A DNA stretch of 61,169 nt from an uncultured archaeon (GTDB taxonomy: Archaea; Thermoproteota; Bathyarchaeia; Bathyarchaeales; DTEX01). The stretch's first letter is position 1. Every line of letters starts with the position of its first letter. Made by a program: the position numbers and the translations under genes. Below, in pieces: positions 1 through 61,169 of this stretch. The notes under the pieces were generated by a model. It was not told the origin of the DNA, ran no database searches, and saw nothing but the letters and a program-made list of their open reading frames with translations. The stretch covers positions 1-61,169 of the forward strand of contig CALKGV010000027.1 in assembly GCA_938091805.1 (NCBI GenBank), written 5' to 3'.

Positions 1-105
1 CCTTTTAAGGTCAACGTCGCACCATCGTAATCTTAATGCCTCACCAATTCCCATCCCGGTTTCTTTAAGTTTTTGAAGGTGTGGTTTTATTTTGCAGTAC
101 ACTTT
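1..105 (-). pseudogene. tyrosine recombinase (phage-type integrase) fragment, partial, runs off the left window edge
   Basis: Minus-strand translation of 60..1 reads TGMGIGEALRLRWCDVDLKR. This resembles the TG(L)R(I)SE..L.W.D.D box around the first catalytic Arg of integrases, but the Arg position is Gly. An in-frame stop at 106-108 leaves no N-terminal domain. Confidence 0.3.
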
Positions 106-194
106 CTAGCCGAGAACGAGGAAACGAAGAGTAAGGCTAGAAAATTTTAGAGGATCTGCAGAAGGGAGGAAACATAGGGCTTGTTCCAACATTA

Positions 195-467
195 GTGATT
201 CATGAACTATATAAGTTTGAGATGGAGAATTTCAGAAGGGACATAGCAGACATTAGGATAAACGTTGTTTTAAGGTCGAATCTTAAAACCGTTAATCTAG
301 ACTCACCTATAGCTACTGAGGCTGCGGAACTTAGATGTAAACATAGGGATCTACTCCTGGCGGACGCTATTATAGCGGCCACAGCGCTTGAAACATCTTC
401 GGGCTTCATCCTAACCAATGACACTTACTTCAAAGAGATTAAGGAGATCAAAACTGGATGGATATAA
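195..467 (+). CDS. PIN-domain (VapC-like) protein, apparently N-terminally truncated or frameshifted
   Basis: C-terminal LLLADAIIAATALE..GFILTNDTYFKEI is typical of PIN nucleases. The frame is open only back to 141, with no ATG and no N-terminal Asp box. A neighbouring frame upstream reads FLAENEETKSKARKF*. Confidence 0.5.
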   Translation: MIHELYKFEMENFRRDIADIRINVVLRSNLKTVNLDSPIATEAAELRCKHRDLLLADAIIAATALETSSGFILTNDTYFKEIKEIKTGWI

Positions 468-654
468 AGGTTCAATGTAAAAGTATGTTACTTAACATTT
501 TAGTGCGCAATGAACTAATTTACTTATAAAATATCCAGCATACACTTCGCTGAGAAGAAGAAAAAGCATAAGACTGATGTGTCAACAGTAAGTATGCGTT
601 AAAAGTTTCAAACTTAATTATAAATATACGCTTATTTATAAAATTGTTCTAGAC

Positions 655-1716
655 ATGTGCTATGAGCGCGCTTTAGCAGCTTTGAATCTTGAGGAGAGCG
701 ATAAGGTTGCCCAAGTTGAGTTTCTGCAGCACACAGATTTCATCACTAAAGTCTCAGGGTTAGACCCTTTCAAATATCCTGAGACCGCTTTAAGTAGAAC
801 TTACGAAAAGCTCGACCTTGACATGATATGGTTTACATACGACCCCCTTAATCCATGGGATTTTGTTAAACTAATGGGCGAAAGATTCGTCGATAGAAAG
901 GATTCGTGGAGTAAAGCGTTTCCGAGCACTTGGAGAGAAACCTTCAGCGTAAGATCTGTTGATGATATATTAAACTTCGATCCCTTTAAAGCATGGAGTA
1001 TACCGAGCTTAGATGAGCTAACGGAGCGTTTTCAAGAGGCTCACAGTAGGGCTCAACGTATTTATAAGAGTCAGCTTGTTCCCGGAGGCACTTATCTCAC
1101 ATGCTTTATGTGGCTTGTCATGGCTTTCGGACTTAAGTGGGCTGTCAAAGCCGCTTATCAAGATCCTGAACGGTTCAAAAGGCTTCTAGACAAGTTCGGT
1201 GAGCTCAGCCTGCTGCAGGCTAGAGCTTGGGCTCAAACAGACATTAAGGCTTTCATAAGCCATGATGACATATGCTCAACGCAGGGACCATTCTTCCCAC
1301 CGGAATGGATGCGTAAACACTTATTTCCATGGTATAGGAGATTGTGGAGCGAGCTTAAGTCTAAGGGTATCATAGTGCTCTTCTGCACTGATGGCAACAT
1401 GACTCCTATAGTGGATGATATAGCTGAGGCGGGTGCTGAGGGCTTCATAATAGAAGAATGCTGCAACTTGGAGCATATAGCTGGGAAATATGGGAATAGC
1501 CACGCAATAATTGGAGGGGTTGATATAGGCGTATTAACCTACGGCGGAATCAGCAGCGTTATAAAAGAAGTTGAGAGATGCTTAAGAGCCGCCGGTTCAT
1601 ATCCAGGCTATTTTATCAATGTTTCAGGATCTATACCTGATAACGTCCCAGTAATAAACCTTGAAGCGTATTTTGAAGCGTCCAATAAATATAGGCGTAG
1701 ACCGCTTAGAATATGA
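655..1716 (+). CDS. uroporphyrinogen-decarboxylase-fold (URO-D / MtaA-like) family protein
   Basis: The 353-aa ORF has the length and N-terminal pattern (ERALAAL..E..D) of this family and resembles the clearer URO-D-like paralog at 46255..47349. Confidence 0.45.
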   Translation: MCYERALAALNLEESDKVAQVEFLQHTDFITKVSGLDPFKYPETALSRTYEKLDLDMIWFTYDPLNPWDFVKLMGERFVDRKDSWSKAFPSTWRETFSVRSVDDILNFDPFKAWSIPSLDELTERFQEAHSRAQRIYKSQLVPGGTYLTCFMWLVMAFGLKWAVKAAYQDPERFKRLLDKFGELSLLQARAWAQTDIKAFISHDDICSTQGPFFPPEWMRKHLFPWYRRLWSELKSKGIIVLFCTDGNMTPIVDDIAEAGAEGFIIEECCNLEHIAGKYGNSHAIIGGVDIGVLTYGGISSVIKEVERCLRAAGSYPGYFINVSGSIPDNVPVINLEAYFEASNKYRRRPLRI

Positions 1717-1866
1717 AGCAAATATGAGGATTAATGGGTCAAACATGGACCGCCTGATCCCAGCGTTTACTAAGATAACCAAATCTCATTTTATAAATTG
1801 CGCCATTTCTAAGCGGCTAAACCTTTTTTAGTTTTAATGCTGCTTAATAGATTTTGGTGCATTGCT

Positions 1867-2664
1867 GTGAAGATTATGGTGTGCGGTAAGGGCGGTTCGG
1901 GAAAAACGGTCTTAACGGTCTTAATGGCTAGGGTTCTTCTCTCGGAGAACTTTAAGGTTTACATAATTGACTCAGATGAATCTAATGTTTTGCTGCCAGC
2001 ATTTTTAGGTGTGAAACCGCCTAAACCCCTAATTGAGTATATTGGCGGTAAAAAAGATGAGGAATTTTTGGAAAGGATTTTTCCTGACATAGTTAAGGCG
2101 CTGGCTAAGGCGAAGGAGGGAATAAGGCTTGATCTACTGCCGCCTGAATACATGTCGATATCAAATGAGGGGGTGGGATTGGTTGTTATAGGTAAAGTTA
2201 GAGAATACGGCGAGGGATGCGCATGCCCATTCAACGTGGTAACGAGAGCCCTGCTTGGCAACCTATACTTGAATGAGGATGAGGTTGTTCTGGTTGATAC
2301 TGACGCTGGGGTGGAGCATGTGGGCAGAAAATTGGAGGAAGTCTGCGACGGGCTGATCATAATCGTTGATCCCACGGCTGAATCTCTTGAGCTGGCTCTA
2401 ATGCTGAAAACTATAGCACAAAACCTGGGAAAGAAATTTTGGATAATAGCGAATAAGGTGACGGAGGATATTGAAGGATCGCTGAGGGAAGAGGCCGCGA
2501 AACTGGGTTTAAAGATCGATGGGATCGTGAGGTTCGATAAGGATCTGTATGTCTCTTGCCTAAGGAAAGAACCTCTAAAATCAAATATGGCAGCCTCAGA
2601 TTTAAGAAGTATAATGAGGAAACTTGAGATAAGTGGCGCATGCTCATCTAAAGAGAATCGTTAA
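1867..2664 (+). CDS. cooC: CooC-type nickel-insertion accessory ATPase (MinD/ParA-like P-loop)
   Basis: Deviant Walker A (VKIMVCGKGGSGKT) and the CooC-type CxC metal motif (GEGCACPFN). The likely start is GTG 1867 or ATG 1876, rather than the ORF-track start at 1837. Confidence 0.75.
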   Translation: MKIMVCGKGGSGKTVLTVLMARVLLSENFKVYIIDSDESNVLLPAFLGVKPPKPLIEYIGGKKDEEFLERIFPDIVKALAKAKEGIRLDLLPPEYMSISNEGVGLVVIGKVREYGEGCACPFNVVTRALLGNLYLNEDEVVLVDTDAGVEHVGRKLEEVCDGLIIIVDPTAESLELALMLKTIAQNLGKKFWIIANKVTEDIEGSLREEAAKLGLKIDGIVRFDKDLYVSCLRKEPLKSNMAASDLRSIMRKLEISGACSSKENR

Positions 2665-2678
2665 GAGGAGGTTTTTTG

Positions 2679-2879
2679 ATGTGTTTACTGAAAGTTTATA
2701 TTGAAAGCAGCTCCGCAGATAGAAAGCTCGTCGCTCAAAACGTCGCTTTGGTGCATATGGAAGGCAAATCAGTTAGGCTTATAGATGTTGAATCAAAAGA
2801 GGCAACTTTAACAAATGTGGAACCTCTATTAATCGATACTCTAAATTCGATATTGATCCTAAAAAGATCTGATTCTTAA
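2679..2879 (+). CDS. cooT: CooT-family small nickel-binding protein
   Basis: About 66 aa, beginning MC-LLKVYIE and continuing V..V..V..EG..V.L.D. Size, the N-terminal Met-Cys and the position right after cooC all fit CooT. Confidence 0.6.
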   Translation: MCLLKVYIESSSADRKLVAQNVALVHMEGKSVRLIDVESKEATLTNVEPLLIDTLNSILILKRSDS

Positions 2880-3123
2880 CAATTTTCTCCTTAAAAACAG
2901 TTCCCTCGATCTATTAGTCAATTTTATGATTTTATTTTTTCAAAAAAATCAATTTTTTTAAAAAATATTTTATCTCTTTATTTTTAAACTTATCTTTTCT
3001 AATTTTGACTAAAATTTTCATCATTTAAGTTTAATAGCTTCCCAATCGAAATATTTATAAAAAAATAATTGAAATATCTTAAAGATAAGGAGAATTAGCA
3101 CTGTATGCAGCATCGGCGCATCA

Positions 3124-3549
3124 ATGCATCCAACATTAAACGTAGAAAAGAAACGGTGGCTGCTCAACTTGGGCGTCCACATTATTGCAGACTTCCTGGG
3201 AGTGGACCCCGGAAAGATAGCGAAAGTAGAGGACTTACGTCCCATTTTGGATAGAGCTGTCTCTAAATCTGGCCTTCACGTCATTTCCTCAATTTTTCAT
3301 CAGTTTGAACCTTTCGGTGTTTCTGCCGCGTATGTTTTAAGCGAGTCTCATTTAAGCGTTCATACATGGCCGGAGTACGGCTACGTTGCTTTAGATATAT
3401 TTACCTGCGGCTCCGATGAGTGCGCTTTTAAAGCTTTTGATTTACTTATTGAGGAGCTTAAGCCTAAGATTGTAGAGAAGAAGGTGCTTAGAAGGGATTA
3501 TTATGAGAAAAGTCAGAGATCAAATGCTTATCAGCCTTTTGAAATCTAA
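3124..3549 (+). CDS. speH: S-adenosylmethionine decarboxylase proenzyme (pyruvoyl type)
   Basis: Self-cleavage and active-site block LSESHLSVHTWPEYGYVALDIFTCG. Confidence 0.92.
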   Translation: MHPTLNVEKKRWLLNLGVHIIADFLGVDPGKIAKVEDLRPILDRAVSKSGLHVISSIFHQFEPFGVSAAYVLSESHLSVHTWPEYGYVALDIFTCGSDECAFKAFDLLIEELKPKIVEKKVLRRDYYEKSQRSNAYQPFEI

Positions 3550-4555
3550 GAAGAGCTTCTGGGAGCTGCTTGATGAAAGCCAATGCTTAGTGAAGGATTT
3601 TATAACTGCCTTAAATAATCTTTTCAGGGAAGGGCTTATAGGCGTGGAAGGAAACACCGTCTATATAACTGAGAAGGGCTTAAAGGAAGTTAATGGAAAC
3701 ATTCTGGATTTTAAGAGCGAAATATGTGATAAATGCGGGGGCAAAGGGCTTATTCTGGATGGGAAATTTAAATATGTTTTTGAAGAGTTTAAGCGCATCG
3801 CTGAAAAGAGGCCTCCCCCAAATGCGTTTTTCTTTCAAGGATATATGCGTGAGTACGATGTAATATCTAGAATTGCCCTAATGCATAAGTATAATGATTT
3901 AGCTGATAAAGACTTCATACTTATTGGGGATGACGACCTATTAAGTGTGGCTTTAGCCCTTACAGAGCTGCCCTCAAGAATTTTTATCTTGGATATTGAT
4001 GAGAGACTAGGGGATTTCATAAAAGCCATAAGTAGGGAATATAGGTTTGAAATAGAATTCCAGAAGTACGATGTCTCAAATCCTCTACCGAAAGATCTCA
4101 GAGGCAGCTTTGACGTTTTCTCCTCAGAGCCGCTGGAAACTCTAAGCGGGCTAAAAGCCTTCATATCTAGGGGTGTAGCATGCCTAAGGGAAAACGGCGT
4201 CGGATACTTTGGGCTGTCAACAGCTGAGGCGTCGTCAAAGAAGTGGATGTCACTTGAGAAGATGCTTCTAAGAATGAACTGCGTCATAACGGACATAATC
4301 AAAGATTTCTCAAGATATAAGACGCTCTATGAAACAGTTAGCTATGAGAACTTTACTACGAAGCTGAAATTTCAAGTAGAGATGAACCCTGGAATCTACT
4401 GGTATAAATCATCACTATTTAGGTTTGAGATTATAGGTAAGCCTAAACTGTTCGTGAATCCGGATAAACATGTAACCGTTATATACGTTGATCGGCGTGA
4501 AGATATAACTAACCCATTTCTGTACGTTAATGCTAAGAAGCCTAGAGCATGCTAA
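3503..4555 (+). CDS. bpsA: DUF43-family aminopropyltransferase, likely N4-bis(aminopropyl)spermidine (branched polyamine) synthase
   Basis: About 350 aa with an N-terminal winged-helix-like part and the FILIGDDDLLSVALAL block typical of DUF43/BpsA. It overlaps speH by 47 nt. Confidence 0.65.
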   Translation: MRKVRDQMLISLLKSKKSFWELLDESQCLVKDFITALNNLFREGLIGVEGNTVYITEKGLKEVNGNILDFKSEICDKCGGKGLILDGKFKYVFEEFKRIAEKRPPPNAFFFQGYMREYDVISRIALMHKYNDLADKDFILIGDDDLLSVALALTELPSRIFILDIDERLGDFIKAISREYRFEIEFQKYDVSNPLPKDLRGSFDVFSSEPLETLSGLKAFISRGVACLRENGVGYFGLSTAEASSKKWMSLEKMLLRMNCVITDIIKDFSRYKTLYETVSYENFTTKLKFQVEMNPGIYWYKSSLFRFEIIGKPKLFVNPDKHVTVIYVDRREDITNPFLYVNAKKPRAC

Positions 4556-4648
4556 AAATAGATTTAAATAACCGTGAGAAGTAAACTTAAAATAATTGAA
4601 TGACTTGTTTTAAACAAGTCTAATGATCGTGATGTTGGAGGATGAATA

Positions 4649-5974
4649 ATGAGCAAGCCTGAAAAACCGCATTTGAACGTGGTCATAATCGGACATGTAG
4701 ATCACGGAAAATCCACAACGATGGGCCACTTCCTATATCTCACTGGCGCAATCGATGAGAGAACAATAAGAGCCTATGAGGAAGAGGCGAAGAAGCTGGG
4801 CAAGGAGACCTTCAAATACGCTTGGGTGCTGGACAATTTGAAGGAGGAGCGGGAAAGAGGGCTGACGATAGATCTGCGTTTCCTAAAATTTGAGACTCCA
4901 AAATTCTTTTTCACCATAATAGACGCGCCGGGACACAGAGACTTCGTGAAGAACATGATAACTGGAGCAAGCCAAGCGGACGCCGCGGTTCTTTTTGTTT
5001 CAGCTAAGAAGGGAGAATTTGAAGCAGGCATAGGCCCAGGTGGACAAACTAGAGAGCACGCTTTCCTAGCCTTTACTTTAGGAGTTAAGCAGCTAATTGT
5101 TTGCATCAACAAAATGGATGATCCCTCAGTTAACTGGAGTCAGGAGCGCTACAATGAAATTAAGAATGAAGTGAGCCGCATGCTCAGGCTCGTTGGCTAT
5201 AACGTTGCCAAGATTCCATTTGTGCCAACTTCAGGATGGATGGGTGATAATCTGGTTAAGCCAAGCCCGAACATGCCATGGTATAAGGGTCCAACGCTCT
5301 ATGAAGCTCTTGACATGTTCGAGATGCCGCCTAAGCCGATTGATAAGCCGCTAAGGATACCGGTGCAGGACGTGTATTCAATAACCGGCGTTGGAACAGT
5401 GCCCGTTGGACGCGTTGAAACCGGCGTGCTGAAAGAGGGCGATAAAATAGTAATAATGCCATCTGGAATAATGGGCGAAGTTAAGTCGATAGAAACCCAT
5501 CATACAAGAATACCGAGGGCTGAGCCTGGTGATAACATAGGCTTCAACGTTAGGGGCATTGCGAAGACCGACATAAGGAGAGGCGATGTCGTCGGGCCTC
5601 CTGAGAATCCACCAACAGTAGCTAGGGAATTCATAGGGCAGATAATAGTCATATACCATCCGACAGCTATAGCCGCCGGATACACGCCTGTGCTCCACAT
5701 CCATACGGCCCAAGTTGCATGCAGGTTCGCGGAGCTCTTGAAGAAGATTGATCCCAGAACAGGCCAGACGATTGAGGAGAAACCGTCCTTCCTCAAAACT
5801 GGAGACAGCGCGCTTGTTAAATTTGAACCGTTGAGGCCAGTATGCCTAGAAGTCTACACGGAGTTTCCAGAGCTAGGGAGATTTGCTGTACGAGATATGG
5901 GAACAACTATTGCTGCCGGCGTGGTGAAGGAGATAACTAAGAAGGTGGAAACGGCGCCTAAAAAGGTTGCATAG
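4649..5974 (+). CDS. tuf: translation elongation factor EF-1 alpha
   Basis: [17 protein letters not shown] and NKMD GTPase motifs, with full-length similarity to aEF-1alpha. Confidence 0.98.
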
Positions 5975-6023
5975 TGAATAGGGAAAACCCGGCTTTTCAA
6001 GCCCTTTATTTTTTAATATTAAC

Positions 6024-6602
6024 TTGAAAATTACGTTAAAAGAGGTTTCCGAAGCATCTATGAGCGAGGAAAAGATTGAAATAATATATTTCTACTCGGA
6101 TTTATACGAGAGTAAGCGAAATCTCCTCCCAATAGTGCGGAAACTCCGAAAAAGAAAGAACTTACAAATACGCCTAGTTAATGTTGAAGATCCGGAAAAT
6201 GAGGAATTAGCAGAGGTCTATGGTGTAAATAGCGTTCCGCTTGTTGTATTTTTGACTCCAAAGGGTGAGATAGCGGCTAGAAGAAGCATGCCGCTTTCGG
6301 AGATAACGATCATAAATGAGATCACCAATCAAATCGTTAAGGGAGATCTGCCTAAGCCGCACATTAATGATCTCAGGAGAAAAATTTTGGAATCATTCAA
6401 ATCGATTCCGATGAGAAACGATCTGACCTTAATAATGGTTGACCAGGTTAAAAACGACATACTTGAGGCAGATTCAGAATCGGAAATTTATGACGCGCTT
6501 AGCTTTCATGTAAGCACGATAAATCACACGATAAATGATCTGGAAGAGTTCAAGAGAATCTTACAGAAATACATGAGAAAACAGCAGGATTTCATAATTT
6601 AA
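6024..6602 (+). CDS. thioredoxin-fold protein lacking a CxxC motif, with a helical C-terminal domain
   Basis: The pattern IEIIYFYS...LAEVYGVNSVPLVVFL is thioredoxin-like and no redox cysteines are present. The start is uncertain, either TTG 6024 or ATG 6060. Confidence 0.45.
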   Translation: MKITLKEVSEASMSEEKIEIIYFYSDLYESKRNLLPIVRKLRKRKNLQIRLVNVEDPENEELAEVYGVNSVPLVVFLTPKGEIAARRSMPLSEITIINEITNQIVKGDLPKPHINDLRRKILESFKSIPMRNDLTLIMVDQVKNDILEADSESEIYDALSFHVSTINHTINDLEEFKRILQKYMRKQQDFII

Positions 6603-6616
6603 TCCGGATTTTGCAA

Positions 6617-7390
6617 TCATCCAATGTAGGATATTTTTTCCTCTTCGATCCTTCGAATCTCCCTTTCAGCGGCTTTTCTCTGCTCTTCTATCTTCCTCAT
6701 TTTTTCCTCCATCTCTACAATCTTAGCGATTTCCTTATCAATATCGGTCAAGTCCAGCTTAAGGTTCAGCATTCTCATGAGAATTACTAAAATGCTTTTT
6801 GCAGCTTTAGGGTCAGGTATATAGCCGGGCGTCTCACCTAGGAGGCATACGCCCTCTATACCTTTAAATTTCGCTAGACCTAGTAGCAGCCCAGCCGCCC
6901 CAACTACTGGATTTCCAGGAGGGTTAATTAGCGACCCAGCCTCCAAGGCCTTCTTAAGCGCCTCCGGGCTTGTCGCTGAGGCTAGCACTTGCGGCGTGTC
7001 AACAACGTCCCTTCTATATCCGCCCACAGTTATGAGCATACTGACATTTTTCTTGCTTGCAAGCTCAATTATTGAGTCTGCAACTTCATACTGCCCCTCA
7101 ATTGTTTGAGCTTGGCTATCGCCGGTCAAAAGTATTAAGTCACATCCTCCAGCATCATTCTTCCAGTAGTAAAACTCATTATTTAACAGTTTAATGCTGC
7201 CCTTATCATTCACTAGGACATAGTACGCGAAGTGAGGCGAATAAAGTTCAGCGAACTTTTTAGCCTTTAATTGTTTTATTAAATACTTAACGGTTATCTT
7301 ACCAACCATCCCTAACCCTGGAAGGCCTTCTATAAGGATGGGATTTTTTAATTCAACATCCTCTTTCTCTACTATTATCGTTTTCCTCAT
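6617..7390 (-). CDS. PAC2-family proteasome assembly chaperone (PbaB-like)
   Basis: N-terminal LIEGLPGLGMVGKI motif and the usual position after nop10 in the archaeal operon. Confidence 0.75.
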   Translation of the reverse strand: MRKTIIVEKEDVELKNPILIEGLPGLGMVGKITVKYLIKQLKAKKFAELYSPHFAYYVLVNDKGSIKLLNNEFYYWKNDAGGCDLILLTGDSQAQTIEGQYEVADSIIELASKKNVSMLITVGGYRRDVVDTPQVLASATSPEALKKALEAGSLINPPGNPVVGAAGLLLGLAKFKGIEGVCLLGETPGYIPDPKAAKSILVILMRMLNLKLDLTDIDKEIAKIVEMEEKMRKIEEQRKAAEREIRRIEEEKISYIG

Positions 7391-7550
7391 TCGCCATGCT
7401 CCTTAAAACGCTTTTATATTTAGCGTATTTATCATCTGGAGAGAACTTTGCTGGATGAGGTACACTTACTTCTCCACCGCAATAGGGGCATTTATCCTTC
7501 TTGAGCGTGTATTTTCTGCATTTCACACATCTTCTCAGAAGCCAAACCAT
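7353..7550 (-). CDS. nop10: H/ACA RNP protein Nop10
   Basis: Zinc ribbon CVKC...CPYCG followed by PHPAKFSPDDKYAKY. Confidence 0.9.
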   Translation of the reverse strand: MVWLLRRCVKCRKYTLKKDKCPYCGGEVSVPHPAKFSPDDKYAKYKSVLRSMANEENDNSRERGC

Positions 7551-7552
7551 GA

Positions 7553-8353
7553 TTATTTCCCACTTTGAGCTTCAAATGATCCCTGCCCTCCTAATTTAGT
7601 TATTGTTTCTATCGCGGTTTTTGCCACTCTGCTTAGTATGGCGTTTGCTTCCTTATAGTCTTTGGCGTTAACCTCAATTTGATATTTAGGCGGGGCTATC
7701 ACATGTATCTTGACGTTCGATCCGTGCGTTGAACCGCTCTCTTTAGCCTTCAACAAAGACTCCTTTATTTTCAGAATCCCATCCGGTTTTGTGCATGTTA
7801 GATTTAATATGCCCCTAACTTTAACAGCCGACGGTTTAATTCTTTCTTTAGCGATTTCGGTCAGAGTTTCAGCGATATTTTTGGGCACGCCCACCTTTAA
7901 CAGTGCCTCAACGCCGTCCCTGGCAGCGGCCTCTAATCCCCCGTAAATATCGCTAAATGAATCCTCGAGGACTCCGCCAACTTTATCATATAACTCATCA
8001 AGGGGCATCCCAAGTTTTTGAGATGCACTTCTGAGCAGGCTTTCCGCCTTCCTACTTCTCTTCCAAAGCATAAGTTTTTCTCTTTTCTCACGCTGTGTAA
8101 CCCTTCTAAGCGAGAGATCTATTTGATTCTTCTCCGGATTAACTCTTAAAACCTTTAGTACGAGCTTCTCTCCTTCACGAATATGATCACGGATATTTCT
8201 TATCCAGCCTGAAGAAATTTCCGATATGTGGAGGAAACCGTCTTTTCCATACTCATCCAGCGTGACATATGCGCCGTACTCTGTTATCTCATTAACGGTT
8301 GATATGACGAGTTCCCCAACCTCAGGCCACTCGTCACTTTTAGATGCAGACAT
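7553..8353 (-). CDS. eif2a: translation initiation factor aIF2 alpha
   Basis: N-terminal S1 domain (GELVISTV..ITEYGAYVTLDEY..GFLHISE), a length of 266 aa and operon context. Confidence 0.92.
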   Translation of the reverse strand: MSASKSDEWPEVGELVISTVNEITEYGAYVTLDEYGKDGFLHISEISSGWIRNIRDHIREGEKLVLKVLRVNPEKNQIDLSLRRVTQREKREKLMLWKRSRKAESLLRSASQKLGMPLDELYDKVGGVLEDSFSDIYGGLEAAARDGVEALLKVGVPKNIAETLTEIAKERIKPSAVKVRGILNLTCTKPDGILKIKESLLKAKESGSTHGSNVKIHVIAPPKYQIEVNAKDYKEANAILSRVAKTAIETITKLGGQGSFEAQSGK

Positions 8354-8367
8354 ATTTTCCTATGCAC

Positions 8368-8565
8368 CTACTCAAATATATTCACTATCTCGCCTTTAAC
8401 GTTCGCTTTCCCACCGGTGGGTTCAGCCAGTGTTGATCCGCAAATATTGCAGCGCACGATCGATGCCACGCTACTAAAGATCACCTGTTCATTTCCGCAG
8501 TCTGGACATTTCACATGGAGAAAGAAGCTTCTCGGCTTCGGTATATTTCTCTCCCAAATCTTCAT
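8368..8565 (-). CDS. rps27e: 30S ribosomal protein S27e
   Basis: C4 zinc ribbon [14 protein letters not shown]...RCNICG in a 65-aa protein. Confidence 0.93.
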
Positions 8566-8589
8566 TTTAACACCTCATTAAATGCTTTG

Positions 8590-8865
8590 TTACTCTATCG
8601 TCATCTTCTTTAGACGTATGCCCTCTCTATGAATTACGTGTCCACAGTCCTTACACTTGAGCTTCAACGCTTGCTTTTTAGTTGTTTTCGCTTTACGTCT
8701 AAGTATCGGATATTTCTGCCCACCATAACCCTTCCTCTCACGTTCATGAGCGCGCTCACCTTTAGCAAGGGCTCTACGCCTGCCCTCCTTATATATGGAA
8801 ACAGCGTGTACAGTATGCTTATTGCATTTTGGGCAATGCGTAACTATTTCTTTAGGCACGTTCAT
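8590..8865 (-). CDS. rpl44e: 50S ribosomal protein L44e
   Basis: MNVPKEIVTHCPKCNKHTVH....KCKDCG is the L44e zinc-ribbon pattern. ATG 8865 is preferred over the upstream ORF-track start at 8883. Confidence 0.9.
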   Translation of the reverse strand: MNVPKEIVTHCPKCNKHTVHAVSIYKEGRRRALAKGERAHERERKGYGGQKYPILRRKAKTTKKQALKLKCKDCGHVIHREGIRLKKMTIE

Positions 8866-8889
8866 TGAGATCACGCCGCGCAATCATCA

Positions 8890-9507
8890 TCAATTTTTGT
8901 AATAAAAGCAACATGGAAGTTTATTTAAATCTTTTGAGCGCCTCACCTTTAAGTTTTCGACGCCGTGAAAGAGCGGGGGACCGTAGCCTTCTTCCCTAAC
9001 GTAGGGGATGGTTTCCCCCCTCTTAGGCGCTATTTTCGATCCAATGTAGGCGGCTAATATTGATGTTACTGGAGAAATCAAATACATAAGTACATCAAGT
9101 AATGTTGGTACATAATTTATATAGAGTGATGCCAGCGACTGATTGGCTGCATAAAGTGATCCTAGAATCATGCCGGCAACTATGGCATCGGTGAAAAGAT
9201 ACGTAACCATTGAAACTATGGCGGCGTCCTTCAGCCCCCTGGTTCCAGAGAAATATATGACGATTAAGGAAGCGATGAAATATGGCACAAAGTATAATTG
9301 AACATCAGCGAAAGATAAGAGAGATGATATGGTCAGTGATAGGAAGGAGCCTAGTAAACCTAACGTTATAGGCCTCGCCATAGACTCTGAAGGAGCAACC
9401 TGCCTTTCCTCAGCTCTTCTGACAGGAGCTCCGCAATTAGGGCAGAAAAGCGCGCCCTCAGGCAACTTAAAGCCGCATCTGCTGCAATTAGGCATCTGGG
9501 TCACCAT
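8890..9507 (-). CDS. zinc-ribbon membrane protein (hypothetical)
   Basis: N-terminal CSRCG..CPNCG ribbon followed by several hydrophobic helices. It heads the L44e operon. Confidence 0.6.
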   Translation of the reverse strand: MVTQMPNCSRCGFKLPEGALFCPNCGAPVRRAEERQVAPSESMARPITLGLLGSFLSLTISSLLSFADVQLYFVPYFIASLIVIYFSGTRGLKDAAIVSMVTYLFTDAIVAGMILGSLYAANQSLASLYINYVPTLLDVLMYLISPVTSILAAYIGSKIAPKRGETIPYVREEGYGPPLFHGVENLKVRRSKDLNKLPCCFYYKN

Positions 9508-9631
9508 CCTCCCTTAAGAATGGGCATTAGCACTATAAAAACTTCATGCATAGCGATCTAACTTCAATCGATGTCTTTATATTCGTCTAACCATTTCCTC
9601 ATACTGTTAATTGAAGAGCACGTGATTATAT

Positions 9632-10870
9632 ATGGTGAAAGGTGAACTGCCACGTCAACCGGAGATAAACATTGGCACCATAGGACATGTGGATCATGGC
9701 AAAACAACCTTAGTTGAAGCCATTACTGGAGTTTGGGCGTCTAGGCATAGCGAAGAGTTAAAGAGAGGGATCACCATAAAGCTAGGATATGCCGACACTG
9801 CGGTTTATAGATGCCCCGTATGCGAAAGCCCGCATAACTATTCGACAAGCGAAATATGCCCAAAATGCGGCTCCAAGGGGGAATTTGTCCGCGCCCTTAG
9901 TTTTGTTGATTCACCAGGCCATGAAGCCTTGATGGCAACTATGCTTTCCGGCGCAGCGGTCATGGATGGGGTCATACTGGTTATAGCTGCCGATGAGCCC
10001 TGTCCTCAACCTCAAACCAGCGAGCACCTTGCCGCAATAGAAATTGTAGGCATTAATAAAATAGTTATAGCTCAAACAAAAATAGATTTAGTTGATAGGA
10101 AGCGTGCGCTTGAAAGCTACAAGGAGATAGTTGATTTTACGAGGGGAACAATAGCGGAGGGGGCTCCAATAATCCCAGTGTCTCCGCTTCATTCAGTTAA
10201 CGTGGATCTGCTGCTTTATGCCCTAGAGAAATATATCCCCACGCCGCCCCGAGATCCAGCTAAGCCGCCGCGCATGTATGTGGTCCGATCGTTTGACGTT
10301 AACAAGCCTGGAACACCGATCGAAAATGTTGTTGGAGGCGTTATAGGAGGATCAATACTGCAGGGAAAATTTAGGGTCAACGATGAGATAGAGATACGCC
10401 CCGGGATCAGCCTATCCGGGGCAAGAGCCGCCTATGAGCCCTTATTTACAAAGATAACTAGCCTTCATGCTGGGGGAAGGTATGTTAATGAGGCTATGTG
10501 TGGCGGCTTAGTTGGCGTAGGCACCCTTCTAGATCCATCATTAACAAAGGCCGATGGACTGACTGGAAACACTGTAGGTAAACCCGGTATGCTTCCGCCG
10601 ATAAGATACGATCTAACCCTGGAGGTCCATCTTTTTGAACGAGTAATCGGAATGAGGGAGCAGATTGAGGTCAAAAATGTAAATTTAGGGGAATCTTTCC
10701 TATTGGATGTTGGAACAGCCATAACCACCGGAACCGTTACACATATTAAAAGCGAAAATGTGGAGATGAAACTTACACGTCCAGTTTGCGCGGAGGAGAA
10801 CTCAAGGATCGCAATAAGCCGGAGGATCTCAGGGAGATGGAGGCTCATCGGCTATGGAATAGTGAAATGA
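9632..10870 (+). CDS. eif2g: translation initiation factor aIF2 gamma
   Basis: GHVDHGKTT, DSPGHE and TKID GTPase motifs plus the internal Cys knuckle CPVC...CPKCG. Confidence 0.97.
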   Translation: MVKGELPRQPEINIGTIGHVDHGKTTLVEAITGVWASRHSEELKRGITIKLGYADTAVYRCPVCESPHNYSTSEICPKCGSKGEFVRALSFVDSPGHEALMATMLSGAAVMDGVILVIAADEPCPQPQTSEHLAAIEIVGINKIVIAQTKIDLVDRKRALESYKEIVDFTRGTIAEGAPIIPVSPLHSVNVDLLLYALEKYIPTPPRDPAKPPRMYVVRSFDVNKPGTPIENVVGGVIGGSILQGKFRVNDEIEIRPGISLSGARAAYEPLFTKITSLHAGGRYVNEAMCGGLVGVGTLLDPSLTKADGLTGNTVGKPGMLPPIRYDLTLEVHLFERVIGMREQIEVKNVNLGESFLLDVGTAITTGTVTHIKSENVEMKLTRPVCAEENSRIAISRRISGRWRLIGYGIVK

Positions 10871-11056
10871 GCAATATTAGATTAGCCGAGAAATCCAGCG
10901 TCAATACTTTTTGGGCAGAAGTACGCAGCCACACGTGCGCTCAAATTCTAATCCCTTTTCCAATTCCAACTTATGGCTGAAAATGATGCGGCTCCGAAAA
11001 ATAAATATCTTTTAATAAGCATCTAATAAATCCTTTAATGGAGGCTGAGTGACGAA

Positions 11057-11473
11057 TTGGGTGAAAATTTTATCCTAAGAATAGCCAGGGAAGAATGGTT
11101 TAGGCAAGTTTTCACGGTGATGAAGTATTACCCGGGAATTGTTAGGCGCTGGGAGCCAGGCGGCTTAATCTTCTTAGTCAAACGTACTGATAGGGGCGAC
11201 TCATTCGTGGGGTATGGTGTAACAAAGGAGTTTATCAAGAGAGAAGATCTCTCTGAGCATGAAAGAAGAGAATGCGAAAAGATGGGCTGGAAAGGAGCAA
11301 TAGTATTCAATGAGCTATACAGGTTCGATCCGCCCCTGCCAATTAAGGAGACAGCGCTAAGCAGCTTAAGAGCGAAGGGTAAATGCTGGCATGGATATCC
11401 GTTGACAGATGAGCAAATGCACTCAATACTGAATGCTGCTAAAGAGTTATGCGTCATTCAAAAAGTAGGCTGA
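11057..11473 (+). CDS. hypothetical protein
   Basis: A 138-aa ORF with a TTG start. I do not recognise any motif. Confidence 0.4.
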   Translation: MGENFILRIAREEWFRQVFTVMKYYPGIVRRWEPGGLIFLVKRTDRGDSFVGYGVTKEFIKREDLSEHERRECEKMGWKGAIVFNELYRFDPPLPIKETALSSLRAKGKCWHGYPLTDEQMHSILNAAKELCVIQKVG

Positions 11474-11484
11474 AGGCTTTAATA

Positions 11485-11850
11485 GTTGACACTCTCTCCA
11501 CGACTAAAGTCGGGAAATTCTTGCTTCTAAGGTCTTCATCGGTTGGCCGTTCATCGCCCTTTTAGGCTCCCACCTCAACCCCTTCCATCTTAGAAGCAAA
11601 GGGTATGCCACTACCCCCGTTAACGGCTTCCACGGAGTGAATGCCCCGAGCAAGCCCTATATTCAGCTTGCTGGAACCTTCCTGCCCATTTCAGTCCGGA
11701 GCCTCATTCCAGCCTTTGGACATCCAGGCCACATTTCGAGCGACCCGCGCAAAACATAGTGCGGATGGGACTCGTATAAACCTATCGCCAATTCATCCCA
11801 GAACTAAAGTTCCAGGCTTTCTTGTCGAATTTTACTGTAAGTAACCCCCT
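11485..11850 (-). ncRNA. GC-rich structured RNA candidate, class unresolved (RNase P RNA or SRP RNA are the obvious candidates)
   Basis: The stretch is free of credible ORFs and visibly richer in G+C than its flanks (32/60 counted in line 11521-11580). It holds a perfect 11-bp helix (ttgcttctaag 11521-11531 with cttagaagcaa 11589-11599) and hairpins agcaagc/gcttgct and gggta/taccc. Long-range pairing of cgac+aaagtcggg (11501-11514) with ccaggcttt..gtcg (11812-11827) closes the domain. The minus strand is G-rich and turns several mismatches into G-U pairs, but the strand call is not secure. Confidence 0.5.
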
Positions 11851-11874
11851 AAAAGTGGGTAATAAACAATGTAT

Positions 11875-12411
11875 TTAAAAACTTTCATAGTGCACTATTT
11901 CCCTAAGCGCCCTTTTATGAGGCGGGCTTGGCTTCTCGGCTGGATGACCAATAGGTATTATTGCAACAGGCCTTAAACCTCTTGGCATTTTCAATATTCT
12001 CCCAACTTCATCCTCATAGAATGCGCCAACCCAGCATGCTCCTAAGCCGAGCGCGCATGCTGCCAAGAGCATATTTTCAATGGCCGCCGCAGTATCCTGT
12101 ATGCAATACAGTTTTGCTCCCCGACTCCCATAGGTCCAGCTGGATCTAACCTCATCTGCGCAGACAACTATTACGACTGGCGCTTTCTCTATGAATGCCT
12201 GGTTTAGGGCGGCTTTAGCAATTTCCTTTTTAGTTTCAGGCTTTCTAATTATGATGAACTCCCATGGCTGGATATTTCCAGCTGAAGGAGCCCATCTGGC
12301 GGCTTCAAGAATCTTCTCAAGGTCCTCGTTTGATATATCCTCAGACGTGAAGGAACGTATGCTCCTTCTAGATTTGAAAAGGTCAAATATATCCAGTCTC
12401 AGATCCTCCAA
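11875..12411 (-). CDS. nitroreductase-family FMN oxidoreductase
   Basis: RRSIRSF...PSAGNIQPWEFIII motifs. Confidence 0.85.
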   Translation of the reverse strand: MEDLRLDIFDLFKSRRSIRSFTSEDISNEDLEKILEAARWAPSAGNIQPWEFIIIRKPETKKEIAKAALNQAFIEKAPVVIVVCADEVRSSWTYGSRGAKLYCIQDTAAAIENMLLAACALGLGACWVGAFYEDEVGRILKMPRGLRPVAIIPIGHPAEKPSPPHKRALREIVHYESF

Positions 12412-12530
12412 ATATTGCTAATAAATTTTTCTTACTTGGAGAATATATGCATGTCGACTTGCAATATCTCCTCATGTTAGAAACCCTATTATTTATTCCT
12501 AAACCACTTAGGCTCTAGGATGGTGATACA

Positions 12531-13139
12531 TTGACGAATGATTTTTCGGAAAGATGGAATGGTGAAAGAGGCGGATTGAAGGGCGCGCTTCATCCAATTA
12601 AGCCTCTGAAAAACCAGATGAACAAGGCTATTATGGGCCTTGAGCGTCAAGCGAATAAGGTAAGCGGCTACATTGAGCATTATGCAAAGCGCGAGGAAGA
12701 ACTAATGGAGAGGCTTATCAAAGCCTACGAAGCACGCAATGAAACCAAAGCGAAGCAGATTGCTGAGGAGCTCGCTGAATTGCGTAAACATAAACTCATG
12801 TTAATAAATTCCGAGTTATCTCTAAACATGGCTTTACTTAGGCTCCGCACAGTATATGAATTTGGGAATTTTATGTCTGTTGTGGGCTCCGCGAAAGAAA
12901 CCGTGCAGAAGGTGCGTTCGAAAATTCTTAATTTAGCTCCTGATGTAAGCTATGAGCTGAACAAGGTTGAAGCTACACTTAATGATTTGATGCTGGAGGC
13001 TGACCGGGATTTTAATTTAAACTTAAATTTTGATACGGTGGGTGAGGAGGCGGAAGAAATTTTAAGGGAGGCATCTATGCTTGTTGAGAGCGGGGTGAAA
13101 AGAAAGTTTCCGTTTTCTCCAGATGAGAAGAACAAATAA
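12531..13139 (+). CDS. cdvB: ESCRT-III / Snf7-family protein (CdvB-like)
   Basis: About 200 aa and all-helical, with a Snf7-like hairpin pattern (KAYEARNETKAKQIAEELAELRKHK...) and an acidic C-terminus. The TTG start is preceded by GGTGAT. Confidence 0.6.
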   Translation: MTNDFSERWNGERGGLKGALHPIKPLKNQMNKAIMGLERQANKVSGYIEHYAKREEELMERLIKAYEARNETKAKQIAEELAELRKHKLMLINSELSLNMALLRLRTVYEFGNFMSVVGSAKETVQKVRSKILNLAPDVSYELNKVEATLNDLMLEADRDFNLNLNFDTVGEEAEEILREASMLVESGVKRKFPFSPDEKNK

Positions 13140-13158
13140 GGGCTGTGAACGGCACATT

Positions 13159-13668
13159 TTATATTGTCATTTCTATCTCACTTATGCTTCCTGCGTCAAG
13201 GCTACATATGTCTTCTATCTCGTAAACATTATCGTTCATGTCCGTTATAACGATTCTATTACCTATTTGCATAACGCTCATCCTTCCTCTAGTTTTAAAT
13301 TTTCTTGGACCTTTATCGGTTAATACATTCCATAAAAATTCATCTCCGCTAGTCTCGATTTTCTCAATTTTTAAAATTCGCGGGATAAAGTAGATTTTAT
13401 CTAAGAGCGCTTTTAGGTTTCTCATCGATTCCTCATCCAGTTCCTTATAGTTCTTTAATATGCATAAGTCTATGCCATAGGTATCCCTGAATATTATGAA
13501 CTCCGGACATGTTATTGGAAAAGGCTTCGCTGGCATAAGCCCGGATAGAACTTTTCCATCAACAACTATTCTGAGAGCATCATCGTGCTCGTCAAATAGC
13601 ACCTTCACCTTCTTCGGATCTAGAATATTAAGGCTCTTCAAGAAATCAGATAATGGCATCCTTCTCAC
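13159..13668 (-). CDS. DUF1854-like protein, partner of the upstream ABC exporter
   Basis: A 169-aa ORF overlapping the ABC gene stop by 4 nt. I recognise the family only by recollection of its overall pattern. Confidence 0.5.
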   Translation of the reverse strand: MRRMPLSDFLKSLNILDPKKVKVLFDEHDDALRIVVDGKVLSGLMPAKPFPITCPEFIIFRDTYGIDLCILKNYKELDEESMRNLKALLDKIYFIPRILKIEKIETSGDEFLWNVLTDKGPRKFKTRGRMSVMQIGNRIVITDMNDNVYEIEDICSLDAGSISEIEMTI

Positions 13669-15833
13669 CTCTTAATGGCGCCCACCATGATGGCTTCTTC
13701 CGTAAATTGAGCCCTATAAAGCTGACTGTATAACCCGCCGGACTTCATGAGTTCCTCATGTGTGCCAACCTCAACGATTTTGCCCTTATCCATGACGACT
13801 ATTCTATCGGCGTTCTGTAGGGTTGACAATCTATGCGCAATTATAATGGTTGTTCTGCCCTTAGCGAGGTTCTCCATTGCCTCCTGAATCTTTTTCTCAG
13901 TTAAAGTATCGACCGAAGAGGTTGCCTCGTCAAGTATCAATATTTTAGGCTCAGTTAATATGGTTCTCGCTATTGCAACGCGCTGTCTCTCACCGCCAGA
14001 AAGCCTCCATCCTCTATCACCAACATTCGTGTCGTAGGCTAAAGGCTGATTCATGGCGAATTCATGGACATTCGCGGCTTTTCCGGCGGCAACTATCTCC
14101 TCCGGCGTTGCTTCCTGCTTACCATAAGCAATGTTGTAGGCTATTGAACCATAGAATAATGTGGGGTCCTGCAGAACTAGACCTATTTGAGATCTTAAAC
14201 ATTTGAGTTTTATCTTTCTTATGTCAACACCATCAATATATATGGCTCCCTCAGTTGGATCATAGAAGCGCAACAGCAGCTTAGTTAATGTTGTTTTTCC
14301 CGATCCGCTTGGTCCAACTATGCCTATTTTTTCCCCAGGCTTGATCTCAAGATCTATATTGCTCAATACTGGAACATAGGGGTTGTATCCGAAACTTACA
14401 TTCTTAAATGTTATCGCCCCATTAAAGGTGAATTCTACAGCATCAGGAGCATCTTTAATGTCCGGCTCAACTTGCATTATTTCCAAAATCCTCTCGCTTG
14501 ATGTGAGCGATGATTGTAGGGGTTCAAAGAGATTGCTTATGGTTTGTATGGGGCCATAGAACATGCCCATGTAGCTTACAAACGCTATCAGCGAACCAAA
14601 CGTTATCTGCTCCTCCAGCACCTCGTGTCCACCAATCCACCAAACGATAGCTGTGCCGGTTGATATTGAAAAGCCTAGTAGCGGAAAGAACTTTATGTGA
14701 AGCAATGTAATTTTAAGGTTTGCTTTAACAAGATTACTCATCCTTTCAATAAGCCTTTTTAGCTCAAACTTTTCTTGAGTGAATGTTTTAACAACAATTA
14801 TCCCCGGAATCGTATCCCATAAGAGTGAACTTACATCAGCCCATCTGCGCCAAGCCTTATGATAAACTTTATGCGATCTCTTTCTGAATAGCGGTATGCC
14901 GACAACAATTATGGGTATAGGTAATAGCGCAAAAAGGGCTAGGTTTAAATTCATCGAGAATATTATTACACCAATTCCTATTATCTGCAAAGTGCTTGTG
15001 ATCAGCGTTTGGGTCCCCCACGTTAAAAACCACTGGACCCTTCCAACATCATCTGTAACTCTTGTCATAACACGTCCAGAAGTCATTCTATCATAGAAAG
15101 CGAGAGACAGCACTTGTAGGTGCTCATAAATTTTTATTCTCATGTTATAAATTATTCTCTGCCCAAGATAGGATAGGGTGTAGTTTTGAGCAGCGCCTAA
15201 ACCCGCATTAAGCGCATAGACCGATATGAAGGCTATCACAATATAGGTGAGCATGCTGATGTTTCTTTTAGCAAAAACATCATCAAGGAGAATTTTCATG
15301 AGGTATGGCGGTGTTAAGTTTAGGGCTGTAATAGACAGCGATAGTATTACCGCTAGGATCACATAGTGAATGTGGGGTTTTAAGAAACCTATTAGCCAAA
15401 GAAGAGCCTGAGTCTTTTTCACATCGCTCTTTTTAACTAACAATTCTTCTAGAACTCTCGAGTCTACGTTTTCAGGGCTCAATTCTTTTTTAGCAATTTT
15501 ATCTATGATCTTAGCCATGTTATAAAAGCTATCTAAATATTCACGGGAAAAGCGTATTGTGCTTCTGAATCCACTATAGGTCTCCAGAATTAGCTCAGAG
15601 TTGCCGATGTAGTCTTTAACGAACGCTGAGCGGATCTCGCTTAATGGAACTCGCTCGATGCTTTTTGTTATCGGGTTCAAAATTATAATTTCATCCCTAG
15701 TTAAGATAAGCCATCTTTCACCGAAATTTCCATTTTCATCAATATCGCTTGAAACATAATGGATGATTTCTTCCTCATTGAGAAGCGATTTTATTAAATT
15801 CATCCTGTTTAAAGTCCATTTTTCATCCGTCAA
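13665..15833 (-). CDS. fused ABC exporter (6-TM permease + ATPase) with an N-terminal extension of about 140 aa
   Basis: Walker A GPSGSGKTT, signature LSGGERQRV and Walker B ILILDEATS, with a type-I exporter TMD. The N-terminal soluble extension (WLILTRDEIIILNP...) looks PH-like. Confidence 0.9.
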   Translation of the reverse strand: MTDEKWTLNRMNLIKSLLNEEEIIHYVSSDIDENGNFGERWLILTRDEIIILNPITKSIERVPLSEIRSAFVKDYIGNSELILETYSGFRSTIRFSREYLDSFYNMAKIIDKIAKKELSPENVDSRVLEELLVKKSDVKKTQALLWLIGFLKPHIHYVILAVILSLSITALNLTPPYLMKILLDDVFAKRNISMLTYIVIAFISVYALNAGLGAAQNYTLSYLGQRIIYNMRIKIYEHLQVLSLAFYDRMTSGRVMTRVTDDVGRVQWFLTWGTQTLITSTLQIIGIGVIIFSMNLNLALFALLPIPIIVVGIPLFRKRSHKVYHKAWRRWADVSSLLWDTIPGIIVVKTFTQEKFELKRLIERMSNLVKANLKITLLHIKFFPLLGFSISTGTAIVWWIGGHEVLEEQITFGSLIAFVSYMGMFYGPIQTISNLFEPLQSSLTSSERILEIMQVEPDIKDAPDAVEFTFNGAITFKNVSFGYNPYVPVLSNIDLEIKPGEKIGIVGPSGSGKTTLTKLLLRFYDPTEGAIYIDGVDIRKIKLKCLRSQIGLVLQDPTLFYGSIAYNIAYGKQEATPEEIVAAGKAANVHEFAMNQPLAYDTNVGDRGWRLSGGERQRVAIARTILTEPKILILDEATSSVDTLTEKKIQEAMENLAKGRTTIIIAHRLSTLQNADRIVVMDKGKIVEVGTHEELMKSGGLYSQLYRAQFTEEAIMVGAIKR

Positions 15834-16074
15834 TTGCCATATTTTCCTCCTCTAGGAGGAGCTGTACTTTTGATGAATAACAAATCTTAGTAATAAGTTT
15901 TCTCATCAATTAAACAGTATTCATATTACTGGTTTAATCTTCATAGCCCAATCTTAACTCTGCTTTTAAATTAGGTCTCATTATCTTCTTTTAAATTAAT
16001 CCGCAAGTTTAAAAGTAACATTACTAAATCTTTTCTAGGAAAAGAAACTAATGTAAAAGTGTGGGGAAGCAGGC

Positions 16075-17073
16075 GTGAAATATCGTGTTTTAGGGAGAAC
16101 GGGTTTGATGGTCTCTGAGTTAGGTATCGGTGGACATGAATATAGGCGGCCTCTTCCAACAACGCTTTCTAAATGGGGAGAGATGGACATGGGGAAGTTT
16201 GCGTCGACGCAGCCCATGAGAAACGAGATTGTCAAGAGGGCTGTAGAGGCTGGAATAAACTACTTTGATACAACGCATATGGAGGAGGTTATGTCGCTAG
16301 GTAACGCCCTAAAATTCCTTGGAATTGAAAGAGAGAAGATTTACATTGCCGCTATGATAGTCTTTCCATTCAGAAAGATGGGGGAGAACCCTAGATCTAA
16401 ATGGGTGGATATCATCAAGGACGGGATGGAGAGAATCCTAAATGCTTTACACACAATCTACGTTGACATTTTCAATCTACATTTCCCAGAGAATGATTAC
16501 TCAAGGGAGAAATTCAGCGTCTTCATGAACATTGTTGCAGAAGCGAAGAAGGAAGGCAAAGTGAGATGGATAGGTGCCTCAAGCCATGAGCCTCGATTTT
16601 TAGCTGAACTCATAAGAAAATATGACTGTTTTGATGTAATAATGGTGAGATACAATTATCACCTTCAGGAGGCTAGAGACGTTCTTTTCCCGCTTTGTAG
16701 GGCGATGGAAATCGGCGTGGTCGCAATGAAACCCTTTTGCTGGCCCTATTATGGGATACCGTTCATAAAGTTTGGGCCTGTTAAGGGAGAGGAGGGAAGC
16801 CCATATACGCCAGCTCAGCTATGCCTAAAATGGATTCTTAAGTCTCCAGAGATCTCAACAGTTGTGCCATCAATGAACAGTCTAAATGAGCTGGAGGAGA
16901 ATTTAGATGGGATATCGAAAGAGGGAAAGATAGATGAGAAAATATTAAGCGAATACTTGAATGCGGCTACAGGTCCAGAGGCGAAGGAAAAACTTAAGAA
17001 AATGATGAGCGACCCAAACATTGATATAAGGTTCTTCGCTGAGAGAGCCTTATCTGAGATGGGAGCAAGATAA
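16075..17073 (+). CDS. aldo/keto reductase
   Basis: MKYRVLGRTGLMVSELGIGG is a typical AKR N-terminus. The start is GTG. Confidence 0.85.
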   Translation: MKYRVLGRTGLMVSELGIGGHEYRRPLPTTLSKWGEMDMGKFASTQPMRNEIVKRAVEAGINYFDTTHMEEVMSLGNALKFLGIEREKIYIAAMIVFPFRKMGENPRSKWVDIIKDGMERILNALHTIYVDIFNLHFPENDYSREKFSVFMNIVAEAKKEGKVRWIGASSHEPRFLAELIRKYDCFDVIMVRYNYHLQEARDVLFPLCRAMEIGVVAMKPFCWPYYGIPFIKFGPVKGEEGSPYTPAQLCLKWILKSPEISTVVPSMNSLNELEENLDGISKEGKIDEKILSEYLNAATGPEAKEKLKKMMSDPNIDIRFFAERALSEMGAR

Positions 17074-17224
17074 GTTTCTTAAAAAGAAGATGGAAGGTTG
17101 AAGATTACTCGCCAACGCATCATCATACCTTAAGGGGCATACACCTCGTCTCAAGAAATTCTTATTGGTGAAGTCCAGACCATAATGAAGTGTTTATAAA
17201 AATTCTTATATTTTTTAGCCGCTT

Positions 17225-18238
17225 ATGCTAGGCTTGGTGTCCGCCTTGGAGAGATTAAAGGTTGGTTTCATAGGCTGTGGTGGAATAGCTTCGGCTCACG
17301 CTGAGAGACTTAAAGGCGTGAAAGAGGTGCGTATGGTGGCATTCGCTGATGTGGCTGAAGATAGGGCGAAACTGTTCTCCTCCGAGTATGGTGGAAGACC
17401 CTACAAAGATTGGCGTGAAATGCTGGATAGAGAGAACCTGGACATTGTTTATATTTGTCTACCGCCATTCGCCCATACGGATGAGGTTATGGTGGCGGCG
17501 GAGAAGGGCATTAACATATTTATTGAGAAACCCATCGCTCTAGATATGGATCTTGCGAAGCGTATGGTGAGGTCCGTGGAGAAAAGCGGGGTTAAGAGTC
17601 AAGTTGGCTATAATTGCAGGTTCGGGTATGCCATTGAAGAAACTAAAAGGCTTATACAGAACGGTGAAGCTGGCGATGCTGGGCTTTTTCTAGGAATGTA
17701 TTGGTGCCATTTTATGAGGTGGGACTGGTGGAAGGATAGGAGTAAAAGCGGCGGGCAGCTCGTTGAGCAATCCACGCATGTCTATGACATTGCCCGATAC
17801 CTCTGCGGCGAAGTTGATGTTGTCTATGGTCAGATGAACCGCAAATTCTGGAAGGATTCGCCAGACATAACAATAGAGGATTTAAGCAGCGTAACCTTCA
17901 AATTTAAGTCCGGCGCCCTAGGCGCCATAACAGCAACTCTCTGGGGTGCTTATGGGCAATGGTGGCTCAGATGGCATCTGGTGACAAAAAATTATACTAT
18001 TGAATCTAGAGACACGAATACTCTAACGTTGTATTCGACAAGTCCTCCCCAAAAGACCGTAACCGTCTATGAGGAGAGAGATACGTATCTTCTTGAGGCA
18101 AAAGATTTAGTTAAGGCGATTCTGGAAGATAAAAGCACTAGAACGCCTATAGAAGAGGGGGCGAAAACCTTAGAGTTCACATTGGCAGCGGTTAAATCCA
18201 TGGAGACAGGAAAACCAACCGCTTTACCGCTAGGCTAA
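17225..18238 (+). CDS. Gfo/Idh/MocA-family NAD(P) oxidoreductase
   Basis: Rossmann motif VGFIGCGGIA and the EKP motif (IFIEKPIA). Confidence 0.85.
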   Translation: MLGLVSALERLKVGFIGCGGIASAHAERLKGVKEVRMVAFADVAEDRAKLFSSEYGGRPYKDWREMLDRENLDIVYICLPPFAHTDEVMVAAEKGINIFIEKPIALDMDLAKRMVRSVEKSGVKSQVGYNCRFGYAIEETKRLIQNGEAGDAGLFLGMYWCHFMRWDWWKDRSKSGGQLVEQSTHVYDIARYLCGEVDVVYGQMNRKFWKDSPDITIEDLSSVTFKFKSGALGAITATLWGAYGQWWLRWHLVTKNYTIESRDTNTLTLYSTSPPQKTVTVYEERDTYLLEAKDLVKAILEDKSTRTPIEEGAKTLEFTLAAVKSMETGKPTALPLG

Positions 18239-18265
18239 AAAGGTTCTCGGCAAGGATGTGAGAGA

Positions 18266-19066
18266 TTGAAGCGAGGGGTTAACGCGTGGATTTATCCCTC
18301 AAGTTTCAAATTTGAGAATGTGCTGCAAGTTTCGAGGAACATTGGATTTGACGGCGTAGAGCTTAACCTGGATGAAGAGATGCTGAAGATCGATAAAAGG
18401 GGAAGAGGCGAGATAGCTGATTTGGCTAAATCTCTCGGTTTAGAGTTGCCAAGTCTTTGCACTGGATTATTCTGGAAATATAATCTTGCAAGTCCAGACG
18501 CGAATATAAGGAAGAAAGGCGTAGAATTAATAAAGCAGGGGTGTGGTTTCGCCGCAGATATAAACGCCTCAATCTTTCTAGTGGTTCCTGGTGTTGCCAC
18601 CCCTGAAATCTCCTATCAAGACTTGTGGAAGCTTTCCAAGGAAAGCATTTTAGAGGCTGCTAAGACGGCTGAAGAGTATGGCGTAATAATAGGTGTTGAA
18701 AATGTGTGGAATAGATTTCTTTATAGTCCATTGGAGTTTCGAAGTTTCATCGAGGAGATTGGACATCCGAACGTTAAGGTTTATTTTGATGTTGGAAACG
18801 CTTTCTTTCTAGGTCATCTGGAGCATTGGATAAGGCATTTAGCCGACCTAATCGTCTGCGTACATATTAAAGATTTTCAGATGTCGACGATGCAATTTAA
18901 GCCTCTATTTCAAGGAGATATATCATGGCCTCGAGTCATGAAAGCCCTCAGCGAAGTAGGCTATAGAGGATTCTTAAATGTTGAATTAGGTCCTTATTTA
19001 GGGCATCCATTGAAGGCTGCCATGGACTCGAAGACAGCGTTGGATATAATGCTCAGCATGGTGTAA
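18266..19066 (+). CDS. sugar phosphate isomerase/epimerase (xylose-isomerase-like TIM barrel)
   Basis: GFDGVEL, GVENVWN, FDVGNA and VHIKD blocks. Confidence 0.8.
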   Translation: MKRGVNAWIYPSSFKFENVLQVSRNIGFDGVELNLDEEMLKIDKRGRGEIADLAKSLGLELPSLCTGLFWKYNLASPDANIRKKGVELIKQGCGFAADINASIFLVVPGVATPEISYQDLWKLSKESILEAAKTAEEYGVIIGVENVWNRFLYSPLEFRSFIEEIGHPNVKVYFDVGNAFFLGHLEHWIRHLADLIVCVHIKDFQMSTMQFKPLFQGDISWPRVMKALSEVGYRGFLNVELGPYLGHPLKAAMDSKTALDIMLSMV

Positions 19067-19236
19067 GGGGACGCCCACTTTATTTCTGCCACAATATGGA
19101 AATAGTATTTCTAAGCGTCTTCATGTTTAAGCTTAATCTTAAAAATTCCACATTTTCTCTTATAACACCGTAAGATATTTATTTGGTTGAGTTGCAATAG
19201 TGCATGAAATATGACTAGGGAGTGAGGCGGTAAATC

Positions 19237-19512
19237 TTGTCAGAAAGCAACTCTGTGCTAATTGGGCGAAAACCAGTAATGAACTACGTGCTGGCCTGCA
19301 TAACGTTATTCCACGGCGGAGCGAAGGAAGTAAACATTAAGGCTAGAGGGCGAGCAATAAGCAGAGCCGTCGATGTTGCAGAGATTATCCGAAGGAAATT
19401 CCTGTCAGACGTCAAGGTAAGAAACATTGACATAGGCACTGAGCAAGTTCAATCTAGTAATAGGAATGCTCCGACAAACGTTAGTACAATAGAGATAACG
19501 CTGGTTCGCTGA
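19237..19512 (+). CDS. albA: DNA/RNA-binding protein Alba
   Basis: [14 protein letters not shown]....[23 protein letters not shown]. Confidence 0.92.
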
Positions 19513-19541
19513 ATCGTTTAGATGATGCGGTGCTCCGCCGC

Positions 19542-19562
19542 CCCTCCTCTATTTTTGGAGGG
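19542..19562 (+). terminator. hairpin plus oligo-T downstream of albA
   Basis: ccctcc / ggaggg stem with a T5 run (19552-19556), 30 nt after the albA stop. Confidence 0.35.
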
Positions 19563-19573
19563 ATCAGAGGAAG

Positions 19574-20083
19574 GTGAAAGCTGAGATATGCCAGTTCTGT
19601 CTGAGAAGTGGGATACTATGTTCAAAATGTAAAGCGAAGTTAAGTAGGGGAGAAATTACCCCTCTAGATTTGGAAATCGCTCGCTTATTAGTTTCTATTG
19701 AAGATAAATATCCCATGCTTCAAGATGTATATTTCCATAAAGCCGTTGAGGCTGATGGGCTTCTCGCAATATTCGTCAAAAAGGGCGATATGAATAAAAT
19801 ATTGAGTTATGGAGGAAAAATAATCAGGTTTTTGGAGAATAAAACTGGAAAAGCAGTTCGCGTATTGGAATATAACACTGATGAAAGGAAGTTTTTGGAG
19901 GATCTCTTCGCACCATTAAGCATATTAACTATAAATAGGATTTGGCTGCCCGATGGGTCGGTTGAGACGAGGGTTATCCTTAAAGGGAAGGGTGGAAAAA
20001 AGGTTCTAGCAAATGTGGATGCGTTAAAGGAGATTGCTAAAAAAGTTAGGGGAACAATTCTTAGAATTGAATTTGCTGATTGA
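19574..20083 (+). CDS. zinc-ribbon plus NusA-like KH-domain RNA-binding protein
   Basis: N-terminal CQFC...CSKC. The C-terminal part (GGKIIRFLENKTGKAVRVLEYNTDERKFLEDLFAP...GKGGKKV) follows the NusA KH pattern. Confidence 0.55.
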   Translation: MKAEICQFCLRSGILCSKCKAKLSRGEITPLDLEIARLLVSIEDKYPMLQDVYFHKAVEADGLLAIFVKKGDMNKILSYGGKIIRFLENKTGKAVRVLEYNTDERKFLEDLFAPLSILTINRIWLPDGSVETRVILKGKGGKKVLANVDALKEIAKKVRGTILRIEFAD

Positions 20084-20097
20084 CGGTGACGCAGCGG

Positions 20098-21408
20098 ATG
20101 AAAAATGAAAATTGGAAGCGGACCCACTATACAATGGAGATAACGCCCAATATGGATGGTGAAGAGGTTGTTCTCACTGGCTGGATAAAGGAAATTAGGG
20201 ATTTAGGCGGCATAAAGTTTCTCATTTTAAGGGATAAGGAGGGAACCCTGCAGATTACTGTGCCAAAGGACGAGGTGGATGAGCTCACGCTTAAGCATGC
20301 GGAAAGCCTACAGCGTCAAGACTGCGTAAGCATTAGAGGGGTCGTTAAGAGAATGGATAAGGCCCCTAGGGGCGTTGAGATCATACCTAAAAACATAATT
20401 ATCCTCAACACGGCTAAGCAACCGCTTCCGTTAGATATTACTGGCAAAACTCCCGCAGACATAGATGTTAGGCTTGATGCTAGGGTGCTGGATCTCACTC
20501 GCGATGAGAATCGCGCAGTTTTCCAGATTCGACATGTGATTCTGGAAGCTATAAGGGACTTTCTTTCAAAAAACGGCTTCATAGAAATTCATACGCCTAA
20601 AATAATCGCGTCCGCAACCGAGGGCGGCGCTAACCTTTTCCCTGTAATGTACTTTGAGCGTGAGGCTTTTTTGGCGCAAAGCCCACAATTATATAAGGAG
20701 CAACTCGTAATAGATTTCGAAAAGGTTTATGAGATAGGTCCAACATTTAGGGCTGAGAAATCCCATACTAGGCGGCATCTAACGGAATTTACATCCATAG
20801 ATATTGAAGCAGCCTTCGCAACCGCTGAGGACGTGATGGAGATCGCTGAAAGATTAATACAGCATGTATGTAAAATGGTTGTTGAGAAATGCTGCGAAGA
20901 CCTAAAGACGCTGAAATATAAGGTTGAGGTTCCGGAGATGCCGTTTAAGCGGCTAACTTACGATGAGGTTATAAACGAGTTGAAGGACGCGGGGATAAAA
21001 ATTAATTGGGGCGAAGATATACCGACGATTGCTTACCGGACTCTTGGCAGACTGCACCCATACTTCTACTTTATAATTGATTGGCCGACAAGCATAAAGC
21101 CGTTTTATATAAAGCCTAGAGATGACAAACCTGAGTTAAGCGAGGGCTTTGACTTAATGTGGCATTGGATTGAAGTTGCCTCCGGTGGAACGCGCATACA
21201 TGATAAAGATCTTCTTATTAAGAGGCTGAGAGAGCAGAATCTGAATCCGGAATCCTTCAGGTTCCATCTGCAAGCCTTTGACTACGGTATGCCGCCTCAC
21301 GCTGGCTGGGCTATAGGACTTGAACGTCTAGTGATGATGCTGACTGGCGTGAGAAATATAAGAGAGGCAGTTTTATTCCCAAGGGATAGATTTAGGCTAA
21401 CCCCGTGA
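20098..21408 (+). CDS. aspS: aspartyl-tRNA synthetase (archaeal type)
   Basis: OB-fold N-domain, class II motifs (FRAE, GGTRIH, GLERL) and a C-terminal FPRD. ATG 20098 is preferred to TTG 20080. Confidence 0.93.
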   Translation: MKNENWKRTHYTMEITPNMDGEEVVLTGWIKEIRDLGGIKFLILRDKEGTLQITVPKDEVDELTLKHAESLQRQDCVSIRGVVKRMDKAPRGVEIIPKNIIILNTAKQPLPLDITGKTPADIDVRLDARVLDLTRDENRAVFQIRHVILEAIRDFLSKNGFIEIHTPKIIASATEGGANLFPVMYFEREAFLAQSPQLYKEQLVIDFEKVYEIGPTFRAEKSHTRRHLTEFTSIDIEAAFATAEDVMEIAERLIQHVCKMVVEKCCEDLKTLKYKVEVPEMPFKRLTYDEVINELKDAGIKINWGEDIPTIAYRTLGRLHPYFYFIIDWPTSIKPFYIKPRDDKPELSEGFDLMWHWIEVASGGTRIHDKDLLIKRLREQNLNPESFRFHLQAFDYGMPPHAGWAIGLERLVMMLTGVRNIREAVLFPRDRFRLTP

Positions 21409-21416
21409 AGAAGATA

Positions 21417-22637
21417 TTAACTTGGCGGAGGACGCGCCTCTAACCTAACTGGCAGAGTTAATTTTTCATTGCCCCTAATTATTGTCACATTAATTGTTTG
21501 CCCCGGCACCGTATTTTCCTCCAGATATGACGAAAGATCATCTATGCCAACTATTCTCTTATCGTTTATGGCTATGATTATGTCTCCGCCGATTGTTATT
21601 CTTTCACCGGCTATGTAAGCGAGCGTTGTTCCACCTCTTAAACCGGCTTTATCCGCCGGTCCGCCGTTTATGACCTTCGTTATTAACCATCCATATGTTA
21701 CATTAGTATTCATAGCCTTCGCGATTTCATAGGTCATGTCGATCCCGAATGCACCAAGCCACGGATGCTTGTTATATGAACCCTCAGTTACTAAGGACTC
21801 TATCTCCCGCAATATTGTGTTGGACGGTATGGCGAAACTTATGCCTTGGGAGCCGCTAACTATAGCCGTTGTTATCCCAACAACTTGGCCATCATGATTC
21901 AGTAACGGTCCGCCTGAATTGCCCGGATTTAAGGGCGCCGTGGTCTGTATGACGTTGGCTATTGGGTATCCGCCCGTTGTTTCCCCAGTTATCGTTCTTC
22001 CTAAGGCGCTGACTACGCCAACGCTCATTGAGCCGGTTAATCCAAATGGGCTTCCAATAGCTATAACTAGGTCGCCAACTTTGAGATTTGAGGAGCTAGC
22101 TATCTCAAGCGGGTAATATTCGTTTTCAGGGGCACTGGCTGAAAGCACCGCTAAATCAGCGTATGGATCGGAACCAAGCAAATATGCTGCATATCCATTT
22201 CCATTAGCAAAGGTTACAGTAATATTTACCGCGGTGCTAACTACATGGTAGTTTGTAATTATTACCATTCGACCGGTAAAGTTGTAAACGAAACCGGAGC
22301 CCTGAACTTGCCCTACATAGTAGGGTCGCCCAAATATGTCGTAACGTAATATCAATCCCCTCACTACAACAATGGAGTTTTTAACCCGCTCATAGAGCTC
22401 CGTAAGCGAAATGTTTCTCTCTAGGACGAAAACCGTAGCATTTTGAGTTGAGGCGCTCAGTGATTCTAAAGAGGAGTTCAGTCTCGAGAGGTCGTCTTTG
22501 AATTTTTGAATCTGGCTTTCCAGATCATTGATTCTTCTCGAAGCCGACATGTAGCCAACTGAGTAACCGAGAATTACGGCGAAAAATAGGCTTAATACGA
22601 CTATGGCGAGGAGAACGGTTAACTCGCCGATATTCAT
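21417..22637 (-). CDS. HtrA/DegP-family serine protease with a PDZ domain, membrane anchored
   Basis: GNSGGPL active-site box, trypsin-like core, C-terminal PDZ and an N-terminal TM helix plus coiled coil. Confidence 0.88.
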   Translation of the reverse strand: MNIGELTVLLAIVVLSLFFAVILGYSVGYMSASRRINDLESQIQKFKDDLSRLNSSLESLSASTQNATVFVLERNISLTELYERVKNSIVVVRGLILRYDIFGRPYYVGQVQGSGFVYNFTGRMVIITNYHVVSTAVNITVTFANGNGYAAYLLGSDPYADLAVLSASAPENEYYPLEIASSSNLKVGDLVIAIGSPFGLTGSMSVGVVSALGRTITGETTGGYPIANVIQTTAPLNPGNSGGPLLNHDGQVVGITTAIVSGSQGISFAIPSNTILREIESLVTEGSYNKHPWLGAFGIDMTYEIAKAMNTNVTYGWLITKVINGGPADKAGLRGGTTLAYIAGERITIGGDIIIAINDKRIVGIDDLSSYLEENTVPGQTINVTIIRGNEKLTLPVRLEARPPPS

Positions 22638-22842
22638 CCTCTTCCACTGTGGATCCGTAATCCCTCACCTCGATTCATACCGATTTAGATTTCTCGCTCC
22701 TCAATTTGGAGGAAGATTTCAAAGCCTATAAAGGTTTTTCAGAATTGAATCAAAATTATATAATGCGAGGGAAATAACTGTTCAGAATCATGAGGCACTC
22801 TTGAGCGCAGTTTAAGGCTTAATGTCTCGGAGCTGAAAAATA

Positions 22843-23166
22843 ATGGTTTACAGCGCCCGCGAGTTAAAATATCTACTCGGCTGGCTTATTGCGGGGACTA
22901 GGGGAGGCGCCATGAGGGCCCGAATAATTGCGGCTCTGAAGGAGGCTCCTAGAAATGCAAATCAGCTCGCGAATATTCTCGGCGTGGACTATAGGACCAT
23001 AAGGCATCATATTGAAATCCTTGAGAAAAACAAAATGATAGTCTCTGCCGGTGACAAGTATGGCGTCACCTATTTTCTCTCTCCCATTATGGAGGAGAAC
23101 TACGCATTGTTTGAGGAGATTTGGAAGAAATTTGGAGAAAAAGAGAAAAAGGAGGAAGGAAATTGA
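22843..23166 (+). CDS. ArsR-family winged-helix transcriptional regulator
   Basis: RARIIAALKE.PRNANQLANILGVDYRTIRHHIEILEKN. Confidence 0.8.
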   Translation: MVYSARELKYLLGWLIAGTRGGAMRARIIAALKEAPRNANQLANILGVDYRTIRHHIEILEKNKMIVSAGDKYGVTYFLSPIMEENYALFEEIWKKFGEKEKKEEGN

Positions 23167-23174
23167 TTGATAAG

Positions 23175-23729
23175 ATGGATAAGGATAGGAGAATAGCGCT
23201 TATAATTGTAGTTTTGTTAGCGGTAGCAGTTCTCTCAACTTTATGGAGCCTATATGTGACTGGCGTTCCGTTAGAGCGTCAAATCATGAGGAGACGCTGG
23301 GGTCTTACGGAGGGTCAAATGGGTGAGATTGAGCAGATAATAGAGAAATATCATAGAGGTGAAATCGGCTTAAGCGATCTTAGAAGGGTTTTGTGGTCAA
23401 GATTTAGTGAGTGGGGAATGGTTCCCCCACCGCCCATGTTGGATTTAGAATTATTCTACATCGTTAAGACAGTTATCTCCTCAGTTAACATTGCGATCGT
23501 GTTAATACTGCTGCTCATATACATGAACATATACCGTAAAACAAAAACCAACTTTACAATTGGACTGATAATATTCTCGCTTATACTTCTATTATACACT
23601 GTTTCTTCAAACCCAATTCTACAAACAATTTTCGGATATAGGGCATTCGGACTCGGCCCCTTCGCCATGCTGCCGGATGCATTCGCATTCATCGCCCTCC
23701 TAGTCCTACTATACCTCAGCCTCAAATAG
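23175..23729 (+). CDS. membrane protein (hypothetical)
   Basis: Several hydrophobic helices. ATG 23175 avoids the overlap with the ArsR gene implied by the ORF-track start at 23121. Confidence 0.55.
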   Translation: MDKDRRIALIIVVLLAVAVLSTLWSLYVTGVPLERQIMRRRWGLTEGQMGEIEQIIEKYHRGEIGLSDLRRVLWSRFSEWGMVPPPPMLDLELFYIVKTVISSVNIAIVLILLLIYMNIYRKTKTNFTIGLIIFSLILLLYTVSSNPILQTIFGYRAFGLGPFAMLPDAFAFIALLVLLYLSLK

Positions 23730-23848
23730 GAAAAAGTAGGCTGAGCGCTTAATTATCTTGGTTCTTCCCTAACTAGGAATCAATTTTGATGTAATTCTGA
23801 AAAACCCTTTTATACACTGGCCCACTTCATGCTTCGTGGTGAAGCGGA

Positions 23849-24385
23849 TTGAGGAGGACGATTCTGCCGGCTGTTTTAGGCTTAGCTGCATTAAGCGCTG
23901 TAATAGTCTCAGCGTATGGTGTCTTAGCATGGTATGGTGGTTATCCGAGGATAACCAGAGGGTGGGTTGAGCGTGGATCTACGTCTGTTTCAGCGGAGCC
24001 CCCATGTATCAGCGATGCGCAGAATTTCACGTGGGCTTTCAGACACAGCTGGAGATGGGCTCTGGGAAACAAATATTGTAGAGGGTTTGTGATAGAGTTA
24101 AGTGAGGGATTTAGGGAGAGGATTTTGAAGATAGCGAGCAGCGACACTGATGTTAAGAATCTTCTCAGCGAAGGCTATAATGTAAGTGACGTTAAAGTAA
24201 TTCACATGAAGTTCACAGTTCAAGAGAATGGGCAAATCATTATGGAATCTGATAAAGTCCTGTTAACGCTAATTAATGGCGAAGGCAGCAGAGCTTTTGT
24301 GGAAATAGACTTAAAGGCTGAAAAAGTTACGAAAATAACCATAGTGAACATGGCTGTAATTAATAAAAGCACATCGACGACGTAA
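23849..24385 (+). CDS. exported or membrane-anchored hypothetical protein
   Basis: N-terminal signal/anchor (ILPAVLGLAALSAVIVSAYG), located upstream of the FtsX-type ABC pair. Confidence 0.5.
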   Translation: MRRTILPAVLGLAALSAVIVSAYGVLAWYGGYPRITRGWVERGSTSVSAEPPCISDAQNFTWAFRHSWRWALGNKYCRGFVIELSEGFRERILKIASSDTDVKNLLSEGYNVSDVKVIHMKFTVQENGQIIMESDKVLLTLINGEGSRAFVEIDLKAEKVTKITIVNMAVINKSTSTT

Positions 24386-24426
24386 ACCACCTTTCCCTTT
24401 TTCTGATTGTTGGAGGTAGGCTGTGA

Positions 24427-25692
24427 ATGTTTTCCTGGAGCTTGGCGGTTAGGAACCTGAAGAGGCGGAGGTTAAGAACCGCCCTAACAGCATCGGGCAT
24501 AGTTGTCGGTATAAGCATGATGTTCATTCTGTTATCTCTGGTCTCCGGCATGGAGACCCAGGCGAGAAGTATGGTTCGAGCTTTAGGAGGAGCCGACATA
24601 ACCGTTTCCAACTCTACATCATTTAGGGATAGGATGGGTGGTGGAGGATTCTTCGGCGCCCTGCCAAGCCCCAGCACATTGGATGCTTCGATAGCGGAGA
24701 CTATAAGCGGGATTCCAGGGGTATATGCTGTCTCCCCTCAATTTTCATTCAGCGGATCCATTAATAGCAGAAGGGTTACAGTGTATGGTATTGAACCGCC
24801 GCTATTTGAGGTGGTCACTGGCGGACTAAATATTGTTGAGGGAAGGTTCCTCTCGGAAAACAGCTATGGAGAGATCGTTATGGGAAAGGCGCTAATGGAA
24901 ATCCTAAATCTAACATTGGGACAAACAGTTAGTCTCAGCGCAAGTCAGGAGGAAGAAGAGCGAATATTCGCTGTGGTCGGCGTATTCGAAACTGGAATGA
25001 TCTTTCAGGAGTATGTGGGCTACATTTCATTAGCCGATGCGCAGAATATTACCGGTGAATATGGACTTGTGACGCAAATACTCGTAAAATGCGAGGATCC
25101 CTCCATGGTCAGCGATGTCGCATCCTTAATATCATCAACTGTGCCGGGCGTTAGGGTTACAACGCCTACAGCCGCCATTCAGCAGGCAAGCCAGATGCTG
25201 AACACTTTAACAATGTTCTTTGCCACAATTGGTCTAGTGGCTTTGTTTGCTGGCAGCTTCGGTGTTACTAACACGATGATCATGTCTGTGACTGAGAGGA
25301 CCCGTGAGATCGGCGTCTTAAAGGCTATAGGCGCAAAGAACCATGATATAATGAAGATTTTCCTTGTGGAGTCTCTGCTGATTGGATTAATAGGCGGTGG
25401 CGTCGGCGTGGCTGTTGGAAGCATACTCGCATACGCATTTCCAATGTTAACCTCTGGACTATTCGCAGCTGGGGCTTCGCCGTTCGGGATGAGAAATCCG
25501 TTCTCCAGCGCGGTTAACCCGGAATTGGGCGGTAGGGCGACATCACCAATCATGTTTGCAACACCAGCAATAACGCCCCTGAACATCACAATATGCTTCT
25601 CTCTAGGGGCATTAGTCGGCATCCTAGCCGGGCTTTATCCAGCCTGGCGTGCTTCAAGGATGAAGCCCGTGGAGGCGCTTCGGCATGTCTAA
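24427..25692 (+). CDS. ABC transporter permease, FtsX/MacB type
   Basis: N-terminal TM, a large extracytoplasmic domain and a C-terminal FtsX domain (ERTREIGVLKAIGA). Confidence 0.88.
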   Translation: MFSWSLAVRNLKRRRLRTALTASGIVVGISMMFILLSLVSGMETQARSMVRALGGADITVSNSTSFRDRMGGGGFFGALPSPSTLDASIAETISGIPGVYAVSPQFSFSGSINSRRVTVYGIEPPLFEVVTGGLNIVEGRFLSENSYGEIVMGKALMEILNLTLGQTVSLSASQEEEERIFAVVGVFETGMIFQEYVGYISLADAQNITGEYGLVTQILVKCEDPSMVSDVASLISSTVPGVRVTTPTAAIQQASQMLNTLTMFFATIGLVALFAGSFGVTNTMIMSVTERTREIGVLKAIGAKNHDIMKIFLVESLLIGLIGGGVGVAVGSILAYAFPMLTSGLFAAGASPFGMRNPFSSAVNPELGGRATSPIMFATPAITPLNITICFSLGALVGILAGLYPAWRASRMKPVEALRHV

Positions 25693-26365
25693 GTTGATTG
25701 TTAGGACTATTGATTTAAGTAAGGTTTATAGGCGGGGAAAGGTTAACGTCCCAGCTCTGAACAACGTTAACCTCCAAGTCTCTTCAGGCGAGATAGTTGG
25801 CATTATGGGTCCGTCAGGGTCGGGCAAGACGACTCTTCTGAACATTATAGGTGGATTAGATAAGCCGACTCAGGGTAAAATCTTCGTTGACGGTGTAGAT
25901 ATAACATCGCTTAACGAGAAAGATCTAGCTGATTATAGACTTAAAAAAGTAGGCTTCATCTTCCAATTTTATAATCTCATACCAATACTGACGGCTCTGG
26001 AGAACGTTGAGATACCGTTAGCATTGATGGGGGCGCCTAAAGATGAGAGGCGGGAGAGAGCGCTCAGCCTCCTAAGGGTGGTTGGCTTAGAGAATAGGGC
26101 TGACCATAAGCCCGATGAACTGAGCGGCGGCGAGCAGCAGCGTGTAGCCATAGCCAGAGCCCTAGCGAACAACCCCTCCATAGTTTTGGCTGACGAGCCG
26201 ACAGGCGATTTGGACTCTAAGTCGGCTATGGCATTTATGAAGATTGTTAGGGATCTGAATAGGAGGAACAATCAGACATTCATTATAGTGACTCATGATC
26301 CGCTTGTTGTTGAACAATGCACAAAAATCTACACAATTAGAGATGGTCGGGTAGAATCGGCATAG
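25685..26365 (+). CDS. ABC transporter ATP-binding protein (MacB/LolD type)
   Basis: GPSGSGKTT, LSGGEQQRVAIARAL and LADEPTGDLD. An ATGTCTAA start/stop overlap joins it to the permease gene. Confidence 0.93.
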   Translation: MSKLIVRTIDLSKVYRRGKVNVPALNNVNLQVSSGEIVGIMGPSGSGKTTLLNIIGGLDKPTQGKIFVDGVDITSLNEKDLADYRLKKVGFIFQFYNLIPILTALENVEIPLALMGAPKDERRERALSLLRVVGLENRADHKPDELSGGEQQRVAIARALANNPSIVLADEPTGDLDSKSAMAFMKIVRDLNRRNNQTFIIVTHDPLVVEQCTKIYTIRDGRVESA

Positions 26366-26397
26366 CAAATAACTGGCGCTCTTTTTAGTCCAGTTTT

Positions 26398-26760
26398 CTA
26401 AGATATTTTTGATGAAACCTTCGGCAGAACATATGAGAGCACGAAGGCTAGGGTAAAAAGCACCAAAATCAAAATTGTGAGAATCATGAGGATTAAATCG
26501 CCGCTCACTGCATACCCATAAATAACGGCTCCAAGAGCAGCAGCTCCGGAAATAACCTCTATAAACCTCTTACTTTTTGAATCTCTTCTAACATAAAGTG
26601 TTGAAATTAGACTTATTGACGCAAACATGAAGGATGCGCCGAAAACTATTCCAACGATGCTCTTTTCAAATAATCCTCTCACAAGCCATAAAAGACCAAG
26701 CGCGATGAAAAGAGTACCTTGAACCCAAGCCCGTTTATCCTCATCAACCATTGGGATCAA
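26398..26760 (-). CDS. small membrane protein (hypothetical)
   Basis: 120 aa with four predicted hydrophobic helices. Confidence 0.5.
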   Translation of the reverse strand: MIPMVDEDKRAWVQGTLFIALGLLWLVRGLFEKSIVGIVFGASFMFASISLISTLYVRRDSKSKRFIEVISGAAALGAVIYGYAVSGDLILMILTILILVLFTLAFVLSYVLPKVSSKIS

Positions 26761-26824
26761 CCTAATTTTTCACATGATTACTAATAAATTTTTAGTTAAT
26801 GAATCACTCGTTGATCTGACTATT

Positions 26825-28198
26825 TTAGAAACCACTTTTTATTAATTGCCGGTCTGTTGAGGGCTTCATGAATTCCCTCAGAAGTATTGTTGCATACCCG
26901 CCTTTATGCAATGTGAAGCGGAATTTAACTGAGCTTTTCAATGGCTCAATTTTATCTTTAGAAATTTCGAAGCTAAAATCCATTATTTTCGCCAGCGCCG
27001 CCCTTAAGCCGCCTGGTATGTCAACCTTAATCATATGGGCGTTTCTAAAGTTCTCTTGCTTTAATCCCTCCTTTTCCAGAATCTCCCTTTCAATTTCGCC
27101 TTGCAACCCGCCTGATAGATGCTGCTTAAGTCCAATCAGCGGTATCGCAATGGCCATTTTCCCTTTCTTAATCTCCTTATTAACCAGTGAGATGTTGCTT
27201 AACTCAACTTTGATGAAGTTCTTCATCGGCATCCCTAAGCCATCAAGCTCTAAAACATAATCGCCTACATGCGCCTCCTTAAGGGGTATCCCACGCTTAA
27301 TTCTCTCACTTAAAATCTTGTTAAATAGAAAGGATTGATATGCTTGAACAAGAAGTTTACGAAGATTTAGTGGAAGCTTGTTTAAGGCTCCCAGAAAGTC
27401 ATTTGGGCTTCTTGAGAGGTGGGCAAGCATAAGTCTCTCATAAGTGAAGTTTTCGGGAAACTTTTTCAAGATCCTCCTGAAATCCATCGTCTCATTAATT
27501 TCCCTTCTCAGCATCCTAACCTTAGGGTTTTCAAATGGGCTTTCAAATGTTAGGAATGTTAGCACAGCGCTCTTAAAGTCGCCTTTAACTATGTGTCTCC
27601 CAACAACATGCGTTATAGGTCTGACGGTTCCAAACCTTTGATGCCCGAAGAAGCTGGGAACTCCACCGAAATCCGCTAGTTCATCGTTAATTCTCCTTAT
27701 TCTCCTCAGCACCGTTGATTCTTTAAGCCTTATTGAATTGACGGTTATTGTAAATTTGTTACCGAATAGTTTTTTAGATGATATATAATCGTTTGAGAAG
27801 CCAAGAGGCTTAACATATATATTTTTCAGGCATATGCCTGAAATTCTCTCAGCCGGCATCCCGCCTATACTTATATACTGCGCCGTTAGGGCTTCAGCGT
27901 CTTTTATTCCAGCGAATCCTATTCTATCTAGGCTTATACCTAATGCTCTCGCTATCTTTTCAACCGCAAGCAGTGTATCCCATTCCCTCTTAATTAAAAT
28001 ACATATAAGATAGCGCCCACGCTCATTTAGAACCGCACTATTTTCCTCCGGATGAACAGATGCCTTCGTCCCGTCTAGAAGGATCTCTTCAACGATGAAA
28101 TCCTCAATAGAACGCTTTATTACGCCGCCTAAACCGCTGGTTTTTGAGGCGTAAACCTCCATGCCGATTCCAACTTCAATCCTTGATATATTAGGCAT
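26825..28198 (-). CDS. truD: tRNA pseudouridine synthase TruD/Pus7 family
   Basis: FAGIKDAEALTAQY and GVPSFFGHQRFG blocks in a 457-aa protein. Confidence 0.85.
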   Translation of the reverse strand: MPNISRIEVGIGMEVYASKTSGLGGVIKRSIEDFIVEEILLDGTKASVHPEENSAVLNERGRYLICILIKREWDTLLAVEKIARALGISLDRIGFAGIKDAEALTAQYISIGGMPAERISGICLKNIYVKPLGFSNDYISSKKLFGNKFTITVNSIRLKESTVLRRIRRINDELADFGGVPSFFGHQRFGTVRPITHVVGRHIVKGDFKSAVLTFLTFESPFENPKVRMLRREINETMDFRRILKKFPENFTYERLMLAHLSRSPNDFLGALNKLPLNLRKLLVQAYQSFLFNKILSERIKRGIPLKEAHVGDYVLELDGLGMPMKNFIKVELSNISLVNKEIKKGKMAIAIPLIGLKQHLSGGLQGEIEREILEKEGLKQENFRNAHMIKVDIPGGLRAALAKIMDFSFEISKDKIEPLKSSVKFRFTLHKGGYATILLREFMKPSTDRQLIKSGF

Positions 28199-28211
28199 AA
28201 TGCAGCATCCT

Positions 28212-28601
28212 TTAGTAAAGCGTAAGGCTTCCAGTAATTTTATCTATGAGGTTTGAAGGCGCCGGACCTATGCCTAGAACAGTTATTGTGCCGGGCTTAA
28301 GCTCCGTCAAACCCATATCTGAAATTAGAGCTGTTGGAAGATTAAGATCCTTAGACTTTCTCTCTAGTTCTATGAGTTCGGCTTCGGAGTTCACTTTTAA
28401 GGCTATTTTGCATTGTCCGCTCTCGATCCATTCCTTCCACCATAAGAAATGATTTCTCCTAGCCTCCTCAGCCGATGAAACAGCTGCGTGGCTCGCCTGA
28501 ACAGCTGCCTTGCCGGGGCTCATCTTTAAATCGGCTCTAAGCACTATTACCTGCTTAATTTTGAAGTTCGACAATGTTTTAATCCTCTCTGCCCTAAACA
28601 T
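28212..28601 (-). CDS. pth: peptidyl-tRNA hydrolase, archaeal Pth2 type
   Basis: KQVIVLRADLKMSPGKAAVQASHAA....ITVLGIGPAP. Confidence 0.9.
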   Translation of the reverse strand: MFRAERIKTLSNFKIKQVIVLRADLKMSPGKAAVQASHAAVSSAEEARRNHFLWWKEWIESGQCKIALKVNSEAELIELERKSKDLNLPTALISDMGLTELKPGTITVLGIGPAPSNLIDKITGSLTLY

Positions 28602-28858
28602 TTTTACAGCGGCTTAAGATCGCATCAGAATAGCTCCTGCTCCCTTCTCTTTAACTTTTTCCCAGCGTCAGAATATTAATGCACATGTAGATTGGCATAT
28701 TAGAAACTGATATTTAAGCATCGATGAAAAGTATTGCAAAGAGAGGAGATTCTGTTGATACCTCTTTATTATAAAAAAGCATCTAGCCCTTTGAAACATA
28801 AAAAATATTATGGTGACAAGTTATCTTCTTATCATAATCTTCATATGAGGTATATTCT

Positions 28859-29392
28859 ATGAGCTGGGACGCGCGCTGGAGAGTGTTGGCGAACGCAATT
28901 ACTGATCTACGTAGAAGTGGTGTAAGTATACCGCCAAATGTTATTAGAGATTTACGCTCAGCAAAAACAATAATGGAAATTATTAAGGTTGATATGTCCC
29001 GCCCGGAACATATTTCCCGCCTTGAAGAATGCCTAGGTAGTATTGAATCTTATGTTCTTTCAACGGCTGAAAGCAGGCTTGGGTCGAGTTATGTAAATGC
29101 CTTATTAAGGAAACTCCACGAGGTGGAAAGAATCCGTGTTCAGGCTGAGATAGAAACCCAAGCGGGTTTTCATCCAGGCCTTCCAAGAGAAAAGAAGTGG
29201 TTAAGAATTCAGGTCAGCAATGAGATTCCAGTTGAAACGATTAGAAATATTGCCGATGAAACCGGCTTGGAATCTAGGATTCAGGAGGACGGATACGTGC
29301 TTATATTTGGTGAAGAAGAGAAAATTAAGGTTTTCATTAAAAGAATGGCCGAAATATCCCGCGCTATCAGAGGAAGCAGCCCTACGGATTAA
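28859..29392 (+). CDS. conserved archaeal hypothetical protein (possibly DUF2096-like)
   Basis: A 177-aa ORF 50 nt upstream of smc on the same strand. No motif is securely recognised. Confidence 0.45.
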   Translation: MSWDARWRVLANAITDLRRSGVSIPPNVIRDLRSAKTIMEIIKVDMSRPEHISRLEECLGSIESYVLSTAESRLGSSYVNALLRKLHEVERIRVQAEIETQAGFHPGLPREKKWLRIQVSNEIPVETIRNIADETGLESRIQEDGYVLIFGEEEKIKVFIKRMAEISRAIRGSSPTD

Positions 29393-29442
29393 ATGCAAGA
29401 GAGGGGATTTGATGAAGAACTGAGGAGGGAAAAAGCCTAGGG

Positions 29443-32400
29443 ATGCCTTACATTAAACGAATAGAAATAAATGGTTTCAAAACGTTTGGCTTAAAAACAA
29501 CGCTTACATTTGAAAGGGGCTTTACAGCTATAACTGGGCCGAATGGTAGCGGTAAAACAAACATAATTGACGCGGTTCTATTTTGCATGGGTGAGTTAAG
29601 CGCTAAGAGGCTTAGATCTGAGAGCTTCTCCAACCTCATATTCAACGGAGGCTCAAGCTCAAGCGTCAGGAAGAATGAGGCTAAGGTTGTAATTCAATTT
29701 GACAATTCGGACGGGCGTATACCGGTTGAAACAGCAACTGTCACCATATCGCGGGAAATTGACCGGAACGGTGAAAGCACCTATAGAATAAACGGAAGAA
29801 GGGTTCCTAGAAATCATCTGCTTGAGGTCCTCTCAATAGCCGGTATAAGCTCTTATGGACACAACATTATTCTTCAGGGCACACTTACACGTATGGCTGA
29901 GATCTCACCACAGGAACGAAGAAAAATAATTGAGGATATGCTTGGAATAGCGCAATACGACGCAGAAAAGGCTGAAGCTGAATCCAAGCTTAAAGAGGCT
30001 GATATAGCGATAAAAACCGCCTTAGGTCAGATAAGCGAGGTTCAGAAAAGGCTTGAGGATTTGGAAAGAGAGAGAAATAACCTCTTACGATATAACTTTC
30101 TTAGAAGAGAGATTAAATACCTTGAGGCTGTGAAAACCTCCTGGGAGATAAAAAGGTTAAGAGCTGAAGCGGAAAAGATATCGCGTGAGATAGCGGATCT
30201 TGAAGAAAAGAACAGGATAATTTTAGAGAACAGGGAGAATCTGAGGCTTAAACGCCGCGATATGGAAGGTGAACTGCGAAAGCTCGGTTTTGACGAGGTT
30301 GAGAAAAAGCAAGCCTGCATTTTAGAAATCCAGACGGACATAAGTAACCTTAAATCTAGACTTAGTGAGATAGCGTCTAGAGTGGGTTCTGGAAGAAGCA
30401 ATCTTGAGAGGCTTAAAAGGATTAGGGAGAGCCTTCAACAGCGGTATACTTCAGTGCTGAGGGAGATCGAGGAGACTGAGGAGAAGATTAAGCAGCTTGA
30501 CGCTGAGCAATCTAGACTTAGCGGGGAAATTAATGAGAAACAAGCCCTTTACGAATCCATAGTGCAGGAGCTTTCCAAGGTAGGATCATTATTTGAGGAG
30601 AAAGCTAAGAAAATTAATGACTTAGAAGATGAGCTAGGCAAAATCAGCAAAGAAAAAGTTTCGATAGAAGGTGAACATGCAAGGGCTCAGTCTAAAATAA
30701 ACGTTTTTGCGCAGAGATTGGAGGATCTAAAGGTGAAAAGGGACGAACTGAAAAATTCGTACGGAAGACTTCAAGAATCGCTGTCTAAGCTTCAAGAAAT
30801 AATGAACGCCCAGACGGGGCGGCTGAACAATCTTAAAGAATCTCTTGAAAGACGAGTTAAACGGAAAAGCCTTGTGGAGAGGGAGATTAAAGAGGCTGAG
30901 AAGGTCGCTGAGTACGCGAAGGGGGTGCTCATCGAGTTTGAGGCGCAAAAGAAGATGGCGAATAAAATCAAATCTGAGGAAAATGCACTAAAAAATATCG
31001 AAGACCTCGCCGCTATGGGCGTTATAACAGGTGTGCATGGGAGACTTAAAAATCTAATAAAGATAGAAAATGGCTATGAGCGGGCAATAGAAGCTGCGGC
31101 TTCCGGATGGCTTAACTCGCTTATTGTGGAAGATGTGAATGTTGCATTTACATGCATGGAAACATTAAAAAGGGTGAAGCTTGGAAGGGTGAAAATTATT
31201 CCCTTGAATAGTTTATCATTTAATAGTGATGTTAAAGTTCCTGAGATTGAGGGGATAGTTGGGAAAGCATCCTCATTTATAAAGTCTGAAAAACGTTACG
31301 AACAGGCGGTAAACTTTGTCTTCGGAGATACATTACTGGCTTTAAACGATGATGCTGCATTAAAGGTTTCAAAAGATGGTTTTAGGGCGGTTACTTTAAG
31401 CGGGGATCTATATGAAGCTGGTGGGGGTGTTGAAGGCGGCTACTACAGAGCTCCTATCGATCTTTCATCCTTCATACCCAGCGATGAAACTTTGAAAAAC
31501 CTGGAGCGAGCAGTTAAAGCTTTAAGGGGGCATCTTGAAAATAGGGAGAATATTGTTGCTGAAATAGAGAATGATATTGCTGAAACAAAAGTAGAATTAG
31601 TGAAGATCTCTGAGTCCATGGTTAAGCTTGAGAGTGAAGCTGAGCGGATTAAAAAGAGCATGATTCAAGTGGAATCAAGCATAAAGCAGGTTGAAAACAA
31701 CATATCTGACTTAATGAATCGCATAGAGAAGGAAAAAGCGCAAATAGCCCTCTTCGAATCGCGCCTTCAGGGGCTCAGCGAAATGGAGAAGTTGAAGAGA
31801 GAGGAGATGGAGCGCCTAAGAAGCGATGTCAATCTGCTAAAGGTTCATGACGCTGAGGCGCGGCGCGAATCAGTATCCAAGGAAATGATCCTTTTAAGGC
31901 AGAAATATAACCGAGTTGAATCCGAAATTTCAACTTTAAGATCTAAGTTGGAAAACGTTTTAAGGATCAATCTAAATGACTTGACAGCGCAGCTGGAGGA
32001 TGTGTCTGAACAGATTTCAGCCTTAGAGAATGATATTGCTGACGCATTGAGAGAGGATCAGGAGACCAGGGGAAGAATTGAGGAGCTGGAGAGGGCTAAA
32101 ATTGAAATCTCTAAATTGATTTTAAGAGATAAAAAAGAGGCGGAAAAGTTTACTTCGCAAATAGATGTCATAGACAATGATCTGCTGAAACTCGAGAAGA
32201 TATATGAGGAGGGGGTTAAAAAACTTAATGATTTAAAACTGAAGATCCAAACAATAAATCTCCAGCTAAACCAGCATATGGAGCGCCTTAAAACGCTGGG
32301 CTATGAATCTCCGCTGGATATTATGCAGGGCGCGCTTGAGGGTATTGATTCCCGGGTTGAATCTATGAAGATGGAAATCGACCGCATAGGCGCAGTTAAT

Positions 32401-32991
32401 CAGCTCGCCGACGCGCAGTATGTGGAACAAGCCTCAAGATATAAGGAGCTATCCGTGAGGTTAAATGAGTTAGAAAAGGAGAAGATGGCAATCGTAAAAT
32501 TCATTGAGGAGATTGAGCAGAAAAAATATAGAATTTTCATGGATGCCTTCAATAAAATAAATGAACGGATAGATAACTGCTTCTCTAGATTAACTGGCGG
32601 TGGAAACGCCTCTCTTAAGCTTGAGAACCCTGATAATCCCCTCGCTGGAGGGGTTGACATGGTTGTTCAATTTCCAAATAAGCCGCCCATTCTGATCAGT
32701 GGGGCAAGTAGCGGGGAAAGATCGGTTTCAGCGGTTGCATTCCTATTCGCCCTACAAGAGTTTTCACCCGCCTCATTCTACTTATTTGATGAAATAGACG
32801 CTCACTTAGATGCCTTCCATGTTGAAAGACTAGGCGAGCTCTTAGCTGAAGAAGCATCTAGGTCGCAGCTACAATTCATAGTTGTAACGCTAAAGCCCGA
32901 GATGATAAGTAAAGCCAGTAGAATATATGGCGTATATGGGCAGAATGGGATATCCCATGTAGTTTCAACAACATTTAAGGGTGTAGCGTAA
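29443..32991 (+). CDS. smc: chromosome segregation protein SMC
   Basis: N-terminal Walker A GPNGSGKTN, long coiled coils, a central hinge, and C-terminal LSGGE-type signature (SGASSGERS) with Walker B LFDEIDAHLD. Confidence 0.97.
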   Translation: MPYIKRIEINGFKTFGLKTTLTFERGFTAITGPNGSGKTNIIDAVLFCMGELSAKRLRSESFSNLIFNGGSSSSVRKNEAKVVIQFDNSDGRIPVETATVTISREIDRNGESTYRINGRRVPRNHLLEVLSIAGISSYGHNIILQGTLTRMAEISPQERRKIIEDMLGIAQYDAEKAEAESKLKEADIAIKTALGQISEVQKRLEDLERERNNLLRYNFLRREIKYLEAVKTSWEIKRLRAEAEKISREIADLEEKNRIILENRENLRLKRRDMEGELRKLGFDEVEKKQACILEIQTDISNLKSRLSEIASRVGSGRSNLERLKRIRESLQQRYTSVLREIEETEEKIKQLDAEQSRLSGEINEKQALYESIVQELSKVGSLFEEKAKKINDLEDELGKISKEKVSIEGEHARAQSKINVFAQRLEDLKVKRDELKNSYGRLQESLSKLQEIMNAQTGRLNNLKESLERRVKRKSLVEREIKEAEKVAEYAKGVLIEFEAQKKMANKIKSEENALKNIEDLAAMGVITGVHGRLKNLIKIENGYERAIEAAASGWLNSLIVEDVNVAFTCMETLKRVKLGRVKIIPLNSLSFNSDVKVPEIEGIVGKASSFIKSEKRYEQAVNFVFGDTLLALNDDAALKVSKDGFRAVTLSGDLYEAGGGVEGGYYRAPIDLSSFIPSDETLKNLERAVKALRGHLENRENIVAEIENDIAETKVELVKISESMVKLESEAERIKKSMIQVESSIKQVENNISDLMNRIEKEKAQIALFESRLQGLSEMEKLKREEMERLRSDVNLLKVHDAEARRESVSKEMILLRQKYNRVESEISTLRSKLENVLRINLNDLTAQLEDVSEQISALENDIADALREDQETRGRIEELERAKIEISKLILRDKKEAEKFTSQIDVIDNDLLKLEKIYEEGVKKLNDLKLKIQTINLQLNQHMERLKTLGYESPLDIMQGALEGIDSRVESMKMEIDRIGAVNQLADAQYVEQASRYKELSVRLNELEKEKMAIVKFIEEIEQKKYRIFMDAFNKINERIDNCFSRLTGGGNASLKLENPDNPLAGGVDMVVQFPNKPPILISGASSGERSVSAVAFLFALQEFSPASFYLFDEIDAHLDAFHVERLGELLAEEASRSQLQFIVVTLKPEMISKASRIYGVYGQNGISHVVSTTFKGVA

Positions 32992-32993
32992 TT

Positions 32994-33707
32994 ATGGAAA
33001 ATATGAAAAAGATGGAAAAAGAATCTGGCAAACCATTCTATTTGCATCCGCCCTGGGACATATTATTTAATTTAGAGAGGTTGCGGAAGATCAATCCATG
33101 GAATATAGACATAGCTTTCCTGCTTTCTTCCTTTCTTGAGGAAATGGAGCGGAGGGCAAGTGTGGATTTTAGAGCCTCCGGTGTAGCTCTTGACTCCTCA
33201 GCATCCATATACCTCATGAAATCTAACCTTCTCCTAAAACTTGAGGAGCCTCCGGAAGCTGAGTCGAGGCAGAGCGCCGTCGATTTTGTTCCCCCTCCCT
33301 TAATCCTTCCGTTACGCTATGAGCTAACCACGACAACGATTCAGAATCTTCTGGAAGCCCTAGATGAAGCCCTTAAAAGTGAGAATCTTCTCCCAATTAG
33401 GACACCTTCTAAACCAATACTGCCTCCGCCAGAAATTATGCCTACTATAAGCATGTATCTAATGGAGATTGAGAAGGAAATAGAGAGATTAACCAGCAAA
33501 ATGCTTATCTTATCTAGAAGAGGTGAAATTTTATCATTCTCAAAGCTAGCTGAAGGTTTAGCGAAAATTGAAATAATAAAAGTGTTTCTAATTCTTCTTT
33601 TCATGGCGCATAAAGGTAGAATAACCCTGTGGCAGCAAGAAGATCTGGGCGAAATATATATAACGCTTAATGGAGCTGGAGCGGTCAGGATTGAAGGCGA
33701 TGGCTAA
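32994..33707 (+). CDS. scpA: segregation and condensation protein A (kleisin)
   Basis: Immediately follows smc. Size and pattern fit ScpA (NPWNIDIAFLL...). Confidence 0.8.
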   Translation: MENMKKMEKESGKPFYLHPPWDILFNLERLRKINPWNIDIAFLLSSFLEEMERRASVDFRASGVALDSSASIYLMKSNLLLKLEEPPEAESRQSAVDFVPPPLILPLRYELTTTTIQNLLEALDEALKSENLLPIRTPSKPILPPPEIMPTISMYLMEIEKEIERLTSKMLILSRRGEILSFSKLAEGLAKIEIIKVFLILLFMAHKGRITLWQQEDLGEIYITLNGAGAVRIEGDG

Positions 33708-34344
33708 TAATAGCGTCCTTAGCGCTCAAATAATCCAAGGGAAAAGAAAAAGGGCAAGTAGGGAGGATGTGGAAACAAAATTAAGGCTTATAGAGGCAGC
33801 GTTGTATGTTGCCGGCCGACCACTGGATTTGAAGACTTTATGCAGCATAGTTAACTCACGCTCTGAGAGAAAAGTTCAAAAGCTTACTAGAATGCTGATT
33901 GAGGAATATAAAAAACGCAACACCGCCCTGGAAATACTTGAACTTGAGGATAATAGATTTGTTCTGCAACTTAAAAATGAGTGTTCAGACAGGGTTAGGA
34001 GACTTGCCATTAGACCTTTGCTTACAGATGGACCGTTAAGAACACTATCGTATATAGCCTATAGGCAACCGATCGCCCAGAAGCAGGTTATTGAAGTTAG
34101 AGGTAAACACGCCTATAGACATATAAGCGAACTTGTGGAAATGGATCTGATAAGTCGGGAAAGAAACGGCAGAGATTTCATTTTAAGAACCACCGATTAC
34201 TTTGCCGATTACTTCGGTTTGAGCCGTAACGTTCAAACCATGAAGCGCCAGCTAAAAAGAATCTTTGATAGAAGGGGGGAGGAAAAGTTGCCGGCCGATG
34301 GCGCTGCTAGAATGCAGGGGCAACAAAGTGAAACCTTAAAGTAA
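33700..34344 (+). CDS. scpB: segregation and condensation protein B
   Basis: IEAALYVAGRPL...LRTLSYIAYRQPI..K.VIEVRG are ScpB winged-helix motifs. ATG 33700 overlaps the scpA stop (ATGGCTAA). Confidence 0.85.
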   Translation: MANNSVLSAQIIQGKRKRASREDVETKLRLIEAALYVAGRPLDLKTLCSIVNSRSERKVQKLTRMLIEEYKKRNTALEILELEDNRFVLQLKNECSDRVRRLAIRPLLTDGPLRTLSYIAYRQPIAQKQVIEVRGKHAYRHISELVEMDLISRERNGRDFILRTTDYFADYFGLSRNVQTMKRQLKRIFDRRGEEKLPADGAARMQGQQSETLK

Positions 34345-34371
34345 TTGCGGCACTTCTCCAGAGGCGAAAAC

Positions 34372-35808
34372 CTTATGGACAGCTTCATCGCGGTTTTTGA
34401 TGTAGGGAAATCTAATAAAAAATTCCTAGTGTTTTCCGAAAACTTGGAGCCCATCTACTCGGAGTCGGTAAGGATAGATGAAATAAGGATTAATAGCTTG
34501 ATATGTGATGATGCTGAGTCGATGCTCTCTTGGATGCGGGCTAAATTAGCAGATGCTGATGAAAAGTGGCCTATTAAAGCATTGGCCGTAACAACGTTCG
34601 GCGCCACAATTGCTAATCTGAAAAGCGGCTTTTTAAGATTGCCAATAATATCTTACAATCAAGATGTTGAAGAGCAAATTAAGGAAAAATTTTACGCTGA
34701 ATTTGGGAGTCCCCTTGAACTTTATATGTTGACCGGTACACCGCCATACGGTCAACTCTTAAACGCCGGGATACAGATATTTTGGATTAGAGAGAAGTTT
34801 CCGGAAATATTTAATGATGTAGATGAAATCCTATTTCTGCCGCAGTACCTCACATATGCGCTTACTGGCTTAAAGTCCAGTGAGGTTACGAGCCTAGGTT
34901 GCCATACATACCTATACGACATAACTAGGAGGGGATGGAGCTCAGTTGCTGAGGGACTTAGGGTTAATGCTAGGTCGCCAAAGATATTTGATGTCTGGAG
35001 CCCTATAGGCGAGTTTAAATTTAAGTCTTCAAATTTGCTTGTGACACCCGGCATACATGACTCAAACGCATGTCTACTGCCCTATATCGCCAAGGGAGGA
35101 GATTTCCTCTTGGCTTCAACCGGCACATGGTGCGTGTTTATGTGCCCAATGGAAGATTTCAGGCCTAAACGTGAGGATCTGTACAGGGACGTCCTATATT
35201 ACGTTGATGCCTATGGCAGACCAGTCAGATCCTCAAGATTTAAGGGAGGCTTCGAATACGATTACTACAAAACAATTATAGAAAATAAATTCTCAATAAA
35301 GCCTGAGAACATGAACTTAGATATGAACGTTCTAAAGGGAATTTTAAGACGCAAAGATATTATAACACCTGGTCTAGTAGAAGGTTCCGGCCAATTTCAA
35401 AATTCAAAGGCAAGGATAATTGGTGAGGCGTTCCGCATAGGTGCGAAGGAAGCCTACCACTTGCTTAATCTATATTTGGCAGTAGAATCCTATGTTGCAA
35501 TAAACTTGGTGACTGGAAAAAGAGATGTCGACATAATAGTCCAGGGGGGTTTCGCTAAAAACAACATATATCTCGCGACTCTATCAGCACTTTTTCCAGA
35601 AAGCAAGATTCTAAGAGCAACATTTCCTGAGGCAACCGGTTTAGGGGCGGCATTATGTGCTAAATGCGCTTTAGAGGGGATTAAGCCACATGAGATAGCT
35701 AAAGATCTGCTGCTAATTGGTGAGGAGGTTCCTAAGCCGCCGCTGGACATGGATGATCTTAGAGAATATTTGGAAGCCTTCATTAACGAGGCATCTTTCA
35801 GCCGCTAA
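34372..35808 (+). CDS. FGGY-family carbohydrate kinase
   Basis: N-terminal IAVFDVGKSN (actin-fold ATPase phosphate-1), GIHDSNA and GGFAKN blocks. Confidence 0.8.
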   Translation, partial: LMDSFIAVFDVGKSNKKFLVFSENLEPIYSESVRIDEIRINSLICDDAESMLSWMRAKLADADEKWPIKALAVTTFGATIANLKSGFLRLPIISYNQDVEEQIKEKFYAEFGSPLELYMLTGTPPYGQLLNAGIQIFWIREKFPEIFNDVDEILFLPQYLTYALTGLKSSEVTSLGCHTYLYDITRRGWSSVAEGLRVNARSPKIFDVWSPIGEFKFKSSNLLVTPGIHDSNACLLPYIAKGGDFLLASTGTWCVFMCPMEDFRPKREDLYRDVLYYVDAYGRPVRSSRFKGGFEYDYYKTIIENKFSIKPENMNLDMNVLKGILRRKDIITPGLVEGSGQFQNSKARIIGEAFRIGAKEAYHLLNLYLAVESYVAINLVTGKRDVDIIVQGGFAKNNIYLATLSALFPESKILRATFPEATGLGAALCAKCALEGIKPHEIAKDLLLIGEEVPKPPLDMDDLREYLEAFINEASFSR

Positions 35809-35865
35809 ACTTATATTAACCTAAGATGTCTCTTAAATCCTCAAGAATATGAGAGGAGAATACTG

Positions 35866-36261
35866 ATGTCCGTGTGGCATGGTGATCTGCATAAAAAGAA
35901 GCCAAGTGGAGGGAAGAGAAGGCCGTATAGGGGAAAAAGAAAGTACGAAATGGGCTCATTTCCAACAGAGACAACCTTAGGGGAACATGTAACTAAGGCA
36001 AGCCGGAGAAAAGGTGGAAACGTAAAAGTTAGATTGGTGAGCGCAAAATGGGTGAACGTTTCAAACCCTGAGACCGGGGAAACAAAGAAGGTTGAAATTC
36101 TTAGGGTTGTGAAAAATCCAGCTAATGTGGATTATGATAGGAGAGGCGTAATAACGAGGGGTTGCATCGTAGAGACCCCGCTGGGAACAGCCCGCGTAAC
36201 ATCAAGACCAGGTCAATATGGCATTTTAAACGCGGTGTTAATCAGTAAGAGGGAAGAGTAG
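35866..36261 (+). CDS. rps8e: 30S ribosomal protein S8e
   Basis: WHGDLHKKKPSGGKRR... is the typical S8e N-terminus, in a 131-aa protein. Confidence 0.93.
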   Translation: MSVWHGDLHKKKPSGGKRRPYRGKRKYEMGSFPTETTLGEHVTKASRRKGGNVKVRLVSAKWVNVSNPETGETKKVEILRVVKNPANVDYDRRGVITRGCIVETPLGTARVTSRPGQYGILNAVLISKREE

Positions 36262-36268
36262 CCTGAGG

Positions 36269-36565
36269 ATGCGGAGAAAAAACGAGGTAGTGCTCTGGAC
36301 TGTTTACTTTGATTCTTCGAGGAGCAGAAGCGCAGGGAGGCGTTTACCTAAAAATCTCAGCGTGCCCTCGCCGAACATAGAGATGCTGGAAAAGGCCGTA
36401 GAAAATCTTGGCCTAAAATATGAGGTTTTTCCAGAAGCAGCATATTCACGTCGCCCATGGGTTAAATCAGGTTTTATAATAGCGGAAAAAGGGAAAAGAA
36501 GTAAAAATAAAATTCTTAAAGATGTTGCAACTGAGATGATTAAAATTTCTAAGGGTTCAGCGTAA
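36269..36565 (+). CDS. srp19: signal recognition particle protein SRP19
   Basis: VLWTVYFDSSRSRSAGRRLPK pattern in a 98-aa protein. Confidence 0.88.
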   Translation: MRRKNEVVLWTVYFDSSRSRSAGRRLPKNLSVPSPNIEMLEKAVENLGLKYEVFPEAAYSRRPWVKSGFIIAEKGKRSKNKILKDVATEMIKISKGSA

Positions 36566-36633
36566 GGTTCCCTAAGAAATGCTTAAATAATTGATTGAGT
36601 TCATTTTTTTATCCATCTTTTTGGTGTAGGAAT

Positions 36634-36900
36634 ATGAGTTTGAAGAAGATCGGTCAAATTCTGTATGCTGGCCCCGGCAACAAAGCTATTGCCAAGGTCG
36701 AGGTTCCTCCAGATCTCGGCGCAACAGTTTTCGACATCAGAAAAAAACCAATAGGCGTGGTTCTCGATGTTTTTGGACCCGTAAGTTCACCCTACATTGA
36801 AGTTGAAGTTAAAAGGCAGGATCCGAGGAAGGTCATTAATTATCAAATTTTTGCTCTTCCAAAATCTAAGCATATTAAGGTTAAGGGGAAGAATAAATGA
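36634..36900 (+). CDS. gar1: H/ACA RNP protein Gar1
   Basis: KKIGQILY...IGVVLDVFGPVSSPYIEV. ATG 36634 is preferred, and the stop overlaps the tfb start (ATGA). Confidence 0.85.
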   Translation: MSLKKIGQILYAGPGNKAIAKVEVPPDLGATVFDIRKKPIGVVLDVFGPVSSPYIEVEVKRQDPRKVINYQIFALPKSKHIKVKGKNK

Positions 36901-37844
36901 GCGAAGATGAGGAACGCTCTCTTCCCCCCGGCTTTAAGGACATTCAACGTTGTCCAGAGTGCGGCAGCGTAAGGCTGGCTCTGGACTACGAATCTGCAGA
37001 AATAGTTTGTATGGATTGCGGCTACGTCATAGATATGAAAATAGCTGATCAAGGGCCGGAATGGCGTGCCTTCGACAATGAGCAAAGGGATAAACGATCT
37101 AGGGTTGGTGCGCCGGTAACATTTACAATGCATGATAAGGGCTTATTTACGATGATTGATTGGCATGACAGGGATGCTTTCGGCAAAAAGTTTGATGCTG
37201 GGCAGAAAGCTCAGATATATAGGCTTAGGAAGTGGCAGAGGCGGATAAGGGTTTCAGATGCTATGGAAAGAAACTTGGCTTTTGCGCTCTCGGAGATCGC
37301 AAAAATAATTAACAATTTATCGTTGCCTAAAAGCATATTTGAAACAAGTTCTATAATCTATAGAAAGGCAGTTAAGGAACACTTGATCCGCGGCAGATCG
37401 ATTCAAGGCATAAGCGCAGCCTCAGTATATATTGCATGTAGACAATGTAACCTGCCGAGGACCCTTGACGAGATAGCGGCTGCGGCAAACATAAATAAGA
37501 GGGAGGTTGGTCGAAGCTATAGATTCCTCGTTAAGGAGCTTAATCTCTCCATACCGCCGCTTAAAGCAAGCCACTACATATCAAAATTCTCAAATCAACT
37601 TGTGATGCAGGGGAAGGTTGAGGAGATCGCAAATAAAATTTTGAGAGCTGCATCTGAGCTCAAGCTAACCTCTGGCAGAGGACCAACTGGCATAGCTGCT
37701 GCAGCGAGTTACGTGGCTTCGGTTATAGTTGGTGAAAAACGAACGCAAAGAGAGATAGCTGAAACAGCAAAAGTAACCGAGGTGACGATAAGGAATAGGT
37801 ATAAGGAGATTGTTGAGCGGCTGATGTTTATCGTAACACTTTAG
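36897..37844 (+). CDS. tfb: transcription initiation factor B (TFIIB homolog)
   Basis: N-terminal zinc ribbon CPECGS...CMDCG, B-finger and two cyclin repeats. Confidence 0.96.
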   Translation: MSEDEERSLPPGFKDIQRCPECGSVRLALDYESAEIVCMDCGYVIDMKIADQGPEWRAFDNEQRDKRSRVGAPVTFTMHDKGLFTMIDWHDRDAFGKKFDAGQKAQIYRLRKWQRRIRVSDAMERNLAFALSEIAKIINNLSLPKSIFETSSIIYRKAVKEHLIRGRSIQGISAASVYIACRQCNLPRTLDEIAAAANINKREVGRSYRFLVKELNLSIPPLKASHYISKFSNQLVMQGKVEEIANKILRAASELKLTSGRGPTGIAAAASYVASVIVGEKRTQREIAETAKVTEVTIRNRYKEIVERLMFIVTL

Positions 37845-38062
37845 TCAAAATTAACGCTCATCCGGGAAAATGGGTCTTCTGAAGATGAGGCTGAAATAAT
37901 CTCGTTTCAGGAATATCCTCTTGGTCGAAGTTATCTAATCCCTCCACTGTTTCACTGCGCATACGTTTATAACATTTAAATCGTTACAGATTAGGGTAAA
38001 TCCCTGGATGAGGGAAGAAGAAACTTGAGACGTTTTTCGATTACTGGACTATAGAGTATGGA

Positions 38063-38719
38063 GTGCTTGATAGATTGAGAGAATCAAACGGCCTAGACAT
38101 GATCGTTGAAATTATTGAGCGGCTTAAGAATAGCGAGGTTAAGGATTTAGTTTATGTCAGAATTAAAGAGTTTAGGGAGAACATGAATAAACCTATTTCT
38201 GAAATCTTTAAGGAGCTTTGTTTCTGTCTATTAACTGCAAACTTCAGTGCAGAGAGAAGCCTTAAAATTCAATCTGAAATAGGAGATGGCTTCTTAACCC
38301 TTCCAGAGGACGAATTGGCATGTAAGCTTGAGATGTTTGGGCATCGTTTTCCTCAGTCAAGAGCCAAATATATCGTTGAAGCAAGAAAAATGCTCGATCG
38401 GTTAAGAAATGTTCTACGTTCATCTGCGAGCAGCTGGGCAATAAGAGATTGGCTGGTTAAAAATGTTAAGGGCTTGGGCTATAAAGAGGCAAGCCACTTC
38501 CTCAGAAACATCGGCTTCATGGATCTGGCCATTGTGGATTTTCACATAGTTAATCTTTTATCTAGGTATGGATTAATTGTTAAGCCGAAGGTTCTGACGG
38601 CGAAGAAATATTTTGAAATTGAAAGGGTTCTTAAGAAGATAGCGGAAAAGGTTGGGCTTGATCTAGGGGTCCTGGATCTATACCTTTGGTATATGGAGAC
38701 GGGAAAAGTTCTTAAATAG
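38063..38719 (+). CDS. ogg: 8-oxoguanine DNA glycosylase/AP lyase (archaeal Ogg2-type HhH-GPD)
   Basis: VKGLGYKEASHFLRNIGFMDLAIVDFHI block. Confidence 0.8.
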   Translation: MLDRLRESNGLDMIVEIIERLKNSEVKDLVYVRIKEFRENMNKPISEIFKELCFCLLTANFSAERSLKIQSEIGDGFLTLPEDELACKLEMFGHRFPQSRAKYIVEARKMLDRLRNVLRSSASSWAIRDWLVKNVKGLGYKEASHFLRNIGFMDLAIVDFHIVNLLSRYGLIVKPKVLTAKKYFEIERVLKKIAEKVGLDLGVLDLYLWYMETGKVLK

Positions 38720-38889
38720 GCCTTTTAAATACCGAAAAAGAATGATTTTTATTCCCATATAAGTTTAAATTTTTTTTAAAGAGCACATATTGACGAAAGA
38801 ACGGTAAAAGTTGAACTAATTGAGAAAAAATTGATTTTTCAAATCCTTTTTAATGTTTTTCTTCCGTATTTTTCCCCGGAATTTTTGGC

Positions 38890-38905
38890 AAAAATTTATT
38901 TGATT
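38890..38905 (+). promoter_or_regulatory. TATA-like box upstream of the acidic micro-ORF
   Basis: caaaaatttatttgat lies 30-45 nt upstream of ATG 38935, and a GGTGA Shine-Dalgarno sits at 38925-38929. Confidence 0.3.
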
Positions 38906-38934
38906 GTTATATTCTTCTCATGTGGGTGAACCCC

Positions 38935-39057
38935 ATGTCAAAGAGAAAGACCCCGCCAAAGGAGGAAGAGGAAGAAGAGGAAGAGTGGGAAGAAGAGTGG
39001 GGCGAAGAGGACTGGGAAGAAGAGGAAGAGTGGGAAGAAGAGGAAGAAGAGTGGTAA
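38935..39057 (+). CDS. 40-aa hyper-acidic Trp-punctuated micro-protein (MSKRKTPPKEEEEEEEEWEEEWGEEDWEEEEEWEEEEEEW)
   Basis: Hand translation. The ATG is preceded by GGTGA with a 5-nt spacer. The frame holds 24 Glu, 1 Asp and 5 Trp, with mixed GAA/GAG codons, and ends in TAA. The ORF is too short for the supplied track, which reports an out-of-frame Arg/Gly-rich reading (38904..39116) instead. Confidence 0.5.
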   Translation: MSKRKTPPKEEEEEEEEWEEEWGEEDWEEEEEWEEEEEEW

Positions 39058-39129
39058 GCCCCATCTTTAGCTTCCCAGCATTAACTGTAATAACCCCTAT
39101 TTTTACTAATTTTTAAGAATCAGCTTCTT

Positions 39130-39879
39130 TCAGGTTTTCATGGCGTGCAGTTTTCTTATTACAGAATAAATCCTCATAAGATCTTTCGAAAAATTTAGCT
39201 TCAGCCACCTCTCATAAAAAATGGACATTTTCCTTAAGGCAACGAATTTGCTATAAAGCTTCTTTTCCTCATCTATGAGATGCTTTTTTTCTATTCGCCC
39301 CTCAATGTTTTTCTTCATCAGTTTCATGTAACTATTAAGTATGCTCTTCGTTTTTCTTTCAATTCGTATTCTAACTCTATCAAGGAGCATTTTAACAGTT
39401 TTAGCATCGTTATCAATGATGGTCATTCTGGAAAATATTTTGGCGTCTTTGTCATTCTCTTTCATAAGCGTAAACAAATAGTTTACATTAAACAGGTTAC
39501 CCTTTTTGTCATATTTATTATTGTTGTGGCAGAAAGCATATACTGAACGGCAGATTTTTATGTAGGGCGTTCTCGAAAGTAGCCATCTGATTTTCCCCCC
39601 GTCATCCTTTCTGGCATTATACACAATAATGATGAGGCTGCCGAAATCAATAATGTTCCCCTCTTCATCATATATGGGTCTCCTAATTTCACGGGTTCTT
39701 TTAAGCAGCACCGGCTGATTTTCACCTATAATTTTTAGAGCTTCCTCAACTTTGCGATTTTCCACTTCCCAGAATGAACTACATATGCGTCTGCAACCTA
39801 AAGCATTAAGCCGCCTATATATCAACCCTCTATTTTCTTTCGAAGATTTATATGCAATATAAAATACCATTGTTGACAC
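39130..39879 (-). CDS. orphan hypothetical protein in the AT-rich island, with possible tandem Cas2/VapD-like beta-alpha-beta modules and a helical tail
   Basis: 249 aa. The gene is much more AT-rich than its neighbours (18/60 G+C counted in line 39301-39360). VFYIAY..(helix)..CRRICSSFWEV and IIIVYNA..(helix)..IKICRSVYAF repeat the same pattern. Confidence 0.6.
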   Translation of the reverse strand: MSTMVFYIAYKSSKENRGLIYRRLNALGCRRICSSFWEVENRKVEEALKIIGENQPVLLKRTREIRRPIYDEEGNIIDFGSLIIIVYNARKDDGGKIRWLLSRTPYIKICRSVYAFCHNNNKYDKKGNLFNVNYLFTLMKENDKDAKIFSRMTIIDNDAKTVKMLLDRVRIRIERKTKSILNSYMKLMKKNIEGRIEKKHLIDEEKKLYSKFVALRKMSIFYERWLKLNFSKDLMRIYSVIRKLHAMKT

Positions 39880-40159
39880 CTTAAACCTCGCCGGAGTCCT
39901 CCCGTGACTGTATTGGCATAGCTATTGTAAAACCCCTATGCCTATTGTCAGCCATCTATAAATTTTTATCGTTAACCTTTTAACCACTAATTAAATATGC
40001 GTTTCCTCATTTTATTTTTGTTTCTGCTTGTGAACGCAGATATTTCAATATTGTTTTCTCATTGTTTACCGATTTATCGTAAAGTTGAGCATTTTAGATT
40101 TTTACTGAAATGTTTTACTCATGGCTAAAAATTATTTCAATGGAAACATGATGTCAGCT

Positions 40160-40802
40160 GCCCACGGATAAATCCGTGGGCTTGAAGCTTTGGGTGGTTT
40201 TGGCGCCGCCTTCCACACCCTTCATACTTCAAGACGAGCCTACTGATGGAGGCTTCCCCCAGGAATCTGGCTCCAGAAATAGTATTTTGGGACGCTTACT
40301 TTCGGAGCCGCCCTGAGGGCGATGTTGAGGTTTGCCACTCGATCTCTATCTGCTTCGCATCCGCACTTGACGCATTTGAAGTAGACGTAGCCTTTCCAGT
40401 TTTCCCTGCCGACGTATCCACAGGTATTACGTTTTCTGAGGCGTCTAAGCCCTTCTATGACAATTTTAGCGTTGAACTGCTTGGCAAATCTAACTATTTC
40501 GTTTGCTATTTGCTATATTCTCGTTTTGACATAGTTTCTCTTCATTATGAGGCTAGTCAGCTTCCAGCCATCTTTAAGGTGCTTTCTTTCCTCAACTTAG
40601 CGTCGCCAACGTAGCCGAGGGCTTCCTTAACGAAATTAAGATAGCTTTCATAGGTTTCTCTAAGCAACTTTCCCTTAACCCTTGTGAGTTTAAGAATGTT
40701 GATAGGCAAACACTTCCTCGGAAGTGTTCCTAAAAGAATTTATAAAGAAGCTTTAATTTAAATACTTACTGTCGCAATTCCTCCCATGGTTAAAACCATG
40801 GG
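40160..40802 (-). mobile_element. decayed IS200/IS605-family element (tnpB-only, internally deleted) with both subterminal hairpins
   Basis: Perfect hairpins gcccacgg-ataaat-ccgtgggc (40160-40181) and cccatggtt-aa-aaccatggg (40783-40802) flank the tnpB remnant. Confidence 0.6.
40240..40709 (-). pseudogene. tnpB: tnpB (IS605 OrfB / RNA-guided nuclease) remnant
   Basis: Minus-strand translation gives ANEIVRFAKQFNAKIVIEGL....FKCVKCGCEADRDRVANLNIALRA, which is the RuvC-II region, zinc finger and RuvC-III. An in-frame stop, a frameshift and a short N-terminal piece (LPINILKLTRVKGKLLRETYESYLNFVKEA) precede it. Total coding potential is about 150 aa, against the roughly 400 aa expected. Confidence 0.7.
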
Positions 40803-41865
40803 CTTCCTTGCGACAGAGGATTGTGAAGATAATGGGGGATGTTATATTAAGTTGAAGATTAAAGCTGGTATCCTATTCAACCTTCCGAGTAAACCTGCAA
40901 GGGGCGAGAGCATTGACTACTTAGCTGAAGCTGAGGTTCTAGACCAGGTGGATGCTGTTCAGCGCTCTCTTGAGAAACTTGGAGTTGGTTACCAATTATT
41001 CCCCATAAAAGACGATGTTGAGGATTTAGTTACGGCTTTAAAGCAATATAGGCCAGATGTTGTCGTAAATTTATGTGAGGGATTTAGGGGTAATAGTCAT
41101 CTTGAGATGCACGTGCCAGCTATCCTGGAGATTCTGGGGATACCCTATACTGGAGCGGATCCTCTAGCGTTAGGGCTATGTCAAGATAAGGGTTTAGCTA
41201 AAGACTTGCTGAGGGCACATAATGTTCCAACGCCAAAATATCAGATAATGGAAGAATCTGGTCGTTTAAGAAGCGACCTGAAGTTTCCATTGTTCATCAA
41301 GCCTTTGAAGGAGGATGCTAGCATAGGGGTGTCAAAGCGTAGCTTTGTTAGGGATTTTGGAGAATTAAAGGCTCAGGTTGATTATGTAAATAAGGTTTAT
41401 GGGCAGCCAGCATTAGTTGAAGAGTTTATTGATGGAAGAGAATTGAATGTATCAGTTTTAGGTGATAAGGATCCCCTAGTTCTGCCAATATCTGAAATAA
41501 TATTTGACCTTCAAGATGGGCTGAAAATTGTTGATTACGCATCTAAGTGGCTTAAAGAGAGTGAAGAGTATGCTAGAACTAGGCCGGTGTGTCCAGCGGA
41601 TTTAGATGATGAGGTAAGAAGGATTGTTGAAGAAGTAGCCTTAAAGGCTTATAGGGCGCTGCGCTGCAGGGATTATGCGCGGGTTGATATACGTTTGGAA
41701 AGCCGAACTAAAATCCCATACGTCTTAGAGGTTAACCCGAACCCCGACATATCGCCTGAGGCTGGCTTTAACCGGTCGCTGAAGGCTGCCAATATAACAT
41801 TTGAGGATTTCATTATGATAATATTAAATTTTGCCCTTAAACGGAGTGGAAAACAAGGTTTCTAA
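40786..41865 (+). CDS. D-Ala-D-Ala-ligase-like ATP-grasp ligase, paralog 1
   Basis: ATP-grasp core (FPLFIKPLKEDASIGV, ALVEEFIDGRELNV, RVDIRL....YVLEVNPNP). The true start is probably TTG 40852 (LKIKAGILFNL, matching MKLKVGLTYNL of the paralog), because 40786-40802 lies inside the IS hairpin. Confidence 0.85.
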   Translation: MVKTMGFLATEDCEDNGGCYIKLKIKAGILFNLPSKPARGESIDYLAEAEVLDQVDAVQRSLEKLGVGYQLFPIKDDVEDLVTALKQYRPDVVVNLCEGFRGNSHLEMHVPAILEILGIPYTGADPLALGLCQDKGLAKDLLRAHNVPTPKYQIMEESGRLRSDLKFPLFIKPLKEDASIGVSKRSFVRDFGELKAQVDYVNKVYGQPALVEEFIDGRELNVSVLGDKDPLVLPISEIIFDLQDGLKIVDYASKWLKESEEYARTRPVCPADLDDEVRRIVEEVALKAYRALRCRDYARVDIRLESRTKIPYVLEVNPNPDISPEAGFNRSLKAANITFEDFIMIILNFALKRSGKQGF

Positions 41866-42913
41866 GCGGCTTATCCTTAATTAGATCCTGGAGACCATAC
41901 CTTTTAAGGGCTTGCCAAAGAATTGTGCATATGAGCTGCTCATAGGTTAAACCAGCAGCCCTTGCTGCTTCAGGTAAACATGAATGGGCATCAGGGTTTG
42001 GGATTAAACCGGGCAGTGGATTAACCTCCAAAACCCTTGGTGTGCTTTCACTATCTAACCTCATGTCTATGCGGCATAAATCTCTGCAATTTAGAACCTT
42101 AAATGTTTGAGTGGCAATATCTTTTATTTTGTTCTCGAGATTTAACGATATGCTCGCTGGGCACTCGAATATGTCTAGGGGTTTTTCCGGCGTATCCCAA
42201 ACCCATTTAGCCTCATAGGAGTATATTGGGCTGGCGCCGTTTGGCAGCTTATCAATTCGTATCTCAACTATTGGTAAAACAATCGGGTTTTCATTTCCAA
42301 TCAATCCAACTGTAAATTCTCTTCCAGGAAGGAACTCCTCAACAATGGCCGGCTGATTATAGGTTTCTATGATCCATAAAACCTGTTTTCTAAGGTTTTG
42401 CTCATCCTTAACTAGGGAGCTACTCCTAATGCCTTTGCTTGATCCCTCGGCTAGGGGCTTAACTACAAGTGGAAAATTTAAACAATCGCTAAGCTTTTCA
42501 TCAGCCCGCCTGAAAACCTGAAAGTTTGGGGATGGAATGCCGTAAGCGCTTAGGATTTTATGCGTTAAAGCCTTGTTTAGGCATATGGCAAGCGTATCTG
42601 GTCCAGAACCAGTATAGGGTATTCCAAGCATCTCTAGAATTACCGGTATATGTGACTCCCTGGACTCGCCACGGAAACCCTCAGCGATATTGAAAACTAT
42701 ATCCGGCTTCAACCTTCGAAGTTTACTGTAAGCATCCTCATTAGCTTCGATTTTTATAACTTTGCATCCTCCCATCTTTAGGGCCGAGGCTATAGCATCA
42801 ACGGTTTCTTCATCATCAAATTCTATGTAGAAATCCTCAGGTAAGTTTTCGTTAGCGCTAACTTTTCTTCTTAAATTATATGTAAGCCCAACCTTGAGTT
42901 TCATTGCGCACAT
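41837..42913 (-). CDS. D-Ala-D-Ala-ligase-like ATP-grasp ligase, paralog 2
   Basis: FPLVVKPLAEGSSKGI, AIVEEFLPGREFTV and RIDMRL....RVLEVNPLPG. The 3' end overlaps paralog 1 by 29 nt in convergent orientation. Confidence 0.85.
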   Translation of the reverse strand: MCAMKLKVGLTYNLRRKVSANENLPEDFYIEFDDEETVDAIASALKMGGCKVIKIEANEDAYSKLRRLKPDIVFNIAEGFRGESRESHIPVILEMLGIPYTGSGPDTLAICLNKALTHKILSAYGIPSPNFQVFRRADEKLSDCLNFPLVVKPLAEGSSKGIRSSSLVKDEQNLRKQVLWIIETYNQPAIVEEFLPGREFTVGLIGNENPIVLPIVEIRIDKLPNGASPIYSYEAKWVWDTPEKPLDIFECPASISLNLENKIKDIATQTFKVLNCRDLCRIDMRLDSESTPRVLEVNPLPGLIPNPDAHSCLPEAARAAGLTYEQLICTILWQALKRYGLQDLIKDKPLRNLVFHSV

Positions 42914-42954
42914 GCCCGCTGATGCCCAGCCTTAATATTCCGTTATACTACTCC

Positions 42955-44052
42955 TCATTTAACTGCTCTTTGTTGAATCTTGAGCAGTATGCGCTCCTCT
43001 TCTTCGGCTGGTATCTGCGGGTAAACATATATTTTTCCCTCATAGTTCCTTAAAACAACCTTTTCATCATCTATAGATAAAATGTAATCCGGCTGTAAGG
43101 GTATTTTCCCCCCGCCTCCAGGGGCATCGATAACGAAGCGCGGTATAGCTAGCCCCGATGTCCATCCGATGAGCGCTTCAAGTATTTTAATTCCAACTTC
43201 GACTCTCGTCCTGAAGTGATATGTGCCTTTAACAAGGTCCATTTGAAAGAGATAGTAGGGCTTTACACGAATCTTAAGTAGCTTCTGAAAAAGCTTCTTC
43301 ATTGTTTCAGGGTTATCATTAACTCCCCTAAGGAGAACAGATTGATTCCCAAGAGGTATGCCGGCGTCAGCCAGTAACCCGCAAGCCCTCTCGCTTTCCT
43401 CAGTTATTTCATTAGGATGCTCAAAGTGCACGTTCACGTATAATGGATGGTATTTTTTAAGAATTTTACATAATCTAGGCGTTATTCTCTGCGGCAACGT
43501 GCATGGAATCCTTGAACCTATTCTCAGTATTTCGACGTGAGGGATGGCCCTGAGTTTCTTGAGTAAAAACTCTATCGTGTCGTCTGGCAACATGAAGGGG
43601 TCTCCACCTGAGAGGAGAACATCTCTGATGCCAGTGTTCTCCCTTATATAATTGATCTGCGCCAGATACAAATCTTTAGAGAAGTTAATGAGGGGCTTCC
43701 CAACTTTTCTTTTTCTCGTGCAGAATCTGCAGTATGTGGCGCAGCTATTTGAGATGCACATTAAAACCCTGTCTGGATACCTATGAACCAAGCCTGGTAT
43801 TGGGCTTTCCTCCTCCTCGCTCAGCGGGTCATCATATCCATACGGGTCTTGGAGCTCAAGCGGGCTTGGGACGCATTGCTTCCAGATTGGATCCTCAACC
43901 TCTTCTATGAGGTCAAAGTAGTATCTTGAAATAAACATCGGATATTTCTCAACAACAGCCTTGATGGGGTTTATGTCGACGTTAAATTTATCTAAAATCT
44001 GCTCCGGTTTAGTTATGCTATTTTTAAGTATACTTTTCCAATCTTCTATCAT
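42955..44052 (-). CDS. KamA-family radical-SAM/PLP aminomutase (lysine 2,3-aminomutase-like, short form)
   Basis: CATYCRFCTRKR is the CxxxCxxC motif. SGGDPF, LLRGVNDN and overall KamA pattern are present. The protein is 365 aa and lacks the long C-terminal domain of clostridial KamA. Confidence 0.85.
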   Translation of the reverse strand: MIEDWKSILKNSITKPEQILDKFNVDINPIKAVVEKYPMFISRYYFDLIEEVEDPIWKQCVPSPLELQDPYGYDDPLSEEEESPIPGLVHRYPDRVLMCISNSCATYCRFCTRKRKVGKPLINFSKDLYLAQINYIRENTGIRDVLLSGGDPFMLPDDTIEFLLKKLRAIPHVEILRIGSRIPCTLPQRITPRLCKILKKYHPLYVNVHFEHPNEITEESERACGLLADAGIPLGNQSVLLRGVNDNPETMKKLFQKLLKIRVKPYYLFQMDLVKGTYHFRTRVEVGIKILEALIGWTSGLAIPRFVIDAPGGGGKIPLQPDYILSIDDEKVVLRNYEGKIYVYPQIPAEEEERILLKIQQRAVK

Positions 44053-44118
44053 TCTTCTTTACGCGCGCTCACTGTAGCACGCTTAGATGCTACGAAAATA
44101 TATGTGTGCACAGCACAT

Positions 44119-44130
44119 TATATATTTAAA
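44119..44130 (-). promoter_or_regulatory. TATA-like box upstream of the kamA-like gene
   Basis: The minus strand reads tttaaatatata about 70 nt upstream of ATG 44052. An adjacent TGTGCACA palindrome lies at 44104-44111. Confidence 0.3.
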
Positions 44131-44144
44131 GTTTTCTATCAATT

Positions 44145-44170
44145 CTTCTAGACTTCTTAAAGTCTAGAAG
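44145..44170. terminator. perfect 10-bp hairpin directly after the GNAT stop codon
   Basis: cttctagact (44145-44154), loop tcttaa, agtctagaag (44161-44170), 6 nt from the GNAT stop. Confidence 0.4.
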
Positions 44171-44175
44171 TCTTC

Positions 44176-44685
44176 TTAAAGATTCAGGACGTAAACGTCC
44201 TCACTGTAATATGTGCCGTCTTTAAGAATTCTCCTCACGCCTTCAAGCTTAAATCCGGCCTTCTCAGCCACATGTTTCATGGCGCTGTTCTCCTCAAGAG
44301 TTTCTATGATCAATTTTCTAATGCCCCTTCCTTTAGCCAACTTGATGGATTCTTTTACGAGGCTTGTTGCAACGCCCTTCCCCCAGTAATTTGGATGCAC
44401 GCTTATGCCTATGCTTGCAGCTTTCCCAGATTCTTCGTTAATGCGCCATAAGGCTAAGAAACCGATCGTCCGTCCTTCATGTTTAGCTATCAGAACATCT
44501 GCAAGATTGTTGTTTTGAAGATCCATGAAAAACTTCCTATACTCTTCAAGTTCCTTTTCAAAGTCTTCATCCGCATAATCAATAAGCCATTTTTTAACCA
44601 TAGGGTGGCGTTCAATCTCTACGATAGATTTAACGTCCTCATCCCTAAGAGGGGTCTGCTTGGCATTAATAATTTCAAATCTCAA
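44176..44685 (-). CDS. GNAT-family N-acetyltransferase (RimJ/RimL-like)
   Basis: VHPNYWGKGVATSLV acetyl-CoA binding block in a 169-aa protein. Confidence 0.85.
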   Translation of the reverse strand: MRFEIINAKQTPLRDEDVKSIVEIERHPMVKKWLIDYADEDFEKELEEYRKFFMDLQNNNLADVLIAKHEGRTIGFLALWRINEESGKAASIGISVHPNYWGKGVATSLVKESIKLAKGRGIRKLIIETLEENSAMKHVAEKAGFKLEGVRRILKDGTYYSEDVYVLNL

Positions 44686-44769
44686 CTTGTCCCCCCTAAA
44701 GGTTAAGAAAAAGAAGAAATTGAAGCGGTATAAAAGCGTTACCGAAAAATATATATCCTGGTAAATTTG

Positions 44770-45162
44770 CTACGCGTATCCATCCACTTCCAGATGGGAT
44801 TTCTGCCTGAGAAAAACTGTTGTTATGCCCTTATCCCTAAGCCTTCTTCTAAGTCTGCTGTCATTTGTTGCCACTATATATTTGCCTTCATTTGCAACAC
44901 GTAAAATTATATCGTCATAACTTTCACCAGGCCTTAACTCGACATCTACTATTCTACATTTTTTCACCAGTTCTAGGGCCGCTGAGAAATTTCTACGCGT
45001 CTTCTCAGATTTAACCGCTGAAAGCCTTTTCAGCTCATCTACAGTTGTTGATAGCACTATTGGCTCAAATCCTCCAATAAGAGCCTCTATTTCACTAAAA
45101 ATGTCCACTTTAAACTGGAATGGAACTAAAAGGAAATTTGCGTCCAATATGACCTTACGCAT
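44770..45162 (-). CDS. PIN-domain protein, Fcf1/Utp24-like
   Basis: VILDANFLLVP....IVATNDSRLRRRLRDKGI pattern. Confidence 0.75.
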   Translation of the reverse strand: MRKVILDANFLLVPFQFKVDIFSEIEALIGGFEPIVLSTTVDELKRLSAVKSEKTRRNFSAALELVKKCRIVDVELRPGESYDDIILRVANEGKYIVATNDSRLRRRLRDKGITTVFLRQKSHLEVDGYA

Positions 45163-45193
45163 TCCGATGATCTCTCCCTAATCTAATCAGACT

Positions 45194-46222
45194 TTAGGAA
45201 TAGACTTTTGATAGGACCGCGCCTAGCTTCACTGCCTCTATTAGACTTTTCGGGTTTGCTATGCCCCTGCCAGCTATATCGTACGCTGTCCCATGATCCA
45301 CGGAGGTCCTAATGAACGGTAAACCTAGGGTTACGGCAACAGCTCCATAAAAGTCGAGAGTTTTTGCCGCTATATGTCCTTGGTCATGATAGAGCGACAG
45401 AACTGCGTCATATTTACGCTCTAACGCTTGATGAAAGACGCTATCAGCCGGAATTGGACCGCTAACGTTTAAACCCATATTCTGAAGTTCTTTAATGGCT
45501 GGGATTATCTCTTCGGATTCCTCTCTCCCTATAAGATCCTCCTCACCAGCATGAGGGTTAAGCGCAGCTATGGCTATTCTAGGATTCTCTATCCCTATGC
45601 GGCGTAGCGCCTCCCTAACTCTCAAACTCATATCAATAATTCTTGCCTTTTTCACGGCTTTAATCGCCTCAATTAAGGGTATATGCCTAGTTAAAAAGAA
45701 GATTCTCATGCCTCTAACCCAGAACATTGTAAGCGGCTCCTTAACCCCACATAGCCCGGCTAGCATCTCAGTGTGCCCAATATATTTGCTTCCAGCCATG
45801 TTTATAGCTTTTTTATTTATTGGGGCAGTGGCCACAGCATCTATTTCGCCTTTTAAGGCGTATTCCACGGCTTTCTCAATATACTCTATTGAGGCTCTCC
45901 CAGATTCAATTGAGGCTCTGCCCATCTCCAGTTTTTCAAGATCAACATTTCCCATATCTATAAGTTCAACGAGCCCCCTTTCTCCTTTAACCTCACATGG
46001 AGAATTCACAGATCTAAATTCTACGTTAATTCCTAATTGCCTACTCGTCTCCCTTAAAATTCCTAAATCGCCTATTAATATAGGCTTGCAAAGGACAAAA
46101 ATGCTGTCCTCTAATAAGGTTTTTACCGAAATTTCTGGGCCTACGCCGGCTGGGTCACCGATGGTTATTCCGACAACCGGCCGGCTGTCTTCCTTCATCC
46201 TATTTTCCTCAACCTGAACCAA
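45194..46222 (-). CDS. pdxA: PdxA-family NAD-dependent 4-hydroxy-acid-phosphate dehydrogenase
   Basis: GITIGDPAGVGPEI, GHTE and SVDHGTAYDIAGRG blocks. Confidence 0.85.
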   Translation of the reverse strand: MVQVEENRMKEDSRPVVGITIGDPAGVGPEISVKTLLEDSIFVLCKPILIGDLGILRETSRQLGINVEFRSVNSPCEVKGERGLVELIDMGNVDLEKLEMGRASIESGRASIEYIEKAVEYALKGEIDAVATAPINKKAINMAGSKYIGHTEMLAGLCGVKEPLTMFWVRGMRIFFLTRHIPLIEAIKAVKKARIIDMSLRVREALRRIGIENPRIAIAALNPHAGEEDLIGREESEEIIPAIKELQNMGLNVSGPIPADSVFHQALERKYDAVLSLYHDQGHIAAKTLDFYGAVAVTLGLPFIRTSVDHGTAYDIAGRGIANPKSLIEAVKLGAVLSKVYS

Positions 46223-46254
46223 TTAAACTTTAAGACGATTCAGACCATCTATTC

Positions 46255-47349
46255 TCAACATAAATCTTTTCTCCCAATCCACTCGCGTTTTCTTCTAAGA
46301 TAATGCAGGTAAATTTGATAGGATACTTCTGGAGGAACCCTATGGTCGACTGTTGGTATATACCCGCCCTCTTTAAGTAGAGCGGTAAGATTCTCAAACT
46401 CCCTCTCTATGCCTCTCTCCCCAGCTACCAGTGCAAACTTGTTGACGCCGCCCATCAGTAAGACCTTGTTACCATATTTTTCCCTAAGCCTATAAATATC
46501 CGTGAAGCGGGCCTCTAGCGGAAACATGCAATTTATCCCGGATTTAAGCCAGCCTGGAACCAGGAGACCTATGTCACCGTCACAGTCTAATATATTTATG
46601 TATACGCCGTAATCCTTCAATACGTCAGTGACCTTCTTGTATCTTGGAACCATAAATTCCTCAAAGTGCCTTACGGATATTAGAGGTCCCCTACTATAGC
46701 ACATGTCCTCCCACCATGTTGCAAAATCCACCTTAACATCTCTCAGAGCCCTTCGAATTATTTTGATCCACAAATTTACTAAAGTATCCATCATTTCAGC
46801 GATCCAATCCGGATCCCTATGGAAAGATATCGATATTCTTTCGACGCCCATCCAATTTCTAAGCCAACCGTAAAGGCTTCCAACATGAATCCCTAGGGGG
46901 TAATCCCGTTCCCTATAGCTCTCTGCAACTTCATCCCAATTCAATGGGAAGCGCCCAGGCGTGTCAGGATCAAAAAACGGCCTCAGTTTTTCCCAGTCAT
47001 CTCTATTTTTTAATGGATAACGAATGTAATGCGGAACAGATGAGGTAGACGTTGTTCTTATGTATATGCCGCCCATCCCATCATCAACTATAGCCCGATC
47101 TCCCTCCTCCTTTATTATTCTCCCCGGTAACGCTGGCCACAATCCGGTTCTAATTGGGAGAATTTCAATGCAATCCCAACCCTCAAGCCCAAGGTAAAGC
47201 TCGATGTCTCTGTCAGTCTTCTTTTCCATCGGCAACCCCTCTTTATGCCATCTATCTATGGTTTCAGCCCAATATCCAAACTCATAATCTGGAACCCTAT
47301 CCACATCTTTAAACTCAAAGGTTCTGAGAAATCTTTCTTTATGGTTCAA
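46255..47349 (-). CDS. uroporphyrinogen-decarboxylase-fold (URO-D / MtaA-like) family protein
   Basis: N-terminal KERFLRTFEFKDVDRVP and a length of 364 aa. Confidence 0.55.
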   Translation of the reverse strand: MNHKERFLRTFEFKDVDRVPDYEFGYWAETIDRWHKEGLPMEKKTDRDIELYLGLEGWDCIEILPIRTGLWPALPGRIIKEEGDRAIVDDGMGGIYIRTTSTSSVPHYIRYPLKNRDDWEKLRPFFDPDTPGRFPLNWDEVAESYRERDYPLGIHVGSLYGWLRNWMGVERISISFHRDPDWIAEMMDTLVNLWIKIIRRALRDVKVDFATWWEDMCYSRGPLISVRHFEEFMVPRYKKVTDVLKDYGVYINILDCDGDIGLLVPGWLKSGINCMFPLEARFTDIYRLREKYGNKVLLMGGVNKFALVAGERGIEREFENLTALLKEGGYIPTVDHRVPPEVSYQIYLHYLRRKREWIGRKDLC

Positions 47350-47482
47350 AATTCGTGCCTCCTAAGATATGTATAAATTTCATAATATAAAAATTAAGCA
47401 TTATGATGAATTATTGTTTTCTCCATAATTAACTGCGAATTTCCTTTTTATGTATGGACTAGGTCCGCTTCAGCGTAGCCTT

Positions 47483-48955
47483 TTATCGTAGGCCCGGTTT
47501 TCTCTTAGCGAAATCCGTATTATTCTCAAATGCGAAAGATGTCTTCAGAAGATTTTTTTCATCAAAGGGTTTACCTATAATCTGCATTCCTATAGGTAAA
47601 TCGTTCTCAAAACCGCATGGGATAGATATTGCTGGATAACCAGTTAAATTGGCCGGAACGGTTAATATGTCACACATGTAAAGTGTTAAGGGGTCGTTTA
47701 TTTTCTCACCTATATTGAAGGGCGGCAGAGGCATTGTCGGACCGGCTAAAACATCAAACTTTTTTAATGCGTACTCGAATTCTCTCCGGATTAACATTCT
47801 AATTTTAAGCGCCTTTAAATAGTACTGTTCATAGTAGCCGGCTGATAGGGCGTAAGTTCCAAGGATTATCCGCCGCCTCACCTCCGCACCGAAGCCGATG
47901 CGCCTATTCTTCGCATAAACTCTTGAATAGTCCGCATCATCATGCTCAACGCGATAACCATATCTTAGCCCATCATAGCGCGCCAAGTTTGAGCTAGCCT
48001 CGGACATAGCGATAATGTAGTAGGCAGCTAGGGCATATTCTAGGCTTGGCAATGAGATCTCCTCATATAGGGCCCCTAGATCCTCAAGTTTATGAATGGC
48101 TAACCAGACATGTTTTTTAACGGACTCCTCAACTCCCTCATCGAAAAATTCCTTTGGTAACCCGATTTTTAAACCCTTCAGGTCGCTTGCGAAGGATCTA
48201 AAGTAGTCTTCTATGGGCATGTTGACTGAGGTGCTGTCACGCGGGTCATATCCACCCATTACTGAAAGCAGAAGTGCGCAGTCAACGGTACTTTTAGCTA
48301 ACGGACCTATCTGCTCGAGACTATTAGCGTAAGATATGAGGCCATAGCGGCTCACTAAACCATACGTTGGCTTAAGCCCTATGACTGAACAGTAGCTGGC
48401 TGGGCATCTTACGGAGCCGCCTGTATCTGAGCCCAGTGCAAGCGTTGCTTCATCCGCTGCTAAAGCCGCTGCGCTTCCGCCGGATGAGCCGCCTGGAACT
48501 TTACTTAGGTTCCATGGGTTTCTTGTTGGCCCAAAATAGCTGGTTTCCGTAGTTGTTCCCATGGCGAACTCATCCATATTGGTCTTCCCAATTATAATAG
48601 CGTCCTCTCTCTTAAGTCTCCTTATAACAGTGGCATCATACGGCGGGATGAAGTTTTCAAGCATTCGAGAGGCGCATGTTGTGCGAATCCCAAATGTGCA
48701 TATGTTGTCCTTAACAGCTACAGCTACGCCGGCTAATCTTCCAATTTTTTCGCCTCTTGCAATCTTTCTATCGATATCCCTAGCTTTTTCAAGCGCCTCC
48801 TCAGAAGTCATGGTGATAAAAGCGTTTATTTTGCCATCTATGCTCTTGGCTCTACTAATAATTGACCATATGTAATCCTCAGCTGTTATCTCCCCCCTTC
48901 TCATTTTATCAGCGACTTCTGCAGCATACATCTCATAGAGCCTCGGCGTGGGCAT
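47483..48955 (-). CDS. gatA: aspartyl/glutamyl-tRNA amidotransferase subunit A
   Basis: Amidase signature GGSSGGSAAALAA...GSDTGGSVR. Confidence 0.93.
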   Translation of the reverse strand: MPTPRLYEMYAAEVADKMRRGEITAEDYIWSIISRAKSIDGKINAFITMTSEEALEKARDIDRKIARGEKIGRLAGVAVAVKDNICTFGIRTTCASRMLENFIPPYDATVIRRLKREDAIIIGKTNMDEFAMGTTTETSYFGPTRNPWNLSKVPGGSSGGSAAALAADEATLALGSDTGGSVRCPASYCSVIGLKPTYGLVSRYGLISYANSLEQIGPLAKSTVDCALLLSVMGGYDPRDSTSVNMPIEDYFRSFASDLKGLKIGLPKEFFDEGVEESVKKHVWLAIHKLEDLGALYEEISLPSLEYALAAYYIIAMSEASSNLARYDGLRYGYRVEHDDADYSRVYAKNRRIGFGAEVRRRIILGTYALSAGYYEQYYLKALKIRMLIRREFEYALKKFDVLAGPTMPLPPFNIGEKINDPLTLYMCDILTVPANLTGYPAISIPCGFENDLPIGMQIIGKPFDEKNLLKTSFAFENNTDFAKRKPGLR

Positions 48956-48973
48956 TTCCCCTCCAGGCGAAGC

Positions 48974-49300
48974 TTAAACTATTTTTGGAGATTTAAAGAA
49001 TTGCTCCTCCTTTTTAGGCGCATTTTCTAAAACGCCTTCTTTCGGCAAGGTCTCCCCAACCTCATCTTCACGATAAACATTAACTATGTCCAGCACATGA
49101 TACATCGGCGGTATGCTCCTAGTGTCGACTTCATCGATTTTTCTGAAAAACTCTAATATCCTATTAAATTGTTCAGTGAAGACTTCCTTCTCCTCCTCGG
49201 TTAATTCTATATGCGCCAGCTGAGCGATGCGCTCAACCTCCTCCTTAATTATCCATTTTTCCCTCATAGTCTCAGGCGCCTTCAACCTTACTATTGCCAC
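48974..49300 (-). CDS. gatC: aspartyl/glutamyl-tRNA amidotransferase subunit C
   Basis: VERIAQLAHIELTEEEKEVFTEQFNRILEFF..IDEVDT. The true start may be ATG 49267. Confidence 0.85.
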   Translation of the reverse strand: MAIVRLKAPETMREKWIIKEEVERIAQLAHIELTEEEKEVFTEQFNRILEFFRKIDEVDTRSIPPMYHVLDIVNVYREDEVGETLPKEGVLENAPKKEEQFFKSPKIV

Positions 49301-49318
49301 CAGGCCTGTCTGGTATTG

Positions 49319-49792
49319 CTAATCGAGTTTTATGCGCATTAAATAGGCATTCTCTCCATCAGCGTAGTATCCCCTAACAATTCTATCAATTTTGAAGCCT
49401 ATTTTTTTATAAAGGTTTATTGCTGGGGTATTGCTAACACGAACTTCTAAATAGCATTCTTTTACGTCGTAATGGGCCGCCATGGCATGTAACGCCTCTT
49501 TAAGTAGTGCCCCGCCAATGCCCTTACGCCTATAGCTCGGTAAAACAGCTATTGAGACAACGTGTCCTCTCTTTATTAGACCTAGGCCTGAAAAACCACT
49601 TTCAATGCGGCACATAATGTAGCCAACAACTTTCTTCTCTTCCTCCGCAACAATAAATGTTTCTGGAAAATTATTATATAACTCTATAAAGAAGTGCGTT
49701 GAATAATTTTCAGGTAGACATACTTGGTTTATATAAATTACTTGGCTCAGATCTTCAGGCTTAAACTTCCTTACATTAAATGGGTGATCCAC
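49319..49792 (-). CDS. rimI: RimI/Ard1-type protein N-acetyltransferase (GNAT)
   Basis: VLPSYRRKGIGGALL block in a 157-aa protein. Confidence 0.8.
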   Translation of the reverse strand: MDHPFNVRKFKPEDLSQVIYINQVCLPENYSTHFFIELYNNFPETFIVAEEEKKVVGYIMCRIESGFSGLGLIKRGHVVSIAVLPSYRRKGIGGALLKEALHAMAAHYDVKECYLEVRVSNTPAINLYKKIGFKIDRIVRGYYADGENAYLMRIKLD

Positions 49793-49848
49793 TCTTGACC
49801 CAGCGGCTACTTTAACAAATTAGAATGAAATCTTTATTCTTAAAAATA

Positions 49849-51129
49849 TTATTTCTTTTCAGGGGCCGCATTTGACCCGACTATAACCGGAATTGTTAAG
49901 TTTCCACATGGGATAACAGAGATCTTAGATTTCTTGCCAAGCATCTCTAAAGCATAATTTAGGGCTTCATTAGCGGTTCTAAAAACTTTTAAACCCAAAT
50001 TTTCTGAAGCATAATAATCGGGTATTGCCGAAACCATGCAGATATCAAATTTTCTGGAGGCTTTAATAAAACGGTACGCCATGAACCCTCCGATGCTGAA
50101 TCTCTTTTTTAAAGATTTCTCCAGAGAGAGCGGGGAGTCTCTAAACTTGGAGATCGCCTCATAGAAATCTAGGTCGCCGTAGCCATCGACGCACTCGGCC
50201 ACAAGAACGAGAATACCGTTTCTTCTAACTGCCCTAAGTGAATTTTCTAGGCATTTAAAAGCCTCAAATAGGTTTACATCGAAAGGTGATCCGCCGGGGC
50301 TTACAAAAACAGCATCAGCCTTTCTTTCCACCTGAACTTTATATAGTGCATCAGCTGATCTGGCCGCTTCACGGTAGGCTTTCTCCATATCGCCAGCAAA
50401 GGACTTGACAACTTCACCCCTTAAGTTTCTAACGACATTCACGCTGAAGTCAACTTCAACTAGGCGTGAAGCTTCAGCTATGCCGCTAAGGATGCCGCCG
50501 CCTAAAGCATCGAGGGGGTCATCAATGTTTAAGATTGGCATTAAAAGCTGGCCAACGGTGTCCATATTGGATAGCCCGGGAACTATGGCGTATCCATCAC
50601 CGCTATACAGCGTATATGGATTCGGCTCAATTGAGCTCGCTATAATTTTCACTTTAGAATCAATAAAGACTTTATTAATGTATGCTTTTATGCCACTGGA
50701 TGTATCGCCAACGTAAACGCACTCGCTTAAGCCGTCATGAAAGGCAATGTTAACCCCTAAGGGTAACAGTTCATTTTTTATTTGCTCTTTCATTCTGTCT
50801 GTTCGCAGGTTAAATGGATCTTGGGCTAATATGATTGTTAAATCCCCGCTTTTTAATCCGGCTTGAGTAAGCTCGCTTAAAATTATGGAAACTATTAAAT
50901 TGCTTATTGAGGGATCAAAAATATTTAGGGCTAAGACTACTTTATCCCCAGATTTTACTATTTCCGATAGCCCTCTTACATCAATCGGGTTTTTTATGGA
51001 GCGTTCAATTTCACCCCTTGGATTTTCAGCGCCTTCAGCTATAGCCGTCTTAATTTCATCTTTAAAATTCTCTAAGGGAACTCTGACACATACCTCGGTT
51101 TTACCGTAAGGAAGCCAAATATCAGGCAT
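49849..51129 (-). CDS. LarA-like (DUF2088, lactate-racemase N-terminal domain) protein, divergent
   Basis: MPDIWLPYGKTEV N-terminus and overall length fit. The region aligned by eye to the LarA cofactor site reads IEPNPYTLYSGDGYAIVPG. Confidence 0.6.
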   Translation of the reverse strand: MPDIWLPYGKTEVCVRVPLENFKDEIKTAIAEGAENPRGEIERSIKNPIDVRGLSEIVKSGDKVVLALNIFDPSISNLIVSIILSELTQAGLKSGDLTIILAQDPFNLRTDRMKEQIKNELLPLGVNIAFHDGLSECVYVGDTSSGIKAYINKVFIDSKVKIIASSIEPNPYTLYSGDGYAIVPGLSNMDTVGQLLMPILNIDDPLDALGGGILSGIAEASRLVEVDFSVNVVRNLRGEVVKSFAGDMEKAYREAARSADALYKVQVERKADAVFVSPGGSPFDVNLFEAFKCLENSLRAVRRNGILVLVAECVDGYGDLDFYEAISKFRDSPLSLEKSLKKRFSIGGFMAYRFIKASRKFDICMVSAIPDYYASENLGLKVFRTANEALNYALEMLGKKSKISVIPCGNLTIPVIVGSNAAPEKK

Positions 51130-51167
51130 TATACACCACTAATTTATAAGTCAGAGGTAAGCGTACT

Positions 51168-52850
51168 TTAAGGTTGCGCATGTACATGTAGCCGCATTAT
51201 GTCTGTTCTGCCAGCTGCACCCCAGAATCTCTCAACTATTTTCTCTAACCCCTCAGGTTTCCTCTCCTTCAACCAGAGCCTAGCATAAATATTAGATAGC
51301 GCTATGTAGTCAGAAACGCTGTCTTCACCCTCAAGGATCTTTACTCCTAATCTAAGAAGGGTTCTTATGAAGTCTAAGTCTTCACGCATCTCTATTTCCT
51401 CAACTTTCTCCATAGTTTTCTTCCAAGATGCTTTTATCCTCTCCTTATCCTCAAATGATAACCTGCTGAACCAGAAATCCTTAAAAATAACATGCTTTAT
51501 GACGTCTGAAAATTCCGGTCTGCCAAACAGCAGCCTTGCCTCAACTGTTTTCTCATCCTCGCCGCTTATAGCCTGCCATTTTTTCACCCATTCCCCATTC
51601 CCCTCAGCTATTTCCATGGTTGCCAGAATTAACGGCTTCAGCAACGAGAAAAGGCATTCTTCACCATCATCGCCCCAAGCCGTCAATAGGAAGCCTAGCA
51701 GCTCCTCCTCGGTGGCTGCGGTTAAAAAGTTCTTAATGTTCTTTAGCGCAATCTCAAAGTTTGGATAATATCTATTCCAGTTGGATAAGCCTGGGCAAGC
51801 TATCTGCTTTAAACCCCTATTCTTGAATATCCTTATTTTCTCTTTAAAGTTTTCTTTTGGGCTTGGGCTGTAATCCCAATTCGCTATCAACGACCTACGC
51901 CATATGTCGCTCTCTAGGACTTCACGCCACTTAGTCGATTCCTCCCCAAGATACATTCCGGAGATCATGTCACCCCAAAGAATAGGCTCTTTTCCCTCTT
52001 CCAGAACTTTTTCCACCATTTTTTTATGATGCGCCTCGTAGAGTTTTGGCCCCTCAAAAGTCCACGTTCTGTTTAAGCTTCTCCCTCTTCCTAATGCCCA
52101 AGTTTCATCGCCGCCTACATGTATATATTTTGATGAGGAAAAGAAGCCTATCGCCTCTTCAAGAAGATCATGGGCGAATTTCCTAGCGTTTTCATCGCTT
52201 AAATTTAAGCATCCTTCCCCAGGATTATGCCACTCACTAAACCTGTAGAACTCCGGTAACGATAGAATATGCTCCATATGTCCTGATAGTTCAAGCGATG
52301 GAAAAACCTCTATTCCAAGGTTGTTACCGTAATCTATTATTTCCTTAAGCTCATCCTCCGTCAACCTCCCCCTATGCTTGCCTATCTGCGGATATTTCTT
52401 CCAGGGAAATAAATCCTCAAAATATATGGCGAAGTAGTTATATTTAAATAGGAAAAGCATGCGTAATATCTCCTTGAAAGTTTCAAGATGTGGAACCCCG
52501 CCTCTGGCTATGTCCAAATGGTAGCCCCTAAACTTAAATTTGAAAGACTCCTTAACCTCAACTTCCGGTAAGTAGTTTCCTCTCTGCATAATTAACTGTA
52601 GAAGTGTGGCGTAGCATATTTGGCAGTCGCCCCATATAGTGACTTTGCCCTCCTCCACTTTTAGCCCTGTTTCATCTAGCCCTGTTTCATCAGCAGCTTC
52701 AATTATTGTCCAATTCCCCATTGGAACCTTAAATTCGCGTCTAAGAAACTCTGGGAAATCCTTAAATCCTTCAAAAGCAAACCATCTACCAGTAAACCTA
52801 ATGTATTTTGGCTCTGGAACGATGAAAATTTTCTTTTCCATAAAAATCAC
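51168..52850 (-). CDS. glycoside hydrolase family 20-like (beta-N-acetylhexosaminidase-like) protein
   Basis: FRGYHLDIARG and HVGGDE catalytic blocks. No signal peptide is evident. Confidence 0.7.
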   Translation of the reverse strand: MIFMEKKIFIVPEPKYIRFTGRWFAFEGFKDFPEFLRREFKVPMGNWTIIEAADETGLDETGLKVEEGKVTIWGDCQICYATLLQLIMQRGNYLPEVEVKESFKFKFRGYHLDIARGGVPHLETFKEILRMLFLFKYNYFAIYFEDLFPWKKYPQIGKHRGRLTEDELKEIIDYGNNLGIEVFPSLELSGHMEHILSLPEFYRFSEWHNPGEGCLNLSDENARKFAHDLLEEAIGFFSSSKYIHVGGDETWALGRGRSLNRTWTFEGPKLYEAHHKKMVEKVLEEGKEPILWGDMISGMYLGEESTKWREVLESDIWRRSLIANWDYSPSPKENFKEKIRIFKNRGLKQIACPGLSNWNRYYPNFEIALKNIKNFLTAATEEELLGFLLTAWGDDGEECLFSLLKPLILATMEIAEGNGEWVKKWQAISGEDEKTVEARLLFGRPEFSDVIKHVIFKDFWFSRLSFEDKERIKASWKKTMEKVEEIEMREDLDFIRTLLRLGVKILEGEDSVSDYIALSNIYARLWLKERKPEGLEKIVERFWGAAGRTDIMRLHVHAQP

Positions 52851-53050
52851 TTATCTGATTTCGGTAAATATGGCTTTTCATTCAATTCTGTGAAGCATCT
52901 CTTTCATCTATTTTGATCTTTAAGGGATTAAGTTAAGTTCAAGTATAAGGTTGTCTATTCTCCATTCTACCTTATATTTTCTATACGTCACCATGTTTCC
53001 GAAAGATTCTCCCCTCCGAGGGAGAGAAGGCTGAGATTAGGAGTTTCATA

Positions 53051-53088
53051 GAGAGGCAAAAATATGAGATAAGCCTCTTTTGCCTCTC
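53051..53088. repeat. perfect 11-bp inverted repeat (hairpin)
   Basis: gagaggcaaaa (53051-53061) pairs with ttttgcctctc (53078-53088) across a 16-nt loop. Confidence 0.8.
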
Positions 53089-53246
53089 ACGCTACGCCTC
53101 CAGGGCTCAATGAGGTTGAGGAGCAGGGCAATAAGGGACTTAAGAGAGATATCTGCATTAACTACACTTGCTGAAGCATTGAGGAGCTGGAGAGCGGCCT
53201 GACAATACATAAGAAAAAATAATAATTATAAATAATCGGACTTAAC

Positions 53247-53792
53247 TTAGAATCTATCTATGGACAATATTTCTGAGAGCGCTTTTCTAGATCCATGTTC
53301 ACTGAACCCTTCATCCTTTGGGTAACCTAACGGTGTTATGGCAACTACATTAACATTTTCTGGCACACCGAGGATCTTTTTAACCTCTTCATTATCGAAG
53401 GCTCCGATCCAGCATGTTCCAAGTCCCTCAGCTCTGGCTGCCAATATTAGGTGGGTGAACGCTATGGAGACATCAACGAGCATGCTTAAATCACCCATAT
53501 ATCCGCCTCTATTCCAGTGAATATTGTATCCGCAGGCAACTATGACTACTGGCGCCTCGGCAATGAATGTTTGATTGTGGCATGCTGCTGCTAATCGCTT
53601 CTTAAGAGTCTCATCTTTTACAATTATGAACTTCCAGGGTTGACGGTTTGAGCCTGAGGGCGCTATCCTAGCGGCGTCTAGTATCCTCATAAGAGTTTCC
53701 TCAGGTATAGGATCGGGCTTATAGGATCTTATGCTTCTACGCGTCCTCACGACTTCGTAAAAATCCAAATTGATCACTCCTGATATACACAT
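53247..53792 (-). CDS. nitroreductase-family FMN oxidoreductase (second copy)
   Basis: RRSIRSY...PSGSNRQPWKFIIV. Confidence 0.85.
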   Translation of the reverse strand: MCISGVINLDFYEVVRTRRSIRSYKPDPIPEETLMRILDAARIAPSGSNRQPWKFIIVKDETLKKRLAAACHNQTFIAEAPVVIVACGYNIHWNRGGYMGDLSMLVDVSIAFTHLILAARAEGLGTCWIGAFDNEEVKKILGVPENVNVVAITPLGYPKDEGFSEHGSRKALSEILSIDRF

Positions 53793-53835
53793 ATATTTTG
53801 AAGGAGGTATATAGTCTTTATTTTTTCCAGCGCAT

Positions 53836-53859
53836 TTAACTTGAACTTTAACTTGAACT
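53836..53859. repeat. perfect tandem 12-nt duplication spanning the stop codon of the NFACT gene
   Basis: ttaacttgaact occurs twice, at 53836-53847 and 53848-53859. The second copy encodes SSS-stop on the minus strand. Confidence 0.9.
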
Positions 53860-55848
53860 TATGCTTCCTTGACCTAGTGGTATAAACGCATGTACCTCCT
53901 CAAGGGGGATCTTTAGGATCTCCGTTCTCTCCTCGGGTGAACTCATTTCCGCCAGCATCTTCCTAATATTTTTTGCAAGTTTACCAGCTGGCTCGCTTCC
54001 AGGAACCACCTTAACAAAAAGGTTGGTTTGTTTTGATATGGCTTCCAATGGTCCGCCAATAACCCTAAATGCGCTGTTCTCCCTTTTCACCCCTATAGCG
54101 ATTTCAAGCGTAACGTTCCTAACATAATTTTTAGTCCCATAAATCATGAAGGATCCTTTTGGAAGATATTCTCCTGAAGGCGGCTTTTTACTCACCTGCT
54201 CCGGCTTAATCCAGTAAACATCTACGGCTCTAAGCCCCTCCTTCCAAGCGCGCGAGTATGAAGCAGTAAACTGAGCTGCCTCCTTAATTGTTTTCTCCGG
54301 GGTTTTTCCTTGGGTTTTTATTACAACAAATGGTGAACCTAGGTTGTCCGCATGGAAAATTAAGTCATGCGGCTCCGTATATCTCTTAATTAGGGCCTCG
54401 TTTGTTGACGCATCTCTGCCGCCTAATACAAGAAAGTTCTCAGATGAGAAAAACCAGTGGAATTTTTCATACCATTCTCTTCTTCTCTTCACTGGGATCG
54501 CTGTTGGAGCCGCAACCTCCTTCTCCAGCTCCTCAGCTTTTGCCTTCTCAATTCTCTCTTTTGTTTGCTCTATAGCCTTCTCTAGACCCCTAATTTTATC
54601 CCCCATCTTCTTAGCCCTCTCATAATACTCTGCCGCGTTCTGCTGTGCTGACATTTTAAGATTTAGATTGAAGATTTGGCCGTCAACTGAAACTTGAAGC
54701 GTCAGCGTTTTCGGGTTGATGGACGCGAAGTAGATTGATGGAACAACGGAGTTTTCTTTCTCTTTAAGCATAACCTCGGAAATCTCATCCCAGCTTTTTC
54801 CGCTTCTTTTCTCATTCATGATTCTGTTTATCAGAAAATCAATCTCGTATAAATGAGAGTAGATTTTATCGCCGATTTGACGGTAAATTTCAACTTTACC
54901 GGTTAATTCCCGTAAGTTTTCCTCCTGCTCCTGCAGAATCCTCTTTAGGTTGACTATTTCCCTCTCATATACATCTTTGCTCTTTTCCACTTCGCCCTTA
55001 AGCATGATTTTCGCATAATACTCATCTAATGCATCATTAAACGTCTCCATCTCAATCATGTTAAGTCCAGAATATTTTTTCAGAGGGAACGGCGCTGCAT
55101 CCACCCATGCGCCAGCCTCATCTATAAAGACGCACGGCTTCCAGTTTCCAATTTGGGAAGCCAGATCCATTATACTGTTTAAGATGGCGGATAATTCTCC
55201 ATCGGTGAGTGAAGAGCACAGTCTATCTTTATCTATGCCGGATCTCAGCAATATCTCTTCAGCATATAGCCCGCCGATGCCTAGAAATCTGGTTAAAGCC
55301 CTAACGATGTCGATTTGACCAAAACCTTTTATTTCGCGGATCTCTTCTGGACCAACATTCCTTAAATCTCTTCCTCTCTGAGGCGGATACTTAAAATCTT
55401 CACCCTGAAGGATGTTCCTATCCTTCATCCTTTTATAGGTTAATGCATAAAGAATCTTATTTTCAGGCCCTACAAGAATCATGTTTCCCTCACCGAAAAG
55501 TTCCGCTATAAGCCGATATTTTTGACCGCCACGCCTGATTAGTAGTTCGCTGATCCTTTCAAAGTCATATTGGTTGATGTCCTCAACGACGCCGTTTTCT
55601 AAATGTTTTCTCAACGCCATGCAGAAGTTAGGCGGCTTTTTAGGCTTCTCAAGATCGTATTTTGTGGCATGGATCCTTCTGCCCGCTTCAATTAGGAGCT
55701 GAAGAGATTCCCCGCTAGGATTGCGAAGCTTTAATAGTAGGATTTTATGATTTAACTGATAGATCTTCCCTATTCGGGAGCCCCTAACCAAATTGCTGAG
55801 TTCAGATATGGCTGCGGCAATATCGAAAGCCGTCATACTCTCTTTCAA
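53848..55848 (-). CDS. NFACT-family protein (RqcH/NEMF/FbpA homolog, ribosome quality control)
   Basis: N-terminal NFACT-N pattern (MTAFDIAAAISEL...), a central coiled coil and a C-terminal DUF814-like block (ENFLVLGGRDASTNEALI...FHAD..GSPFVVIK). Confidence 0.85.
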   Translation of the reverse strand: MKESMTAFDIAAAISELSNLVRGSRIGKIYQLNHKILLLKLRNPSGESLQLLIEAGRRIHATKYDLEKPKKPPNFCMALRKHLENGVVEDINQYDFERISELLIRRGGQKYRLIAELFGEGNMILVGPENKILYALTYKRMKDRNILQGEDFKYPPQRGRDLRNVGPEEIREIKGFGQIDIVRALTRFLGIGGLYAEEILLRSGIDKDRLCSSLTDGELSAILNSIMDLASQIGNWKPCVFIDEAGAWVDAAPFPLKKYSGLNMIEMETFNDALDEYYAKIMLKGEVEKSKDVYEREIVNLKRILQEQEENLRELTGKVEIYRQIGDKIYSHLYEIDFLINRIMNEKRSGKSWDEISEVMLKEKENSVVPSIYFASINPKTLTLQVSVDGQIFNLNLKMSAQQNAAEYYERAKKMGDKIRGLEKAIEQTKERIEKAKAEELEKEVAAPTAIPVKRRREWYEKFHWFFSSENFLVLGGRDASTNEALIKRYTEPHDLIFHADNLGSPFVVIKTQGKTPEKTIKEAAQFTASYSRAWKEGLRAVDVYWIKPEQVSKKPPSGEYLPKGSFMIYGTKNYVRNVTLEIAIGVKRENSAFRVIGGPLEAISKQTNLFVKVVPGSEPAGKLAKNIRKMLAEMSSPEERTEILKIPLEEVHAFIPLGQGSISSS

Positions 55849-55874
55849 GCAATCACCTAAAAGGTAGATGCTAA

Positions 55875-56138
55875 ATGGAACCCTTAAATGTTATCTACTG
55901 GATAAAGGTTGCGTTAGGAATCTTTACAGCGTGCATATGCTTACTTTTAGGTGTCAATAATATCTTTACCGGAATAATGATGAGCCTGCTGATCTACCTA
56001 TTAGGCGACAGGATTTTGAAACAAATTTTCGCTGCAAAGGTTGATAAGCCGTCAACGATCACGAAGACAGGTGTCGGCACATACATAATTACATGGATTC
56101 TCTTCTGGATCCTGCTGTACACTTTATTCTCAATATGA
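55875..56138 (+). CDS. small membrane protein (hypothetical)
   Basis: 87 aa with three hydrophobic helices. Confidence 0.5.
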   Translation: MEPLNVIYWIKVALGIFTACICLLLGVNNIFTGIMMSLLIYLLGDRILKQIFAAKVDKPSTITKTGVGTYIITWILFWILLYTLFSI

Positions 56139-56146
56139 TATGGCAG

Positions 56147-56554
56147 CTAATTATGCTGCCCCCTCTTTTTATCAACGTTTCTAAGTGCGAAATGGACAAA
56201 TTCCGCCATCGCTGAAAAATATCCGCAATCATAATCGGCATGTAGCTTATTTTTGGAGTGCTCCAAAAACTCCCTGTGGTATTTCTTTAGCATACTCGCA
56301 TTATTTAAATCTAGTTTACTTATAAAAGTGTCCTGCTCACCCGCCCTATACATGAGAACTATGCCCTTTAATGCGCAGATGAATCCGCTGGCGAATTCGC
56401 TGTAACCTTTTTCCCTAATCTTCACTTCCAGATCATCTATACCTCTCTCGGCATCAGCGAATCTCCTACTTAAAATATGCTGGAAAATGTTGCTTAGGAG
56501 ATGCGGATCTACAATTTTGCTATTACCACTCTTTTCCATCTTCTTTAGCGACAT
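56147..56554 (-). CDS. hypothetical protein overlapping the radA 3' end
   Basis: A 135-aa ORF whose start lies 32 nt inside the radA coding end. No motif recognised. Confidence 0.45.
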
Positions 56555-57521
56555 CTTCTATACCATTCTCAGTTATTTTAAATAAGCATTCGCCTTCTGG
56601 AAGATAAGGGCTTGAAACCAGCCTGGCTATTCTGACAAATCCCTTGGCGCTTTTTCTCAAGAATACTCTTGTGTGGCTTGTGTGAGCAACTATGTGTCCG
56701 CCTATTGGGCGAATCGTCTCTGAGAAGAAGGCTTCAGGGCTTGCCATAACCTGGTTGGTTACAAGGGCTACGGCGTTAAAGCCCCTCGCCAGCCTAATGA
56801 GTTTATGCATGTGTTGATTAAGCTTCTGCTGTCTTAAGGCTAGATTTTCACGTCCTATGTATTCGCTTCTAAAGTGGGCTGTTAGGGAATCAACAACTAT
56901 CAAACGTATGTTATTCTCCTTTATCACTTTATCAGCGTTTTCCAAAAGAAACATCTGATGGTCAGACGTGTAGGCTTCAGCCCAAATAATATTTTTTACA
57001 GCTTTCTGTGGGTCCAGCCCCCTGAATTTAGCCATTTGAACTATGCGTTCAGGCCTAAAAGTGTTCTCGGTGTCAATGTATAGGGCTCCTCCACCTAAGC
57101 CGCCTTTTTCAGGCGGTAGCTGAACGTTAACGCATGCCTGATGCGCAATCTGGCTTTTGCCGGAACCGTATTCTCCATAAAATTCCGTTATTGTTTGTGT
57201 TTCAAGCCCGCCTCCTAGGAGTTCATCGAGCTTTTTGCTTCCGGTTGTTAAACGTAGCACGTTCTGACGCTTCTCCAGGAGTTCATCTGCACGTACAAAT
57301 GAGAGGGTGACTGATGATCTTGCGGCATTAATTATTTCAAAGGCTTTCTTGTCACTTATGCCTGCCTGCTCCAGCTCGCGGATTGTCGCCATGGCTAATG
57401 ACTCAACAGTGTTAAAGCCTAATTCGCGCAGTTTCTCAGCTATTGAAGGTGTTACGCCGGGGATATCCTCGATGCTTAAGTATCGCCTTTTCTCCGTTTC
57501 ATCCTCGTACATTTCTCTCAA
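56523..57521 (-). CDS. radA: DNA repair and recombination protein RadA
   Basis: N-terminal HhH domain, Walker [10 protein letters not shown] and Walker B LIVVDS. Confidence 0.96.
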
Positions 57522-57602
57522 TAAAATCTAAATTTTCAACGGATATTTAAATTAGACGAAAAGCAAAATCTTTTGTGGCGAACATTATGGAGGGATCTTA
57601 CA

Positions 57603-58493
57603 ATGGTGGTTAAAGATTCTGAATCCTTAATTGAGGATGCTGCCCTATCGCTTATTAGGCTGGCGGCTGTTAGGTTGCCAACGGATGTTAAAGATGCTCT
57701 TCTAAGAGCCTATCGTGAGGAGAGGCATGAAATTGGCAGGCTGCAGCTCGGGAATATATTGGAAAATATAAGGTTGGCTGAAGAGATGAATTTGCCATTA
57801 TGTCAGGACACCGGCACAATTGTTTTCTATGTTAGGGCCGGGGTGAATTTTAGGGCTTTAAATAAGGTTGAACCCGCTCTGCTCAGGGCTGTGAGAAGGG
57901 CGACTTTAGAGGTGCCCCTGAGGCCGAACGCCGTGGATCCCTTCACTAATAAAAATTCCGGCGATAACACTGGAAGACACATTCCCTACATTAACTGGGA
58001 GATTTCAGATGGCAGCTCGCTTGAAATAACGGTTCTCCTTAAAGGCGGCGGATCTGAGAATGCATGTGCCCTTAGAATGATGGAGCCAAGCGAGGGCGTT
58101 GACGGCGTAAAAAAGTTTGTTGTTGAATGCGTCCTGAAAGCTGGCGGAATGCCATGCCCACCCACAATAGTGGGCGTTGGAGTTGGAGGAGGCGCCGATA
58201 TAGCGATGGCTCTTGCGAAAAGAGCTCTATTAAGACCCGTGGGTGAAGAGAATTTCAACGCAGATCTAGCGAAGATGGAAAAGGAACTCCGCGAAACCAT
58301 AAACGCAACTTGCATAGGTCCAATGGGTTTAGGCGGGGATACAACGGCCCTAGATGTGAAGATCGAGTACGCACATCGTCATCCAGCATCATATCCCGTA
58401 GCCGTGGCGTTCCAGTGTTGGGCGGCAAGAAAGGCGGCCGCGCGCATATACTCTAATGGTGAAATTGAGTATTTGACGCATAAGCCAGGATGA
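57603..58493 (+). CDS. class I (Fe-S) fumarate hydratase / tartrate dehydratase, alpha subunit
   Basis: CQDTGT, GGGSEN and the GVGVGG...GPMGLGG pattern. ATG 57603 is preferred to the ORF-track start at 57573. Confidence 0.85.
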   Translation: MVVKDSESLIEDAALSLIRLAAVRLPTDVKDALLRAYREERHEIGRLQLGNILENIRLAEEMNLPLCQDTGTIVFYVRAGVNFRALNKVEPALLRAVRRATLEVPLRPNAVDPFTNKNSGDNTGRHIPYINWEISDGSSLEITVLLKGGGSENACALRMMEPSEGVDGVKKFVVECVLKAGGMPCPPTIVGVGVGGGADIAMALAKRALLRPVGEENFNADLAKMEKELRETINATCIGPMGLGGDTTALDVKIEYAHRHPASYPVAVAFQCWAARKAAARIYSNGEIEYLTHKPG

Positions 58494-58545
58494 CTTGCGG
58501 GTGAAATAAGCGTTTCTCGCTGGGTGCTTAACATTTAAGGCTACA

Positions 58546-58584
58546 TGTGAAACGTGTGAAACATATGAAACGCGGCGTTTCACA
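58546..58584. promoter_or_regulatory. compound TGTGAAAC repeat (two direct copies, a half copy and an inverted copy)
   Basis: tgtgaaac (58546-58553), tgtgaaac (58555-58562), tgaaac (58566-58571) and gtttcaca (58577-58584). Confidence 0.4.
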
Positions 58585-58634
58585 GTATCCCTTATCTGGA
58601 GATTTTCCAATATTTTTCTGTGTGGCGATCGAAT

Positions 58635-58865
58635 ATGGAAAGCATCGTGTTTGCAATTTCCCTGGACGATAGCGCTGCTCAGAGAAGCCTTAATGAGGCT
58701 AGAGTTCTTCTTGAAGAGATACCGGAGCTTCTGGAGCGGGGTGATGTTTCGGGCGCTGCCCATAATCTTGCTGAGGCGAGTAGGCTTATGAATGAGGCAT
58801 TTAAGTCTTTAAAGTTTAGGGCTGAGGAGAAAAACGACGGGTCGGAGGAAGCATTAAGCCTATAA
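58635..58865 (+). CDS. small helical hypothetical protein
   Basis: A 76-aa ORF from ATG 58635 (GTG 58620 is also possible). It is Ala/Glu/Leu-rich. Confidence 0.35.
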   Translation: MESIVFAISLDDSAAQRSLNEARVLLEEIPELLERGDVSGAAHNLAEASRLMNEAFKSLKFRAEEKNDGSEEALSL

Positions 58866-59053
58866 TCTGCAAAGTAGCGTAAGAAGATGGATGACACTGA
58901 AGTATTCGCAGAGCATCTTAAATCATATCTCGATATGCGTTAGACCTATTTTTAATCTTTTATTCTCTCTTTTTCCTTTATGCTTCATCAGTTTTCAGCC
59001 TATAAATGTCATCATCATCGGAAGAAAGAATATATAGTATGTAATTTAAAAGA

Positions 59054-59947
59054 TTGTTGTTTGGTGAGATTTTGGGTAAGAAGGTTCGTTATGAGGAGCT
59101 TTTTCCACATGAGATTGAAGAGATAATTAGGGATAAACCTGTTGTTTACCTGCCCTTTGGAACATTGGAGTGGCACGGTTTACATTTGGCTTTAGGAAAC
59201 GATGCAATTAAAGCCTATGAGATATGTCTTCGTGTAGCCGAGAAGACCGGCGGGGTTGTGGCGCCGGCAACATACTGGGCGATCGGCGGCATGCCTCATC
59301 CGTGGACAACAAGGTTTGATGAGGTTCTCATAAGCGATCTTTTCTTCGCAATTTTTGAGCAGATGGAGCATGTAGGTTTTAAAGTAGCTATAGCGCTTAC
59401 TGGGCATTACGGTTTGGAACAAATGTATGCCCTAAAAAGGAGCGCATGCGACTTCATGTATAGAAGCAGTATGCTTGTGGCGCCTTTACCAGAATACGAA
59501 GTTGCATGCGAAAAAGGTTACCGCGGCGATCATGCAGCTAAGTGGGAGACATCGATTCTCTGGTCTCTCCGCCCGGAACTTGTAGACGTAAGTAAACTAG
59601 GTGTAAATTTGGAGGGGCCTCTGGAGGGCGTTATGGGTGAGGATCCGCGGGTCTATGCGTCGATGGAGATTGGGCGGGACATTGTTAATCACATCGTTGA
59701 CAGATTATCGGAGCTGACGTATAGGATGCTGAATAAAACCAGTCCCCTTGATAAATTAAAGTTCATTAGGGCATTGAACATTCAAGCCGATGTTCTGGCA
59801 GGAATAATGAATATGGGAAGTGAGGGATACGCAATTTTAGGAGGCAGAGAATACGAAACCTTCATTCAACATTTATGGATGGGCCGATATGACGAAGCAA
59901 TAAAAGAAGGTGAGGGGCTCATATTAAAACTTAAAACACCTAAGTAG
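59054..59947 (+). CDS. creatininase-family amidohydrolase
   Basis: LPFGTLEWHGLHLALGNDAI and TGHYG blocks. Confidence 0.75.
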   Translation: MLFGEILGKKVRYEELFPHEIEEIIRDKPVVYLPFGTLEWHGLHLALGNDAIKAYEICLRVAEKTGGVVAPATYWAIGGMPHPWTTRFDEVLISDLFFAIFEQMEHVGFKVAIALTGHYGLEQMYALKRSACDFMYRSSMLVAPLPEYEVACEKGYRGDHAAKWETSILWSLRPELVDVSKLGVNLEGPLEGVMGEDPRVYASMEIGRDIVNHIVDRLSELTYRMLNKTSPLDKLKFIRALNIQADVLAGIMNMGSEGYAILGGREYETFIQHLWMGRYDEAIKEGEGLILKLKTPK

Positions 59948-60342
59948 AGAGCTTAAATAGAAGTTTGGTTTACTGTAGAGTTGCTAAAAATAAATTTAGT
60001 TTAAAAACTTTGTTTACTGAAGAACTCATCTCAAAACTATTTAAGTCTTTCTTGACTATGTTTTGGTATGGAGTTTCTTGAGCTTTCTGATGGTGAGTGG
60101 GAGTTCAAGAAAGACTACAGTAGCATGGTAATGCTATTGGATGGCTTAGAGGATTTTCATAATCCCGCTTTGTAATTTACTTGCCACTAATATCTTCCCT
60201 GTTTGAAAGAAAAATAGGGAGTTATATTAAACTTTTTTCCTTCTAACAAATATAGAAAGTTAAAGGACAGAACATCCGTATAATCCTCTGAAGGTAAAGT
60301 TTATTTTACCGGAAGGGTTTTCTTGAACTGCTTACTGTTCCA

Positions 60343-60801
60343 CTACTGCTTCATAGTATTTGCAAAGTAGACGAAAAGCCAGCTTGCGGGCTTCCCATCA
60401 AAAGAAACCGTGCTTGGTCGACCCCAGTGTCCAGCGTAAACCTCGATCGAAGTGCTTCCACGCCCATTAAGCCTTATTTCAAGCTGCTTTCCAAGTATTC
60501 CTGGAACGTTCCGCCATACGATTAAAGTGATTGTAGCACCATATAGACTTTTTATGTGCACACCAGCTGTTGACTTAGCCATCGCCCACATCCATGACCG
60601 AAGACCAATATAGCATAGTGGTTGGGTTTCGATGTTCAAGTGGCCCGATATTGGATCAACCGCTACCGATAATCCTCTCTCCATGCTTCTAGTGATCTTC
60701 CAAATCAACGACACCACATGTAACGCTATTGGGTTATCCCATGAAGCGCCCCCCTCCATGAGGGCATACAGCATTTCACCGGAGCGGAAAACCTTAACCA
60801 T
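60343..60801 (-). CDS. hypothetical protein next to the transposase fragment
   Basis: A 152-aa ORF with no recognised motif. Confidence 0.35.
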   Translation of the reverse strand: MVKVFRSGEMLYALMEGGASWDNPIALHVVSLIWKITRSMERGLSVAVDPISGHLNIETQPLCYIGLRSWMWAMAKSTAGVHIKSLYGATITLIVWRNVPGILGKQLEIRLNGRGSTSIEVYAGHWGRPSTVSFDGKPASWLFVYFANTMKQ

Positions 60802-60864
60802 GAGCGAATGGGGAATAAACTGTTTCTGTCGGCTCTGTTACTTTAAGCTTATCGCCTCCTTGAG

Positions 60865-61169
60865 TTAGGTTATGAGTTTTAGGTATTCTGGTTGTTTGTG
60901 TAGGTTGAGGAGTTTGAGCCAGTTCTTGACATGGTTTAGGTTGCATCCGCGCCTTCTGCATGGATAGTTGTCGTCGAAGGCTTCAGTTCTGTCCTTAACA
61001 GCTTGGATGGCCCTCTCGATTAGGCTCCTATACTCGTCGTTGAGGAGCCTATGCTCCAGGTTTAGAGCCTTGCACGCTTCAGGGCACCATGATGCTCCAT
61101 CGATGTAGACTGGATGCCGCCCGTAACGCTTGATAAGCTGTCTTAGGAAGGTTTCGGCGGTCATGCTGC
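60865..61169 (-). mobile_element. DDE transposase gene, C-terminal part (N-terminus lies beyond the window edge)
   Basis: VYIDGASW...LNLEHRLL......LIERAIQAVKDRT resembles the second Asp, the Glu and the K/R region of IS6-like DDE transposases. Confidence 0.5.

Follow-up and report, generated by a model that had tools for sequence, protein, structure and literature searches.

Genes of fewer than 50 codons are routinely missed, and those of low complexity are also filtered out by homology tools. A case of this kind is a 40-codon reading frame on a purine-rich tract in a contig of 61,169 nucleotides (the window) from the Bathyarchaeia, which are among the most abundant uncultured archaeal groups. 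Two questions are raised by this locus: does the frame encode a protein, and what might such a protein do? The answer to the first is that 38935..39057 is a conserved gene in hot-spring Bathyarchaeia, encoding a tiny acidic, Trp-rich protein. For the second, sequence and gene order point to the product of a neighbouring gene, hyp249, as the likely binding partner. The frame and its flanking signals are as follows:

38887..38906, plus strand: BRE/TATA-like putative promoter element, GGCAAAAATTTATTTGATTG (GCAAAAATTTATTTGATTG at 38888-38906; TTTATTTG at 38895-38902), read directly
38925..38929, plus strand: Shine-Dalgarno-like GGTGA, 5 nt upstream of the micro-ORF ATG
38935..39057, plus strand: micro-ORF coding sequence, 40 amino acids, encoding MSKRKTPPKEEEEEEEEWEEEWGEEDWEEEEEWEEEEEEW, with the stop codon TAA at 39055-39057
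39100-39104 and 39110-39114, plus strand: two T5 runs resembling archaeal terminators, read directly

Translation of 38935..39057 gave 24 Glu, 1 Asp and 5 Trp residues, exactly as in the hand translation of an earlier note on this DNA. A basic head (MSKRKTPPK) is followed by a Glu tail that carries the five Trp residues, and the product has a predicted mass of 5.3 kDa and a predicted net charge of about -21. The Glu codons comprise 14 GAA and 10 GAG, and the repeat spacings in the DNA (9, 12, 15, 18, 9, and 12 nt) are all multiples of 3. Nowhere else in the 61-kb window are 8 or more of 12 consecutive residues acidic. The AF2 model of the peptide is a single helix (pLDDT 83, one sequence), a typical output for poly-Glu and weak evidence. 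An in-frame ATG at 38920 would yield 45 amino acids; since that version would extend over the ribosome-binding site and, in the orthologous locus L001, its ATG is in a different frame, the start codon was placed at 38935.

Ten window-type variants of 32–43 amino acids were collected from related Bathyarchaeia genomes and metagenomes, seven of them located directly after the gene for the AGOG glycosylase (38, 39, 40, 41, 42, 43, and 43 amino acids). The identical 40-residue peptide appears among the gene calls of GCA_038850145.1, a relative with about 92% identity in DNA, and a degenerate DNA pattern of the N-terminus found six matches in metagenomes, all six of them true members. The window and L001 differ at five sites, all in third positions, with four synonymous changes and one exchange of stop for stop. 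Compared with L088, the window shows four synonymous changes and the conservative replacement T6S; the divergence of this pair is 4% in the coding sequence versus 17% in the 60 nt upstream. Against L005, the differences at codon positions 1, 2, and 3 number 2, 3, and 18. The values of pN range from 0.04 to 0.2, and the synonymous sites are saturated, so that dS according to Nei and Gojobori is not estimable for deep pairs.

An unannotated coding micro-gene, with the protein frame as the object of selection, had been proposed in the earlier note, together with ways of checking it, among them indels in multiples of three and synonymous substitutions in the Glu frame. The proposal stands on these counts. 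The ATG, the ribosome-binding site, and the frame are kept in relatives, orthologues differ in length by whole codons only, the substitutions between close relatives are nearly all synonymous and at third positions, and of the frames it is that of Glu/Trp that is conserved. The micro-ORF is almost certainly a real coding gene, and the substitution pattern in these alignments demonstrates purifying selection on it.

The consensus of the head is MS-K/R-K/R-K-T/S-P-P-K. Members contain 58–74% Asp plus Glu and 2–6 Trp residues, with the exception of the degenerate L098 and L091 copies; most end with EEW, others with EEE, EDE or DWS. The number of Trp residues, the head motif, and a WG motif are kept, whereas the spacing and helical phase of the Trp residues are not. 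Selection maintains composition, charge, and Trp number rather than exact Trp positions. A conserved amphipathic helix was dropped as a candidate, since the helical phases of Trp differ among orthologues.

The flanking signals are conserved as well. The core (G)CAAA-NN-TTTATT(T)G, 36–45 nt upstream of the start codon, is kept in nine of nine distinct window-type sequences, and GGTGA, putatively complementary to the 3' end of 16S rRNA, is unchanged 5–8 nt upstream of the ATG in all window-type orthologues. A run of T5–T7 follows about 5–60 nt past the stop codon in every orthologue, at varying positions. All three signals described in the earlier note (GGTGA 5 nt upstream, a TATA-like box, oligo-T after the stop) were read where it had placed them. 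The upstream element probably acts as a promoter and the oligo-T runs as a terminator. A sigma-70 promoter/hairpin-terminator scan, which is uninformative for an archaeon, found no hairpin terminator.

Competing frames fared worse. The Arg/Gly frame of the same purine repeat, pointed out in the earlier note, does exist and is open at 38904..39116, but it accumulates four amino acid changes between the window and L001, versus none in the Glu frame. Antisense poly-Ser or Leu/Pro frames were rejected; their starts are not conserved, and they either change non-synonymously or follow trivially from the Glu frame.

Database searches with the peptide returned no relatives. A phmmer search against 5.8 billion proteins gave 128 word-sharing candidates and none at E ≤ 10, and none was found among 1.84 billion representatives, among PDB sequences, or in Pfam (E ≤ 1) and NCBIfam. 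These negatives are weak evidence, because the composition correction removes such sequences; phmmer recovered nothing even for true relatives of the peptide. The exact peptide is also absent from the protein collection searched, though called in one NCBI assembly. A scan of viral contigs with the N-terminal DNA pattern gave no match. In the literature, nothing relevant was found on the motifs, on DNA mimics in archaea, or on an archaeal DSS1. The earlier statement that no family with such an architecture has been described is in line with these database and literature results.

The function of the peptide was approached via its neighbour:

39130..39879, minus strand: hyp249, a 249-amino acid gene convergent with the micro-ORF; proposed partner, putative remote Cas2-family protein

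The conserved start MVFY suggests that the true start codon of hyp249 is the ATG at 39870. The window copy has a pI of 10.0 and a net charge of +27, and its AF2 model (pLDDT 88, pTM 0.84) shows a pair of ferredoxin-like domains followed by three C-terminal helices. Conserved aromatic or basic residues at its surface include Y7, Y10, F36, W37, R63, Y114, and F116. The family comprised 47 and then 307 protein clusters, from Bathyarchaeia wherever the source names one. The window copy matched no entry in Pfam or NCBIfam. The best Foldseek matches were Cas2 proteins, albeit weak (E ~0.05), and no significant PDB match was obtained with Foldseek (none at E ≤ 0.001). PADLOC models of Cas2 were matched by 17 of 39 hyp249 members (best E 7e-7), the window copy matching none, and a profile search of PDB sequences gave coiled-coil noise only. 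Judged by these profiles and the predicted fold, hyp249 appears to be a remote relative of Cas2.

An acidic, Trp-containing micro-ORF adjoins a hyp249 homologue in at least nine gene contexts, in either of two arrangements:

Convergent micro-ORF and hyp249: window, L001, L002, L088-90, L004, L005, L086, L104, L105, L106
Tandem, micro-ORF with its own TATA-like box: L091, L093, L096, L098, L100, L101

The micro-ORF lies 70–350 nt from the 3' end of hyp249 in almost all loci read (1.3 kb in L104). Within the window clade this adjacency says little, because the whole block FGGY-S8e-SRP19-Gar1-TFB-AGOG-peptide-hyp249-Ddl is syntenic there. Across loci, the remaining neighbours are wholly different (AGOG/TFB, thermosome, NucS/TIP49, acyl-CoA dehydrogenase/TBP, MgtE/PhoU, methyltransferase); the adjacency outlasts inversion and the full turnover of other neighbours, down to 35–37% identity of hyp249. 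In tandem loci, a CTTATYTGRAT box similar to the window-type box lies upstream of the acidic ORF, and a second micro-ORF, equipped with a strong GGAGGTGA site, comes within 30–45 nt downstream. The charges are opposite, ranging from +13 to +29 for hyp249 and from -6 to -24 for the peptides. Deviating cases were also found. The clade of L003, L084, and L085 carries the peptide directly after AGOG, with no hyp249 within the 4–6 kb read; L103 has a hyp249 homologue and no micro-ORF in the 670 nt available; L098 and L099 have no canonical start codon where their orthologues begin; and the peptide of L091 is only weakly acidic. As a matter of gene order, these loci establish a linkage of the micro-ORF to the hyp249 gene family. 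The two genes do not form an operon: in the window they converge, each with its own promoter. A functional link to AGOG was dropped, since AGOG is adjacent in one syntenic clade only. The AGOG loci of about 75 other archaea have no such micro-ORF, and about 800 kb of AGOG loci from other archaea contained only one, unrelated ORF of like composition.

With a probability of roughly 0.4, we propose that the peptide is a disordered polyanion that would bind the basic surface of hyp249 like a nucleic acid mimic. In this mechanism, the gene, which stands alone with a promoter, a ribosome-binding site, and a terminator of its own, would give rise to a microprotein of about 5 kDa with 3–6 Trp residues in its poly-Glu tail, which may be disordered, or helical upon binding, rather than a folded domain. 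A disordered polyanion fits the finding that composition, charge, and Trp number are kept but positions are not. The peptide would then bind the strongly basic, Cas2-like hyp249 encoded alongside, with carboxylates taking the place of phosphates and indoles that of bases. By occupying or shielding the nucleic acid-binding surface of hyp249, it might serve as a regulator, a chaperone or a neutraliser. The binding, the mimicry, and their consequence are what we infer from gene order and charge. The earlier idea of a DNA mimic is still plausible, the adjacent basic Cas2-like protein being the candidate target. A bolder version, which we consider speculative and would not yet favour, is that the pair represents a module new to science: a Glu/Trp polyanionic micropeptide together with a Cas2-derived basic protein recruited outside CRISPR, where the peptide would mimic single-stranded nucleic acid and gate nucleic acid binding by hyp249, and to which many lineages would add a polycationic Lys/Glu peptide. 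The Glu/Trp peptide and this second Lys/Glu peptide both usually end with Glu-Trp.

The gene could instead encode a free-standing, general polyanionic disordered protein, whose place beside hyp249 and AGOG would reflect ancestral gene order and have no functional significance. The protein might act as a shield that aids solubility or protects from heat, chaperone histones or other basic proteins, or buffer cations or polyamines. The micro-ORF has its own promoter and terminator, the L003 clade retains the peptide without a nearby hyp249, selection acts on composition and not on positions, and the source organisms are MAGs which, judging by isolate names, are of hot-spring origin. All of this suits a free-standing protein. 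The adjacency to hyp249 in at least nine contexts is, however, hard to explain by descent alone, and we regard this explanation as unlikely, though worth keeping in mind.

Opposite charges of two neighbouring products also recall a toxin-antitoxin pair, in which hyp249 would be a nuclease toxin of the Cas2/VapD type and the acidic peptide its neutralising antitoxin. A precedent exists, as VapD toxins are Cas2 homologues that are neutralised by the small proteins VapX, VapW, and VapY, partly via acidic-basic contacts (PMC11980593), and hyp249 itself appears to be a remote Cas2 relative. The alignment of 39 hyp249 sequences, however, contained no invariant or near-invariant Asp, Glu or His, and the first-strand catalytic Asp of Cas2 and VapD is missing (MVFYVAY; GSLxIxxY). 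Moreover, the family is single-copy-like, vertical, and syntenic across Bathyarchaeia rather than patchy or mobile, and in the window clade the two genes converge, each having a promoter of its own. A toxin-antitoxin pair is improbable on these grounds.

Acidic runs destabilise ribosomes in bacteria (intrinsic ribosome destabilisation), and the peptides contain runs of 8–11 Glu near the N-terminus. The frame might thus be a cis-acting sensor that reports Mg2+ or the supply of Glu- and Trp-tRNA and controls a downstream gene like a leader peptide. The second micro-ORF with its strong GGAGGTGA site downstream in tandem loci would suit such a role, as would the MgtE and PhoU/TrkA_C genes that flank the module in L100, L101, and L103. 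In the window and in all window-type loci, however, oligo-T and a convergent gene come after the ORF, nothing lies downstream on the same strand in the window clade, and the peptide is conserved beyond its acidic run, namely in the head motif, the WG motif, and the Trp number. A sensor is accordingly very improbable.

Even less can be said for the resemblance to LysW/ArgW suggested in the earlier note. On this reading, the peptide would serve as a carrier in the manner of LysW or be processed by nearby ATP-grasp ligases, for example as a ribosomal peptide precursor. In the window clade, two Ddl-like ATP-grasp genes, a KamA-family gene, and a GNAT gene do lie at a distance of 1.7–5.7 kb, and the peptide contains the string EWGE. 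This string is internal (residues 21–24 of 40), though; the peptide contains neither Cys nor a zinc ribbon, and its C-terminus is variable (W, EEE, EDE, WS), a terminal Glu not being general. The ligases are of the Ddl type, under all equivalog cut-offs, and not of the LysX/RimK type. They are located at least 1.7 kb from the micro-ORF across a gene on the opposite strand and are absent in most contexts: no ATP-grasp gene was found near the micro-ORF in L003, L091, L093, L096, L098, L100, L101, and L105. The co-occurrence with KamA and ATP-grasp genes, put forward earlier as a test, failed, as both are missing from these eight other contexts that keep the micro-ORF. The context survey largely refutes the carrier reading.

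Finally, a nucleic acid element (DNA or RNA) rich in purines, or a repeat made by slippage that is open by chance in several frames, has next to no chance of being correct: six of six frames are indeed open across the tract, because GAA/GAG/TGG strings give no stop codons, but the three-base periodicity is strict, with G and A fixed at positions 1 and 2 and variation, including pyrimidines (GAC/GAT), at position 3 only, the ATG, ribosome-binding site, and stop codon are conserved in the Glu frame only, changes are non-synonymous in the other frames, Rfam gave no match (whole window at the gathering threshold plus a local E-value scan), and the RNA fold is neither stable nor unusual (z = 0.01).

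The micro-ORF shows that a low-complexity frame of fewer than 50 codons can be under clear purifying selection, and it places its peptide beside an uncharacterised, apparently Cas2-derived protein found clade-wide in Bathyarchaeia. If the peptide is indeed a mimic or neutraliser, it would represent an unusually minimal regulation by a disordered polyanion built from two residue types in about 40 amino acids, and would provide the first functional handle on the hyp249 family of 307 clusters. If it is not, the microprotein family is nonetheless new, conserved in these archaea, and deserving of annotation.

Several known systems resemble this pair in part. Graspetide and other RiPP precursors come with an adjacent dedicated ATP-grasp maturase and a conserved Thr/Ser/Lys-Asp/Glu core motif, a pattern that the micro-ORF does not show, its nearest ATP-grasp genes being Ddl-like and distant. 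Acidic leader peptides of the MgtL type are likewise short ORFs with a long acidic run near the N-terminus; in contrast, window-type loci have no downstream gene in the same unit, and the peptide itself is conserved. LysW/ArgW is also a small, acidic archaeal protein, with an EDWGE tail that the EWGE of the peptide recalls. It has an N-terminal zinc ribbon (four Cys; Pfam Zn_ribbon_LysW), which the peptide does not, and the terminal Glu of its C-terminal EDWGE is the attachment point, whereas the peptide ends with Trp or variably. The LysX/LysZ/LysY/LysJ/LysK context (ArgX, RimK-type ATP-grasp) is absent at the peptide loci.

A similar arrangement is that of VapD with VapX, VapW or VapY, in which a protein with the Cas2 fold is encoded beside a small neutralising protein (PMC11980593); the peptide, too, could bind its Cas2-like neighbour, partly by electrostatic contacts. 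In contrast to VapD, hyp249 is predicted to combine a pair of ferredoxin-like domains with a helical domain and has no conserved catalytic acidic residues, and in contrast to those modules, the peptide and hyp249 are vertically inherited and not mobile, the small partner being a low-complexity polyanion instead of a folded antitoxin.

The peptide also resembles DSS1/Sem1 (PF05160), which is very small, begins with MS and basic residues, and contains acidic stretches with Trp or Phe. DSS1/Sem1 docks acidic-aromatic segments into basic pockets of its partners, and its action on RPA has been described as DNA mimicry. Acidic segments and a conserved number of Trp residues in a small protein are shared by the peptide family. 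Pairwise BLAST gave 15 bits (E = 0.024, single comparison), a likeness at the level of composition, as homology is not assessable at such low complexity; the PF05160 profile did not match the peptide even at E ≤ 1. Compared with DSS1/Sem1, the window peptide, which comes from an archaeon, is far more extreme (about 62% Glu) and has no C-terminal helix. The loci read contained no partner with a PCI domain or of the BRCA2 kind.

In its proposed action, the peptide resembles the DNA mimics Ugi, Ocr, T7 gp5.9, and several anti-CRISPRs, which are small, have a high density of negative charge, and occupy the nucleic acid-binding surface of a basic protein. These are mostly folded, with carboxylates in a fixed geometry, and usually encoded by phages, whereas the peptide described here is chromosomal and vertically inherited; it is probably disordered, and Trp is its second regular component.

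The 40-codon Glu/Trp micro-ORF translated exactly as the earlier note had claimed, with 24 Glu, 1 Asp and 5 Trp; Glu is encoded 14 times by GAA and 10 times by GAG, and internal repeat spacings are multiples of 3 bases. The predicted peptide has a mass of 5.3 kDa and a net charge of about -21, and nowhere else does the window encode a strongly acidic stretch. The flanking signals claimed with it were all present as described, within an intergenic gap of 410 bp.

Features around the micro-ORF in the window
38063..38719 (+), AGOG-type 8-oxoguanine glycosylase gene (Pfam Ogg-HhH, 3e-63; NCBIfam N-glycosylase/DNA lyase), upstream neighbour
38888-38906 (+), A/T-rich TATA-like box, GCAAAAATTTATTTGATTG
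38925-38929 (+), GGTGA, ending 5 nt ahead of the ATG
38935..39057 (+), micro-ORF, ATG...TAA, translating to MSKRKTPPKEEEEEEEEWEEEWGEEDWEEEEEWEEEEEEW
39100-39114 (+), two T5 runs downstream of the stop
39130..39879 (-), 249-aa ORF without Pfam match (hyp249), convergent downstream neighbour

Housekeeping genes (S8e, SRP19, Gar1 and TFB) lie upstream; two Ddl-like ATP-grasp genes, a KamA-family aminomutase, a GNAT, a PIN protein and PdxA follow downstream. Relatives of the flanking genes were all from metagenome-assembled Bathyarchaeia, many of hot-spring origin as judged from isolate names. Within 40786-44685, the Ddl-like genes (40786..41865 + and 41837..42913 -) are divergently related, overlap tail-to-tail and adjoin the aminomutase and GNAT genes. 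The aminomutase scored nearly equally with lysine and glutamate 2,3-aminomutase models, and all four genes fell under NCBIfam equivalog cut-offs; the cluster could be a beta-amino-acid pathway (osmolyte or peptide). The stretch 40154-40823 is missing from the close relative L001 (GCA_038850145.1), and the loci L005 and L003 carry an MFS-kinase fusion gene at the equivalent position. In the window, 40154-40823 contains a TnpB/Cas12f-type zinc-ribbon fragment (~40240-40450, -; PF07282, E = 5e-5, under cut-off), probably a decayed IS200/605 element.

Judged by sequence comparison, the micro-ORF is a conserved microprotein gene with its own signals. An identical 40-aa product is already called as a gene in GCA_038850145.1, which matches the window DNA at ~92% identity. 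When species-representative genomes were scanned with the AGOG protein, 80 loci came up; the five Bathyarchaeia loci closest to the window (64-91% AGOG identity) have an orthologue directly 3' of AGOG. Six metagenome contigs, all true members, matched a degenerate DNA pattern designed on the N-terminus, and further members came from contigs with homologues of hyp249.

Window-type peptides by locus
Window, L001, L002: MSKRKTPPKEEEEEEEEWEEEWGEEDWEEEEEWEEEEEEW
L088-L090: MSKRKSPPK..., rest same as window
L106: MSKRRKTIPEEEEEEEEEEEWEDWGEEDWEEEEWEEEEEEEEW
L004: MSRRKTPPKEEEEEEEEEWEDWGEEEEWEEEEEEWEEEEEW
L005: MSRRKTPPKEEEEEEEEEWEDWGEEEEEWEEEEEWEEEEEEW
L086: MSRKKTPPKEEEEEEEEEEWEDWGEEEEEWEEEEWEEEEEEEW
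L003: MSKEKTPLSEEEWGEEEDWEEWEEEEWDEAWEDEEWEEE
L085: L003 sequence less one Glu
L105: MSKKKPPVKKKKEEEEEEEEEEWDWEEEEEAEEEEEEEEW
L104: MSKEDDEEEEDWKEDPDEEEEDWNWEEDEEDE

The view that the Glu frame is maintained, rather than a simple repeat, was borne out. Length differences among the window-type variants were whole codons throughout. Window and L001 differ at five sites, every one a third codon position: four changes are synonymous and the fifth turns TAA into TAG. Read in each other non-trivial frame, these differences would change four residues. Compared with L088, T6S and four synonymous changes were found, with 4% divergence in the coding sequence versus 17% in the 60 nt upstream. Differences to L005 at codon positions 1/2/3 numbered 2/3/18, and deep comparisons gave a pN of 0.04-0.2 with saturated synonymous sites. 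GAC/GAT occurred at Glu-frame third positions in L003, L093, L096 and L104. The TATA-like box, GGTGA and post-stop oligo-T run were kept in all nine distinct window-type sequences. An N run (assembly gap) at L001 3407-3513, between AGOG and the peptide, makes spacer lengths in GCA_038850145.1 unreliable.

Members keep a short basic head that includes (T/S)PPK, an opening stretch of 3-11 Glu, a WG or W-x2-3-WG motif, and 3-6 Trp with 2-8 acidic residues between neighbours; the last residue is usually Trp. As the exact positions and helical phase of Trp vary among orthologues, this pattern is the apparent signature of a disordered "sticker-and-spacer" sequence and not of a fold. A single-sequence AF2 model gave one helix (residues 8-39, pLDDT 83), which is weak evidence, since such predictions routinely render poly-Glu as a helix.

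An acidic Trp micro-ORF adjoins the 3' end of hyp249 in all hyp249 loci with enough flank, with one exception. The two genes converge in loci whose hyp249 shares at least 49% identity with the window copy (window clade, L004, L005, L086 and L104-L106); in a group with ~34-38% identity they are in tandem, and the micro-ORF has its own CTTATYTGRAT box. The remaining neighbours differ wholly by locus (thermosome, NucS/TIP49, acyl-CoA dehydrogenase/TBP, MgtE/PhoU, methyltransferase). The tandem promoter box and post-stop sequence (CCCC...AACCCC) resemble the window type, which speaks for orthology and for one inversion. The association with a basic, putatively Cas2-derived protein survives context turnover and inversion. 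No hyp249 was found within 4-6 kb of the peptide in the L003 clade, though the peptide is present, and L103 has hyp249 with no peptide in the 670 nt of sequence at hand.

Micro-ORF products of tandem loci
Acidic, L093: MPIRYKIEEDEEWEDDEWEEDEDSEEEDDWS
Acidic, L096: MISWTYEAEDEEWEEEDEEEEDDEDEW
Acidic, L101: MSGGAKEEEEEDWEEEDEEEEEW
Acidic, L100: VRFEEEEEEEEEWTEEGW
Acidic, L098: ...ICKAEEEWEEEEEQEEAEEEPKWEEEW
Acidic, L091: version with weak acidity
Second, L096 4129-4191: MSEKKPKKKPEKKKEEKKEW
Second, L098 4145-4210: MSEKPKKKPAKKKKEEKEEEW
Second, L101 4113-4169: MSEKKKKPKKKEEKKEEW
Second, L100 4121-4183: VTEKKKKGKGKKKKEEEKEY
Second, L091 6122-6172: MVKKKKPAKKKEEKEW

The second conserved micro-ORF lies 30-45 nt 3' of the acidic one, has a strong ribosome-binding site (GGAGGTGA) and is absent from the window clade. 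Its Lys-rich head is similar to that of the window-type peptide, and the L105 peptide (MSKKKPPVKKKK plus a Glu/Trp tail) looks intermediate between the two. In L098/L099 (~4006-4101), ATC replaces the ATG of the acidic micro-ORF, the sole canonical in-frame start overlaps the TATA-like box, and an out-of-frame ATG opens an Arg/Gly frame; a non-canonical start, gene decay or a frame switch is possible. Genes for basal transcription factors occur near the module in differing contexts, TBP 0.4-1.2 kb downstream (L098 5309-5938, L101 4500-4766) and TFB ~1 kb upstream (window 36897-37844), and MgtE and PhoU/TrkA_C genes flank it in L100, L101 and L103; this proximity may be coincidence. As background, AGOG loci of other archaea, ~800 kb in all, gave one unrelated ORF of like composition, on a Micrarchaeota contig (L072 483-584, MKFWIQDEDWDEDEDTEDEEEWDDEDWDEEEES), with a GGGTGGA ribosome-binding-like site upstream and no hyp249 nearby. 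Micro-ORFs of this kind may occur more widely, or have originated repeatedly.

Proteins of the hyp249 family (~250 aa; 47 clusters by single query, 307 by profile) have no Pfam model, and all members with a named source are Bathyarchaeia. The window copy has a pI of 10.0 and a net charge of +27. A confident AF2 model (39-sequence alignment, pLDDT 88, pTM 0.84) comprised two ferredoxin-like alpha/beta units (~1-155) followed by three long helices (159-248). Top structural matches were Cas2 proteins (SSO8090, SSO1404, PF1117, T. onnurineus Cas2) and PaaX, with E only ~0.05. PADLOC Cas2 profiles matched the second unit in 17 of 39 members (best 7e-7) and did not match the window copy. The 39 sequences share no conserved acidic residue or His, which makes a nuclease site of the Cas2/VapD type unlikely. 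The window contains no CRISPR array, and cas genes do not adjoin its hyp249. The protein appears to be a remote Cas2 derivative used outside CRISPR.

Net charges are opposite (hyp249 +13 to +29, peptides -6 to -24). Our preferred reading, with a probability of about 0.4, is that the peptide is a nucleic-acid-like polyanion that binds hyp249 on its basic surface, probably a site for nucleic acids. Glu carboxylates would stand in for phosphates and Trp indoles for bases, and hyp249 would be regulated, chaperoned or neutralised. A more tentative suggestion is that the polyanionic peptide and the putatively Cas2-derived protein, joined in many lineages by the second, Lys-rich peptide, form a module that is categorically new. 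A general polyanionic protein with a protective or chaperone role is a doubtful alternative. A toxin-antitoxin-like pair is improbable, as hyp249 lacks catalytic residues and inheritance is vertical. Still less probable is a cis-acting acidic sensor ORF, a reading that fails for the window clade because no gene follows on the same strand. The earlier note likened the peptide tail to that of LysW/ArgW; a role as carrier or ATP-grasp substrate was rejected as very improbable: the peptide has neither zinc ribbon nor Cys; its EWGE string is internal, and members end in different residues; the nearby ligases are Ddl-type, under every curated cut-off, not LysX/RimK-type; and eight gene contexts retain the micro-ORF without any ATP-grasp gene. 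A non-coding element is equally improbable: purine-tract constraint alone would neither hold the first two codon positions at G and A nor permit GAC/GAT, and an RNA element was dropped, the region having no Rfam match and no structure beyond shuffled-sequence level.

The earlier note knew of no described family with this architecture, and our searches agree. Pfam, NCBIfam, PDB, 5.8 billion proteins and 1.84 billion cluster representatives gave no match to the peptide, weak negatives given its low complexity, and no description of the family or its hyp249 pairing was found in the searchable literature. DSS1/Sem1 shares an MS plus basic start and acidic segments with Trp at the level of composition only, with no PF05160 match and 15 bits in pairwise comparison. 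Closest in kind are small acidic disordered regulators and DNA mimics, from which the peptide is set apart by a composition of extreme two-letter type, by being encoded on an archaeal chromosome, and by the partner it has.

Follow-up and report, generated by a model that had tools for sequence, protein, structure and literature searches.

β-Lysine is known so far from three settings: the compatible solute Nε-acetyl-β-lysine, the modification of EF-P, and antibiotics. The compatible solute is made by the AblA/AblB pathway of methanogens, represented in Bacillus by yodP-kamA; AblB has a length of ~270 aa. Among ATP-grasp enzymes, carnosine synthase (CARNS1/ATPGD1) ligates a β-amino acid. Ngg, one protein in which a GNAT and an ATP-grasp domain are fused, makes the N-acetylated dipeptide osmolyte N-acetylglutaminylglutamine, and in the Ngg/AsnO pathway a PP-loop amidotransferase tailors the carboxylate to give N-acetylglutaminylglutamine amide.

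Here we analyse a locus in a 61,169-nucleotide stretch of DNA from an uncultured archaeon of the Bathyarchaeia (contig CALKGV010000027.1, assembly GCA_938091805.1), referred to in full length as the window. It holds genes for a KamA-like aminomutase, two ATP-grasp ligases resembling D-Ala-D-Ala ligase (Ddl), termed G1 and G2, and a GNAT acetyltransferase. The initial annotation had proposed ATP-dependent condensation of a β-amino acid by a combination of genes that matched no characterized pathway. Condensation is the best-supported reading, from synteny, gene fusions and sub-cut-off AblA and Ddl scores, and we found no account of this cassette in the searchable literature.

Results

Layout of the locus

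All four ORFs of the initial annotation were recovered (Table 1), and ORF coordinates and sequence bore out both the 41-nt gap between the KamA stop and the G2 start and the 29-nt convergent overlap of the G1 and G2 3′ ends. G2 is predicted to be transcribed together with KamA. For G1, whose orthologues range from 343 to 361 aa in length, the assigned start may be off by a few codons.

Table 1. Features of the four-gene locus (positions 40786-44685 of the window).
Feature	Position	Strand	Description
GNAT N-acetyltransferase gene	44176-44685	(-)	169 aa
Perfect hairpin	44145-44170		3′ of GNAT stop codon; arms 44145-44155 and 44160-44170
TATA-like box	44119-44130	(-)	TTTAAATATATA; ~70 nt upstream of KamA start codon; read from sequence
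Inverted repeat GTAGCA-N8-TGCTAC	44074-44093	(-)	In presumed KamA leader; read from sequence
KamA-like radical-SAM/PLP aminomutase gene	42955-44052	(-)	365 aa; short form
ATP-grasp ligase G2 gene	41837-42913	(-)	358 aa; Ddl-like
ATP-grasp ligase G1 gene	40786-41865	(+)	359 aa; convergent with G2

The hairpin and the TATA-like box noted initially between GNAT and KamA are both present, but in the two nearest relatives with synteny, L006 and L007, only the TATA region held up. Conservation there extends over the TATA region and the leader that follows it, and the box is a candidate KamA promoter element. The hairpin (11-nt arms, 100% complementary, 4-nt loop) was not found in L006 or L007; because it is missing while the TATA region and leader are kept, its function is doubtful, and it is probably not a functional element. 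The inverted repeat is identical in L006 and L007, which are both close relatives, so that its conservation carries little weight.

The KamA-like protein is a predicted lysine 2,3-aminomutase

Profile searches identified Radical_SAM and LAM_C domains in the KamA-like protein, which carries the motifs CATYCRFC (CxxxCxxC) and LLSGGDPF, scores above the cut-off of 199.2 bits for TIGR00238, the model of the KamA subfamily, with 299.6 bits, and matches the lysine 2,3-aminomutase (LAM) structure 2A5H with E = 2e-117. Residues C104, C108 and C111 align with the [4Fe-4S] cysteines C125, C129 and C132 of 2A5H, K316 with the PLP-binding K337 of Clostridium subterminale LAM, and D272 and D309 with D293 and D330; all of these, as well as the equivalent of R134 (2A5H numbering), are kept in 56 of 56 cassette KamAs. 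In 2A5H, D293 and D330 are the aspartates that bind the ε-ammonium group of lysine; glutamate 2,3-aminomutase reportedly has Lys and Asn at these positions. The initial annotation had allowed for β-lysine, β-glutamate or β-arginine as the product: the kept D293/D330 equivalents speak for the lysine type, whereas glutamate is disfavoured by a score of 435 bits against the cut-off of 650 of the glutamate 2,3-aminomutase model. The arginine aminomutase model gave 338 bits (cut-off 600). The enzyme is accordingly annotated here as a predicted lysine 2,3-aminomutase supplying β-lysine.

Of the NCBIfam models, AblA gives the window KamA its highest score, yet the protein stays outside this equivalog, contrary to the finding that would have undone the initial proposal: it reaches 479.2 bits with TIGR03820 (cut-off 525.4), and the bacterial cassette KamAs score 469-480 bits. 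Likewise, the EpmB model TIGR03821 gave 243.8 bits (E = 2e-72; cut-off 369.3) for the window protein and 234-257 bits for the bacterial ones. Two features of the quaternary form of clostridial-type LAM as represented by 2A5H, the Zn site (C268 and C-terminal cysteines) and a C-terminal domain of ~50 aa, are absent from the window KamA: the C268 equivalent is Asn (Asp, Asn, Glu or Ser in cassette members), and the chain terminates ~20 residues past the last position aligned to 2A5H.

G1 and G2 are diverged Ddl-like paralogues

The proposed paralogy of the two ligases was borne out (39% identity over 344 residues, E = 2e-78). Both match Pfam Dala_Dala_lig_C (6.5e-32 for G1, 6e-39 for G2), and the best solved-structure match of G2 is Escherichia coli DdlB (5e-30). 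Ddl models are the top matches for both proteins but fall short of their cut-offs, with 203.2 (G2) and 163.9 (G1) for NF002378 (cut-off 243) and 161.7 and 152.9 respectively for TIGR01205 (cut-off 245.65). An ordinary D-Ala-D-Ala ligase was considered for either gene and rejected on these scores and on the archaeal host; to our knowledge, peptidoglycan is not expected in archaea.

Equivalents of the ATP-grasp catalytic residues K97, K144, E180, E187, K215, R255, D257, E270 and N272 of DdlB are kept in G1 and G2 (51-59 orthologues each). Of the D-Ala-binding residues of DdlB (E15, S150, Y216, S281 and L282), Y216 is Trp in both ligases, and a YN...AE(F/W)D region takes the place of the N-terminal GGxSxE motif of Ddl. 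In the G1 pocket, G149D and G276D are invariant and accompanied by S150A, L282G and S281A (or Ser/Thr); G2 keeps the equivalents of S150, Y210, G276 and S281, has L282C and carries an invariant R85. These differences between the pockets are invariant within each group, and the two Asp gained in G1 suggest a substrate with a free ammonium group. Alignment of the N-terminal domain to Ddl is uncertain: HMMER and MAFFT disagree around E68, and the equivalence of E15 is uncertain as well.

The GNAT is a frequent accessory

The GNAT matches Pfam Acetyltransf_3 (1.3e-20, 75 bits; cut-off 25.4) and Acetyltransf_1 (4.7e-19, 69 bits), and for the acetyl-CoA-binding motif of GNATs (Q/R-x-x-G-x-G/A) its translation shows YWGKGVAT. 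It is, as first noted, much smaller than AblB: its best NCBIfam match is RimI (47 bits), and no AblB model is among the best 25 of its 27 NCBIfam matches at E ≤ 0.01. Matches to spermidine and streptothricin acetyltransferase models are weak and lie far under the cut-offs.

Among the G2-anchored loci described below, 60 of 80 have a GNAT gene and 20 lack one, five Bathyarchaeia contigs included. In L004 an orthologue with 50% identity to the window GNAT lies at the opposite end of the cassette, and cassette-flanking GNATs occur also in L006 and L008. Archaeal and bacterial cassette GNATs show hardly any similarity. The GNAT is thus a frequent accessory component, with KamA, G2 and G1 forming the core; since it is lacking from a quarter of the loci and barely alike between the domains, acetylation may be optional or non-orthologous.

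The cassette recurs in archaea and bacteria

For the census, G2 served as the anchor in 80 GTDB species loci. In 67 of these, spread over roughly a dozen or more lineages of bacteria and archaea, the ATP-grasp genes lie in synteny with KamA (G2+G1+GNAT+KamA in 58, G2+G1+KamA in eight, G2+G2+KamA in one), which, together with fusions to KamA or GNAT, removes the objection that the ligase genes might be chance neighbours in this archaeon; the four-gene grouping is non-random. Carriers of the cassette include Bathyarchaeia, Thermoplasmatota, Methanocellales, DPANN archaea, Ignavibacteria, Gemmatimonadota, Desulfuromonadales and Acidobacteriota, and genome-reduced DPANN archaea retain it. Nine Bathyarchaeia-type contigs keep the order KamA→G2, ←G1 amid differing surrounding genes, the bacterial operons run G2-G1-GNAT-KamA, and bacterial and archaeal cassettes share 45-58% identity. 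No further gene recurs across lineages near the cassette in the 80 loci; this holds for primer, carrier and export genes and for efp, aIF5A and efp-sized neighbours. PADLOC anti-phage defence models matched none of the four proteins at E ≤ 0.001. The hosts come from groundwater, soil, hot springs and digesters, environments that do not specifically indicate osmotic stress. Cultivable cassette-bearing bacteria include Ignavibacterium, Melioribacter and Desulfuromonas/Trichloromonas.

Among 50% representatives, KamA is fused to G2 in either order, G1 to GNAT, and G2 to G1 in either order. KamA~G2 fusions form about 100 protein clusters, from Thermoplasmatota, Methanocellales, Woesearchaeota, Nanoarchaeota, Spirochaetales and Deltaproteobacteria. 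The G1~GNAT fusion occurs in P0236 and in L091, where its ligase domain is 45% identical to G1 and it follows a KamA~G2 fusion, so that two polypeptides hold the entire system.

Departures from the cassette are also found. G2-type genes stand without partners at five loci, and in L014 and L017 a ligase pair with the same pocket signature has no KamA nearby; because of these, β-lysine may not be an obligatory substrate. In L014 and L017, genes for deoxyhypusine synthase (DHS), agmatinase and arginine decarboxylase come before the pair, and on a Thioflavicoccus plasmid a related ligase occurs with a DABA transaminase, SbnA, an SbnB-like gene and KamA. Both cases lend thematic support to a tie between the ligase family and diamine or diamino-acid supply. 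A 440-aa PP-loop-like protein adjoins the cassette in two DPANN variants.

Discussion

From gene content, synteny, fusions, kept catalytic and lysine-specific residues and the divergence of the ligase pockets, all of them direct observations, we infer everything after β-lysine, namely the step order, co-substrates, product and physiological role. We hold with moderate confidence that the cassette is self-contained and leads from lysine via β-lysine, two amide ligations and N-acetylation to a small β-lysine compound. The KamA-like enzyme would convert L-lysine to β-lysine (3,6-diaminohexanoate), which G2, often fused to KamA, would take directly to form a first amide bond via an acyl-phosphate. 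G1, sometimes fused to GNAT, would form a second, different amide bond, and the GNAT would acetylate an amine that is still free. The expected product is a small β-lysine-containing (iso)peptide or conjugate of the cytoplasm, usually N-acetylated, for which the likeliest function would be that of a compatible solute, a stress protectant or a polyamine-like cation. We are evenly divided on whether it amounts to an undescribed class of β-lysine metabolite, a new compatible solute or peptide-like polyamine surrogate, made across both prokaryotic domains by a dedicated aminomutase and a heteromeric pair of specialized Ddl-like ligases.

The product might instead be an oligo- or poly-β-lysine polycation, acting as polyamine surrogate, storage or defence polymer, with the ligases iterating β- or ε-amide linkages and the GNAT controlling or detoxifying the chain. 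β-Lysine is chemically a carboxymethyl-substituted putrescine, and such a polymer would fit the polyamine genes ahead of the L014 and L017 ligase pairs, the diamino-acid supply genes in Thioflavicoccus, the two extra Asp of the G1 pocket, the retention of the system by genome-reduced DPANN archaea and the weak GNAT matches to spermidine and streptothricin acetyltransferases. However, those matches are far under their cut-offs, the polyamine-gene linkage is limited to one lineage, and the 80 loci have no recurring primer, carrier or export gene. RimK and cyanophycin synthetase are iterative ligases, but we know of no Ddl-type enzyme that iterates, and a polymer appears unlikely to us. Modification of a protein, with the ATP-grasp ligases replacing EpmA in the β-lysylation of EF-P, aIF5A or another acceptor, is more improbable still, although KamA is homologous to EpmB and some ATP-grasp enzymes (RimK, TTL) modify proteins. 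Apart from the cassette genes, the ligase pair was seen to have just one partner, a homologue of DHS, the other known enzyme of IF5A-type lysine extension; the L017 operon is, however, also compatible with polyamine synthesis. Window and bacterial KamAs alike miss the EpmB cut-off, neither efp nor aIF5A recurs at the cassette in the 80 loci, the nearest structural relatives of the ligases act on small molecules, and sharing between bacteria and archaea at the identity given above is hard to square with recognition of EF-P versus aIF5A.

We give very little credence to plain AblA/AblB synthesis of Nε-acetyl-β-lysine beside unrelated ATP-grasp genes, or to ordinary D-Ala-D-Ala ligases. The top models, AblA for KamA and Ddl for both ligases, would agree with this, but every equivalog cut-off is missed, the small GNAT has no AblB model among its listed matches, the host is an archaeon, and the D-Ala positions are altered (Y216W in both ligases; S150A, G276D and L282G in G1). 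Synteny with KamA and the fusions to KamA and GNAT already contradict it.

If the small β-lysine compound that we favour is real, a common unrecognized molecule would be made by hundreds of species, among them the Bathyarchaeia, which are abundant uncultured archaea of sediments, and DPANN archaea with reduced genomes. β-Lysine biochemistry would extend beyond its three known uses, and a function would be at hand for a large gene family labelled 'D-alanine--D-alanine ligase' in organisms, including archaea, that have no need of one. The small size of the system (four genes; two in some organisms) and its cultivable hosts make the hypothesis directly testable.

With AblA/AblB the cassette shares the pairing of a KamA-family lysine 2,3-aminomutase and a GNAT as well as compactness and horizontal mobility, but its KamA is a sub-cut-off short form without C-terminal domain or Zn cysteine, its GNAT is small, RimI/RimJ-like and dispensable, and its core contains two ATP-grasp ligases. 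These have the fold of DdlB and VanA and all their ATP, Mg and acyl-phosphate residues; unlike them, they lie below all Ddl cut-offs, have GGxSxE replaced and Y216 changed to Trp, and occur as two differentiated, often fused paralogues in the context of KamA and GNAT rather than of cell-wall genes. EpmB/EpmA likewise pairs a short-form KamA homologue with an ATP-dependent ligase that it feeds with β-lysine, yet EpmA is a LysRS paralogue with a protein as acceptor, and the cassette has neither an EpmB-grade KamA nor efp linkage in the 80 loci. Carnosine synthase and the bacterial L-amino-acid ligases also condense (β-)amino acids by ATP-grasp chemistry independently of ribosome or NRPS, but as single enzymes of an unrelated subfamily that lack a dedicated partner forming the β-amino acid. 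The Ngg/AsnO pathway resembles the cassette in its GNAT~ATP-grasp fusion and, for the two DPANN variants, in the PP-loop-like neighbour; it differs in drawing on another ATP-grasp subfamily, having no aminomutase and using α-amino-acid building blocks.

Gene content and flanks of the cassette

ORF listing and family searches placed the four genes of the cassette, a GNAT gene, a KamA-like aminomutase and two Ddl-like ATP-grasp ligases (G2, on the same strand after KamA, and the convergent G1), where the initial annotation had located them, and the coordinates bear out its 41-nt spacing between KamA and G2 and the 29-nt overlap of G1 with G2. The ligases had been called paralogues, and are 39% identical. 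The KamA protein scored 299.6 bits against TIGR00238 (cut-off 199.2), and its closest homologues, from Candidatus Bathyarchaeia, are 71-94% identical. Elsewhere the window carries the genes of an ordinary archaeal chromosome (TFB, S8e, SRP19, aEF-1alpha, SMC, TruD, GatCA, PdxA).

A TATA-like box and a perfect hairpin had also been noted. Both are present, the hairpin with 11 bp; the promoter and leader region is kept in the nearest syntenic relatives, unlike the hairpin, which has no counterpart there and was therefore rejected as a conserved terminator or regulator. Riboswitch or other RNA control was likewise rejected, because no Rfam family matched anywhere in the window or, for eight bacterial loci, in the sequence preceding the cassette, as was a defence-system reading, for which a PADLOC search gave no match.

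Features of the cassette and its surroundings in the window
Feature	Position	Strand	Description
70-aa ORF	38904-39116		Arg/Gly low-complexity
Purine-rich tandem repeat	38960-39058		(AGGAAGAAG)n, ~10 copies
249-aa ORF	39130-39879	-	adjoins the cassette
TnpB/Cas12f-like remnant	40150-40780	-	~640 nt
Hairpin in the remnant	about 40163-40182
122-aa ORF	40246-40614	+	antisense to the remnant
Hairpin in the remnant	about 40712-40735
ATP-grasp G1	40786-41865	+	359 aa; Dala_Dala_lig_C
ATP-grasp G2	41837-42913	-	358 aa; Dala_Dala_lig_C
KamA-family aminomutase	42955-44052	-	365 aa; Radical_SAM + LAM_C; CATYCRFC and SGGDPF motifs
TATA-like box	44119-44130
Perfect hairpin	44145-44170
GNAT	44176-44685	-	169 aa; Acetyltransf_3 + Acetyltransf_1
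Second GNAT	49319-49792	-	157 aa

The segment immediately 5′ of the G1 start is missing in the syntenic loci L006 and L007. It encodes a decayed TnpB/Cas12f-like C-terminus, interrupted by stops and a frameshift (...AKIVIEGLRRLRK...YFKCVKCGCEADRDRVANLNIALRA), matches Pfam Cas12f1-like_TNB weakly and below the cut-off (E = 1.2e-4, 22.6 bits), and has hairpins close to both ends; it looks like an IS200/IS605-type remnant, and the ORF antisense to it is probably spurious. The purine-rich repeat, overlapped by the low-complexity ORF, has an Ogg glycosylase gene on one side and the 249-aa ORF on the other. That ORF matched no Pfam, NCBIfam or PADLOC family; its position in L006 and L007 is taken by a 246-aa gene that likewise has no Pfam family, and neighbour clustering of 80 loci found no counterpart beside the cassette in other lineages. 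The second GNAT gene, between gatC and a LarA-like gene, is unrelated to the cassette, and this arrangement is shared with L006 and L007.

Distribution of the cassette in archaea and bacteria

In Bathyarchaeia-type contigs, KamA followed by G2 and the convergent G1 constantly occur together, with otherwise unrelated neighbours. A 50%-identical GNAT gene stands upstream of KamA in the window and in L006, lies beyond G1 in two other loci (L004 and L008), and is absent from L001-L003. The initial annotation had proposed a gene-neighbourhood census. A scan with an alignment of eight G2 sequences, covering one genome per GTDB species, gave at least 600 matches, and the best 80 of these loci were classified with group-specific HMMs: 58 of the 80 contained the full set of G2, G1, GNAT and KamA. 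The remainder had G2, G1 and KamA (eight loci), two G2 genes and KamA (one), G1 and G2 only (five, three of them on truncated contigs), G1, G2 and GNAT (two), or G2 alone (six).

Hosts among the matches listed include Ignavibacteria/Melioribacter, Kryptonia, Gemmatimonadota, Desulfuromonadales, Aminicenantes/Acidobacteriota, Planctomycetota, Verrucomicrobiota, Firmicutes, Omnitrophota, Marinimicrobia and DPANN archaea. The bacterial operon order is G2-G1-GNAT (160 aa)-KamA with unrelated flanks, e.g. RecG and CcmF in Ignavibacterium album. Clustering of all neighbour ORFs of the 80 loci yielded no additional recurring partner (transporter, carrier protein, efp or peptidase), the neighbour clusters being lineage-specific housekeeping only (RecG, ThyX, PlsY, GpsA, NAD kinase, DnaG). 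The grouping of the cassette genes is not due to chance.

Fusions of cassette modules

Among 150 representatives at 50% identity, 43 contained more than one cassette module. With a tilde joining modules of one protein, these were G2~G2 (17), G2~G1 (16), G1~G2 (5), KamA~G2 (2), triple G2 (2) and G2~KamA (1); beyond these 43, the cluster representative P0236 has a G1-type ligase and a GNAT domain in one chain. Searching with a single KamA~G2 fusion retrieved about 100 fused clusters, roughly 690-790 aa long, from Thermoplasmatota, Methanocellales, Woesearchaeota, Nanoarchaeota, Spirochaetales and Deltaproteobacteria. Their neighbourhoods complete the cassette set: KamA~G2 is accompanied by G1 and GNAT in Methanocellales (L090), by G1 in Woesearchaeota (L092), and by a G2-like and a G1-like gene in Deltaproteobacteria (L093), while a metagenome contig (L091) encodes KamA~G2 and then G1~GNAT, i.e. 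the entire system in two polypeptides. The partners are constant, KamA with the G2 type and GNAT with the G1 type, which suggests that KamA and G2, and likewise G1 and GNAT, catalyse adjacent steps.

Predicted substrates of KamA and the ligases

The window KamA was aligned to the solved Clostridium subterminale enzyme 2A5H (E = 2e-117). The cluster cysteines, R134, K337 (the PLP lysine), and D293 and D330 (which bind the epsilon-ammonium group of lysine) are kept, and do not vary among 56 cassette KamAs; neither the Zn cysteine nor the C-terminal domain of 2A5H is present. The initial annotation had set its pathway apart from AblA, and the KamAs of the window and of the bacterial cassettes do fall just outside that family (NCBIfam, 469-480 bits versus a cut-off of 525.4), while scoring far below the cut-offs of the glutamate, arginine and EpmB equivalogs. 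Together, the retained residues and the NCBIfam placement point to lysine as the most likely substrate and beta-lysine as the product.

Nor are the ligases ordinary Ddl, the other identity that had been considered: they miss every Ddl cut-off, and their nearest solved relative is DdlB (5e-30). Both paralogues keep K97, K144, E180, E187, K215, R255, D257, E270 and N272 (DdlB numbering) and are presumably active; Y216 of DdlB is replaced by Trp in each. G2 retains the equivalents of S150, Y210, G276 and S281, the last being the serine with which Ddl clamps the incoming amino acid by its carboxylate, and has an invariant R85. G1 has EDAS instead of EGSS and NPNPD instead of NPLPG, changes that bring in two new invariant aspartates (D177 and D321 of the window protein), along with S150A and L282G (DdlB numbering). 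From these pockets we infer that the partner of G2 would present a carboxylate and that of G1 a free ammonium group, so that the paralogues would perform two different ligation steps. The N-terminal-domain alignment (E15, E68 region) was ambiguous and was not used for this reading.

Other contexts of the ligase family

In two Thermodesulfobacteriota/Deltaproteobacteria loci (L014, 5455-10072; L017, 2837-7449), a G2-G1 pair with the cassette's pocket signature follows a deoxyhypusine-synthase homologue and agmatinase, in L017 additionally with a pyruvoyl arginine decarboxylase, and no KamA or GNAT gene is nearby; this is a polyamine-type operon. Two DPANN loci carry, in the expected GNAT place, a conserved ~440-aa protein (L092, 10369-11691; L089, 3204-4529; 41% identical to each other). 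It has a PP-loop-like motif, SFGKDS, matches QueC weakly (E = 0.003), gave no PDB relative, and may act in tailoring, by amidating a carboxylate or by adenylation; in L089, an Orn/DAP decarboxylase and a third ATP-grasp gene are present as well. On the Thioflavicoccus mobilis plasmid pTHIMO01 (NC_019941.1, 6691-12172), a more distant Ddl-like ATP-grasp gene neighbours diaminobutyrate transaminase, SbnA, an SbnB-like cyclodeaminase and a convergent KamA, so that three diamino-acid-forming routes adjoin one ligase of the wider family. G2-like genes, 36-40% identical, occur on many rhizobial plasmids, including symbiosis plasmids (L094, L096, L097), where neighbours include an MFS transporter, a dipeptide ABC system and an M81 peptidase (L096) or, in NGR234, a CapA-family gene; on R. 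leguminosarum pRlvC, KamA adjoins a biotin-carboxylase-like ATP-grasp gene and an M81 peptidase. Taken together, these contexts connect ligases of this family with small peptides and with diamino acids or diamines.

In one deltaproteobacterial locus (L085, 8001-15168), a PAS histidine kinase, a sigma-54 NtrC-type activator and a receiver protein interrupt the cassette, which hints at environmental regulation.

A proposed beta-lysine conjugation pathway

We propose that KamA would turn lysine into beta-lysine, G2 would make a first amide, G1 a second, and GNAT would perform N-acetylation, giving a small cytoplasmic conjugate that contains beta-lysine. We regard this sequence of steps as reasonably probable. 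Analogy with AblAB and Ngg/AsnO, and the absence of genes for export or for a carrier, suggest much more tentatively that the product might be a compatible solute, a protectant or a molecule of polyamine type.

Iterative ligation could instead build an oligo-beta-lysine polymer, but Ddl-type enzymes are not known to act iteratively and the neighbours of the 80 loci include neither a recurring primer gene nor a recurring export gene, which makes this unlikely. Beta-lysylation of a protein or translation factor is more doubtful still, given that the cassette crosses domains and that those neighbours show no linkage to efp. Least credible is a plain AblAB or Ddl function, which the family cut-offs, the synteny and the fusions all contradict.

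The initial annotation could match the gene combination to no characterised pathway, and the full-text literature searched yielded no description of it, though it may be mentioned elsewhere; public labels read only 'KamA family radical SAM protein', 'ATP-grasp domain-containing protein' or 'D-alanine-D-alanine ligase'. Within the literature searched, the proposed conjugation pathway is thus an undescribed, widespread and self-contained one, assembled from known enzyme families and the known logic of beta-lysine.
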